Below are positions 1 through 64,000 of a DNA stretch of 64,000 bases, piece by piece (within the stretch, counting starts at the first letter, position 1; each line of letters starts with the position of its first letter). The DNA comes from Rhizophagus irregularis (lineage: Eukaryota): the NCBI RefSeq assembly GCF_026210795.1, contig NC_089429.1:2294001-2358000 (forward strand). Direction: 5' to 3'. The translations under genes and the position numbers were made by a program. The notes under the pieces are model-generated. The model saw only the letters and a list, made by a program, of their open reading frames with translations, made no database searches and was not told the DNA's origin.

Positions 1-48
1 TAATTTAAATTATATGTGAATTTTACATAAATATAATAAACTACTTAC

Positions 49-710
49 GATCTAAAATATTAAATAATTTTTTAAAGAATTTAGTTAGTTAAATTATATA
101 TAAATATAGTAGCTAATAGAATTAAATAAATGACAAACTTACACCCTATAGTATTATTAATGTTAAATTATAATCAATTAGATCAATTAGATAAAATATT
201 ATAATTGTATATAAAAATTAAATATATATGGTAACTTACAATCTAATTATTTAAATAAATAATATTATTAATTTAAATTATATGTAAATATTTTAAATTA
301 ATATAAAATTAAATACTTACTTTCTATTACATCATAATTATTAAGCAATTATATTAATGAAAAAAATTAGTTATTTGAAACATTTATATAAAATACAATA
401 AAAATAAATAGCTATTAACTTACCAACTATAATAACATTAATAAAATAAATTATTTGATTATATTTAGAAATAAATAATTCAATTATTATAAATACAGTT
501 AATTTAAAATTTTAAAAATTATTTGTTTATAATTTACAAGCTACAATATTATCATTAAATTTTTCTGAATAAGTTTACATACTTTTGTCTTCCTCGATTT
601 CTGAAACTAGTTTAAATTTGTTTTAAAAAGTATTTAGAATAATTTCAAATTTATGTTAGATATCTATGTTCATGCTATATGCTTTTACCTTTGCCATTAC
701 TTTGACCCAT
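49..710 (-). CDS. 5' part of a microexon-array gene (continues past the left edge); predicted N-terminus MGQSNGKEIEEDK(TF)ENWY...
   Basis: ATG at 710 with an in-frame stop upstream. Exons 710-689 and 600-583 (18 nt) are followed by 3-nt exons 540-538 CTT, 426-424 TTG, 323-321 AAA, 242-240 ATT, 145-143 GGT and 51-49 ATC. Each 3-nt exon sits between TAG and GTAAGT (GTAAAT for CTT). The spliced frame is open. Confidence 0.75.
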
Positions 711-2152
711 TACTGAATAATATTATTGGAATTCTTCCTGAAAATCATAGGTAAATACAATTAAGCGCCTTTATTCGAGCATATATAGTTATTTGTGTAA
801 TTTGTGTAATATTATTTATGCAAAATGCAGATGCCAAGATTTCGGTTCCAGATATAGTTAACTAGTGTAACAGAACCGTTAGATATTATTTGATAAACAC
901 TATGACAAATTAAATGGTAATTACTAAATTAAAAAACTTTCTTGTCGATCATTTAACCAAAAATCTTACAAAGAAAAAACCAAAAGTTCTATGAAAGAGT
1001 TAAAATTATACTTACACGAGTCTTTTTTTCACTCCTTTTATTGTAGGTTATATATATTTTGTTGAAAATATTGACCAAAGACAATTTGAGAAAAGCGTTG
1101 AATATTCTGAAAAAATGAAAAAAAAGGTTTACATTTCTTTTGATACAAAATTCAAACAGGAGTATCAAGCGTCAGTACAATAGTGCACTGTGCAAATTTT
1201 GTTATGAAGTAAAAGAGGATGGGCATATGAAAAAGTTGCTCAAAGTATATAATAAATAAAGATCAGGCAAGTCGCAGATATAAAGGATAGCATGATATCA
1301 TAAGATTTTCCACTACGCGTCTACACCTAGTGTACCTTGCGGTTCCTGAGAGTTGTTACTTAGGAAAAGAGTTTTGTCATAACTACGAGACTTTTCTGGA
1401 AGAATAGGCGATATTATTTATAAGTTTTAGTTTTTTTTTAGTTTTTAGATTTTTTGTTGTTTTTTTTATTGATACAGACATACAGTTTAATTTAGTTTAA
1501 CACTATATAGTTAGGTTTGGTGTCTTGTTTAGTTGTTTTATCTTATTTTAAATAGTTCTAGTTTAGTTGCAGTATAGATGTACTGTATATTTTCATAGGT
1601 CTACATCGCTGATGTTAGACACTTAAAGTATAGTCCTTGATTATTTGAAAAAAAATAAAAAAAAATTTTTTTTTTTGTCGTGAAACAAAACGAAGGACTA
1701 TACATGTTTATGAGCATATTGGATCATGTGGTAAAGTCCATTTGTCACGACATCACGTCATCACATCACAAATTTTGTGCTACAAAAAAAAAATGCATTG
1801 CAAGTGTTACATGATCTACATGTTCATTTATTTATTTGGGGTCAAATAGGTAGTATTACATAAATCGGGATCTTAGTCATCTTACCACACTATCGAGAAG
1901 AGGAAAAGGTCAAGATAGGAAGAATAAACTATGAACGTTTTATAGCGCCAAAAATATTTTGCTGAACTCCGAAATATTAAGAGATTATGTAACACCTAAA
2001 GTCGAATAATTGAAGAATATTTTTGTAAGTTGCGGAGAAGAAATTGAGTGGACTGCAATAAAAAGGAAGCTTATGAAGATACAAGAGTTAAACAAGTGTT
2101 GGAAATGAACTTGGGATTGAGCAATTTTAAAGAAATTGATAGCTCTTTGGAT

Positions 2153-2592
2153 TAGGGATTGGAATCAATTCCCATTATTAGAATCGATTCTAAAATCGAT
2201 TAATCGCGATTAATCGTTTCGCAAATACCGATTTTTTTTATACTGTTTATAATAGGTGTGTTTAAACACATATCACGTGATTACAAAAATTACAGTGATC
2301 GACGAACAAATTTCCTTTTTTGGAAATTTGTACAACCTTGTGCGATGGCAACTTGAATTTTATTGGGAGATAAAATTTCCTTTTTAGGAAGTTTGTGTTC
2401 TGTCACGTGATTCGCGGGCGGAATTATGAATTTGGCCAAAATTAACTATTTTGAACAAATAATAATTTACGGTCAAATTAACGAAACTGCGCCACAATAA
2501 GTAGATTCGATTTTTATTCGAGATTCGATTTAAAATCGATTCTTATCGATTTTCGATAGTTTCAATTTTAATCGAATCTTTTCCGATCCCTA
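2153..2592. mobile_element. hAT-type MITE (440 bp)
   Basis: TIR TAGGGAT(T/C)GGAA at both ends; perfect 8-bp TSD CTTTGGAT (2145-2152 and 2593-2600); subterminal AATCGATT repeats. Confidence 0.9.
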
Positions 2593-2777
2593 CTTTGGAT
2601 CTACATAAAAAATTAATAAAGGCGGCAGAATTACACGAAATGAGTTCACAAAAAGAGTAAAATAGGAAAATAGGGGAACAGACGAAACATTAAGATAAAA
2701 TAGCCACTAAGAATGCAATGGAAAAAGAATATAAAAAGAGATGGATAAGGAATAGGTTGAGTAAAGTGCGTTATTTT

Positions 2778-3065
2778 AATCCTAGTTGAAGTCACGTGAT
2801 TTCACGTAAAAAATTATCTACCCAGAAAATTTTTTCACCCCACGTGACCCTAAATAATTTGTCACCCGTGTCACTTTTTATAAGTCTTGGACTTAGATTT
2901 TTTTAGGTGTCTAAAATCCTCTTTGTCACACGTTATTCGTCACATGGTTAATTTCTTAATTCCAGCCAAATCTCATAATGCCGGCCAAAGTCACGTGGGG
3001 TGAAAAATTTTCTAGCGATACTGGGGTAGATTAAAAAATTTTCCAACATAAATTAGTTGGGATTA
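2778..3065. mobile_element. Degenerate MITE-like inverted-repeat element
   Basis: Internal inverted repeat: tctacccagaaaatttt..cacccCACGTGAC (about 2817-2848) pairs with GTCACGTGgggtgaaaaattttct..gggtaga (about 2989-3030). Ends are poorly defined. Confidence 0.5.
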
Positions 3066-3470
3066 TTATTATCTTTTTATTTGAATGTAGTTTATTTTTT
3101 TATGTATAATTTTTGTAATTTTAATCATACATCATCTATTTAGTAAGGTTCGTTATGTAATAGGAAATGGTACTACAACGTTACTATATGAGGTAACGGT
3201 TTTGGTATGGAGGGAGACAAAGGTTTTGTCAAACTCAAGGTGTGCTTTATAGATTTTGTATTTTCTTTATCATATAAATAATAAAGTGTGTCATTTACCA
3301 AAAAAAAAAATAAAATAAAATAAAATTTGTGAAAATATAAATAACTCCATAAGTATTAATTGTATTTTCATGAAAATTGAGATTTGAACCTGTTGAAATT
3401 TTCACTTAAAAAGGAAGTGATTCGCTTTGAATAAAGTGTTCAAACTATGTTTTAAAATATATGCAAACTA

Positions 3471-3903
3471 TAGTCAGAGATAAACCGATTTTGACTTACC
3501 AAATCCACGTATAATTAATTTTACTACTATATACTGATTTTATTATAAATTTCGCGATATAGCTATTAAGCTATACCGATGTTAAGTTATATTGTATTAT
3601 TCGCGATAAGCCGATACCGATTTTTTTTTCTATATACCAATCATCGTTATAAAAAAGTTTTCACCAAAGAGAGTAAGATAACAGATGTAAGTTAAATATC
3701 TCGCCCCTTTTATTAACTCTTTTATTATCGTTATGTCTACAAATAAGCGTGTTACTTTATCTGTAGCTCAAGTTTTATAAATATAGTATAATAAATAAAG
3801 CGTCTATTATAAAAAAAAATTTATATAAAAAATTTACATATTAAGTTCGGATATTTATTTTACCGAACTCTCGGTATAACGACCTAAATCAGGATTCTGA
3901 CTG
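3471..3903. mobile_element. Degenerate Tc1/pogo-type MITE
   Basis: Short TIR (Y)AGTCAGA/TCTGACTG flanked by TA on both sides; internal (t)accgat repeats. Confidence 0.45.
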
Positions 3904-4208
3904 TATAATATTTGTTTATACTATTTAAAAATAATTATAATTGTGTATCTACGTGTGAAGAAAATCAAACAGATATAATAATGATATATTTTGTGTAATA
4001 TAACCGATCAGGGGTGAAAGAAGCTTATGAAGCCTATTCGCCACAATAGTCTACTTCAGAATTGATTGGGGATAGTCGATCAATCAATTCTTCCCAAATA
4101 AGTAGATCAAGTTAAAAATATGTACGTTTATTTATGCTATTTTTAAAATAGTTTAAAAGTATAAATTATTTAATTATTCATATTAAAATATGGTAAATCT
4201 CAAACTCC

Positions 4209-6122
4209 AAATATATACAGATAATGTGGGAGTGTATAATACGTGGACGAAATTATTTTTAGAGGAGGAGTTAATTTGGTCAATTCGTCGGAATTAGAAT
4301 ATTAATTCAGTAGTATTATGGAAAATGATTTATAAATTTGTTAAGGGCAATAATTTAATTGTATCGATAAACAAAGTAAAATCTCACTCAAAGAACCGAG
4401 GAAATGCAAAATGAGCATATCTAGTTATGATGACAAAGATAAAATTTTTATTAATAGTGATAACGATGTAACGTGTGAATATTTGGTGTATTGGAGAGGT
4501 TCAATGATCGGGAAAAGCCCGAGAGAATTCATGAAAGAAATTAATCAATATAGGTATAAAGCGGAATGGCTCGCGCTTGAGATCAACAGATCAATGAATA
4601 TAGCAGTAGTTGATATTGATTGGAAGTCAACATTAGATATAATTATGAAAGAATTTAAATAGGATACATCATTGATTAATAATGAGCGTGCGTGCAGCAT
4701 ATAATTTAAAAACTTTTTTTAGAAATTTTACCAGTGATGGGTTGTTAAACAAACGTAATCCAGAAATTTACCCTATAAAAAATAAATGTCCGGAAAATGT
4801 CTACGAAAATGTCCGGAAATTGTCCAGAATAAATCTGGCATGTCCAGAAATTGTCCAGAAAATGTCTATTTTTTTGCTACAAATTTGATACCTAAAATTT
4901 TGACATATCCGGACTTTGTACAGAATATATCCAGAATTTGTCCAGTATAAAATTTTGGACAAATTCCGGACAGATAAACCTGGACAAATTCCGGACATAG
5001 TAAAAATTCAGATAATTTGAATTGGACAAATTCCGGATATGAAAAAATTCTGGACAAATTCTGGACGCTACTTCCAAAAAAGGATAAATTAATTTTGTAA
5101 AAAAATGCAAAAAGCACAAGACTGACATTCATAACCTTCTTTGTCATACTAATTAAATTTGCTGAGCAGGCAAAAATACTATATATCTATGATATAAAAC
5201 TTTAGGTTAAAAGCAATTATAATGATGGCCACCTGTTGATCATCTTTTTGTGCCAAATTTTATGAAAAAATATTTCAGGTCAATTTCCGGACAAATTCTG
5301 GACAAAATGAGTGTCCGGAAACGAGTGTGTTTTTGGAACAATTTCCGGACATGGTACCTGGCATTTTCTGGACATTTTCCGGACAATTATTTAGACAAAT
5401 TTTCCGGACAATTTCTGGACATTTTCCGGACACTTGTGTGTTCGATGTAAAATGACTTAATGACTTATGAAAATTGGATACATATTTGGATGTGCAGAGA
5501 AATAGTACGACTATCAAATTATTAACGCGGCATATGAAAGTTAACAGAGTCCAGAAAATACGGGATTCAAGGTTGATCATAGGTTACATGCGAATTTGCT
5601 TTACATATTGAATGAGAGATCCTAATTATTTTTAATGGTAGAATATTTCGTGAAACAATTAAGGGGATTATTAATAATAGGCATTCAAGAAAAAGTCTTT
5701 AAAGATGCAGTTAAAGAATTTGTATTGGAAATTAAGGAGTTAACATACAAATTCATTTGGATACAAAGATGTGAAGAAGTGAGCATGATCAAGGCATCAC
5801 GAAAAATATGAAAAGGAGGGGGAAAATAATCAATCTAGGATACCATATTGTGGAGTTAACGATCAAACTAAACATAAGATAGATGGATTGGTTATACAGT
5901 AATATAGAATGGGTAGTCGTTAGATTTATCTGATTTATGGAATTATCATAACTTTATAGTATTTAGAAGTTCGAATTATACAGCAAATTATTCAATTTTA
6001 TATTAGGTTTATTTTATTTTTACTGTAAGATAGATACTTTATTGATAAGATGTTTTGGCGTCTATATTATAATCAATTATGTTGTATAATTATTATAATA
6101 CTAATAAAGCTAAAAAAAAAAA
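4209..6122 (+). mobile_element. 5'-truncated, decayed non-LTR retrotransposon (LINE)
   Basis: 16-bp TSD GTAAATCTCAAACTCC at 4193-4208 and 6123-6138; AATAAA at 6103 and poly(A) at 6112-6122. ORF2 C-terminal remnants include ..AEW..IDWKST.., LLNKRNPEIY, a CVRC..ENWIHIWMC zinc knuckle and IWIQRCEE. Confidence 0.85.
4783..5436. mobile_element. TIR element with many subterminal GTCCGGA/GGACAA repeats, nested in the LINE
   Basis: Left end taaatgtccggaaaatgtc is the reverse complement of right end gacattttccggacacttg; it splits the LINE peptide between EIYPIK and CVRCK. Confidence 0.75.
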
Positions 6123-6339
6123 GTAAATCTCAAACTCCGTTACTGCGGACAATGCTGTCTTACATTTTAAAAAATTTTCCTTTAAGTTGATAGTTTATTT
6201 GGTTAGGTTTGGATCTTATTTTTTTTTAAAAAAAAATAATCTTTACATTACGATAAAACAGGTATTCAACTTGTTTTTTTCTTTTTTTAACAGTTAAATT
6301 GCGAAATATTATAGTTTGTTAATATTTATTTCTTTTGGT

Positions 6340-8060
6340 TTTAACGAATGGGACTGTCGAAAAAGCAATTGCATTAATAGAACCATAGAAGATGCTACCG
6401 AATGACAACAGCATAATATATAATGTTATTCTTTAAAGGGTTCTTAGTGTTTTGATGCTCCAATAAAGATAGAGAGAATGACTAAAATACAATTTACATT
6501 AATAATTACAAAAGAATGATAAATCGCTGTAATGTGTAAATAGATATGTATCCCGAGCACGATTTCTAGAGTTTCTAGCCATACTACAACACTCTCCTCA
6601 AGACCGTTATCCAACGACGTTGTTCCGATCTCGCTTGATACTGCTACAGTAATATTTTTAGCAATAAAGTTTTTTTCAGTTATAACTTTTGATTTATTAG
6701 TAGTTTTAAAAATAATTTAACATTCGATTTCATTTCCACAATCAGCTTTGGTATCTCGTCATTCGCAACCAGCCGATGAATAAGAATATACCAAAGAAAG
6801 TAGACTAGAGCAGTGAAAGCAACGGAGGAGGCTAGATGTTGAAATTCGAGCCTCGTAATAGAGCATTGTTGGCGATCAAAGAAGATCGGATAAGGAATAA
6901 ACAACGAAAATATAATTGGCACATGAGCGGGAATAAAGAAAGTAATATTGGTATAAGCATTCCAGTTGCTTCTCAACCTGAAACTTCCTCAAAACCTTCA
7001 CAGAATACTGCTCTTATTCAGATACATTTGTCAACTGGTCAAGCTATTCGTGAAAAATTTTCCTCATCTACGAAATTTCTAATTTATTTGGATGAGTATC
7101 TAATGAAGAATGAGCCAAGTATAAAATTTCAATTGATGTTACCATTACCTAGAAAGGTATTTAAGATGATCAGATGGCGCAGATGTTGGTTTGGCACAAA
7201 ATACTTCTTTGAATGGATATTTCGTCACAACAACCGTAACTGTCAGCAATGAAATCAAGGACTACAAATATTTCAAAAATTTCAAATAGGAGATTAGAAA
7301 TTGAATCTGATGATGATGATACTGATGATGACGACGATGACAGTGAGGCGATGATGGTAGTAGTCAAAGACATGTGATGGGGATTTCGCAAGCTCCGTCA
7401 CAGATTTGTGATCCAAAACAATATTCCGCCTAATGTTCCTTTTGCCGCAAGTACCACTACAAATTCCTGTGATCCCGAATAATGTTTCGCGAAATTTTCC
7501 TCCAAATTTTGGACAACCTCCACGAACAGTACATCACGGATATTGGTGTGGCTAATTTACGAAGTTAGTTCATCGGAATTTCCGATTTAAATTATTAAAA
7601 AAAAGAACTAAAATTTTATAATTTATGATTTACAAGAACTTACACACTTAAGCAAAACAAGGATTAAAAATGAATCTTTACGAATAATTGGTAATTCTGC
7701 ATTTTCCATAGGAGTTTAAAATATCTTACCGTTGGATACACGTGTTACAGATAAAGATGTAAAAGAACTTTAAGGTAAATTTTATTAACCTTTTATTATC
7801 AGTATTTGACCTGATATATTCGATCTAAATTTTTTTTTTTTAGTACAGGACTTTCAAAATTAACATTTTTGAATTTGGATTATACGAAAGTTTCTTTATC
7901 TTGTAAACAAATTCTGAGCTGGTAAAAAGATATTTTGTTTAATTAAAAGAGATTATAAATATCAAAATTAATAATTTATCATTTTTGTTTTTTTTAGAAA
8001 TGTCTCAATTACTTACAGGGATTATCAAAGGATTCTGTAATGATGACGATGATGAATAGT
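6340..8060 (+). pseudogene. Decayed UBA-coiled coil-UBX gene with a C-terminal LRR-like region
   Basis: UBA-like remnant near 6350-6405 (AIAL..RTIEDATE); UBX-like ALIQIHLSTGQAIREKFSS..LMLPLPRKVF in ORF 6836-7252; LRR-like fragments such as GLSKLTFLNLDYTKVS, separated by short introns. Multiple frameshifts and stops. Confidence 0.6.
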
Positions 8061-8792
8061 CAAAGAATCAAATATGCATATAATATAATAATAATAGAAT
8101 ATTTATGATGGCCTATTTAACTATATCTAACTATATCCGTATATTATTAAATAAGAATTAATATTAAGCTCTTTAAATATAATCGAAACTTTTGCAACAA
8201 TAATTTCAGTTTATCATAAATATTGCGTACAGTACTTCAATGTTAAACTGCAAACATAAATATTTGCGCTCTCCTCAATCTGTGGCAATCTTAGTATTTA
8301 TGAACCGTTGTTCATTCGATAATACATCATAAAACTCGAGTATTGGCTAAAGTTTTCATTGATGCACCCTGGAAGCCTAGAGAGTCCCTTTCTTGGTTTA
8401 TAAGGGTCCAGTATATTACGACCATTACGTTATACTCATATGGCAAAAAATAGAGATCATTTTTTTTCGTTAATCTTTTTATTTTTTCAAATTCTGCTTA
8501 AAAATATCCGTTAGAAAGCCAAAGTTTCTGGGTTTCAAATAAACTTTAAAGAGGCATAATATAAATAAAGTTTACAACGAAAAATTACCATATGAAGTTA
8601 ACAATAGTTGCGAATTCTCTAAATAGTTTTAAAGTAATTTATATCAAAAAATTATCGAGCATTATTTATTCAAATCCAATACCATTTTATTTTTTTTCAT
8701 TATCTTAAATGTATTTTTTCCTTTAAACCTAAATACAAAATATTTCATATTTTGTGAAGTGATAATTAGATTATTATAATTTTATAATGAAA

Positions 8793-9330
8793 CTAGGCGT
8801 ACCCAGTCGCGTTGCGCCGGGAATAGGGCTTGCCCATCAAGCTAAGAAAGTAATAATAACATATTTATATTTTTATTTGGTATGTGTCTATGTGAATAGG
8901 TTTGGTTTTACTACTATTATTATAGTGGTATTAGTAAAAATAAATGTAATAATTAATTTATATAATTTATGTGTTTATGCAAATAATAGTGAATTGTGTG
9001 TGAATGTTATATATGAAATATTCTTATTAAATGCAAATTTTATGCTTAAAGTTTGTCCTTGTGATTTATTAATTGTCATTGCGACATGTATAGGAAATTG
9101 ATGCTAATTCAAAATAAAGGGTAGTTTACTTTCTGACGCTGTTAATGTGATACATGGAATAAATACACATTTACCAGTGATCCTGCTATGATTTCAGCAT
9201 CAATGACTTGACTTTGAAACAACAGATCAATCTAGTTCCATTGCAGATGCCTTCAGATGGGTTTAAATTTTGTGGAAGTATAATTGATATTCCTAACTTT
9301 AACTTCAATTCATCATGAGGAAGTTTAGGA
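8793..9330 (-). mobile_element. Helitron 3' end with decayed Pif1-family helicase C-terminus
   Basis: Minus strand ends in a GC-rich hairpin (8802-8821) then CTAG|T. Upstream translation gives ELKLKLGISIILPQNLNPSEGICNGTRLIC, GKCVFIPCITLTASESKLPF and QFPI..AMTINKSQGQTL, which match Pif1 helicase motifs. Confidence 0.85.
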
Positions 9331-10667
9331 ATTTTTAAAATCTTAAAGGTGAATAAAGTTGTACCACTTTTGAATTAAATAGTAAGACATTTAAGTTAAT
9401 CAAATTAATTGTTGGAAATGGAATACCAAATCTTTCTTCTAGACTATGACGAGTGTTATTCTTTGTTTGTTTCCCTTCAACCCAATTAATATTAAGATCG
9501 TAATCTTCTGAATTGTATGATCTTATAATTTAATTCATTAATAACTCTACGAGTAGCCGTAAAAAATTGGGTTATACAGGAAATTTATTTTGAATTTTAA
9601 AAATTAAGTAGACCTTTATCAAAGTATTTCCATTTATGTAAAATTAATAAAATAACTCTTTCAAGCAATTTCTTAACATCCTCAACCACTTTTTTATCTT
9701 TTAAGTTGAAAGTAATTATTTATTACCATTTGCTCCTGTTTTACAACTAACTTTTTCTACAACCATTTTGATCAGAATTAAATGATGGTAAGTTTGTTTT
9801 AAGATTAAATTTAGCCGTATGATATCCATCTGAAGAATCAACCATCTTGTTGACTATAAACAGCACGATGTGAATTTGTTATTTTAAATCTTTGTTACCT
9901 AAAATCTTTTGATGCGGTAATAATTCAAAGGAGTAAAAGCAAATTTTAAATGAACCTGATCATTCTTTTTTAATTTATGTTACAATATTATATAGCGTCA
10001 AAAGGAATGCTTAAGTGTAATATTTTTTTGTCGGGTGAAGAAATTTTTTTTTCGATAACGACAGGATTTAAAATTTTTTTTGATTAAAATAATTAATATT
10101 TAATTATTTTTAAGATTACATGAATGTACTTTTTCATCGGAACATTAGAAACTTCATTATATTTTTTTTTTTAATTTTTTTGTATCAAATTTTTTTTATT
10201 GGTAACACGTATTTCTTTCTTCAAATACTGTGAAAAGTAACAAACATTATAAATAAATTTTCATTTCATACATTGAAGAATGCAACTCAGATATTGTTCC
10301 AATGTTACAACTTACAATTTGACAATCAAACATCATTATCATCATTAGTTCTCGCAGATAATTGGATTTGGCTTTTTAATTATGATTCTATCTGTTCAGA
10401 AAATTTTTATAACAATCTAGGACATGATTCAATGACCATTGCTTGCTTCACAATATTTACAATTTGCACAGCTAATTATTTGATTTTTCCATTTTGCATA
10501 GTTTGTTGTCTGGAGCAAAGAATAGGACATTAGACTTTTAGGAATTCATGTGAAAAATGGATTAGTCACGTGAGGATTTTGTCACGTTATCAATACTGTA
10601 ACGATCGATCGATCACGTGACCAGAATTCAATTTAATCACGGGATTGTCGATCTATGTTTCAAATGT

Positions 10668-10830
10668 TACGAAGGTTACGAATGTTACGAATGTTTGATA
10701 TGTTTAACATATTTAACATATGCAACATATTAAATATGTTCAACATATCAAATATATGCAACATATCAAATATGTTTAATTTATTAAATATGTTTAATAT
10801 ATGCAATATGTTAGATATATTTAACATTAA
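10668..10830. repeat. Degenerate 9-bp tandem repeat (gttacgaat / aacatat units)
   Basis: Visible repeated 9-mers. Confidence 0.6.
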
Positions 10831-11469
10831 TTAATTAGAGTAAAATAATTATAAATAGTGGAGCATTTGTAGCAGAACGAAATGTAGTTGAATGAAGTTC
10901 AAGTAGAAGAGGTTTCTTAATAAAATGGTTCTAATGATTATATTAAATAAACTGTTGTTTGAATTTAACAAAATATAAATTTGTTATCCTTTATTCGTGT
11001 TGGGAGTATATGCCGACGTACAGTGCTATACTACACGTCTGATTGGATTGTTTATTATGATAAGTGTTTATACATATAGTTTATTTATTGATTATACCCG
11101 CCTACCTATATACCTTCTGCTTACCCTTTTCCATTTGTTTACGTTTGTAAACGCTAAAGAACTGGCTATAACAATACGCTAGTAAAATCGCGAGATGTAT
11201 AGTGAGAATAACAAAGTTATACAAAGGAAAAATGATGAAATTTTATACTGCCTGCGACGACAGATTTTATTATATTTAATTTATTACATTTATTGATTAA
11301 TAAATTTCTCCGTTTCCTAATGTATATAAAATTGATGTATCAATTGATAACTGAAATAAATCATTATTAGCTATTTTTATGAGAAAGAAATTGTTAATAA
11401 ATATATTTTTTTTTGATTGATATTTATTAAGATCTTTTTTTTTTAAATTTTAAAAACTTAATAATAATT

Positions 11470-11936
11470 TAGTAGGAAATCAGATATCGGAATGACTTCT
11501 AGGATGGACAAAATTTTCAACCTAACTTATATAATGGACAATAAATTGTCTAATATACGAATATATAACGAGTTATCTATAAATTTATTGTGTGAGTTAA
11601 TACTTGTTAACAATAATTATAGGTAAATACAAATATTAAAAAGTGTATAATGAGGCAGTTAATAAAGAAGCCTCCTGATACAAATTTAATAAGTTCAATT
11701 ACCATTCATTATTTTTATATATAATATTAAGCAAGTATGTAATGTATTATTGTCCGTTGTATCCTTTGCATATTGAATATACCAAAATAAACAATTTTTT
11801 TAATATTTTTGGTTATACCTAAGTGACTTGGAGTATTCATTTCCATGATAATAACATTTTACCTCATTATTATTAAAGAAGTAAATAAAACAGGTACAGG
11901 GCTAGATTTTAATTTTAACGTAGGTCTATGCTCATA
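11470..11936 (-). pseudogene. Internally deleted third copy of the Cys-rich kinase gene
   Basis: 11740-11936 encodes LKLKSSPVPVLF..GNEYSK..QKY..NCLFWYIQY with frameshifts. It abuts sequence matching the kinase 3' flank (ctaggatggacaaaatt.., caataattataggtaaatacaaatatta). Confidence 0.8.
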
Positions 11937-12901
11937 ATTTTGTATATCAAGAAAATAGAAATTTAAAAATATAAAGCGATATTTATGTTTTATGAGGATA
12001 CAATAACAAAGTATAATTCTACAGAACTTTTCTTTAAAGAATCAAGGATATTCAAGGATATTCTATATAGAAATTCTATGTTGCAGAAATCTATTCGTTG
12101 ACGATTAGAAATTGTAATTTATTTTAAAAAGTACAACTCAAAAATTAATTGATTATTAAATAATAAAAAATTAACTTTTCTTAATAAGCTCAAAACGTAT
12201 TGTTTATTAAGCTGATTAAAAAGAGGTATTAAGGCTTATGCAATTATATTATGTTATCATAGATTACATGAATGTTCAAAGATAAAAAATAAATAAAATA
12301 TTATAAAATGTAAATTGTATAGAAACACTTGTACAGATCACGATATGTAGTTGCTGGTATCAAATGATTCATCATTTTTATGGTAAAACCTTTGTGATTG
12401 GCCCGTTATGCTAAATTATACTTATCCAAACAGGAAGAAGATAGGTATAAATTTAGTTAACAAGTAGTATTAGGAATAAACCTTGATATATGTATCACTG
12501 CACCTCACATGTTTTGTTGTCATGCTAAAAATTGGTGGTACACTATTCTGTCGGAGTTTTTTAATCATAAATCACGGTTTTCAACAAAATTTAAATTCAT
12601 GTTGATTACAAATATATATTATGTAATTTGATTATTTTTTGGTTAAATTGAAGACCTGATAATAAATAAGTTAATATTAATTACACATAAAATTTTTAAT
12701 GGGTTCTTTTATGATTAGTTACAGGATATTTTTATTAGTGGATTTTATAATAATGTTTAACTTCTTTTAAAATACTTTCTATAATAATAATTAATTAAAT
12801 CATTTTTTTTTTTAATTAAAACTCAGATTAGCCAGTTAAGTTGACGGTTACTAGATAATACATCAAGATGTTAAAAAATACATTTTTTTTATTAATTATA
12901 A

Positions 12902-14665
12902 CTAGGCGTAACCCGTCGCTTTGCGCCGGGGATGATACTTGCCCATCGAGTAAGAGAGTAATAATAACACACTTATATATTGTTACCATATCTCAAAAAA
13001 ATTCATTATAGCAATCTATTGTTATAGAAAAAAAATATCTATATGAAAAAAAAATTCCCAGAAAAATTAATAAAAATTCCCCATAAAAATTAATAAAAAG
13101 TAAATAAATAAGTAATTACGTTAGTCTATTATTGAGCTTGATACAACCTAAAAAATATTATTATGGCAATTGCCGTGGCGCCGCAACATCGATCCGATCA
13201 CCGATCCAAACCTAAATGGCGAAAGAATGTATTCGGGAAAAAAATTCGGTTTGAAAAAAAAAGCCAAACCGAAGAAGGAAAAGGAGAAAAAATTTTTTTG
13301 GATTGAAAAAAAAGCCAACGGAAAAAAAAATAAAAAAAAATTCAAAAATATAAAAACGAAAAAAAATTTGGGGTGGAGGGACAAAGAGAAAAATCGGGTT
13401 GAAAAAAGAAACCGAAAAGGAAAAAGAAAGAAAAAATAAAAAAAATTCGAAAGAAAAAGAAAAAAAAATTGGGATTAAAAGAAAAAGGATAAAGAAAGAA
13501 ATCGGGTTAAAAAAGGTAAATTTTCGAAAGAAAAGAAATCCGAAAAAAAAAATAAGCACCGAAAAAAATTCCGAAAAAAAAGGACAATAATTCGGTCCAA
13601 AAAAAAAAAAGAAAAATTTTTAAAAAGGAAAAAGGTGTTTCGAAAGAGAAGAGGAAATTTGAAAAAAAGGAAAGAAACGAAAGTAAAAGATCGGTTCAAG
13701 AAAAAAAACAAAAATTAAAAAAGGGGGAGCCGAAAAAATTTAGATCAGTTGGAAAAAAAAAATAATAAAAATTTCATTAACCGGAATTAGATTAATGACA
13801 GCGGTCTTAATTAATTTATACTAAACGTTAGTCACACAAACACCATTTTTTTTTAATTATATTGAATTATGAATAAAAAAATGGTAATTAATAATTGTTT
13901 TACTATATAATAAAAATTTAAAAATTATTCGGAGATGCATGTGCATGTGATTTCGATGGTTAACTAATTTGATGATTAATTATTAAATCACAATTCGAGG
14001 TTTACTTTTAATTTTTTTTCTGCTTCTTTGTAGTTTATGTTTGTCCTTATGTATCGTTAGGCTCCAGTCGTGTCTATATGTTTAAAATAAAATAAAATAA
14101 AATAAAAACAATTCGAGGTTCATCACAATTGCGTAATTCACAAGGGCTGACTACCATAATTATACCAATGAGCAAAATTTTCCGTTGTTTATAGCCATTC
14201 CAAAGCTAATAAAAGTGAAAAAAAGCAATGAATGATTTCTAATGAACAAAAAAAACACGAATTTTATAATTTTTCTAATAGAACGAAAAAAAAGACTTTT
14301 TTTCTGATTTTCTGATTTCCTAAAGAAGCGAAAAAAAAATTTTTTTTCTCTAATAATGATTTTTTTCTAATTGTCAAATAAAATGAAAAATGTATTTTCT
14401 CTAAGAAAAAATGTATTTTTTCAAATTAAAAAATTTATAATTTTCTAACAAAAAAACGAAAAAAAAAATGTTTTTCTTACAATTTTCTAACAAAACAGTA
14501 AAAAAAAAAATTAAGTTCTAATAAAGAAACGAAAAAAAAACAATTTTTTCTAATTTTCTAATAAAGACGAAAAGTATTTTTTTCTTTTCTAATTCTCTAA
14601 TAAATAAATGAAAAGTATTTTTTTATTTTTTCTAATTTTGTAAATTTTTACAATAAGAAAAATGA
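12902..14665 (-). mobile_element. Non-autonomous Helitron with A-rich internal repeats
   Basis: 3' hairpin cccgtcgc-ttt-gcgccggg plus CTAG|T at 12902; the 3' 60 bp resemble the 8793 element (cttgcccatc). The 5' end A|TCATTTTTCTTATTG at 14665 is tentative. The K-rich and F-rich ORFs at 13148-13711 are repeat artefacts. Confidence 0.6.
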
Positions 14666-14944
14666 TCTCGCAGTCTCGCACCCTTATTCCAAAAAAGGGT
14701 ATTTTGTATGCCGATCATTTAATTCTGACCAGAATTAAATACGTCACGTGATTTAACGGAAAAAGACCCGAAAAAAAAGTCAAATAAGTCAAAAATGACA
14801 TTCAAGGCCATATTTGATGCTTTAAGTAAACTTGCAAAGCAGGGGAAAATACACATAGTAGACATTGTTTAAAAAAGTTTGTATATTAAGAATTTCTTTT
14901 TTCGTTACAGAATGCGAGATTTTAACATCATACGGGGGCGAGAT
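14666..14944. mobile_element. MITE-like element related internally to the 26514 element
   Basis: Inverted repeat tctcgcacccttat / atacgggggcgaga; contains the tttgatgctttaagtaaacttgcaaagcag module. Confidence 0.55.
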
Positions 14945-17900
14945 ATACATTTTCCCTTTTTATAAAATCACTGAAAGAAAGTTCTTTTAAAATATTATTT
15001 TGTTTACTTTTTCGATAAAAAAAATGTCCATTAGTTATTATATATATCAGAATATAAAGAAAGGGCATTCTTTCATTGTAGATAAATCAATGTTTTTAAA
15101 AAGAATATGAACATTTTGCTAATCCTTTACCTTTAACTCTAAATTCGATGATAATAATCATATTTTCTTAATTATAAAGATGAAGTCCTCCGTAAAGACG
15201 CATATTCTAGTAACTAAATAATTATATCGCAATAGATACTATACATTTACTAAACTAAACACAAATATTGAACCTACATAACTAATTTAGTACATTCCGT
15301 AATTAAAAGGCCTTTTCGCTTTGTAATATATATATTTCTCTATACTGTATATATACGTAAAATGTTACCGATCATAGGAGAACTAAATTAAGATTAATAA
15401 TGTAAAATTTCTTTAAGATCATTTGTGTTAATTATACGACAAAAAATCTAAATATTTTATTAATCCAACAACTAATTTTTTTTTCTTTTTGGATACTTTC
15501 CTTTAAATAAATTTACACTAAGAAAATTAATCAATCTTCTTTGATTTATAGAATAAATGTACCGCTCACATGATATTTCTAAACGTGATTGGTTACTTTG
15601 TGTTACACGTAAATTCATCTTCCAACAACTGTTTTTAATAAAGTACTTTTTAAAATTTTTAATAATAATTCCAGAATTCTCTAAAGTAAAGGATAAATTT
15701 AGTAATATAGAACTAAGTTCTTTGACACCAACAAAACAATCATAAAAGGTTGGTTTGATAAAGTAAATATTCTGGATATTAAATTAAATAATTCCAATGA
15801 CTTTCACTTCGCTTAACTTACATACTTATAAATGATAAACCTAACGTTTTCAAGAACTTTGTAATAATTCATTTTTTCGTTATAAATAAAGAAATTATAG
15901 CTGATAGTAATATGAGTAATTTGGCCGAGTAGAGACAAACAGGAACAATAAAACAGGAAAGTGAATATGTACGTGTCAAAATATCCTATTTAAAATAAAG
16001 TACTACTCGATAAATTTGATCTTTTAATGCTTAATTGATGTAAGCATTTTTCAACTGATTCAATGATGACATCATTCATTATTATTATGGGTTAGAAATA
16101 TTAAATTGCACTAACCTTATATTTAAAAAAAAGTATGTAATTATTATGGTTTTTAATAATTAGAGCAGCTATCATACATGGTAATAATTTGGCGCAGTGG
16201 TCACATAATTTATGTTGAATAAATAAGTAAAACTATATTTTAACTTACAAATAAAACTTTGCTCCGTCATTATTCAAAATCTAAAATATTTAATGCATAA
16301 AAATTTATGAAATATACTTAAGATTGATTTACTGGAAATAAAATATATCCATTTATTAATCTTAGTCAATTTACATCAGAATCTTAAAGAAAAATAATTA
16401 TTATAACAATTGATAATGCGAAGGAAAATTTTCATGTTTAGAAAATTCAACTGATATTTTTGAGGGTTCTTTGTGAGCCAATTATTTTATGATACAATAT
16501 GTCATTAAATATTTATAAGTGAAATATGAAAATTCGGGAGAAAATGAATATTTATAATTATTGTATCTAAATTAAATTTAAATTTTGGTATTTAAATGAT
16601 TCAAATGGTTCAAACGTCATCAAAATAAACAACAGTCATTATATTATGAAATGATCCCAATTTTATAACAGATAAGTAAAGTATGTAAAATAATTATTTT
16701 CAATAAAATATTCTAAATAATAACTCTAATTAACCTTGTAGGATTCAATCTAATAAACTTTTCAATAGAAATTCCAAGTATTTATTTAGAATATATTATT
16801 TATTTGATACCGTTTATATGTGTGTTTAATGAACGATAATTTTAGTAGCAAGGTTAATGTTTTTGGCGAAACCAAAAATCCAAATTCAAACCGTTTCTTC
16901 TTTCATGTGGTAAAATCCGAGCTTTACGATAATCGCGAAAGCCTCTTGGATCATGTGATACAATAAAAATTGACCAATTGAATCAAGGCTATAAAGTCAC
17001 GAAACGCTGTTCATTTTCTAGTCCATCAGTAAAAAAAAATTTTTAGAAAACATTGTATTTGGATTAATGTTCCAAATATGTCCCATTTGAGAAATAACTT
17101 TATTAGATGTCTCCTGGTAAGAAGTGAAACATGTTAATGCTCAAAAAGTCTTATTACTTTTATCTAGTTAAACGTGCAGATCATAACCTACTATCCTAAA
17201 AAATTTTATTTTATTTCGAAAGACTAGTATAAATAAATAATAAACTATTATATAACTATTTTATTTAGTTGATAATAAGTTTTGACTGGTTTCATCAATT
17301 TCGATAAGTTTCATCAGTATCAGCATGTGTCAAAAATTTCGGAATTTCAGAAATTTAAGAATTTGTCATACAGTGGGTTTGCCAAGTTTCGGAATCGACC
17401 CTCTCATATCTCGCCTATATATTAAGCAGAGTTCATTGAAAACGGGCCTTTCTCATATTTCATAGTCCCGTAATGGAATTCATAATTTATTAGCAACTGA
17501 AATTATACTTGATGAAAATGTTGGTAAATCAAAAAAATTTTTGATCATGTCATATTATTAGCGAGAAATGAAAAAATAGAAAGCTAAAATTACACTGAAA
17601 TGTGCAAATTTATCCACTTTTCAGACTCGTTAATCACACAATAATGACGTAGTTTTAAAATGATTCATTTATTACGCCTGCGAGCAGATTTGTGTTAACA
17701 CACACTTTTTAGATTATAGCGCAGCAAGTAGCAAATGCCAATATTGGTACATTATAAATTATCTAATTGATCCATTTTAATATGTAAACTTCGACATGAT
17801 TCAAATAACTTTAAAAAGTATCTACTAAAAAGTGAACAAAGAACGGACTACGATTTGTTCTTCAATGCAAACTTAATTTGATTCACGTCTCATCATACCA

Positions 17901-19565
17901 GCCTTAGGAGAAATTTCATGCAGTGGTGAATATTTAATTGCAATCCGTCGATAGTCACCGTAAATTAGACCGCAGGCGATAACATTATCTAAAAAAACCA
18001 AATATTAATTTCAAATATCAAATGTCGATTTTTAATATTCTAAAAAAAATCGTATTATTACTATTTTATTTCTTTATTAACCGATCAGAATATTTTATTC
18101 GCTTATAGTAGTAGTACTGGAATTACAAATATTCATAACTAAGCTCGGAGCGAGCGAGAAAATATTTGTTTAGATATTAATTAATCCAGGTTTTAGGTTA
18201 AAGATTCTGAACTTCTTTAATTTTATTTTTATGAAATGTTTATCTGAGAGCATTAATTGTTTCTTCCTTGTTTTAAATTCATTTTTTTTTCGATCTCTCA
18301 ATTTTAATAACCACACCAAATTATTACTTAAATTTCTTCCAACAACAAGACATTAAATACCAGTCATTATTCATAGCTTCTGGCTTATAGATGATATAAC
18401 AACAGTTGAACTCTAAGCTATAATCTTTGTGTTTCTATAAATTCTAGATGACAATTAAGAATTAATTATGAAAAGTTACTTTGGCTTCATTACAAAATAG
18501 TGTATGTACTGCGGATTATAACTGAATTTGTAAATTTCTTATAATATTTATGTGCTGATTTTGACTTTATTTAAATTTAAAATTAAAAATAATTCTTAAA
18601 AATATCATGTAAAATTGATATAAATATAACAAAAAATTAATAGCCAATTTTATATACAGTAGTAACTATCAATGTTAAATTTTTCGTGATAAATATAAAT
18701 TTAATAAGCTCAATTATTTTCAGTAACATTCATCATCCGAATTATCAATTTTAGTATATTTTCTTATTTTTATTACACCACTAAAAGATTTGTTGTTTGA
18801 TTTAAATATAAAAAAGAAAAAGTCCAAATGTAAGACAATAGAAAATATATTACATTATATACTGTACATTTCGTACAGTTCGATACTTAGCATGTCGACC
18901 CACCTCGACCACCCGCCAAGCAAGATGCATCCATATAGTATTTTTCTTTTTGGGATAGTGATTTTAAACTATCTTTAAGTTAGTTAAAAGAAATAACTAA
19001 AACAATTGTAATTTATTATGTTTTTTTAAAAAAATTTAAAACTTTTTTTCGTCATAAAATTAACCAAAAAATAATCATGAGATTTTTTTCTTCAATAAAC
19101 AATTACTTTGCATAATCTTTATTAACTAAATTAGGTAATTAAAAAAGTATATTATTCTTAAACTAAACTAAAAAAAGATAGTATGAGTTCTTTTTCTTAA
19201 AAAAAAAATTGTAATCCGATGATTATCAGTTACCTAATTTACTGAACTATATACTACTTTTAATTATGGTAAAATTATGACACTACAATAGTACTTAAAA
19301 ATAATTTAGTACATCAAAATGATTACTAGGATGGACAAAATTGTCCAACTAAACTTGTATATTTGACAATTTGGCCATTCAGTAAATTGTATATAAATGA
19401 ATATATAACAAAAGTTATTGTGTGAATTTTATTTGTTATCAATAATTATAGGTAAATACAAATATTACAGAGCGCAAAATGAGGTACTAGTAATATATTC
19501 TCTTTTATTTCGTTACTTCCTGCTGATATAAAATTAATAAGCTTAATTATATTCAACAATATTCA

Positions 19566-21981
19566 TCATCTTGAATTATCAACTTTAGTATATTTTCCTA
19601 TTTTAGTTAAAAAAAAATGTTATAAATTGTTGTATGAAAACTATAGATACTATTTATTATGTGCGTAAATAAAAATTTACTTACTATTTTCTTGAGTTTC
19701 ATTCGTTTCATTGTTTAATTCCTCAAAATTACGCTTTCTTGAAAATTTTACGGGTACAGTTAAGCTTTGAGTAACGGAATTTGTATTCTGTGTGGATGAT
19801 CTGAAAACGTACGATATATTATTAACAAGTTACATATATTTATATATTAATAATTAATTACCTTTGAATATTATTTATATCAAATTCATATTCTCGTGTG
19901 ATATATTCTAAAAATTAATAAAAGCCATCTAAGTTGATATAAAACTTAAAGAAGTAAATTCAATTATCATTATCTGATCGTCTAACTTAATGCTTCAGAT
20001 TTTTTCATTAATGGCTAATTATAACTTCATACCTTGTTTAACATTATATGAGATCATTGAAGAAGAATTTATAGTTGAAGCTTTTGAAATTAAAGAACTT
20101 AATGCTCTACTTGTATAAATTGCTTTTGGATGAGATTTTTCACTAAATTCGGGTCCAAGTTGCTTTAATTGTATTAATTCCAATCTTTTTTTTTCAGCTT
20201 GCTCAAGTATTTCGTTTCCATACATTTTGATAAAAGAATCCCTGATTTCATATCTAGTTGGTCTTTTTAAAGGGTCAGAATCCCAACATTTTTTCATTAA
20301 ATTTGCAAAACATTCAGGGGTATCATTTGTAATTTCAGGGCGTTTTCCATCTATAATTTCATAAATAAGTTCAAGATTGTGTTCAATATTTGCAAAAGGT
20401 TTGCAACCTGTTGTAACTTCCCACATAATCATACCAAAACTATATATATCAGATTCTTTTGAAAATGCAGCACCTTTAAATATTTCTGGTGCGATGTAAG
20501 GTATTACTCCATATATTTCATTATTTGATAATGTATTGTTTGCAGGTTGTGATAATCCTAAGTCTCCAACTTTCCAATCCGTATTTGACAATAACATATT
20601 TCCACTATGAATATCTCGATGTATAAAATTATTTTTATGAACATTTTCGAGTCTAAAATAAAGCATTTAATTGTTAATAAACCAACTATAAATTAGAAAA
20701 TAGATTAATTCACTAAAAATATACAATAAATACCCAAATAATATTCCTTGTAAAATAAACAATTTGCCGTCCCATCTAAGATTTATAAAGTTCTTTTGCA
20801 AATAATCATGCAAATTTCCACCTTCTGCATAGGGCAATATTAACATATATTCTTTTGTTATAGGATCTTGTGTAATGCCATAACAGTCAATTACCCAATA
20901 ATTTTTACATTGATAAAGTGATCTTAGCTAAAGAATTAATAAGTCAATTAATACAATAAGACATTGCAAGTATATAAAATTTAGTAAATATTACCTCATT
21001 TAGAAAATGTTTACTGATATTTTGTGAATCACGCAATTTTTTTACAGCAACATCAGTTCCCTCCCAAGTCGCTTTATAAATAATACTGAATCCTCCTTCC
21101 GCTATTTTCTTTAAATTCGTAATTTGAGAATATGGAATCCACTCTATTCCTATGATTGGAAGATTATTACGAATAAACGAATGCACCTCAAATGGACTAC
21201 GAATTGTCTTTTTCATATAATTAGCAATAGAATGGAGATTCTTATTGTTAATTCTTGTAGAGGCAAGAAATTCCTCTATAATGTAATTTTCACTTCTGAT
21301 ATCTGTAATATCAATTCTAATGAATGAAATTCTTTTGCATTTCTTACATTGAGATTGATCTGCAATTCCAAGAATTATATTTGTTGTTAAACAATACCTA
21401 CATCCAGTATAAATTATATGGCAATGTAAACACCATTTTTGACAATAAGATTTTGACTCTTGTTGTATATATTTTAGTTCTTGATAACAAACTACACATT
21501 GATTATGACTATCCCACCATGGTAAATATAGAATCGGAATAGACTTTTTAGTCAAAGTTGATTCTACCCATCCAGCAGAAGAAAACTGGTAATCACAATA
21601 ATCAGGAATTAAATTATAACAATAAACTAACGATTTATCTTTTGTGACTACTTGTGTAAAATATAAAATCTCAGAACAATATTCGCACCATTCTTGAATG
21701 TTTGTTGAATAAAAATTATTTCTGGTTGCTTTATGCTTAATGCACTGAGAATTATTTGTACTTATACGTGCGTCCAAGTGTGTATTATTGTCTGTTATAT
21801 ATTGAATATACCAAAATAAACAATTTTTGCAATATTTTTGTCTAAGCTTGAGTGTCTCAGAGTATTCAATTCCACAATAATTACATTTTTCCTCATTATT
21901 TTTAAAAGGAATAAATAAAACAGGTACAGGACTAGATTTTAATTTTGATGTAGGATCAAATGGATTGTTATCTGTATTCAT
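19566..21981 (-). CDS. TKL-group protein kinase with Cys-rich (multi-CxxC) N-terminal domain, about 664 aa, 6 exons
   Basis: Exons 21981-20995, 20927-20734, 20652-20033, 19907-19862, 19800-19685 and 19597-19566 are all GT-AG and phase-consistent. Motifs IAEGGFS, VAVKK, HRDIHSGN, GDLGLS, YIAPE, SDIYSFG, CWDSDPLKRP. Confidence 0.9.
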
Positions 21982-22438
21982 AATGTTGTGTTGTATTTCA
22001 AGAAAATAGTTTATAAAAATTAAATGTAAAAATCATAAAGCAATATTTATGAAGTTACATAACAAAGTGAAATTCTACAGAAGTTTTCTTTAAATATTCT
22101 ATATAGAAATAGTTGTACAGTATATTGAAAATCCGCCATCATGCATAAATTTCAAGCAAGATTTGCTTGCTCAATTTAGAAAGTTTCGCGGCTTAAATTC
22201 TCCGTCAATGAATATTATTTTGTAAACCTGTACTACCAATCTGAAATTATGTGACGATCAATTTGACCTAGAATTTTCTTTTTTTACGATGAAATAATCA
22301 AATAACGATAAAAACTATAAACTTTCTTAATAAACTATAACATGTCGTTTCATCAATTCTTTTTATTATTTAGAATTTGGGCTTTGGAAAGTAATCTTGC
22401 TAATATTTTATACCTTGTGTAATTATGTAATTATAAGC

Positions 22439-22573
22439 CATTGCAGAAACTTGATTTCCTTAATATGCAGTAACTGCGTATTTACTATATTTTCACACTA
22501 TGTAGTTACTGTATGACTACGATGCAGTTGCAATACAGTTACTGCACATTAAGGAAAACAGGTTTCTGTAATG
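22439..22573. mobile_element. Short foldback MITE
   Basis: About 38-bp imperfect inverted arms cattgcagaaacttgatttccttaatatgcagtaactg / cagttactgcacattaaggaaaacaggtttctgtaatg; absent from the matching promoter of the paralog near 30380. Confidence 0.7.
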
Positions 22574-23098
22574 TGAATATATTATCGTATACTTGTAGCC
22601 AAAAACCCCCCTAATTTTGGCCTAGTTTGGTTTAGTATTGGTTTTCAAAAACATTTCCCGAACCTGAATAGGTAAAACGCCAAAATAACCATGAAAATCA
22701 TTCCTTTTTCAGATAATTTTCGATAATGTTGATCAGAATTTTATTACTTATTTTTAGTAGCTGGCTGACATTATCATAATTCCGGCCCTGAAAAAATGCG
22801 TAGAGCTAATAGTAAACTTTTGCTAATTTCCTATGACCTATTTATACCGTATATCGCGGGCATAGTTCCCGGGTATTTGTAAATTTCGGAGATTTGGTCC
22901 TGTCCCCCCTCCTCCATTACGTGAATTTTTACTAGTATTAATAGAGGGTGTTTAAAACTTATAAAATAACTAGGGTATTGTTGCACGTCACACCTAAGAT
23001 ATTCGTTGGATTATTTAAATAATAAAATCAACAAAGAATGTGACTTCTTTTTTGAGGGGTACTATACATGATGGGGGTACTATAGCCCCCTATACACA

Positions 23099-23614
23099 CA
23101 GTGAAATTCGATAAACCGGATCTTCGATAAACCGGATTTGGGCCTAAACCGGACTTTTTTGCTGGAACCAAATCACGTATATTAAAATAGGTTCGATATA
23201 CCGGAGTTTACTAGTAAAAGCTCGATATTCGCTATTACGGATCAATTTCTAACCAGCTATAGTAAAAAATGATTCGATAAACCGAATCACGTGATTATTA
23301 GCCAATAAAATTTAAGTAACGTGATGCGGTAAATCTTAATTTTGGCCGGAATTATAAAAATATTAATTCCGGCTGAAGTTTTGTATTACTTATATATTTA
23401 ATTAAAATATTTTATATTCATTTTCATGACCTCTATGACTTAAAACTAAGATGAAAAATTTAATTATAGTGTATATTAATTTTATTAGCATAAAAATTTT
23501 TTAAAAATTCTGTATAATAGATTTTCAATATATCGAAATTTTTTCGCTAAACCTATCCCGATAAACCGGATATTTTTAGTGGAACCGACAGATCCGGTTT
23601 ATCGAATTTCACTG
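23099..23614. mobile_element. pogo/Tc1-type MITE inside a nest of older MITEs (about 22845-23752)
   Basis: Perfect 25-bp TIR CAGTGAAATTCGATAAACCGGATCT; internal cgataaaccg repeats. Confidence 0.9.
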
Positions 23615-24180
23615 TGTATATAATCACATCATATAAAATTCCCCTTTATAAGCACACCATATTTTGGCCCAATGTACTAATAAATATATTAGAAAAAGTC
23701 ACACCCTTTTTTTCGCCGAGGGGTGCGACTATAAAGGGGGTAGACTGTATAGTCAGATCAAGTAATCAGCTGATCGATCTAAATCTACATCTTAAATCCA
23801 GATTTAACGTAGTATAATCACATACTTCCCTTATTTTCTTTCCTTTTCCTCTCTCACTCTCCTTATTCTCCTATAATAAACACTAATGGTATAATCTATT
23901 AAGGATTTAATTAAATTTTTTAATTAAAAGTTGATCGGTTCTTTAAAGAGGGCATCTTATTAGCAAGATATGGAAATGTTTTGGCTCCAACAGAACGTGA
24001 AGATTTTATTCTGAGGCATTAATAACCAAAGAAGTGGATGATAATAAAATTTAAAATTCACAGTTATAACTTTTTTTTATTATACTGTAGCAAATAAGTA
24101 GTAAATAGTAATTTAAAATTTAGCATTTTAGCGTACTAGTAATAATAATGTAAAAATTTAAATAAGGCTGCTCCAATGAA

Positions 24181-24369
24181 TAGTTCGTTTAACATCAATC
24201 CCCCATTTTTGCCAAAAAATTGGATTTAAACAAACACTTTGAATTAAATATTATTGGTCAATTAGCTTTATTAGTCATATGATTGTTTAAAATTTTTTAT
24301 GCTTAAAATTTTATTATGACCCCCCCCTCAAATTTTCTTGTGCCATTTGCTTGATGTTAAACGAAACTA
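24181..24369. mobile_element. MITE
   Basis: TIR tagtt(t)cgtttaacatcaa at both ends; no clear TSD. Confidence 0.65.
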
Positions 24370-25879
24370 TTTGTCGGCCTAATGATAATTAATTAATAAA
24401 TAATAATATCTGATATAATCATAAAAATAAATGTATGTTATATTTTAGTAACAAAATAAATGAAAAACACATATTAAAAAATTGTTTTGTAAGTTTTGGA
24501 CTTTTCAGCCTATAATAAAGATAGTTTCGGCCTATATAAAGTTTCGGCATTAGTTTCGGACTTGGGTTTCAGACTTTCGGATTCAGCCATATCTTTGGGA
24601 TGTTTCGGCTCAAGTATATATTATCGTAAGTTCGTTGCACGCACGTTCAAAAATAAAAACAATAATGTTATTAAATGTCTATGTTCATTAATTTAATATT
24701 AATTTAATGAATAAAAAAAAGAACACGGATTTTATTGAAAAGTGGTGTTAATATTTCTATTAGCTAATAAATAGAAATGCAAACTTACTACAACGTTAAG
24801 ATCTTACTTTTGAAAAAATGATTGTTACTTGTAGACGCAAACGAACCTTTGTACACGTTTTTTATAAATATTGACTATTGACAATGATTACTATCTTTGG
24901 TATAAAATTTTTATAAGATTGATTATTATACTGTACATAATATTCGTCTTATATCGCTAGATACTATATATCCAATTTTAATTTCAATATCAGATATCTA
25001 ATTAATTATTTCTCAATATTATGTAAAAGTTTTAAACTCGTCTGATGAGTGATTACTGATTACCGATCAATAGAATAACAAAATAAGAAAAATCGTATAA
25101 ACTTAAATATACAGCAACTACTTATTCATGATTGAATAATAATTACATTCCGTCGCTTGTATAGTAAATTCAAAAACTCTAATACATAAAAATAACTTTA
25201 ATATACGGTCGCCATAAAAAAAATATGCCTGAAAAATTTTATTCCGTGTTTTTTTATTCCATGTTATTTCCATAAATTTATCATATTCACGGAATTTACA
25301 GCTTCAAACCATGGAAATTATCAAAGTTTCATAGACTTTTAGTTATTTTTCTGTAAATTTATCATATTCACGCAGAAATTACGGATAAAATTCTTTACAG
25401 TGATAGTTTGAAATCCTCTAATAAATAAATATTTATAAGTTATAACCTTTAAATATTACTATGTATAATTAATTAGTCCGTCCTTCGCATTATAGTTTCT
25501 AGAAAAGGTCCATTATTTCCAATTAATGACATAGAATATATCGGTCAATGCTAAAGTTTGCTGACATATAAACATTAGTTCTTGCAAGCAAATTGTACGC
25601 TTATTGTTGTTATCTCATCATGGCGAATAAAGAATTGATTTGGCTTTTCAGTTTAATAAAAGTTAATTCTACCCGTTAAGAAAAATTTACACAATCTGGA
25701 ATATGTTTCAAATAACCCCTTCTTGTTTTCTTTGGTGGGTAGATTTCCTTATTTTTTTTGTTTTTACAGTAACGAAATGTCTATGATTATGATTTGATTT
25801 TTCTTTTTTTTTTAGACGGTCTGGACTGGTGAGAAATCAACTTAAATACTTAGCCTTAGATATCCTAGTCACCTATTAT

Positions 25880-26155
25880 TAGGGTTGTAAAATTACGGTA
25901 TTTTAAAAATTTTGGCTGTAACTTACAATACAAGTTATGTAAGTTACATGTAACTTACATCGGAAGATTTAGGAAATATAACGGAATAATTCGGAAATAT
26001 TAATGATGAGAAACTATAAATCATATAATAATAATTTGAACCAATAGAAATTAAGAATTTATGTATATATATAATGTAAGTTACGTTAGGCTAATGTAAC
26101 TTACAATGTAATTTACGTGTATTGTAACCTATGTAACGTAACTCTCACAACCCTA
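25880..26155. mobile_element. hAT-type MITE (276 bp)
   Basis: TIR TAGGGTTGT/ACAACCCTA; perfect 8-bp TSD CCTATTAT; subterminal gtaacttaca repeats. Confidence 0.9.
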
Positions 26156-26513
26156 CCTATTATACTTACGGGAAATGTACAATATTTATAATTTGCATTA
26201 GCTGATTATTTCCTTTGTTGTCTGGAGCGAAGCGTAGGACATTAGACTTGTGTGAAAATTGATCAGTCACGTGAGGATTTTGTCACGTCGTCACGTCTGA
26301 TAAGATCAATAACTAGTAAAATTGTGCAATGAGTTGTATAATGAGAATAACACATTTAATTAATAATTTATTGATTAATAAAAAATATAAATTTCGGTTT
26401 GAACTCTTAACGGTTTCCGTTTCCTAGTGTATCTAAAATTGATGTATCAATATTATTTATTACAAAATTGTTAATAAACGTATTTGTTTTATTAAAGGCA
26501 ATTTCTATTTGTA

Positions 26514-26882
26514 CACGGGGTGTTTGAACCCGGGTCATGTGATTATTGCCATTTTGACTAATAGTATAAACTTCAAAATTAGTAGATAAATGGATTTTTG
26601 CCTGCTCTACAAGTTTACCTAAGGCATCAAAGGTGCTTTTGAATGTCAGTTTTGACTTTACTTATGAATAATTGATTTTGCCGATCGCTCTTAAAAAAAT
26701 TTAGGAAATGATCGGCAAAGACAGTTTTTCATATATAAGTCAAAAACGGCATTCAAAACCCCCTTTGATGCCTTAAGTAAACTTGCAGAGCAGTCAAAAA
26801 TACATATATTACATAGAAAAAGTAAAAGGGTGTGACATTGGTGTCATTATATTTCACATGACCCGTGTTCAAACACCCCGTG
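26514..26882. mobile_element. Tc1/mariner-type MITE (369 bp)
   Basis: 29-bp TIR CACGGGGTGTTTGAAC(C/A)CGGGTCATGTGA with TA flanks; second internal inverted repeat at about 26600-26660 and 26737-26795. Confidence 0.9.
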
Positions 26883-27098
26883 TAAACTTTGAAATTTTCT
26901 TTATTAAATTATATCTGACATTTATTAAGATTTTTTTATAAATTTATGGTTTCTTAAGATAGATAGTACTTAAAAATAATTTAGTATATCAAAAACGATT
27001 ACTAGGATGGACAAATAAAAATTGTCCATCTAAACTTGTATATTGGACAATTTGGCCATTCAGTAAATTCAGTTGTCTATAAATGAATATATAAATAA

Positions 27099-27356
27099 TA
27101 GTTATTGGGTAGGGGGGTTGAAATGTCACCGAACTGCGAAGCAGTTCGGATGATATTTTAACCCCTCTACCTAATAACTGTGTTATTATGCAGACGTCCA
27201 AGATCATGTTCCATATGAAAAGCATAGTAAATGCGTGATAATAATCTATATGACGTAATGCGTCAAAAATATCAAAGATATTTACGCAATAATAATTTAT
27301 TTAAAAAATATCGGTATGTTAAAAACAACATAATCCTACTTGGCTGCATGATAACA
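27099..27356. mobile_element. Two adjacent small inverted-repeat insertions in the 3' flank of kinase copy 2
   Basis: agttattgggtaggggggtt pairs with aacccctctacctaataact, and tgttattatgcag pairs with ctgcatgataaca. Both are absent at the paralogous site near 19410. Confidence 0.65.
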
Positions 27357-27802
27357 AAAGTTATTGTGTGAATTTTATTTGTTATCAATAATTATAGGTA
27401 AATACAAATATTACAGAGCGCAAAATGAGGTACTAGTAATATATTCTCTTTTATTTCGTTAATTCCTGCTGATACAAATTTAATAAGCTCAATTATATTC
27501 AACAACATTCATCATCCGAATTATCAGCTTTAGTATATTTTCCTATTTTAGTTAAAAAAAAAAAGTTATAAAATTGTTGGCATGAAAAACTATAGATACT
27601 ACTATTTATTACATGCGTAAATAATGAGTTTACTTACTATTTTTTTGAGTTTCATTCGTTTCATTCTTTAATTCTTCAAAATTACGCTTTCTTGAAAAAT
27701 TTACAAGTCTTTGAGTAGCGAAATTTGTATTTTGTGTGGATGATATTATATTATTATTTATTTATATTATTAACAATTTACATACATTTAAATATTAATT
27801 AA

Positions 27803-29972
27803 TTACCTTTGAATATTATCTATATCAAATTCATATTCTTGTGTAATATATTCTAAAAATTAATAAAAGAAATCTAAGTTAAATATGAATATTAAGAAAT
27901 AAATTAAATTGCTTTTATCTGATCATATCAAGTTTTTTACATTAATTGTTAATTATCAATGTACTGTAAAATAGTAAAATACCTTGTTTCACATTTAATG
28001 AGATCATCGAACTCATAGTTGAAGCTTTAGAAATTAAAGAACTTAATGCTCTACTTGTGTAAATTGCTTTCGGATGAGATTTTTCACTAAATTCTGGTCC
28101 AAGTTGCTTTAATTTTATTAATTCCAATCTTTTTTTTTCAGCTTGTTCAAATACCTCGCCGCCTCCATGCATTTTGCTAAAAGAATTCTCGATTTCATAA
28201 CTAGTTGGTCTTTTTAAAGGGTCAGAATCCCAGCATTTTTTCATTAAATTAGCAAAACATTCAGGGGTATCATTTGTAATTTCAGGGCGTTTTCCATCAA
28301 TAATTTCACAAATAAGTTCAACATTGTGTTCAATATTGGCAAAAGGTTTACAACCTGTTGTAAGTTCCCACATGATCATACCATAACTATATACATCAGA
28401 TTCTTTTGAAAATGCAGCACCTTTAAATATTTCTGGTGCGATATAAGGTACCACTCCATATATTTCATTATTTGATGATGAATTATTTGCAGGTTGTGAT
28501 AATCCTAAGTCTCCAACTCTCCAATAGCATCGAGATAATAACATATTTCCACTATGGATATCTCGATGTATAAAATTATTATTATGAATATTTCGGAGTC
28601 TAAAATAAAACATTTAATTGTTAATAAACCAATTGTAAATATAGAAAATAGATTAATATACTAAAATATACAATAAATACCCCAATAATATTCCTGTTAA
28701 AATAAACAATTTGTCGTCCCATCTAAGATTTATAAAGTTCTTTTGCAAATAATCATGCAAATTTCCACCTTCTGCATAACTCAACATTAACATATATTCT
28801 TTTGTTATAGGATCTTGTGTAATGCCATAACATTTAATAATCCAAATATTGTTATCATCACATTGATAAAGTGATCTTAACTAAAGAATAAATAAATAAA
28901 TTAATACAATAATTATTAAAAAACACATTGCAAATATATAAAATGTAAATATTACCTCATTTAGAAAATGTTTACTAATATTTTGTGAATCACGCAATTT
29001 TTTTACAGCAACATCAGTTCCTTTCCAAGTCGCTTTATAAATAATACTGAATCCACCTTCTGCTATTTTCTTTAAATTCGTAATTTGAGAATATGGAATC
29101 CACTCTATTCTATTGACTGAACGAAGTTTATCACGAATAAACGAATACATTTCAATTGGGCTGCGAATTGTATCGTTGTCCATATAATTAGCAATCAAAT
29201 GATAATTATCATTTTTAATTCTTGTAGAATCAAGAAATTCATCTATAATGAAATTTCCACTGCAAATGTTTGTAATACCAATATTAATGAATGAAGTTCT
29301 TTTGCATTTCTTACATTGAGATTGATCTGCAATTCCAAGAATTATATTTGTTGTTAAACAATACCTACATCCAGTATAAATTATATGGCAATGTAAACAC
29401 CATTTTTGACAATAAGATTTTGACTCTTGTTGTATATATTTTAGTTCTTGATAACAAACTACACATTGATTATGACTATCCCACCATGGTAAATATAGAA
29501 TCGGAATGGACTTTTTAGTCAAAGTTGATTTTACCCATCCAGAAGAAACCTGATAACCTGATGACTGCTTCTTGTAATTACAAACTCCGCAGTGTTCATT
29601 TATACTACCGAAAATGTGCAAACAAGATGGATATCCTATGAATACTTGTGTAAAACATAAAATCTCAGAACAACATTCGCACCATTCTTGAATGTTTTTT
29701 GTATAAAAATTATTTCTAGTTGCTTTATGTTTAATACACTGAGAATTATTTGTACTTATAAGTACGCCCAAGTATGTATTGTTGCCTGTTATATATTGAA
29801 TATACCAAAATAAACAATTTTTGCAATATTTTTGTTTAATTTGTGTCTTGGAGTATTCAATTCCACAATAATTACATTTGTCCTCATCGTTATTAAAAGG
29901 AATAAATAAAACAGGTACAGGACTAGATTTTAATTTTGGAGTAGGATCAAATAAATTATTATCTATGCTCAT
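27803..29972 (-). CDS. Paralogous Cys-rich TKL protein kinase (copy 2)
   Basis: Exons 29972-28956, 28880-28681, 28599-27983 and 27852-27807 are GT-AG and in phase, with the same kinase motifs as copy 1. The acceptor of the next exon (about 27745) is missing, so the C-terminal tail is uncertain; reading into intron 4 gives a stop at 27805-27803. Confidence 0.85.
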
Positions 29973-32307
29973 AATGTTGTATTTCAAGAAAATAGATTAT
30001 AAAAGTTAAATGTAAAATTATAAAGCAATATTTATATTTTATGAAGATACAATAACAAAGTGAAATTCTACAGAACTTTTCTTTAAAGAATCAAGGATAT
30101 TCTATATAGAAATAATATAATTATGCATATTGAAAATCCGCCATCATGCATAAATTTCAAGCAAGATTTGTTGCTCAATTTAGAAAATTTCGCGGCTTAA
30201 TTTCCGTCAATGAATATTATTTTGTAAATCTGTACTACCAATCTGAAATTATGTGACGATGAAATAATCAAATAACGATAAAAATAAACTTTCTTAATAA
30301 ACTAAAACGTGTTGTTTCATCAATTCTTTTTATTATTTATAATATGGGCTTTTGGAAAGTAACATTGCTAATATTTTATAACTTATGTAATATAATATAT
30401 TATCGTAAATTACACGCACGTTCAAAAATAAAAAACAATAATGTTATTAAATGTCTAATGTTCATTAATTTAATGAATAAAAAAAAGAACACGGATTATT
30501 GAAAAGTGGTGTTAAGTGAATATTTCTATTAGCTAATAAATAGAAATGCAAACTTACTACAACGTTAAGATCTTTTTTTGAAAAAAATGATTTTTTACTT
30601 GTAGACGCACTCAAACCTTACACGTTTTTTATAAATATTGATTGTTGACAGTGGTTATTTTGGTATAAAATCCCTTATAAATGAAATAAATAAGTTTAAT
30701 TTTTTGTATTTTGTATATAAGCTAAATATTCAATAAATGACCGAAAATGAACCATTATATAATATTCGTTCTATATCGTAATAGATATTTAAATTTTACA
30801 AATAAATCTAATTTTAAATTTATTAGACTAAACACAAATATTAAATATAAAAGACTAATTTAATACATTCCATGATTAAAATGATTTTCATTTCATAATT
30901 TATTTCTCAATACGATGTAAAAAAAAGGTTTAAACTCGATTAACCAATCAATAATAGAATTTAAGATATATTTTTTTAATAAGAAAATTTTCTTAAGATC
31001 ATTTGAGTTAATTACACGATAAAAACTTAAATATATTATTAACTCAGAAGACTACTTCAGTTTTTTCTTTGGATACTTTCCTTAAAATAAATGCGTCCCA
31101 AATCTTTGATAGAATATCATTAAATAATTACACTATTCTTTTTACGCATCCAATTAATATATTCACTTGTACAATAAGTTCAAAACTTAAAAATAACTTT
31201 TTAAAATATTGTATGGTCGTCAATAAAAGAAAAATATTTTTTAAACTCTTTTAATAAAATAAGTACTTTATAACCTTTAAAATATTACGTATAATTACTA
31301 ATTATTCCAGAGCGGAGCGAATATTGTCTATAAAGGGTATATTTTTTCTAATCAATGACTTAAAGAAATATATCAATCAATGTTGAAGTTTGACATATAA
31401 ACATTAGTTATTATAAACAATTTGTACGCTTACAATATCATTGTTATCCCGTTATGGTAAAAAAATTGAATTGGGCTTTTTAATAAAAGTGGATTCTATC
31501 TATCTGTTTAGAAGAAATTTTATAACAATTTGGAACATATTCAAATGATCACTCAATCTACATAATTAATAGGATGATGACATGTAGATGATAAATAAAC
31601 ATCGGATGGTGAATAATTTGGGGTTATTTGTTAAAATATGAAACCTCGGAAGTTGGAACAACATCCACATCATTTTAATTTTGTTTTTAGAATCTATTTC
31701 ATATTCTTCATTGTTTAATTTCCGAAATATATAAAAAAGTAATTATTACGAATATATTGTGAAATTATTATCAAACTATTACATATTAATCTATTACTAA
31801 AAAAGCCAAGTTCTTAATGTCGCTCTCCTATGACGTAAAAGTTAGGCATGTCAAACTCGATCGGATCGATCGGTTAGGTTGTACAAATATCTGTGATGTA
31901 CAGTAGGTACACGAACCACTCCTTCATCTTTTTAAATCTTTGCAATAAAAGTCATTAATAAAATATGTAATTCTTTCCTTTTACGATTATAAATTCCGTC
32001 AAATAAAAAAAAAAAACGACGATCATTACAGATTTACGGCCAAATTAGGCGGAATATGAAATAACTGACAAAGTAAATATTTCCTGATCGCCGATCATCT
32101 ATCTCCATGGAATATTAGGTCCGAATGATCGACAAATCAGGAATGTGGTGGCTTAGTTATAATTCTGACCTGTGCGACAATATATCGGGACCACCACTCC
32201 GAAAAGTAATTAATTTCCTATTTTAACGCATTTTTTTTTTTTTCAAACGAATTCTTTCTTCATCCTCTTTTTTTTCTTTCTCCCTCTCTCTTACTTCGCT
32301 TTACAAT

Positions 32308-33990
32308 ATGGCATGTTCAAAAGTATTTTCGGGAAAATTACCGGAAATAACTGATGACATTGTACAATATTTTCGAAACGATTATAAAACGTTACATTCA
32401 TGCGTTTTAGTTAATAGAGCATGGTGTCGTATAACAATTCCATTATTATGGAAAGAACCATTTTCAATTCCTGTAAAAAATTATCATTTTATTGAAATTT
32501 ATTTACACAATTTAAATGATTATGATAAAACAAAATTAAACGTATGTGGAATTAATAATAAAATATTTCCATCAAAAACTTTATTTAATTACCCAAGTTT
32601 TATTCAAAGAATAAATACATTTAAAATTGAACAATCTATTGAAAAATGGATTACATCTATTGGAGTATTAAAAGATATGACAACAATTGTTAAAACATTA
32701 ATTTATAAATTATTATTTAAAATATTTATTAATAATGAAGTAAATTTACGTACATTTGAAATTTTAATAACAACAGATCAAGATCATAGAAATTTTAATG
32801 AAATTTTTGAATTAATTTTACAAAAACCAAATTTCATTTGTAATATAAGAAATTTCAAACTTCAAAGAATTGCGAATGTAAGAAAAATTCTTCAATTTTT
32901 AGAATTTATAAGTTTAAAATGTAATTCAATTTCATCAATAAATTTTCAATTTCAAAAATTTAATGATGAAAATAATTTATTGGTTAAAAAATTTTTATCA
33001 AGTATAATTAATTCACAACAAAATTTAAAGAAAATATCATTCGAATATGATGATCTTCCTTTACTTAATGATTTATTAATTTTAAATAATTCATTATCAT
33101 TAGTATTAGATAATTCTTTATTATTATTAAATAATAATATTAATTGTTCAAATACATTAAAAACTATTATATTTCATAAGATTAATTTTAAAAATTTAAA
33201 TAATTTAAAACAAGTATTCGAACAATTAAATAATTTAGAATCCGTTCATATTATTTATTGTCGTTTATTAAATTATGAACTTATTCAACAAATTATTAAT
33301 ATAACTAAACCATTTAAATTAAAATCATTATTTATGGATGAAATATTACAAATTGATTCATTAGAATTATTATTACAAAAATCAGGTGATTATTTAGAAA
33401 ATTTTGGTTTTGGTTCATTTTCAAATGATTCTTATATTCGTAATGAATTAATTAATGAATTAAAACAACAATTAATTGATTTAATTATAAAATATTGTAC
33501 AAAAATTGAATTATTCGATTTATTTGAATGTAATATTAATATTATTTATCCAAAAATATTCAATTTAATTCAAAATATTGATCAAAATCTTTATTATCTT
33601 TCTATTGATTTTGATGATGATGAACTTTTAAGTACAAATTTATTATTAAATTTAGGTCAAATCCTTCCTTTAAAATTAGAATATTTAAATTTATCTTTTA
33701 TTATTCAAAATATAAATGATTTTGAAATATTTTTAAAAAATTCTCATAATACTTTTATTAAGAAATTTTTAATAAGGAATAAAATTTCAAAAAGAAAAAT
33801 CAAAGATATTTTACCTTATATAAAGAAATATATTATGAAGGAGAAAAGGGTTGAATATTTGGCTATAAAAGATAGTTATTTAGAATATGATTTACGTGAA
33901 GTGAAGGATTTTAGATTGTATAATATTGAATTACGAAATTATGATAATTTATATATTCAAGCTGTTAATTATGTAAAAGAAATGTATTAA
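32308..33990 (+). CDS. Intronless F-box-like / RNI-like LRR protein, 560 aa
   Basis: N-terminal LPEITDDIVQYFRNDYKTLHSCVLVNRAWCRITIPLLWKEPF, an FNYPSF motif, then degenerate LRRs. Confidence 0.85.
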   Translation: MACSKVFSGKLPEITDDIVQYFRNDYKTLHSCVLVNRAWCRITIPLLWKEPFSIPVKNYHFIEIYLHNLNDYDKTKLNVCGINNKIFPSKTLFNYPSFIQRINTFKIEQSIEKWITSIGVLKDMTTIVKTLIYKLLFKIFINNEVNLRTFEILITTDQDHRNFNEIFELILQKPNFICNIRNFKLQRIANVRKILQFLEFISLKCNSISSINFQFQKFNDENNLLVKKFLSSIINSQQNLKKISFEYDDLPLLNDLLILNNSLSLVLDNSLLLLNNNINCSNTLKTIIFHKINFKNLNNLKQVFEQLNNLESVHIIYCRLLNYELIQQIINITKPFKLKSLFMDEILQIDSLELLLQKSGDYLENFGFGSFSNDSYIRNELINELKQQLIDLIIKYCTKIELFDLFECNINIIYPKIFNLIQNIDQNLYYLSIDFDDDELLSTNLLLNLGQILPLKLEYLNLSFIIQNINDFEIFLKNSHNTFIKKFLIRNKISKRKIKDILPYIKKYIMKEKRVEYLAIKDSYLEYDLREVKDFRLYNIELRNYDNLYIQAVNYVKEMY

Positions 33991-34084
33991 TATATATATA
34001 TTTTTAGGAATAAAATTATTACGCGTACGCGCTTTTTTTTTTTTTCGAAAAAACTATAAAATTAATACGTCATTTTTTTATTCC

Positions 34085-34151
34085 GGACGAGGGGACGGAG
34101 GGGACGGAGGGGACGGAGGGGACGAGGAGTCGAGGAGTCGAGGAGTCGAGG
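34085..34151 (+). repeat. G-rich minisatellite (GGGGACGGA)n followed by (GAGGAGTC)n
   Basis: Directly visible; four GGGG tracts at 34091, 34100, 34109 and 34118. Confidence 0.9.
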
Positions 34152-37100
34152 ATAATATTATAATCACACAAACACCACACGTGTAACCTGCTTATTCGAG
34201 ATAATATATAAACACCAACTACTTCGGCATCATCTATTATATGCAAATCATTACCTGCTAGTGCTTAGACAAATTGAACACTTAACAAAACTGAAGCCAT
34301 TTCACATTAAAAGGTTCGACGTCGAAAAACCGAGCCACTTTGTATTCATAGCACCTTATGGTAATTTGCAAATTGGTCACACGTAATTAGTCACTACAAG
34401 AGTAAGGTTTGTTTGAAACTTAATGAATAAACTCGTCGCTTTAATTTTTTAATGATATTACAGAAATTTTGATAAAATTAGTTCACTAATAAAAACTTAT
34501 CACAACATATAGGCGCTATCATTTATTCAGATATTATGTTTACGAAGAATTAATGATATAAACGAAGGCTTCTTTCAAAATAAAAGTGATGGTTGTTTTC
34601 GACTTGATGTATCGTTTTCAAATTTTTTTTTATTCCACGTATAATCCGTGTCGGGTGACAATTACTAGCGATGGGAAAGCAGAAACGAGCAAGTCAATCG
34701 AAATCCAACACAGGAATCTTGCATAGTCCTTTCTGTATTGATTGTATTAATTCCGTAATATTTTAGCAATTTTATAGAAATAGATCGATATATTGCACAA
34801 AGCAGTATGGGAGGAAGATAGTATAATGGCGATATATATTTATTTATACAAAAAATATTGAACGTCGCGTCAAAGAATAAGTCCAAAATCATGGTATGGT
34901 ATGGTATTATTAGATATCAAATTTCTATTCTTGCATGCAATTATTAATTTTTTTTTTCTACCTAACAGTATCTATCCTACCAAGATGTTGACTTGCATAC
35001 TGTGATTATCAATCACTTCAAAGAAATTCACAAGTAAATCAAATGCCATTTCTTGTTGAAGGATTAACAGGATTGGCTTACTTGTGTAATGAAAGAGGTA
35101 TCATTCGTATACGTGTGGATACGAGTAAATTAATGGATTTTGATCGTGCGTACGTCAAAAAAACATAAGGTGTAATTCTATTCGTTTCATCATACTCGAC
35201 CAAGATACAAGATAATTCCTGAAATATTTTGGAATAACAATATGGAAGTTATCACCCGAAAAAGAACCACGCCTTCATGATGAAATTTAGTCATGGACAT
35301 CAATTTCAGAGAAAATATCCATGCATTATGCAAAGCTAATGAAAAATGTTGACCATTTTATCCTCTATTTTATCAGCAAATTCTAATGGAATGGATGAAT
35401 GGAAATGTAATAATCTGTCATCACGCCATCGTGAAATTGCAATAATCACAAAATTAATTTGATTCAACTGTCCGATCAGCTTAATAAATAATCAAGGTAT
35501 TTAATATATATTGAGACACGTATTTTCATTAAAAATTTTCGTGATTTTTTATATAAATCTATTAATATACAGTATTATTAATGTTATTAATATGTTATAA
35601 GGCACCCGATCTAGCAAACAATACTCTGGATGAGGCTCCTAGGTTCTCCCATCACGCTGAAATGTATACCATGTATCTTATTTTGTTTTCGTTTTCATGT
35701 TCGTTTTTTTTCCAATTATTTCATTAATTGAATCTTCATTATGTTGCTGCACAATTTTAATGGTTAGACATCGATCAATTTTCTTGAATATTCTAATTAG
35801 ATGCCTTCATAGTATTCGTAGTTTTAATTTTATGAGTTTTAATCAAATGTAACATCAGTATTTATTATATATATATATATATATTAAAAATAAATAAAAA
35901 TATACAACTGTTTTATGCGTTAAAGTTTTGATTTTGTTTATTTCATTGGAAATATCTATTTGTAACCATATGGTGATACTCAAGTATATAGTAAAATTTA
36001 GAGATTACAGTAGTATTTGGGTTAAGGTTAGGATTAGGGTTAGGATTATGGTTTAATGGATTAGTTAGTTAAACTCAAAGGGCCAAATAACTATGGCGGA
36101 ACCCTAATTCATTTCCAGTATATTCAAAGAAATTGCCCACATATATATATATATATATATATATACAATTTAACATCTTCCGTTCGTTGATAAGGAATAA
36201 TCTTCTTCTCCACGTCTCGAACTGACATTTGGTAGTCTATTCTTCTAGATTATTGTAACGCATATTTTTCAACACCATCCCAAGATTTAGCAGATTTTTT
36301 GTTGCATAATTCTCTTTTTAATAACAAAAACTATAAATTTATTCTAGTGATCCCTATATTTACTATTTAAAACAAAAAAGTTCTATAAATTCAAATATAT
36401 CAATAATTAATAAAATGATATTTTTTTTCCGTGAATGAAAATAAGATTTATTAGAAGGAAAATCAGTTATACTTTACCCTCATCAGCAGTCTCCTTAAAC
36501 AGTTGTGCTACTTATTTCTTACGTTCCTTTTTACCTATTCTTCTGTTAATTTGAGTAGGTAATGTGCTTTCATCATCATATCTACTCAAATCAGTATAAA
36601 TCTCGAAGTAAGGGATAAAATTCGCGCCGATGCTCCCAATGATTTTATTCCCATAACGACTAAAAATATTCTTGCGAATTTTTCTGAAATTTAAATTTTT
36701 TATAAATACCCTGCCTATTTCCTTTCACTTTTTGAATCTGCATTAGAAGGTGAAACCGTGAAAGCCTCAACGGGTTTTCAATGAACTGTGCCACAAACAA
36801 AAAGAAGTTCCACTTCTTGTATATTCGGAACTTCTTTTAGAGGAAGCCTGAACCACTCAGCTCCGAAAAAAAAAAATCTCCCGCTCTTTATAGTTTATAG
36901 GCGATACACTTCAAGCCATCAAACGATTGTGTTTGTGACGTACACTATTATAAAATCCAGTGATTGACAAAAGACCGGCCAATCAAAATACGGCATGGAG
37001 ATGAGGTAACTTCTTATCAGTTGTTATAATTCATTTTTTTTTAACATTCGCGTAACTTGAGCCCTGTTCAATTCTAGAACGTATTGATGGCTGGTTGCGA

Positions 37101-37169
37101 TCAATAAGAATTGAACAGGGCTTTGATCCGCTTTTTCCGCTTTTACCTTATAAATTGAATTTTCCTAAC

Positions 37170-40100
37170 AAATGACAACAACTTTAAGAACAACTAAACA
37201 CCGATTGTAAATGAATACTTTAAAATAAAGTCGAAGCTCAATACTGCCAACTAAAACACTATCTTAACTATCGTCTTAGAAAAAAAAATGTAATCCTACC
37301 CTAGGTATAATTTTATGAAGATTGGCTACTCTCACTTAAAAGCATTAAGAAAACAAATTACAAAGGTTCCGGTTGTATATCTTCACTATGCGACGAACTA
37401 CTTGACGTAACTAATAGCTTTGAAGATGCTTCGGACCTAGGAAGTTGCATGCAATGGTATAATAAATTCAACGGGCGTGATTTCGATTTGCAGTTCGTAG
37501 AAAGAGTACGGCAATTAGAAACAGATATATTATATTGTATCTTTCATCTTAGAAAATGGCAGAATTAACGAATTGGTCTGGTGAAGCCAACAGCGGGTCA
37601 TCTGAGGTAGGAGACGGGAGGGATGAGTCAACTTGACACCGTTCGTCTTAAACATTATTTCTTACTATTATCTTTCCTTATAGAGAGGTCTAGTTGAACC
37701 GCAATCTTCTGCAATGATTATTACAGACGAAGATGGTGCATAAATGTCACCCAAAGTGGTAAATAAAAGCGTCATAATCTTATCTTTAACCATTGGATGG
37801 CTTACTTTATAATGTCTCTCTTGTAGAATCGAAAGGTGCAAGTGTTTTATTAATCGCCATAATCAAAATAATTCAAATAAACGAAATATTTGAATATTGA
37901 ATCGTTGGTTTGGAATCAAGCCCAGCAGAACAATTTTCTTTTAACAATTCTCTTTTAATGGATCTGGTTCATTTCCCCGACAATTATTTCACACGCTCCC
38001 AACCCACATACCCAAAAGAAGACGTAAAGAAAAGGGGCCTAAAGCGTGAAGAACAATTCGTAAAGTCAACAAACATATGACGCCTATAAAAGAGGTAAAT
38101 TCAACTTCAACGGTATAAGATCACAGATAGCAATGTTAATTATGTCTGATATTCAACGATATTTAATGGCTAAAGCAGGTATTATTGGAAAATCAACATC
38201 ATCTCTTGAAAAGGCTCCTTTTAAACAAGCAGAATCAAAGGTGATGGCAGCAGATACTGCAAAGACGGCAACATCAAAGACGTGGTCTGCCTACACCTTA
38301 ATCACACAGCAATGACATACCTACATTACTTTATCGCAAACGAAGCGCGATGATTTTCAATCAAAGTTGATAGAAATAGAAAATGATGATGAAGATTATG
38401 ATGAAGAGAAAGAAACTTCTGATAGCGGATGAAGAACAAGTAGACGATGACATCATCTGATCTTTTGATAAGTTACCAGAGGGAGACTTGTTAAAAACGT
38501 CCTCTCCGATAAAACATCAAGTGTATTGGATGTTCTAAAGATACAAAAAAACTGGACACGTACAAAGCTAGTATTATTAGGTACACTGTGATTACTGTCA
38601 AGTTTTTGCGTAATAGAGCAGAACCACTGATTATATCTTTAAATAGGCTTAGATTGACCTCTATCGTAGACCTTTCTTCTGAATTAAGGGTAGCATGAGG
38701 ACCTGGTTCGGAGACGAATGTACTTGCTTGAACAAGAAATACGAAGTAAGATGAATTTGGTCCCATCAAAATTCGAAGGCAGTGTTCTAGACAGCATTAT
38801 GAGGATCGAGAATGTATGTGAACAGCTTGTTGATTGACGATTTTAATTTTTTTTTTTTAACATTCTTTTGTACAGCTTTGCTTAGAATATCGATGTTGGG
38901 AAACGTGAAAATACTTACTAGACCAAATGAAGGATCGTTCAGTCACGAAAACACATCTTCAAATCATGAATATATACTCCATAATGTATATGAATGGTAA
39001 TTTAGTAGTTGCGCCTGTAAATACTAAAACTAATTGGATCTTCTATTAATAGCTTGGATATGCTACTTAATGATTTAAATGTTTTTGTGAATGAGGATGG
39101 AAAAGAAAACAAATTAACGGAGGTGGATTATGTTCTTAAAACAGTGGCCCCTGCGATGGACATTATATTTTCGGATGTTAATCATATCATCGGACTCCAA
39201 TGGTAAATGCCTGCATTTTATAAATCATGCCCTGTCGATAATTTATTATTTATACTTATAATTTTATAATACAAATGCAACTGTAGAGGAGAACTATGAC
39301 AAAATGAATGTTTAAAGATTCAAATGTACGAACATTGAATTGTTTTGTTTGTAATCAAGCCAACAAGCCTAGCGGAACAACTTTCTTTCATCAGTTAATA
39401 GACAACCTTCTAAACGACATCGATGATCTACAAGGTAGTAATGTTAGTTGACTTGCAATTAATATTATTGTTATTATAATCGGAATTGTTTTTTAGTCCC
39501 AAATCAGGGAGTAAATATGGTTTGGGAGGAGTTGCAAGCGTTATTGAAGTAGAATCGACTCGATCTCCAATAGCAAGCACCATATTCAAAAGCTAGTACT
39601 CCTAACAATTCTCTTTTAATGGGCTAGTTCATTTCACCGACAATCATTTCAATCATTTCGCTGATATCCTTCTTAATCCGCTAACCCTATCCTAACCCTA
39701 AAGGACATTTATGGCGCGCAGAAGAATTTATTTGAGGGTCAAAACTCGAAATCAACACATAAAACTTTGCCACACTGAATGTGCCACCGGCAAAAATTGT
39801 CCGAGATTGTAGCAAAATTTGCGTACTAATAAATCTATTCTTGATGATTATTTGATATCGGATAAAGCTGCTGAAGATTCAGCCATATATACATTTCAAT
39901 TTGCCGGTAAGATGTTCTTATATATGTAATACTGAATATTGTAATATTGTTTATTGATGCCTAACGATGCCTAACATTTACCACCGCGTTAGGTTTACAT
40001 GGTCAACTTATTGCTGACGATGGTCTGTATTTTAGTTTGGATGGATCTACATTTAAGTTTCCCTTCCGACTATTAAATATCAAAACTATGCGCCAAACAT

Positions 40101-40310
40101 TGGGAATATTATACTTCTTTAAGGTTCGAAACTAATATCTTTTATATTTTTTTTTTTTTGACAAGTAGTCTCTTATCTTGCTTCTATCATTATAGAAAAA
40201 TATTATGCAAAAGTCTTCCGCGCTATCACGATATGACGTAGAGAAAAACCCGTATCAAAAAGTTTTCCATAGTAGAGTATTACTATGTACGGATATTATA
40301 ACAGAATTTA
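37170..40310 (+). pseudogene. Decayed multi-exon gene of a fungal restriction-endonuclease-like (PD-(D/E)xK, Crinkler-associated type) family
   Basis: Fragments KLTEVDYVLKTVAPAMDIIFSDVNHIIGLQW, HTECA..KIVRDCSK..RTNKSILDDYL, IYTFQFA|GLHGQLI..DGLYFSLDGSTFKFP, with remnant introns and many stops. The family call is recalled resemblance, not a search result. Confidence 0.45.
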
Positions 40311-40654
40311 ATAGAGTAATAGAGTAGAATAATTTTTTGAATAATCACTTTCAAATTTCAAATTAGATAATTTAAAAAAATTTTTTAATGTAATTTATTT
40401 TTGCTAAAAATGATATAATGATATACCATTAATAATATACGTGTTACATTCATGCAACAATATACTAGCTGTACTCACAATATACGCCCATCAAAACATA
40501 AAAAGTTCAAATTTATTATATCACATATTTTACAGAATAAAGATGTTGGAAAATGAGATTTTATAAGAAATTACTATTTAAGTATTAATATGGAAAACTA
40601 ACTTAGCATTTGTGTAAAGTATTCTGCTTTGTAAGTTTATTGCATGTAATTTCT

Positions 40655-40863
40655 ATTCAAAGTCAAAAGCATAAAAGACGATTAATAAAACGCTAGCATT
40701 TAGTTGTACTGTTTTGCTTGGATATACCGTTATGAGTGAATTAAAATCATGCATATATTGCATATATTGCATTTTAATCTTATAAAAAACCTTAGTTTTG
40801 TATACAAAGCTATCATTTTTTGTAGGCGAAGTGTGTAAATCTTGTAATGCTTTTGACTTCACT
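40655..40863. mobile_element. Degenerate MITE
   Basis: Inverted repeat aagtcaaaagcat / atgcttttgactt. Confidence 0.45.
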
Positions 40864-42653
40864 ATCATCATGGTTCTGCCATGATGATTAATGATATCTA
40901 CGGTTTTCTACGAAATAACTATTATGAATCTGATTTATTTAGGAATCTTGATATTAAGCAGGCTTTGCCATTGAAATCGGGATAGGTGTTGACAATGGTG
41001 TAATTCCACATTTCCATATGCTGAGTTATTTAAACAATTAGGTAAGTATAACGTGGAATATAAACAATTAGGAGCGAAAATAGAAAAGAAAAAATGTTAA
41101 CGAATCTGAAGTTTAAATTATTATATAAAAGAGAAAAAATGCAAGATTTTATATTTTAGATTGAATATCATCAAAATGATTTTAACAAACTCTTCGAATG
41201 GATTAAGAGTTGGAAGTAAAGGTAAATCATACATGCCTAATCACATCATTTTTTTTTTATTTATGTAGTACTTAATCTGTGATAATTTTCTGAAAAATTT
41301 ATGTATAGCTAATGACAATTTATACTTATACACAAAGTAGAATCATATGTATAATAGTTATTTAGCAAATAAGAGGATCATTTTCAGCACTTTTTAGACA
41401 CTTTCTCGTTACTCTCAGAATATAAAATCATAAATCAATCTATATTACACATGAATATAAATTAGCATATAACTCCATATAAATCTTCCAGTCTGCTTCC
41501 TCTCATTGAGTCGATTAAGACGAACTCGATATTATAAATTTTATTAAATTTGGATTATTAGTTAGCTAAAAAACAGGGGGGGTATGTATTGTAGTTTAAA
41601 ATTTTTGAAAAATACCTTATTATACTAAAATGGTGAAGCTTCAACTGAGTAAAAGAATAAAATCTGGAATAACTTAATGCATTTTAAAAAAAGAAATCTT
41701 TATATTTATTCTGAAAAAAAAAAAAATAACTGTTGATAGAAATAAAATGTAAAATGGATATCTGTTTTATACAATCAACTTGTATATTTTTGGAATAAGA
41801 ATTGATAAAAGTAAAAGATATATATATATATATGATGAATTGAAGAGTAAGTTTAATTTAGACATATTTCCTTTAATAAAGCATATTGGATCGGAATATG
41901 CATTAATATTAAATTATAGCTTGTATCAAAAATAAGTTTGTTTTGAAAATTATATGGAAACAAAACAGCCAATCTTTTCCAATAAGTAGATGAAATTCTA
42001 TTATTGGTATTTTGCGGAGAGGTTTCAAATCCATTTGGTAAATTTTGATATAAGGAACCATATAATAACGTATGTAATTATAAATATATTAAAAATAAAT
42101 TCAGTATTTTCGCAGAAAACAAACTACATAGTTATATTTTATAGTTGAAAAATGTTATTAGAAGCAGCAGGCAGAAATATACCTTTTTATATACTTCAAG
42201 GATAAAAGGAATTTCAGAACAATAGCTAAAAGATGCATCTATTATACATAAATAGGTAAGATTGGATTAATACAATAATTATATTCAAACTATTTGATAC
42301 AACATTATCGCAGTATTATTATAGAATCGTTTTATAATATATTTTTTGCATGTAAACTTTTTTATGCAAAAATTATATCTAATAAAATATTCCATTTTGA
42401 CTACAAACATATTATCAAAAAATTCCATTCCATTAAAATTAATTTCTGAAAAATCTGATTCAACTGATTTATATTTATGCCATACATTAGAAGTTTGTAA
42501 AAAACATGAATGTAGAATAAACATGTGTTAAAAAATTGGTTATAATAATGAAAAAACGGTGTAATCTCTGTAATCAAAGCGAAATACGCCGTATTCCATA
42601 CATGAGTCAAGAAAAATCATAAATTATAAATGAAGTACGCCTTTTTTTATATA

Positions 42654-43410
42654 ATGTCATCGCAATTTTTGAAGTAATTTTTTTTTAATTTTTCACTGTT
42701 CCCTTTTCCCCCTTGCTTTTGATTACAGCACATTCAAAAATGGCGATTCTATTACTATGGGAAAATCTATTTTCAAATCCTTCTAAAAATAATCGTTTTC
42801 TTGAAATTTATTTACATGATTTAAATTATAACCGAATATGAAATGAATAATAAATTGTTTCCTTCAAATACATTATTCAATTATCCTTGTTAAATATAGA
42901 TGAAATAGGACATTCTATTGAAAAGTGGGTGTAAAAAATACTTTTAATATTATTGAGCTAAGTTTATGATTTATCAAATTCTAAGAAAGATAATTAATAA
43001 ATTAAATGGCAAATAAATAATTTTATAAATTGTTGTACAATTAGAATAATTAGAATATAAAAATTTTATGAATTTGTATTACATTTGAAACCCTTTAAGT
43101 TATAAATTTTTAACATTTAAATAACCATGATTATTAAAAGAATTAGGACAAATTCTCCCTTTTTAAATTAGAATTATATCTTATATTTAATAAGAATGAT
43201 TTTGAAATATTTTTATGCAATTTTGATGATATATTATCTTATGTAGAGGAACATATTATGAGAAAGAAAAGGGACCTTTAGTCAACTGGGAAAAGTATTA
43301 ATGAAAGGTAAAGTAAAAAAAAAATTTGAATTATATGATGTTGAAGTACAAAATCATTATAATATAGAGATTTTAATTACCAAAGTAGTAATATATCAAA
43401 GAAGTAGTAA
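42654..43410 (+). pseudogene. Heavily deleted F-box/LRR pseudogene related to the 32308 gene
   Basis: AILLLWENLFSNPSKNNRFLEIYLHDLN, NNKLFPSNTLFNYP, GHSIEKW, ELGQILPF and EEHIMRKKR correspond in order to segments of the 560-aa protein. Confidence 0.75.
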
Positions 43411-44407
43411 ATTTAATATTATTATGTAGGATATATTTTGTATTATAATAAATTATATTTACAACAATATTTAAAATCATTATTATTCATAAAAGGATTA
43501 AAGTTCAAATACTCTAAAACATTAGTTCTAAAGAAATTAATCATTAAGAACAATATCATTATGTTATAGAAATTTTAGGTGATTGATGACATTACTAAAG
43601 AAATCCTAAAGAACGTCTCAAACCTTTGAATCGAAATAAAATTTTCAAAAGTCTGGCTAAAAAAACTCAGTTCTGCTTTATTATAAGTTTCGAATCATCA
43701 TATCTAAAACGTTAATTTCGTTAATCGCAAATTGCGATTTTTAATATTTATTAATTATTCCGCATAAATCGAGTAATTTATCATTACATAAATTTTAATA
43801 CTTACACTGACGTATTGTATAACATTCTTACTTCTAAATAAGATTAAGAGCTACTTTTAATATTTCACAATAATGAATTTATATTTTTAATAAATAATTA
43901 ATCTACGAAATTTGATGCTTCCCTCCAAAAAAAGAGTAATGTGAATGCCTGGTGTACCATTGCATTAGTACTCCGTGACCTAAGTTTTTGGTGTCTGGTA
44001 TGCAGAACACTATTTTCTTAACATACTTTATAATAATCAAATTACTTTTAGTATGAATGGTGCAATAAGTTTATATTAACAGATAAATTCAAGACAAACT
44101 AAATACCATGGTCGGGATCTTTATTTAGAATACACTAATAAAAATTCTCACTTGTGCTATTTATTTATTAAAATAGGCTATTGACTGTAAAAATTATTGT
44201 CACATTTAATAATTTATAAAAACACAAATATGAGAGAAACAAAGAGAAAAAAAAATCAAATATAAAAATTCTTTAATATCCCATATAATATTTCTATGAA
44301 AGAAAGAAATATATATATATTAATAAAATTTCATAGAAAGCTTAATATTTTTGTAAATAAATATAACAAAATAACTTAACAATACGAAATTACTATTACA
44401 TACCAAT

Positions 44408-46132
44408 TCAAAATATTGATTTAAGAAAGCTTTTTGTAAAGGGTTCTGTACTATCTTCAACTATAAATAGATCCTTTGCTTCTTCTAATATTTGTGTTGT
44501 AAGTTGGGGTTGATAAAAATATAAAACATTCTTATCATTCATATACCTAAGTTTCTTTAAGGAATTTTTTCGACTGGCATATTCCATAATAACTTTTAGA
44601 ATAGCATCATTAATACGCGCAAATATGCTAATTTCTTTGAAATTACAATGCACATTCTCTAACAAAACTTTTAACTTCTCTGCTACTACAAGGTAATCCA
44701 TCTCCAAGATTTTTAAAGATTGAGAAAATGAATGTGCTAATTCTGTAACAGCATCATCTTTAAGAGAATTGCTACAACTCAATTTTAAATGAACAAGATG
44801 CTTCAAACTTTTCATAAATGAAACAGTACATGAAAATTCTCTTCCAGCTGTTACTATTATAAATAAATGAGTGAGATTCGCACAGAATGGTTGAATTGAT
44901 GACGTGACATTATGATTAGTAAAGGGATTATAAATATCTTGTCTACCATAAAAAAGGGTTTTGAGACCATTATTTGACATTAAAACAATTCTTTCAAAAA
45001 GTTTAAGAACAGAAGAATGAGATATTCTAACATAAAGGTTCTTGAGATGAATTAAATTTGATGAAATGGGTTTATCAAAAATTGAAATTAAATCAACATC
45101 ATTAATACCATTAAAATAAAAACTTGTAAGTTCAATCGTTCTCAAATTTGGGCAACGATCTATAATATTAAGAACAGTAGAACAACTAAATATGTCATGT
45201 AATTTTAAATAAACCAAAGAGTGTGAATGCTTTATAAATAAATTTGCAAAATCAACGTTTTTTGAAAAACAATGAGTTTCTAATGATTTCAAATTATTTA
45301 ATGAAAGAATAAAAGTTTTCAAAATTTCTAATAATTTATCATATTCTGTTCTAATCTTTATTAACTTTTTCGTTCCATTCCTATGTTCTCTAGTATGTAA
45401 TACTGTGAATGAGAACCTAACATGTTGAATATCTTTGTTGTGATTAGAGATTATGTTAGCGAGTATTGACGCATTCCTTTGAACAAATTTTAAAAATTCC
45501 ATCTTCTTAGTATCAAATTTAAAATTAAATCCAAAAGAGAATTTTTTGATATTTGAAAGAACTTGCTCAAGAACCTCATTATTAAATGAACTCATGTCTA
45601 TTTGATTTCTTTCAACGCTTATTTGATGATCATTCAAATCAACATTTACATACTTGAAATTACTTTGGTCATTGAATAACAACTTTTCAATAAAAGGATT
45701 AAGAATACGAACAATACTATTAATTCTGTTCTCTGTAGGTGTAGCTGAATAGTATTGGCGAAGAAAAACCCTCATTGATGCTTGTATATCATTTATTTCA
45801 AATTCTTGAAGGAAACTTGGGTAATTAATAAAAGGTTTTGGAAAATACGAAACAGACTTTTTAAGAAAAGGTGTTATTTGTTCTTTCTCTTTATCATCAA
45901 GGCAAGAAAAATATGTTTGAAAGATAAGACTCCTTTTGACTTCATCTTGAACGTACTTAAATGGATTACTCCAAAGTATCCGGATAGAGATTTGGCAGAA
46001 AGTTTGATTTAAAGCAATACATGAATGTAAAGTTTTCATATCATGAACAAAATATTGAATAATCTCATATATACAATCAGCTGGTAAAGTTACTGGAACA
46101 TTTCCTTGAGCAACGTTATTATCTTTATTCAT
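44408..46132 (-). CDS. Intronless F-box-like / LRR protein, about 574 aa
   Basis: ATG at 46132 (the track start at 46180 is TTG); LPADCIYEIIQYFVHDMKTLHSCIALNQTFCQISIRILWSNPF, FINYPSFL, then LRR-like repeats such as CPNLRTIEL and CANLTHLFI. Confidence 0.85.
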   Translation of the reverse strand: MNKDNNVAQGNVPVTLPADCIYEIIQYFVHDMKTLHSCIALNQTFCQISIRILWSNPFKYVQDEVKRSLIFQTYFSCLDDKEKEQITPFLKKSVSYFPKPFINYPSFLQEFEINDIQASMRVFLRQYYSATPTENRINSIVRILNPFIEKLLFNDQSNFKYVNVDLNDHQISVERNQIDMSSFNNEVLEQVLSNIKKFSFGFNFKFDTKKMEFLKFVQRNASILANIISNHNKDIQHVRFSFTVLHTREHRNGTKKLIKIRTEYDKLLEILKTFILSLNNLKSLETHCFSKNVDFANLFIKHSHSLVYLKLHDIFSCSTVLNIIDRCPNLRTIELTSFYFNGINDVDLISIFDKPISSNLIHLKNLYVRISHSSVLKLFERIVLMSNNGLKTLFYGRQDIYNPFTNHNVTSSIQPFCANLTHLFIIVTAGREFSCTVSFMKSLKHLVHLKLSCSNSLKDDAVTELAHSFSQSLKILEMDYLVVAEKLKVLLENVHCNFKEISIFARINDAILKVIMEYASRKNSLKKLRYMNDKNVLYFYQPQLTTQILEEAKDLFIVEDSTEPFTKSFLKSIF

Positions 46133-46746
46133 GATTTTTTTTTTTTTAAGAAAAAATAAAAGGGGAAGACTTTTTTTCAAATTTTTTTTCGTTCATTCAT
46201 ATTTATGGCGCAAGATCCTTACACAAGCTCCGATCCTTATTTAATCAAGATGCAAATGTCGCACAAAAAAAATATACGGGATATTATTAAATTTCAAAGG
46301 TTTTTGTATTAATTTGATCTTCTCGATTGATTCCCTGTTGAGTCGATGATCATCCTGAAATTTACGAGTTATGGATTAATCGGAATCCGGAAATTAATTT
46401 AAAATGTTCGAAATAATATCATAGCATTTTGGGCATTACCATAATCCAATTAATCTATATACTTATGACACTTTTCAAACCAGATACATACTTTTTTTAC
46501 CAAATATAGAGTAATTTTTTAATAGATGATTCATGATTGACGTATTTGTTAACAGTAACATTTAATTATTTTTATTGGATGATCCTACAAGAAGAATTAC
46601 TCTTTATTTATGGAATTTATGCATGGAACCTTATTATTATCCATTGTAGATATAAACTTTGTAATAGAATTAATTAGACCGACAAATATTGGGTTTTCAT
46701 TACGGGCCAAAAAACGTATTTCCCGCAGTATTTATGGAATGATTAT

Positions 46747-46920
46747 TAGTCAACTCTCTATAAATGCACCCCTTGGGACTGGATAAAAGCGTGCGATTAC
46801 AAACGGTGTGCATTTATAAAGAGTAAATAATTAGAGGTCATATATACTTGGGACTGAATCAAAGTGTGCATTTAAGAAGGGAATGCACTTATAAGTAGTG
46901 CATTTATAGAGAGTTGACTG
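46747..46920. mobile_element. pogo/Tc1-type MITE
   Basis: 22-bp TIR AGTCAACTCTCTATAAATGCAC; TA at the right flank; internal gtgcattta repeats. Confidence 0.85.
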
Positions 46921-47929
46921 TATTATTAAATTTTGCACTAGATATTACGTTATGTAATACTTCATGCTAGAGTTTACCCTCTATTATAATAATTTTTTGT
47001 ATAATTTTTATAAGGATGATGCTCTTAGAATCTTGTAAGCTCTACAAGAAAAATAACAAGCTAGATAAAATGGATAAATTGAGATTTAAGACTTAACAAA
47101 AGTTAGCTGCAGGAAAACGAAAATAGGTAATTTTGCTATGGAGTATAGATCAAATATACATGAGAATATTAACGAACCCAACCAACTTTACATCTAAGTT
47201 ATAGCTCTTTTTGTTGTTCGATTAAAGAATTTTAAAATCTACAGAAACTTAGTCTTTTACTAGAGATTGACATTATGAAAAAAGCTTTGATTTATCCAAT
47301 TAGTAACTATAAGAATCTGACTATCAACGTTCTTTTTATATTTGATATGGTTTTCTACGCAATTGCATATTAACCATTAATTATCGTGTAGTCTTATTAG
47401 TAAGTACTTTTATATAAAATAATATTTTCTTCTGCCTAAATTAAAAATTTCATTCACAAATGTTCGAATTATTCCAGTTCGGCCAGAATTAGCATGGCCA
47501 GATTTAGGCTGAATTAGAACCTAAAGCTGGCCGGTCTTTAAAAAATTCAACCACCAATTAACAGGATTTTTTAACCAATTTTAATTTTTATTTATTTATT
47601 ATTTGTTTTATTTCAGATTTTCTATTGAATTAATTTTATTGATCACAAAATTATTATTGGAAGACCTAAAGAAAGAATATGAAGAAAATAACTTTTTCTT
47701 ACGAAGTGCCTTAGGGCCTAGCATTTACAAGAAAAAAAATTCTCACGTCGTTGAACATGTGGGACTATGGGTTATGGGATACTCTTTTTTTTTTATTTTT
47801 AAAGTTGATACGCAGGTACCAAGTCCGGATTTTTTTTCTTTCAGAAATGGAGGGTATGATCATGATATCATTTTCACAATAATTCTCGAAAATAAGGCAC
47901 GTGACGATGACTTTCACACGTCATTGACT

Positions 47930-48680
47930 ACAATCATTACACGAAACCTTGACGATCAAACTGCTGTCTGAAAAAGATTTTTATTGCGTTGTTGTTTAGC
48001 TTGAGACGGACTGTGAACAGCGAGCATGCGATCCTCGAAATTCATACTTGCCATGTAATATAAGACACCTGCTTTGGAAAATCTGGCTGTGGTATTCAAT
48101 TTTTGATAGGGAAAGATATTTCACCTAGAAACAATGAAACGATCCCTCATTTCAAGAGATGTCGCAACTGTTAGTATCAAAAACCAACCCTTAAATTTAC
48201 TTTATTCATTGAAAGCCATCAAAACTATTCAACGAGTGGACCTTTTCGAAAGCGTGTAAGCTCTATGAGCTTAGCGATGACTCGAAACCTAGCATTGATG
48301 TATATGAAGCGTTGTGTAAACTTTTAGACAAAATGGAAACGTGTACTGTGTGCAAGCCGACAATCGTATCCTATGAGGCCACGAAAACATCTATTCCTAC
48401 ACTTATTTCGCCTCACTAATTTTCCTGTTTAAATTGAGAAGAACGGACGCGAAAATCTTTTGACTATGAAATTGAATTACGTATAACCGGGAGGGAGAAT
48501 GGTGGGGAGTAAAAGTCATACCTACTTGTATCCTTGGTGGCTTGGTACTCCCAACCTATTGTGATACAAAATGAAAATATGAAAGAAAAGGCGGAAAAGG
48601 TCCTTGTACATATTATGGTTGTTGAGGTGGAGGTTTCTAGGGAAATAAGAAAGGTGGGTCATCGGGTAGTCTTATGATTG
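47930..48680 (+). pseudogene. Decayed gene of an expanded Glomeromycotina family (Crinkler/REase-like)
   Basis: Fragments ENLAVVF, RYSPRNNE, PSKLFNEWTFSKACKLYELSDDSKPSIDVYE, IVSYEATK..IYSYTY and MKEKAEKVL, with frameshifts. The family call is recalled resemblance. Confidence 0.5.
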
Positions 48681-50143
48681 AAATAGATGGGCCTTAGGAT
48701 GGTTTGAAGTGGTTATCTCAATCACTCATTCATGTAGTTTGTTTTACGTGTATAGAAACGTCATGTACTACGCGCTATTCTTGGATTTTTGTATTTTCTA
48801 CATCAATGCTATAACGTAATAAAATTTTTTTTTACAAGACGCTGATCGTAACAAAATGGCATAGTTTTTCATAACATAAAATCAATTGAGGTGAACGTTA
48901 AATTTAGCAGCACATGATCCTCATCCACAGGATGATATTTTTTCGGAAAGTTCTAGCATAGTATTAATTATCTAGCCTTATTGATCTCAAATTTTTTTAT
49001 TGTAATTAAGGTCTGTTGGTCAGGTTTTCGTGATGCGATCATATTTTCCGAAGATTGATTTCAAAATCGATCTTTAGACCACTGCAAAAGATGAGGCTCT
49101 GGTTAGTAAATCCTTTTATCTGCCTTGCGTAAGTAATGCGAAATAAAGAAGAATAAAAGAAAAGTATGTTAATAACACTTAGATTTGATTCATCATCATG
49201 ATTCTAGTCATTTTTTCTGCTTTATTACAATTCTTGATCTTTTTAGCATATTTGACAAAGAAATCGTGGTAGTTGGCACGTGTTTTGTGGGCACAGTTCA
49301 CAGTTCTCATATATCGCAAATTTAAAAGCCTGGCAATATCGTTATGACAAACTCTATCAAAAGCATTCACTGTGAATGTGAAGCGGAATATGAAAATGAA
49401 ATATAAAGGTTAGAGTGGATTGAAAGTAATTTTTTACTTTTTATCTGCTAGCAATAGACATCATTTCAGAATGTATGTGTGGGAATTAGTCAAAAAAAAA
49501 ATTATGTCATTTGGAGTAATGTGGCGAAAATTTAACTTCTGAAATCATAGAAGCAAAGTATATACGATGAAAAATTAGCATTAGACAGTATGGAGTAGCG
49601 GGAAAGAACTCCCATTTTATGGGTTAGGGCTTGAGATCTATTTTTTACGTATAATTATATAATTATTTCAACTAAAATAAAAGATTTTTGCTTTATTATT
49701 TCTGATAGAACGTGTAACTAGTTGCTCTCAAATTATAATTATATAAATTACATTAGAAAATTGCATCAAATAGGCATAATAATTCTCATTATAACTACGA
49801 TACGATATTTAATCAACGACTGTTATTTCTGTATCTTCTTCTCCCCCATTTTTGATACTTCCTCTTTATCTCCTCTAGTAACAAATCTCCGTATACTTCC
49901 GTATACTCCCATAAAATCCAGAAGCAGATCAGAACGGTTTAAAGAGAATTTCAAGAAAAGAACGGTTTACAGTAATCACCACAAGTCATTCACAACTATT
50001 TATAGCCTTCAATGTAAACTCTGTTTTATGGACGGAAAAATCTGATTCAACAGCAGATCGGCTCTTTTGCATGTAGTGTTAGAAAGTCAGTTGTCCCACT
50101 ACCTCTACGAATCAACACAGTACTCCCTATTGTGCAATACTTC

Positions 50144-50332
50144 ATCTTTTGCTAAGATATAGAAAGAGGTTCTTCTAAGAATCAATAGTGGAAAGTTAGG
50201 GTCCATGTATTAATATTTAAAACTAGGAGTAATATTTTATCTTTTGCTAAGATATAGAAAGAGGTTCTTCTAAGAATCAATAGTGGAAAGTTAGGGTCCA
50301 TGTATTAATATTTAAAACTAGGAGTAATATTT
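50144..50332. repeat. Near-perfect tandem duplication, 95-bp period
   Basis: atcttttgctaagatatagaaagagg...ctaggagtaatattt occurs at 50144 and again at 50239. Confidence 0.95.
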
Positions 50333-53289
50333 AACGTATTTTCCCCACCTATTTGTTTCACTTTTTTTATTGTCAAGTTTCTTGTTTTAATCTTCCGATT
50401 AATTAAATAAATAATGAGATAGTAATGAGATACCGTATTTGGCAATACAATTTCTTTTCCTAAAATTCTTCAATTATATACTACGATATGTCTTTTTTCA
50501 GTTGGTACAAAATCATTTATTCCGAAGACCAATGATAATACAAACCATTACTGGAAAATTGAAAAAATGTTTGTTTGCTTAATGAAATACATAATAAAAA
50601 TTTTCATATTTTAAATAATAATGCTTACAGCTATACATAAACCAAATTCTCAAAGTCTTAAAGTTCTATAAAAATTATGAGATTTTAACCCTCTTTGTTC
50701 AACAAATTGTTGTGCTATAATATCTCCTGTAACAAATAATGTTCCTGAATAAATTCAAATTTATAATATTAAATTTCTAAAAATTTTGTAATAAATTAAA
50801 AAAGAGTCCATCCACCGATCCACGGCTATCTGGTATCGTTCTTTAGACCGGTTTGTTACAATTAAAAATCCCATGTTAGGTAATTATATCCCTTGATGTC
50901 CCGCCAAAATTTTAATGTCCCGGACATTGTCCGTCCACACGTCCCGTCCAAAAATTGTCCAAGTTTACAATTTGTCTTATCAAGACAACACCTAATGGGC
51001 TATAATTTATATTTAAGATCACGTGATTTTAATGCCGGACATCTTTGGACGTGTCCTAGACTGTCCCGTCCCTATGACAACACTGCCTTGCATTAAAAGA
51101 TTAATTAATTCATTTATTTATTTTTCTTTTTCAATAAAGGACTATTAACGCGTGTCACTTTAGATCCCATGTTTTATTACAACATTTTTCGTAGGTCGGG
51201 CACTATTAGAAGGTCAACAAATTTTAGAAAAGCTTGGAGATGTAAAAGATGTAAATATAAATTCCTCTCAGAATATTTATCTTAAAGATATTGTTTACTT
51301 AACATTAATATTTTTTACCTTCTAATATACACAGGCTTTTGTACCTACTTTAATTAATAATTATAAATTGTACAATTGCTCAATTTTCATTTTATTCCAT
51401 TGAATTATTTTAGTTGTTAATTGTGTTGCACTTGGCTGGAATACTTATTTATTTGTTATCAATAAGAAAGTTCCGACAAAGTGAGTGTTAAATAGGAAAC
51501 GAAATAAATGGAATTGACTACTAGTGATAGAAAAAATTTTGTTATAAATAAAATTATTAAAACTTTCGTTGACGGTCTAGTAAAATGACTGATGAGATTT
51601 CTTCGAGCGTATTTATTATATATTTTTGAAATAATATCAACAAGATGATAACTAAAAAAGAATCAATGGTCAATATTTATTTTGATTAACAACATCAGAT
51701 ACTAACATCTACTTACAAATCAAGAAGAACTTTTTCACAATACAACCTAAATGGTTCATTCAGAACTTCAACCTGAATTGCAGTTTTGAATTTTTTTCAG
51801 TTTCTTTAGAGACCGGTTCTTCTTTGATATGGAATTGTTTATTCCGCTGTTGATCTCGTTGATATTCCCACTTTCCTTTTATCAGATTGAATAAAATGTT
51901 TTGAAATTAATAATACTCTTCAGCCCTCATTTCTGATTTTCATTCGATTTCTGATCCCATCAGAACATCAGACAAGCTAGGAGGTCATCTGTGCCCCATT
52001 ACTGTTCGATGGCTCTAAGAGTTTTGAATGACGAACAATCTAGGAGATTTTCGTTCGCCACGCCACATATTCAAAAGTTTTTTACTTTCTTATAATCATC
52101 GTATAGCAACTTTGCTTCATCACCCCTTTTTCCTTGTTCACTATTCATAATTGCCTCTAGAGATTTAAGATATGCATCTATTTTAAGCTTGAAAGGCTCC
52201 TCAGTAGATTAGTTTAAAAAATATAAAATGCCTCAGTATGCAGAATTTCGCTTGAAGTAAACGTGAAGTTACATTTTTCCTTCTACAAATATATTCCCTG
52301 AAGTATAACTGTGAATCCGTTTAAATAGACTTTTTTGTTGGTCAAACATGACGAACTTTCCATTAACGTCATTGAAAATGGGAATTGGAATCAAACCGTA
52401 ACAAATGAACGACTGTGAGAAGATATTATTAAGTTTTTTGAGGGGGGGATACTGAAAACTTATAATAAAATAGACGCGAGTAATTTAAGTAATTTAGTAA
52501 AAAGATCAAAAAAATCACGAGTAAATCATATGATTTTCGAGTAAATTCGAGTCACGTGGTTGGCGCAGCGTACTGCGTATATATCGCAAGTTCGCAACAC
52601 TGAATTCAAATATAATGAATCTAGAATTTTATGGGTTTGCATTGTATCCTTAGTTAACAAATTTATATCATGGACATTCGAATCTCAGTATATTTGAATA
52701 TCATGACAGATTCGAATCTCAAAATTCTATATTCGAATATCTAAATTTACATGTTTTATAACGAACGTTCGAATATCCTAATTTCAAACGGAAGCATACG
52801 CAGCGATGTGCACTGGAAGTTACCATTTGGACTTCGAATCTCAATAATATTTCTAATTCTGACAAAAGTCATTGGGAAACTTCCAATGTATATCACTTCC
52901 TATACGTACTGTACGTATAGTCAAGGTATTAACACGAAGAAGCTAAGAAAGCGCGTTCCTTGTTTACTTTTCTTAGTTCTCAAATTCTGCTAAAGTTTTT
53001 AGTTTAACCAAATAAAATAAATAATTTATTCCAATAAAATATCTAAACGTATGTTTCTAAACAATAAGTAATTGCAGAATAACAAATTTATCGGCTTTAT
53101 TGAGATTAGTAAGATTTTCGCAGTTCAAATTCAAAAAAGCGAATTGAATGTTCCTCTTTTTGTGCTTATTTCTTATAATTAAACGAAGATTCACTTCTCG
53201 ACATATTTTGTCTCGATTATTAAACTAATTAATTTTAGAGATTTTACGATACGATGCGAACAATGATGATGTTATTAAACTAATTTTCG

Positions 53290-53489
53290 GGGGTGACGAA
53301 AACAAGTACAGTATGGAATCCTATGTATGTATGTATGGTGACCTATGTATGGATGTATGGTGGCCTATGTATAGTATATTACTATTGTGATAACTATACC
53401 GTATGAAAATTAACACCATACATACCATACATTGACCACCATACATACATACATAGGATTCCATACTGTACTTGTTTTCTATATAATCC
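53290..53489. mobile_element. Mutator-like MITE (200 bp) upstream of the MLKL-like gene
   Basis: 9-bp TSD TAATTTTCG (53281-53289 and 53490-53498); GG..CC termini; perfect 43-bp inverted arms 53298-53340 and 53437-53479. Confidence 0.8.
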
Positions 53490-53687
53490 TAATTTTCGTA
53501 AGTAGATTCGAAAATATTTACGTATTACTATGTATGGTAAATGATGAACTTATTATATAGATTAGATTATCTTTTTTAGTAGGTGTTACCACATTGTGAT
53601 AAATGCTACAAAGTTAATTGAGAATTTAGCATATAAACAAAATTTTCTTTTTTTTTCTCATAATTTTTTATCTAATTTTTTACAATT

Positions 53688-56600
53688 ATGAACGAAACTG
53701 CTGCACCTAAAAAGAAAACATTGAAAGTAGTTGAAGATGGCGCGGAACAAGTAGAAGCCGCGACAAATGTAGCAGTACCATTTGCAAATTTTTTACCATT
53801 TATAGAAGAGGTGTCCAGGTTACTTAAAGAAATCGTAGATATATATCAAACAGCAGTAATTAATAAAGGAATATGTGGTGTAATGTTAGATAGAGTAGCC
53901 ATAGCTGAATCAGCTACAAAAAAATTCTTAAAAGTCCGAGAGAATGAAGAATTTTTTTCAGCAGAAAATTATGTTAATTTACAAAAATTAGTTACCGTAG
54001 TTGGTAAAATACGTAAATTTCTAGCAGAAATTTCTCAAGTTAGGGGATTAAAAAAACATACGCAAGCTAAAAATATTGAAAAGACTGCAATGGATTTAAA
54101 TAAAGAATTTGATTCTACCATTCAACTTTTGGAATTTGCTTTCATGGTTGATTTCAGTTTACGTGATGATATTGATAATAAAAAGATCAGAGCTGATATC
54201 GAAGATTTAATTGAGGTAATGTGTTTGATATAAATAATTGACATTTTAATTTTTAATACGCATGAGATAAATATAGTAAATTTAATAAATATTCATAATA
54301 GAATCTTCAAGCAATCGGAGGTGGTGGTGGTAGATTTGATCCGAATAAAAATGTCTCCACAATAATGGATAAATCCGAAACTAACATATTTCAAAGTGAA
54401 TTACTTCCATATAATGATTTTGAAGAAGTTGAAGTTGGAGAAAATGTTGGTAAAAAAATAAAAAAATATAAAAGAATAAAAAATGGGGTTAATGATTTCG
54501 TTGTATTAAAATTAGTAGCAGATGAAAGTATTAAGGAAGAGGCTAAGAATAATATTAAAAATCAAGTTACAATTTTAAGTAAATTAGAAGAATGTGATAA
54601 TATTATTCAATTTTTTGGTTTAACTACTATTGATGGTAATAAATGGTTTTTAGTAACTGAATGGGCTGAATATGGTAATTTACGCGAATTTTATAATACT
54701 TTTGGACCACTTGATGTTAAGGCGAAAGTACTATTTGCTATTGATATTTCTAGAGGTTTAAGTTTCTTGAATGCTGTTGAGGTAATTATCTTTGATGAGG
54801 GTTTCTTGTTTTAAAATTATATTTATATACGTTTATATATTTAACCATTTCTTGATTTCCTATAAATAGATTGTTCATTGTGATATAAGAGCCGAGAATA
54901 TTTTAATTACAGATTATCAAACGGCCAAGATCGCAAATTTTAGTTCAAGTAAAGCCGTAACTGATGTTACAAAAAACCACAAAACAACACTAGAACGTGT
55001 TCGATATTGTGCTCCAGAAAATTCAGAAAAATTAGGAACACAAACTAAATATAATACAAAGAGTGAAATTTATAGTTTTGGTATCTTACTTTGGGAAATC
55101 GCCGAAGAAAAAGTTCCTTATGCGAATTATAACGATATTATGGCTATTACTGAACTTGTTGGTGAAAAAAAATACCGTGAACCATTTTCTGATGCTTCTC
55201 CTTTACCAAAAGAATATCAAGATATTGCAAAAAAAGGTGTATTCATCAAAATTTTCACTTATCTTTTTATTTATAATATTAACTTTTGTAAATATCTATC
55301 TATATTTTAGCTGTTGATCATGATCCAAATTATAGGCCTTCATTTACAAAGATATTTACCGTATTACAAGATCTATATATGAAAACTTCTTCTAATTCTA
55401 TTGGTTCTTCTAGTCCTATTGGTTCTGTAAGACGACAAAGAATCTTGTTGAAAGATTTCATTAATTCTCTTTCTTTAAAGAGTATTACTTACTTACTATA
55501 TATTTATTTAAAAATCAGGAATGGATCAAAAAGAAAATGGAGGAAGAAGATATTAATTACTTTGAATATAATGAATTTAGCAAACCTATTCCAATTGGTA
55601 AAGGAGGATTTGGCTTTGTGCATAAAGCGGAAACTAATGATAAAAAACAAGTTGCATTGAAAGGTCTCATAGATTCAGTAATCGATGAAAATGTTATTAA
55701 AAACTTCGTAAAAGAGGTAAGAATCGTATTTAAATCCATCATAATGTATAAGTAGCTTGTAATAAAAACTATTCTTTTAGTTAAAACTTCTTCGTATGGT
55801 CAGCTATCATGACAATATTAATAGATTTCTTGGAATAACAAAAGGTAGTCTAATTTATTGAATTCATTCTTATAAATTTAATTAATTATATTTTAAATTA
55901 AATGGGCAGATAATATTGGTTATGTTATGGTATTGGAATACGCTAATGAAGGAAATTTAAGAGAATATTTAGAAAAAAAATTTGATTCATTACAATGGGA
56001 GAATAAGATTCAAATGGCATTAGATATTACACGCGGATTATTATGTTTACACTCGAGGAACATAATTCATAGAGATTTGGTAAATCAATAATTTATAATT
56101 TATTTATTTTTATTACATTTTTCTTAAATAATAATTTTTAGTAACGTTTACAATTATTCTTTAGCACTCAAAAAATATATTAGTGAATGACGGTAAATTA
56201 TTAATTGCAGACTTTGGATTATCTAAACAATTAACGGAAGTTACATCTAATTCAACAAGTAACAGGATGGGAATTATTGAATATGTTGAACCACAATGTA
56301 TAAGGAATGTAAATTATGTAAAAGATAAAAGGTCTGATGTTTATAGCTTAGGTGTTTTATTATGGGAGATTACAAGTGGTCGACCTCCTTTTTGTCATAT
56401 GGTAGAACGAGATATGTTAGGTTATCACATTAGTCGTGAGAATCTTAGAGAAGAACCAATTGAAGGTACGCCTTTAGAGTATCAACAACTTTATCAAAAA
56501 TGTTGGGATGGAGATCCGGAGAAAAGACCCGATATTAATCAAATATATAAAGAAATTTTAAGTCAATCCAATGTCAATGATATTAGCGAACAATCCGAAG

Positions 56601-56689
56601 ATTCATTAGTAAATAATGATAGTCTTGATAATTTAAACATACAATCAGCCCAATCAGATCTATGCATAAAAACCGAATTGGTATTATAA
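53688..56689 (+). CDS. MLKL-like helical N-terminal domain + pseudokinase + TKL kinase (tandem-kinase protein), about 815 aa, 8 exons
   Basis: Exons 53688-54215, 54302-54781, 54870-55236, 55311-55426, 55519-55716, 55781-55844, 55910-56079 and 56165-56689 are all GT-AG and total 2448 nt in one frame. Domain 1 has no Gly loop, HCD and NFS. Domain 2 has GKGGFG, VALK, HRDLHSKN and DFG. Confidence 0.8.
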
Positions 56690-57839
56690 ATAGGTTATAT
56701 AAATGAGATGAGATTTAATCAAAAGATATTATCTTCGCTTTTATCAAAAGATATATATCTTTTGTATTTTTCCATACAGAGTCCCAATATTTATTAACAT
56801 CAATCAAATGATTCAATCAGCTATATTGTTATGGTTTCCATAAACTTGCTGGATTCAAAGTTAGCTACATAATAATTAAAGACCATTTGATGCTTGTTTA
56901 TCTTTCCTGAACGTGAGATGTAATCTTCAGTTGTTAACTCACACTTCAATTCTGCTATTTGCCTTCTATGTTAAGATTTGGTGTTTCTTTTTGGCCATCA
57001 CTTGAATATCTACTAAGGAATACTAATGAATCATGTACTGTACAGTGCAATAAGTATAGCACCTAGAAATTTCCTATTATAATATGTTTTCAAACATCCT
57101 CTTTAAAAATCTTATTAAATTTTTATTAATCAGAGTATTGAAAGCAACAGCATACATCATAAGACTCATAATAAAAATTTTATTAAATGATGCATATATA
57201 AAAAGCACGAATTAACGTGCCTACTACTACTACATTTGTTAAGCATAGACACGAAACACATCATATGATTTGTACACTATTTGTACTGAATGTACATTTA
57301 TTTCCAGAATATCCTTGGAACATTCAGGTATTAAGTAAATTAGGACATGCCAAAAAACTTGATATAGTACGTACGTTTGTTAAAATCTAAATTTTTTACA
57401 CTAGTATGTACGATTATTTAAAATATTTCTGTACGTATTTGTTTTTTTAAACATGAAATAGAAACAATAGAACCATTTAATATTTAAATTATTTAGCTCC
57501 ACAATAATTACAGGAATATTCAGTATTTACGAAGCAAAGTTTGCATTACAAATTACAAAATACCTGGATATATTAAAATAAAATACCTATTTTGCAATTC
57601 CAGTTCAATACTTAATGTAAATTTGAATTTCCAAATTTTCAACTTGAATTACTTGAATTTCATTTTTAATATATTACAAATATCATGACGTAATCACTTT
57701 TCTTTAGTATCTATCAAAACTTTTTTCTTTTACAAGGATTTTTGGTCTCAGATTTTTTATTATATGTATCTTTAATAAAAGAAATGTATTTTATATTAAA
57801 ATAAATATATTACATAATAATAAACTTTTACCTTTATGA

Positions 57840-58150
57840 TTTGATGCAATTTGCTGTCTTTTACTTCACTTTTATCACATCTTGTATGTAGAGTATTTTT
57901 AATATTTAATCATGTCTTTTATCACTAAAAAATTATTTCCTTCTTTATTAATTAAAGCACGAGTTGCTTCTGCCATATTAGTATTATTTCCATATTTGTC
58001 AAAATACAATGCTCCATTTTGGACATACAGTATTATTTATGCAATTATCCATATAGTCTTACAATATTTTGCCCATTATAGAAATACTTAGTTTCATCTA
58101 ACTTTGAATAAATTAATTTACCTTTTGCATCAGCATTTAGTCTGAGGATT
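57840..58150 (-). pseudogene. Possible decayed Mutator-like transposase fragment
   Basis: WAKYCKTIWIIA and NNTNMAEATRALINKEG resemble the TNxxE region of MULE-type DDE proteins; short and broken. Confidence 0.35.
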
Positions 58151-59517
58151 CAATTTCATTTAAAATGGATTCAACAGATTCTTGTGAAGTAACATTAATA
58201 ATAGATTTGCTAACTTATATATTTCTTACATTAAATAGATTTCTATATTATAAATAAATTAGTACTTAATTTTTTTAATTAAATATAAATATTATAAAAC
58301 AAATCACTAACCATTATATCTGAATTACAAAAGATAAAGATTTAGATAATTATGAAAATGAAAATATTAAAATTCTTTTAGAACAAGAACAATGTAATAA
58401 AATTCAGTATAATATAGTAAGATAAAATCTACTAACATATTTTTTTTAAGATCAATGTTCTGATTTTCAGTATTATTCTAATACACATCACATTACATAC
58501 CCATATTCATGTAAACAGGACGGACATGCTTATTACAATATTAACTTAAACTACTTACAAAACTTAATCAATAATGCTTGGATTTGGTTAAAAAAAATTA
58601 AATATAAAAGTTAAAATAAGATAAATTTATAAATAAAATTTGAAGATACATTAATATCTGAAATTTTCAATTGGAGCAAAATTAATGGATCTATATATTA
58701 TGTGATAAAATCGAATAATCGCATTAAAAATTGATGGCAGAAGATGAATATGTATAGCAGAAGGTTAAAACTTTACATAGATATTCTTTACATCATATAT
58801 AATCTATGAAAAAAATAATACAATACTTGCTCTCATAATACAGGTTTTTTACTTGTAAAGATTTCAGCTAATTATAATATTTGCTTATTAAAAATTAAAA
58901 GGTTATTACTTATAAAAGTTAGCCAATAATGATTTGATTTGGATAAAAATCTATTTAATTTAAATTTGATATAAAATGAGACTTTTAGTAAATTTTGGTA
59001 ATATTCTGATATATGAAATTTTTCAATGAAGTAAAAAAAAATATAATGATAAAATTGTGGATGATTGACAAATGATCGGTAAAATTGAAGTGATAAAATG
59101 AAGATGTTCGCCTTGTTATTCATATATACATGTTAAAAAAATCATAAGCCTAATGTTTGTGCAAACTAACTATTTATTAATTATTTACTTAATTTTAAAA
59201 TAAAAATGGTTTCAGAAAATATTATTCACTATGAAGCATTTAATTTACTATGATCTCATTATTCCATTTTGTTTATTACTTAAATGTCTTAGAAAAACAT
59301 GTAACTGGCCCTTAGTGCTAATCGTTATAATAAAATTAATCAACAATGCTTTCAGATTTGTCACCAAACATCTCATTAAAATTTCAAAGAACTGTATTGT
59401 CTTTAACTGATCTACTAATAATTTGATCTTAAATCGTTTTTTATGTAATTTTTTCTGTAACAAATATTTGCCATCATTAACTTTTAACTTCAAAATTATC
59501 TATTTAAATCAGCTTTA

Positions 59518-60838
59518 CAGTTCACGACATAAATATCCGGAATTTTATCACAATATGTAAAAATATAATAAATTTTATTTTTTTTATTTCAAATTTATAC
59601 CATTAATAGCTTAAGATGTGCAGATAAACATACTTTAAAAGTTAGTAATTTATCGTATAACCATTATTTTCTATGACCATGTTAATCCGATCTGACATGC
59701 TATCTGCTAAACTAAAGAAGAGATTTTTATCAATATTATCCCATTCTTGCTGAATTACGCCTTGAAAATCATTAGCACCAAGTGATTTTTTTTTCATAAC
59801 CCAATTATTAACCCTTCTTTCTACATTTCCTTTAAGAATCGCCCATAAATTTTCGATGGGGTTCAAGTCAGGTGAGTTTGCAGGCCAATCAATAACCGGA
59901 ACATTATTAATCACAAAAAATTGATGAGTAAGCTTTGCGGTATGCATTGGCGCATTGTCCTGCTGAAAATTCCATCCATAACCAGCATGATAAGCATTAG
60001 GAAGTAGTTGAGATTGAAGGATTTCACGGTATTTAGCAGAATTCATGTTTTCTGTAAATAATGCAACTCCAATTGGCCCTTGGCGGCAAAATGCACCCCA
60101 AACATGAACCTTATATGGATGTTTTACCATAGGATGTACTGGATGTGGGTTTCCAGCCTTGTAACGTACAATTTGAGTATTACGAAACGTCTGAAATGTA
60201 CTTTCATCTGAAAAAATTGTGTGAGTCCAGTCATCTTGGATGTGATTTAAGGCCCATTGAAGACGAGCTTCAACATGACTTTCTTTAAGAAGAGGAACAG
60301 ACCATGGTCTACAAACAATATAATTAAGTTTATTTTTAAGAGTACGTTATACAGTTCGGGTTGATACATTAAGATCTGGATACAAATTATTCAGCTTTGT
60401 TGTCATTAAAGCTGAAGTTGTTGCATTATCATTTTTAAGAAGACGGCCAAGATATCGACGTTTTTTGGTGTCAAAACAAGAGGACGACCAGGGAACGGGT
60501 AAGTGTTCAACACTTCCTGTTTTTTTTAGACGATTGATAATGTCATATACTGTAGACTTTGGAAAACCAGTCATTTTAATTATTTCAGAGGGTTTTCGTA
60601 TATTATTATCCCATAGCTCCTTAACAGTCAACCTTTGCATTTCAAATACCGAAGTGGGTGCCATGATTTTATTTTGCTGCTAATAAACAATCAGGTGAGA
60701 ATTTTTCACGCTATATTTATGTTTAAAAAGGGCTGATCAACTTCCATTTTAATTATTATTTTGGTTGCACAAGACTTGGTGTGACAGCACTCCTTTATGC
60801 ATAAAAATAAAAATTCCGAATATTTATGTCGTAAACTG
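59518..60838 (-). mobile_element. Full-length Tc1 (DD34E) transposon, 1321 bp
   Basis: About 30-bp TIRs CAGTT(C/T)ACGACATAAATAT(C/T)CGGAATTTTAT with TA TSD on both sides. Confidence 0.95.
59642..60664 (-). pseudogene. Tc1 transposase with an internal stop codon
   Basis: HTH N-terminus; FSDES, QQDNAP and SPDLNPIE give DD34E. TAA at 60349-60347 interrupts an otherwise continuous frame. Confidence 0.9.
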
Positions 60839-61284
60839 TACATGACAATGTTTAAAGTCAGAATATCCTTTTTTGCTAGGGTTAGTATACATTAACCTCA
60901 TCTTCTAATAATAAATCTGAATCTTGCTGTAATTATCTTATTGAATAAATAAATAATCTAAAATAAAATTATCAATAATAAATAGTCTTAACATATTTGC
61001 AAAATAGCTTTTTCAATCTAATATTGCGATCCAATCTGTTATTTATTACTCATCTGAATATTTACCAAATACATCTGAATATACAAATAAATATTTTTTT
61101 AGCATATTTTTTTCATAATTTTGGCCAGAATATTGAAATTACCATATTTAGTCATTGTATAACTACTGGTTTCCTTTTTTGGAGGTCATCTAAAGTGGAG
61201 CAAATCATGTGATTTAGTGTAATTTTAATTAGATTAATTTTTTACAAAGAAAGATTAATAGAAACTTTAAAATCATAATATAGA

Positions 61285-61610
61285 CGTATTTTTATCTGCT
61301 TTGCAAGTTTACTTAAGGAAAAAAGTGGATTTTGAATATTGTTTTTGACTTTACATATGATTGAACGAAACTTTACTAATCATATCCAAAAATGGATAAC
61401 AAAATTGAAAAAGTCAAATAAATTAAAAACAGCATTTAAAACCCTACTTTGTGCTTGAAGTAAACTTGCAGAGTAGGCAAAAATGCATTTAAAATGTTTA
61501 TTTAAAATAATTGAATATATGGTAAAAAGTTTTATTTTATAAAAACAATTTTTTTCTAAATTACATGATTTGCCCCGCTTTAGACGATCTCCTTTTTTGA
61601 TAATACAGTA
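61285..61610. mobile_element. MITE remnant carrying the same internal inverted module as 26514
   Basis: ctgctttgcaagtttacttaagg (about 61297) and cttgaagtaaacttgcagagtag (about 61454). Confidence 0.5.
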
Positions 61611-61829
61611 CACATTTCACAAAAATTTGTTTCTATTTTTAAATATTATTAAATATAAAATATTGTATAATAATAATTACCAAAAAAAAAATTTTTATTA
61701 TTGATTATTTAATTTCAGCCAGAATTATAATTGATAGTTTATACAAATTATCCAAATGATCCATTTTTCATATTCAGATTTATTTGTGATCTGACTGAAA
61801 TTCTGATAGATGACTCGAATGAATTTTGA

Positions 61830-62180
61830 ATCAGATAAATCTGCAAATTGATGGATTAACAGATCAACAGATCATCAGAAAATTTTTTAAGATGCAGAAC
61901 TGCGGAAATCTGTAAAATTAGCAGATCTCCGTATTTTTTATATGAATTTATGTGGAAGTCTGCGATTTTGCAGATCTTCACTTTTTAATTTTTACAAAAT
62001 TTTGCAATAATCTGCGATTTTGCAGATTTCTGCTTTTTTTTATGTGAATTTATGCAAAAGTCTGCGATTTTGCAGATTTCTACTTTTCTTTTTATGTAAA
62101 TTTTTGCAGAAGTCTGCGATTTTGCAGATTTTCACTTTTATTTTTCATTGAAATATCAGTTCAATCTGCAATTTTATCAT
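61830..62180. repeat. About 51-bp-period repeat with palindromic core TCTGCGATTTTGCAGAT
   Basis: Cores at about 61959, 62010, 62061 and 62113; the sequences between cores are similar to each other. Confidence 0.8.
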
Positions 62181-62439
62181 TTTGATTAACTCTAACTGTC
62201 ATGTGAGATGATCAGTCACTAGCTGAATTTAGACATTATTTAAACTATTTGATAAAGTTCAAAACTTAATCTTTTTCTCTTAAAAAGTTTCGAAGCTAAC
62301 TAAAAAGACGAAATTTTTTTAAAAAAAAACTAACTTTTGTAGGGACTCCAGCCCTACAAAGTTTCTGAAAATTTCGAAGTACAGGACAAACGTAAATAGT
62401 AATTTCGTCCAACTTTGAAGTTTATTTTAAAATTTCGAA

Positions 62440-63495
62440 GGTAAGATCAAAATTTTACTTTTTATTTTTACTTTCAGTTCTAAACGAAACGTTTCTAAAC
62501 GTTTCAAAAATTTATTTTTTTAATTTAATTGTTTTATCAAAACATTTGTTAATGTTTCAAAATTTTTATTTTTTATTTTATTTTTAACAAAACGTTTTTT
62601 AACATTTCGAAATTTTTTTATCTTAAAATTTCTAAACGAACCGTTACTAAATATTTTGATTTTTTTTTTAACTTTTAAATGGAACGTTTTTAACATTTCT
62701 TTTTTTTTTATTTTAATTATTTTTATCAAAACGTTTTTTAATGTTTCAATTTTTTATTTAACGAAACATTTTTTAACGTTTTAAAATTTTATTTTAAAAA
62801 AATTTTATCAGAACGTTTATTAACATTCTGATTTTTTATTTACTTTCTAAACAAAACGTTTTTAAACATTTCAATTTTTAAACTTTAAACAGAACAGTTT
62901 TTTAACATTCCATTTTTTTTATTTTAATTATTTTTATCGAAACATTCTTTAATGTTTCAATTTTTTATCTTTAAATTTTTTAACAAAACATTTTTTAACG
63001 TTTTGAAATTTATTTTAAAAAAATTTATCAGAATGTTTGTTAATATTCCGATTTTTTATTTACTTTTCAAACGAAACGTTTTTAAACGTTTTGATTTTTA
63101 AACTTTTAAACAGAACGTTTTTTTACGTTCCATTTTTTTATTTTTGATTTTTTATCAGAACGTCTGTTATCATTCTGAATTTGAATTATTCCTTAACGAA
63201 ACATTTTTTAATGTTTTGAAATTTTACTTTAAAAAAAGGAACGTTAAAGAACATTCCGATTTTTTGATCTTTTTTTATTAAAACGTTAAAAAATGTTTCG
63301 ATTTTATTTTTGATTTTTAAACAAAAAGTTTTTAATGTTTTGAAATTTTTTTAATTTTTTTTCATATCGAAATGTTTATTAACGTTTCGATTCATTTTTT
63401 TATTAACGAAATGGTTTTTAACGTTTTGATTTCTTTCTTATTCTTTTATCGGAACGTTTATTAACATTCCGATTTTTTTTTCAAATTTTTTTGTA
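62440..63495. repeat. Degenerate AT-rich tandem repeat array (aaacgttttttaacgtttc-like units)
   Basis: Recurring aacgttt/aacattt motifs over about 1 kb, with a longer higher-order repeat. Confidence 0.8.
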
Positions 63496-63513
63496 AGGTT
63501 CTGGCGATTTCTA

Positions 63514-64000
63514 CAGTCAAAGTTCTCTATAACGAATTTCTGTATTCCGAATTTTACGCCATTGCGAATCACATGAGTGGTACCAATTTTTTATTAAATA
63601 AAATAATTAAAAATAACGAATTTTTATAGTAAATCCTACCATTGCGTATAACGAAAATGAAGATCCGTACAATTATTAATAAAATGAATCTTTAATTAAC
63701 AAATTTATTTTATAATGAATTTTTATAATGACTGTAACGAATTTTTTTTTAACGAATTTCACGTTAAAATGTAAGGGATATAACGAAATTTCCATTAATA
63801 GAAAGTTTCACGTTATAAATTAAACAATCGTGTGAATTTTTTTTTGATAATTGATCATTTTATTTCAGATGCCTCAAGAAAAAAGACAAAAAACTTCTAA
63901 AGGTAAAGAGAAAGCTTCTTATATAAAACGAACCAGAGCCTCTCTTACAGGTGCTCAAAAACAAGAAGTTTGTCTAAAAAAGTTGCAGAAACTAACACCT
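63514..64000 (+). mobile_element. Left end of a pogo/Tigger-like transposon
   Basis: TA|CAGTCAAAGTTCTCTATAACGAA terminus, repeated TAACGAA subterminal motifs, and a following ORF. Confidence 0.75.
63869..64000 (+). CDS. N-terminus of a CENP-B/pogo-type transposase (partial)
   Basis: Open frame MPQEKRQKTSKGKEKASYIKRTRASLTGAQKQEVCLKKLQKLTP to the window edge; the R.SLT..QK.E.C pattern is typical of a CENP-B-type HTH. Confidence 0.7.
   Translation, partial: MPQEKRQKTSKGKEKASYIKRTRASLTGAQKQEVCLKKLQKLTP

Follow-up and report, generated by a model that had tools for sequence, protein, structure and literature searches.

A candidate array of consecutive 3-nt exons at the 5' end of a putative Rhizophagus irregularis gene

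The closest described system to the locus considered here is found in the truffle Tuber melanosporum, in which an expanded NACHT-ankyrin (nank) family shows alternative splicing of multiple, or even tens of, codon-sized (3-bp) microexons, according to the available parts of four papers (PMC10197012, PMC4986451, PMC3689799, PMC13449251), all of which trace the statement to Iotti et al. 2012 (PMID 22289772). As far as the literature was searched, this is the one gene family in which codon-sized exons have been described in arrays. In Coprinopsis cinerea, 27 three-nt exons have been recorded in 26 genes, almost all of them single in the part of the source available (PMC12230235). The micro-exon genes (MEGs) of Schistosoma mansoni, proposed as a parallel in the initial annotation of this DNA, have exons mostly of 15 bp (range 6-81, given as 3-81 in its abstract), introns of 0.1-5 kb and a signal peptide, as described in the accessible portion of that report (bioRxiv 10.1101/2023.06.21.545858); the truffle nank genes, with their codon-sized microexons, are the closer parallel. 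No report of 3-nt exon arrays was found in the literature on AM fungi (titles and abstract starts; supplements could list such genes), which agrees with the initial annotation, where no described run of 3-nt exons was known in this lineage. Microexons are not mentioned in the passages on exon, intron and splicing in PMC10234402 that were available.

The window, i.e. the whole stretch of 64,000 nt of Rhizophagus irregularis DNA that was analysed, contains on the minus strand of positions 1-700 five units of the form TAG-NNN-GTAAGT, with triplets at 426-424, 323-321, 242-240, 145-143 and 51-49 and separating introns of, in order, 100, 78, 94 and 91 nt. These coordinates and lengths were re-found exactly as first annotated. 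A sixth unit at 540-538 has the donor GTAAAT, a 42-nt intron upstream and a 111-nt intron downstream. The visible triplets number six, and both the window and its source contig (X1 record 1, extending 13 nt beyond position 1) stop inside the next intron. The proposed gene model is as follows.

689..737, minus strand: first coding exon; acceptor CAG at 740-738, 27 nt of 5' UTR, ATG at 710, 22 coding nt, phase 1
607..688, minus strand: intron 1; 82 nt, GTAAAA...TAG
583..606, minus strand: second exon; 24 nt, acceptor TAG at 609-607, donor GTATGT
541..582, minus strand: short intron; 42 nt, 3' part conserved in a paralog
538..540, minus strand: 3-nt exon candidate CTT; covered by the paralog piece 515-564, donor GTAAAT
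424..426, minus strand: 3-nt exon candidate TTG; TAG/GTAAGT
321..323, minus strand: 3-nt exon candidate AAA; TAG/GTAAGT
243..320, minus strand: intron; 78 nt, homolog of the intron starting at 48
240..242, minus strand: 3-nt exon candidate ATT; DNA-like contigs run through its donor, one contig in each of X18 and X19 straight into GGT
143..145, minus strand: 3-nt exon candidate GGT; TAG/GTAAGT, directly after ATT in an X18/X19 contig
49..51, minus strand: 3-nt exon candidate ATC; TAG/GTAAGT
1..48, minus strand: first part of another intron, which the window edge truncates; donor GTAAGT, homologous to intron 320-243; the gene continues outside

The clustering of these units exceeds chance by a wide margin. 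Among 20,000 dinucleotide shuffles of positions 1-700, 19,928 contained no unit, 72 contained one and none reached two. YAG is found three bases upstream of GTAAGT at all five such sites in 1-700, compared with 1/37 in the rest of the window. When the six units are aligned on their triplets, invariant columns make up 8/9 of the splice-signal positions, 0/3 of the triplet and 1/51 of the others, and all six triplets differ (CTT, TTG, AAA, ATT, GGT, ATC). The G+C content of the intron cores is 9%, against 34% for the exon model. All acceptors and donors of the array are intact and the spliced frame is open; unspliced, no frame in 1-740 stays open beyond 46 codons, and each of the 7 introns, if retained, introduces an in-frame stop. 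Six ordinary introns of kinase genes in the window, picked by eye, measure 67-86 nt, and none (0/6) has a GTAAGT donor. The array introns are thus of ordinary size for the genome with better donors than those of the kinase genes, and the 42-nt intron at 541-582 is shorter than all six measured. The combination of fixed splice signals with diverged triplets and mostly diverged intron cores is what selection on splicing would leave, and is less in keeping with decay of a repeat.

Contigs from sequencing runs provide further evidence on the gene start (24 runs listed, 20 containing part of the window, from 9 studies; seven runs compared). X18 and X19, from the same study, are presumed to be RNA by an automatic guess, no run that contains part of the window being listed as RNA, and intron-containing contigs (947-1397; 660-736) are also present there; X5 and X1 are DNA-like. 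Unmatched contig ends are readable for 30 letters, which places the stretch beyond exon 2 in spliced contigs outside view. At least five distinct exon-1 contigs occur in X18, differing from the window by 2, 3, 4, 4 and 11 letters, the last of these being intron-containing, and at least four occur in X24. The exon-1 matches, spanning 696/697 to 736/744, comprise five X18 contigs and two listed for X19, mostly with 2-4 differences, while X20 and X21 have nothing on exon 1 among the matches listed. In X18/X19 paralog contigs that leave the window at 696-697, the end of exon 1 is directly joined to the sequence of 606-583 with intron 1 missing; intron 1 is kept in three X24 paralog contigs (records 21-23). 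The best paralog contig (X18, leaving at 696) agrees with exon 2 at 20/23 displayed letters (by eye), and two of the three mismatches fall at third codon positions and are silent when read from ATG 710. Taken together, the locus looks like one member of a multi-copy, expanded paralogous family, and the family looks transcribed and spliced, although intron-less DNA copies are a possible source of the joined exon 1-exon 2 contigs. In X18/X19 no spliced transcript of the exact window copy was seen, all exon-1 contigs there differing by at least 2 letters, and most of 1-690 lacks contig cover in the presumed RNA runs. One X18 exon-1 contig with 2 differences keeps the Gly codon found at codon 2 of the window copy; the strain differs by 6 in 451 letters upstream, and summed depths suggest that this contig may be an allele of the window copy. 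Separately, a paralogous contig of run X5 over 182-261 has a depth of 163.5 compared with 9-26 for contigs of the locus, hinting at many near-identical copies, depth not being a copy number.

The paralog contigs also refine the model. Of the two ordinary exons first annotated ahead of the triplets, the one carrying ATG 710 stands and the second, given as 18 nt, probably needs revision. Because paralog contigs join the end of exon 1 to bases 606-601, exon 2 is placed after TAG 609-607 and not after CAG 603-601, and is most likely 24 nt long (606-583) rather than 18 nt (600-583). The longer exon adds Val-Ser after Lys7 and keeps both phase 1 and the open frame, so the claim that all junctions are phase 1 and the product free of stops holds for the revised model too. 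The assignment of phase 1 rests on ATG 710 and the donor at 582, since the X18/X19 contig described below is also open in phase 0. Another ATG, at 697 (phase 0), is not taken as the start, because it is missing from the displayed paralog ends and silent changes favour the first frame. The spliced product visible in the window is a model of 21 residues, the first 15 of which are polar or charged, with no hydrophobic stretch detected by eye. An N-myristoylated Met-Gly start was considered as a family trait and discarded because codon 2 is Ala, through C>G at 706, in most paralog contigs (4/5 exon-1 contigs in X18 and 4/4 in X24). In addition, a possible upstream non-coding exon at 1106-1016 on the minus strand (acceptor CAG 1109-1107, donor GTAAGT at 1015) could splice to 737; X18/X19 contigs cross both of its splice sites unspliced, and this exon is unsupported.

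Contig evidence on the triplets themselves begins with a paralog in X24 (record 21), which matches at 664-744 and at 515-564, the latter with 7 differences in 50. The second piece covers the CTT unit together with the end of the 42-nt intron before it, so that both are conserved in this paralog, which strengthens the sixth exon at 538-540, regarded at first as weak. An AG-CTT-GT unit is also present between joint sides in X5 and X1, and a contig whose depth equals that of X24 record 21 carries a 28-nt piece that ends at 444 and is joined to 515. Among the between-joint pieces listed for X5, other AG-NNN-GT units are found in 4/12 (GAC twice, GGA, CTT) and an AG-NN-GT unit in 1/12 (by eye). One contig sequence, present in X18 and X19, contains the end of intron 320-243, then ATT, and then GGT followed by sequence of 53% G+C, leaving the window at 239; it is anchored by a 35-nt AT-rich match and comes from one study. 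In phase 1 it would encode W-F, compared with W-Y in the window model, and its upstream part stays similar to the intron. DNA-like contigs (four in X5, two in X1) continue past ATT through the donor to 234. The simplest reading of the ATT-GGT contig is that of a partly spliced paralog transcript with the upstream intron still present, but it may instead be a paralog with an ordinary long exon at this point; under either reading, ATT and GGT adjoin each other within coding sequence of the family. Plant introns that lie upstream of a microexon tend to be removed late, as stated in the part of the source available (PMC8831610), and retention of the upstream intron in the ATT-GGT contig would fit this tendency. 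Joints from 265 to 418 and from 267 to 470 in other contigs, whose sides of about 23 AT-rich letters belong to a class that is often false, give a hint of copies with fewer units.

The best reading of these observations, and one that is considered likely, is that a spliced protein-coding gene begins at this locus, with two short exons and, after them, at least six triplets joined serially as exons. This sustains the initial view of a real gene, with frame-neutral, phase-1 triplet exons at the start of a multi-copy spliced gene. Exon recognition would proceed by intron definition, with introns removed one after another and three bases left behind each time, each triplet in phase 1 closing one codon and opening the next. 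Because every unit is frame-neutral, N-terminal residues can be added, dropped or recoded by changes in the units, and copies would come to differ in a short N-terminal peptide as units are gained, lost or altered by point changes. Such a variable peptide may serve in recognition, an analogy with the truffle NACHT-ankyrin genes that is offered as a lead. Growth of the array was probably due, in part or wholly, to units of intron plus triplet being duplicated in tandem, as one intron pair indicates: intron 320-243 and the intron starting at 48 are identical in 33/38 aligned columns (z 5.9, local alignment), and this homology between introns three units apart argues for duplication in tandem. 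When the cut intron is included, local alignment finds no significant similarity in the other 27 of 28 intron pairs, and global alignment of 21 pairs gave no clear homologous pair (best p 0.033). Older duplicated units would have diverged everywhere except in their splice signals.

Three other accounts have been weighed against serial splicing, the first two of which overlap with it. It is possible, if somewhat less than an even prospect, that the array in addition diversifies the protein at the level of splicing, the triplets often being skipped in many combinations to yield many isoforms. Every unit is frame-neutral, 56/64 subsets of the units give stop-free, distinct peptides, and the Tuber melanosporum nank genes provide a precedent, as far as the available text on them goes. 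Nevertheless, a stop arises in 8/64 skip patterns, including the skipping of 426-424 alone, and 5/6 donors are of full consensus, which would favour inclusion. Moreover, no isoform was seen among the contigs, and the sole informative contig has ATT and GGT joined in order. An unlikely account accepts the family as real but takes the window copy for a paralog that is silent or in decay, its triplets having ceased to be spliced. It would explain why no identical transcript contig appears in X18, X19, X20, X21 or X24; the related X5 unit with two bases between AG and GT implies that broken units may exist, and a Tc1-type transposase lies within the window. On the other hand, every acceptor and donor is preserved and the frame remains open, the X18 contig with the Gly codon and 2 differences may be an allele, and absence is not demonstrable from contigs. 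A third and highly improbable account takes the array for a non-coding element, such as a decayed AT-rich tandem repeat, in which AG-NNN-GTAAGT arises by accident. Although ordinary tandem repeats yield the pattern elsewhere (46/49 loci in prokaryote genome records, judged from triplet lists only) and two of the array introns are duplicates, such repeats mostly recur with one triplet where six different triplets with fixed signals are found here, Tandem Repeats Finder reported no period near 80-110 nt in 1-1500, and the two exons immediately ahead of the array are spliced in paralogs.

The pattern was also sought elsewhere. A six-frame search of the window for short family motifs gave matches at the microexon locus only. 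An exon-1 pattern, too narrow in having a fixed Gly codon, gave 2 chance matches in a bacterial gene among metagenome contigs, and a wider exon-1 pattern gave 5 matches in viral contigs, none with a unit within 1 kb. The array pattern found a single locus in viral contigs, which was rejected as a 42-nt repeat with a single recurring triplet. In prokaryote genome records 49 loci were found, of which 46, on their triplet lists, are tandem repeats with mostly recurring triplets; the three exceptions are on short contigs of 18-20% G+C from one metagenome bin (a 'Mycoplasma' MAG), as follows.

L024:1-1230, plus strand: varied-triplet array, 37 triplets
L032:490-1900, plus strand: varied-triplet array, 37 triplets
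L049:2100-3245, minus strand: varied-triplet array, 31 triplets

Their near-identical introns are mostly 28-33 nt, and the arrays are in phase 0, with one codon per exon, and are much longer than that of the window. TAA or TAG occurs in 0/105 triplets (column-shuffle mean 6.58, P(0)=0.00055), third-position G+C is 0.39, 0.37 and 0.20 for L024, L032 and L049, respectively, and of four aligned terminal triplets two differ silently and two are identical. In the bin, 5 contigs carry telomere-like repeats and kinases contain in-frame TGA, signs that point to a ciliate-like contaminant; the telomere-like repeat differs from that of Nyctotherus ovalis as given in the available part of PMC2633312. A rival view of the L032 array as a 33-nt coding repeat draws on its being open for 237 residues under TGA=W, but this is at odds with the spacers of L024 and L049, which vary in length. 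Just downstream of the L024 array, a frame at 1618-1863 on the plus strand has a Cys/His pattern without a Pfam match, which we take to resemble a RING finger. These three arrays show the one-codon-exon design elsewhere and are no evidence on the window copy.

The window has a G+C content of 20-35% and, besides the array, contains genes for protein kinases, one F-box-like gene and a transposase of the Tc1 type. For one window protein, the nearest Atlas clusters are eukaryotic, and Mucoromycota is the phylum most often represented in them. Two close kinase-gene paralogs at 20019-22032 and 27942-29996 on the minus strand have a long Cys-rich N-terminal region, for which no Pfam match was obtained in the one of the two that was scanned. 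A multi-exon gene at 53676-56689 on the plus strand has two kinase-like regions and a helical-looking N-terminal region without Pfam match, and the Tc1/mariner-type transposase at 59642-60679 on the minus strand is split over two frames (DDE_3 match).

A wider proposition is put forward tentatively and is regarded as rather doubtful in its full form: that AM fungi possess a gene family, expanded and expressed but unannotated, in which long runs of 3-nt exons that split codons encode the N-terminal peptide, that this arose independently of the truffle family, and that genomic gain and loss of units together with skipping at the RNA level produce a hypervariable recognition peptide. If true, a second family in a symbiotic fungus of a distant phylum would suggest that protein variation one residue at a time is recurring and convergent. 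Such a family, in well-studied plant symbionts, would also be one likely to escape gene finders and short-read aligners, and the locus offers a direct test of how the spliceosome handles consecutive 3-nt exons.

In comparison with known systems, the locus shares with the Schistosoma mansoni MEGs, as far as the available account of them goes, runs of short exons with lengths in multiples of three (here 24 nt and 3 nt), and having been overlooked by automatic annotation is counted as a common trait. Unlike in those genes, the triplet exons of the window are 3 nt, the introns range from 42 to 111 nt, and polar or charged residues make up the first 15 positions of the product. Coprinopsis cinerea demonstrates, in the part of its report available, that fungal spliceosomes include 3-nt exons, but no run of six is described there. 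The truffle nank genes, on what the available texts say of them, are likewise a fungal family of multiple paralogs with a run of consecutive 3-nt exons (here six units at the DNA level), whereas the phyla differ (Mucoromycota here, Ascomycota in the truffle), and six triplets are visible in the window against 'tens' in the truffle. In those texts the nank genes are defined by NACHT and ankyrin domains and by alternative splicing, and the comparison made here concerns the build of the array alone. On that basis the window locus looks built like the truffle nank arrays, with no claim of membership; the array design itself is already published, and what is new is a candidate 3-nt exon array in a distant fungal lineage and in a phase that splits codons.
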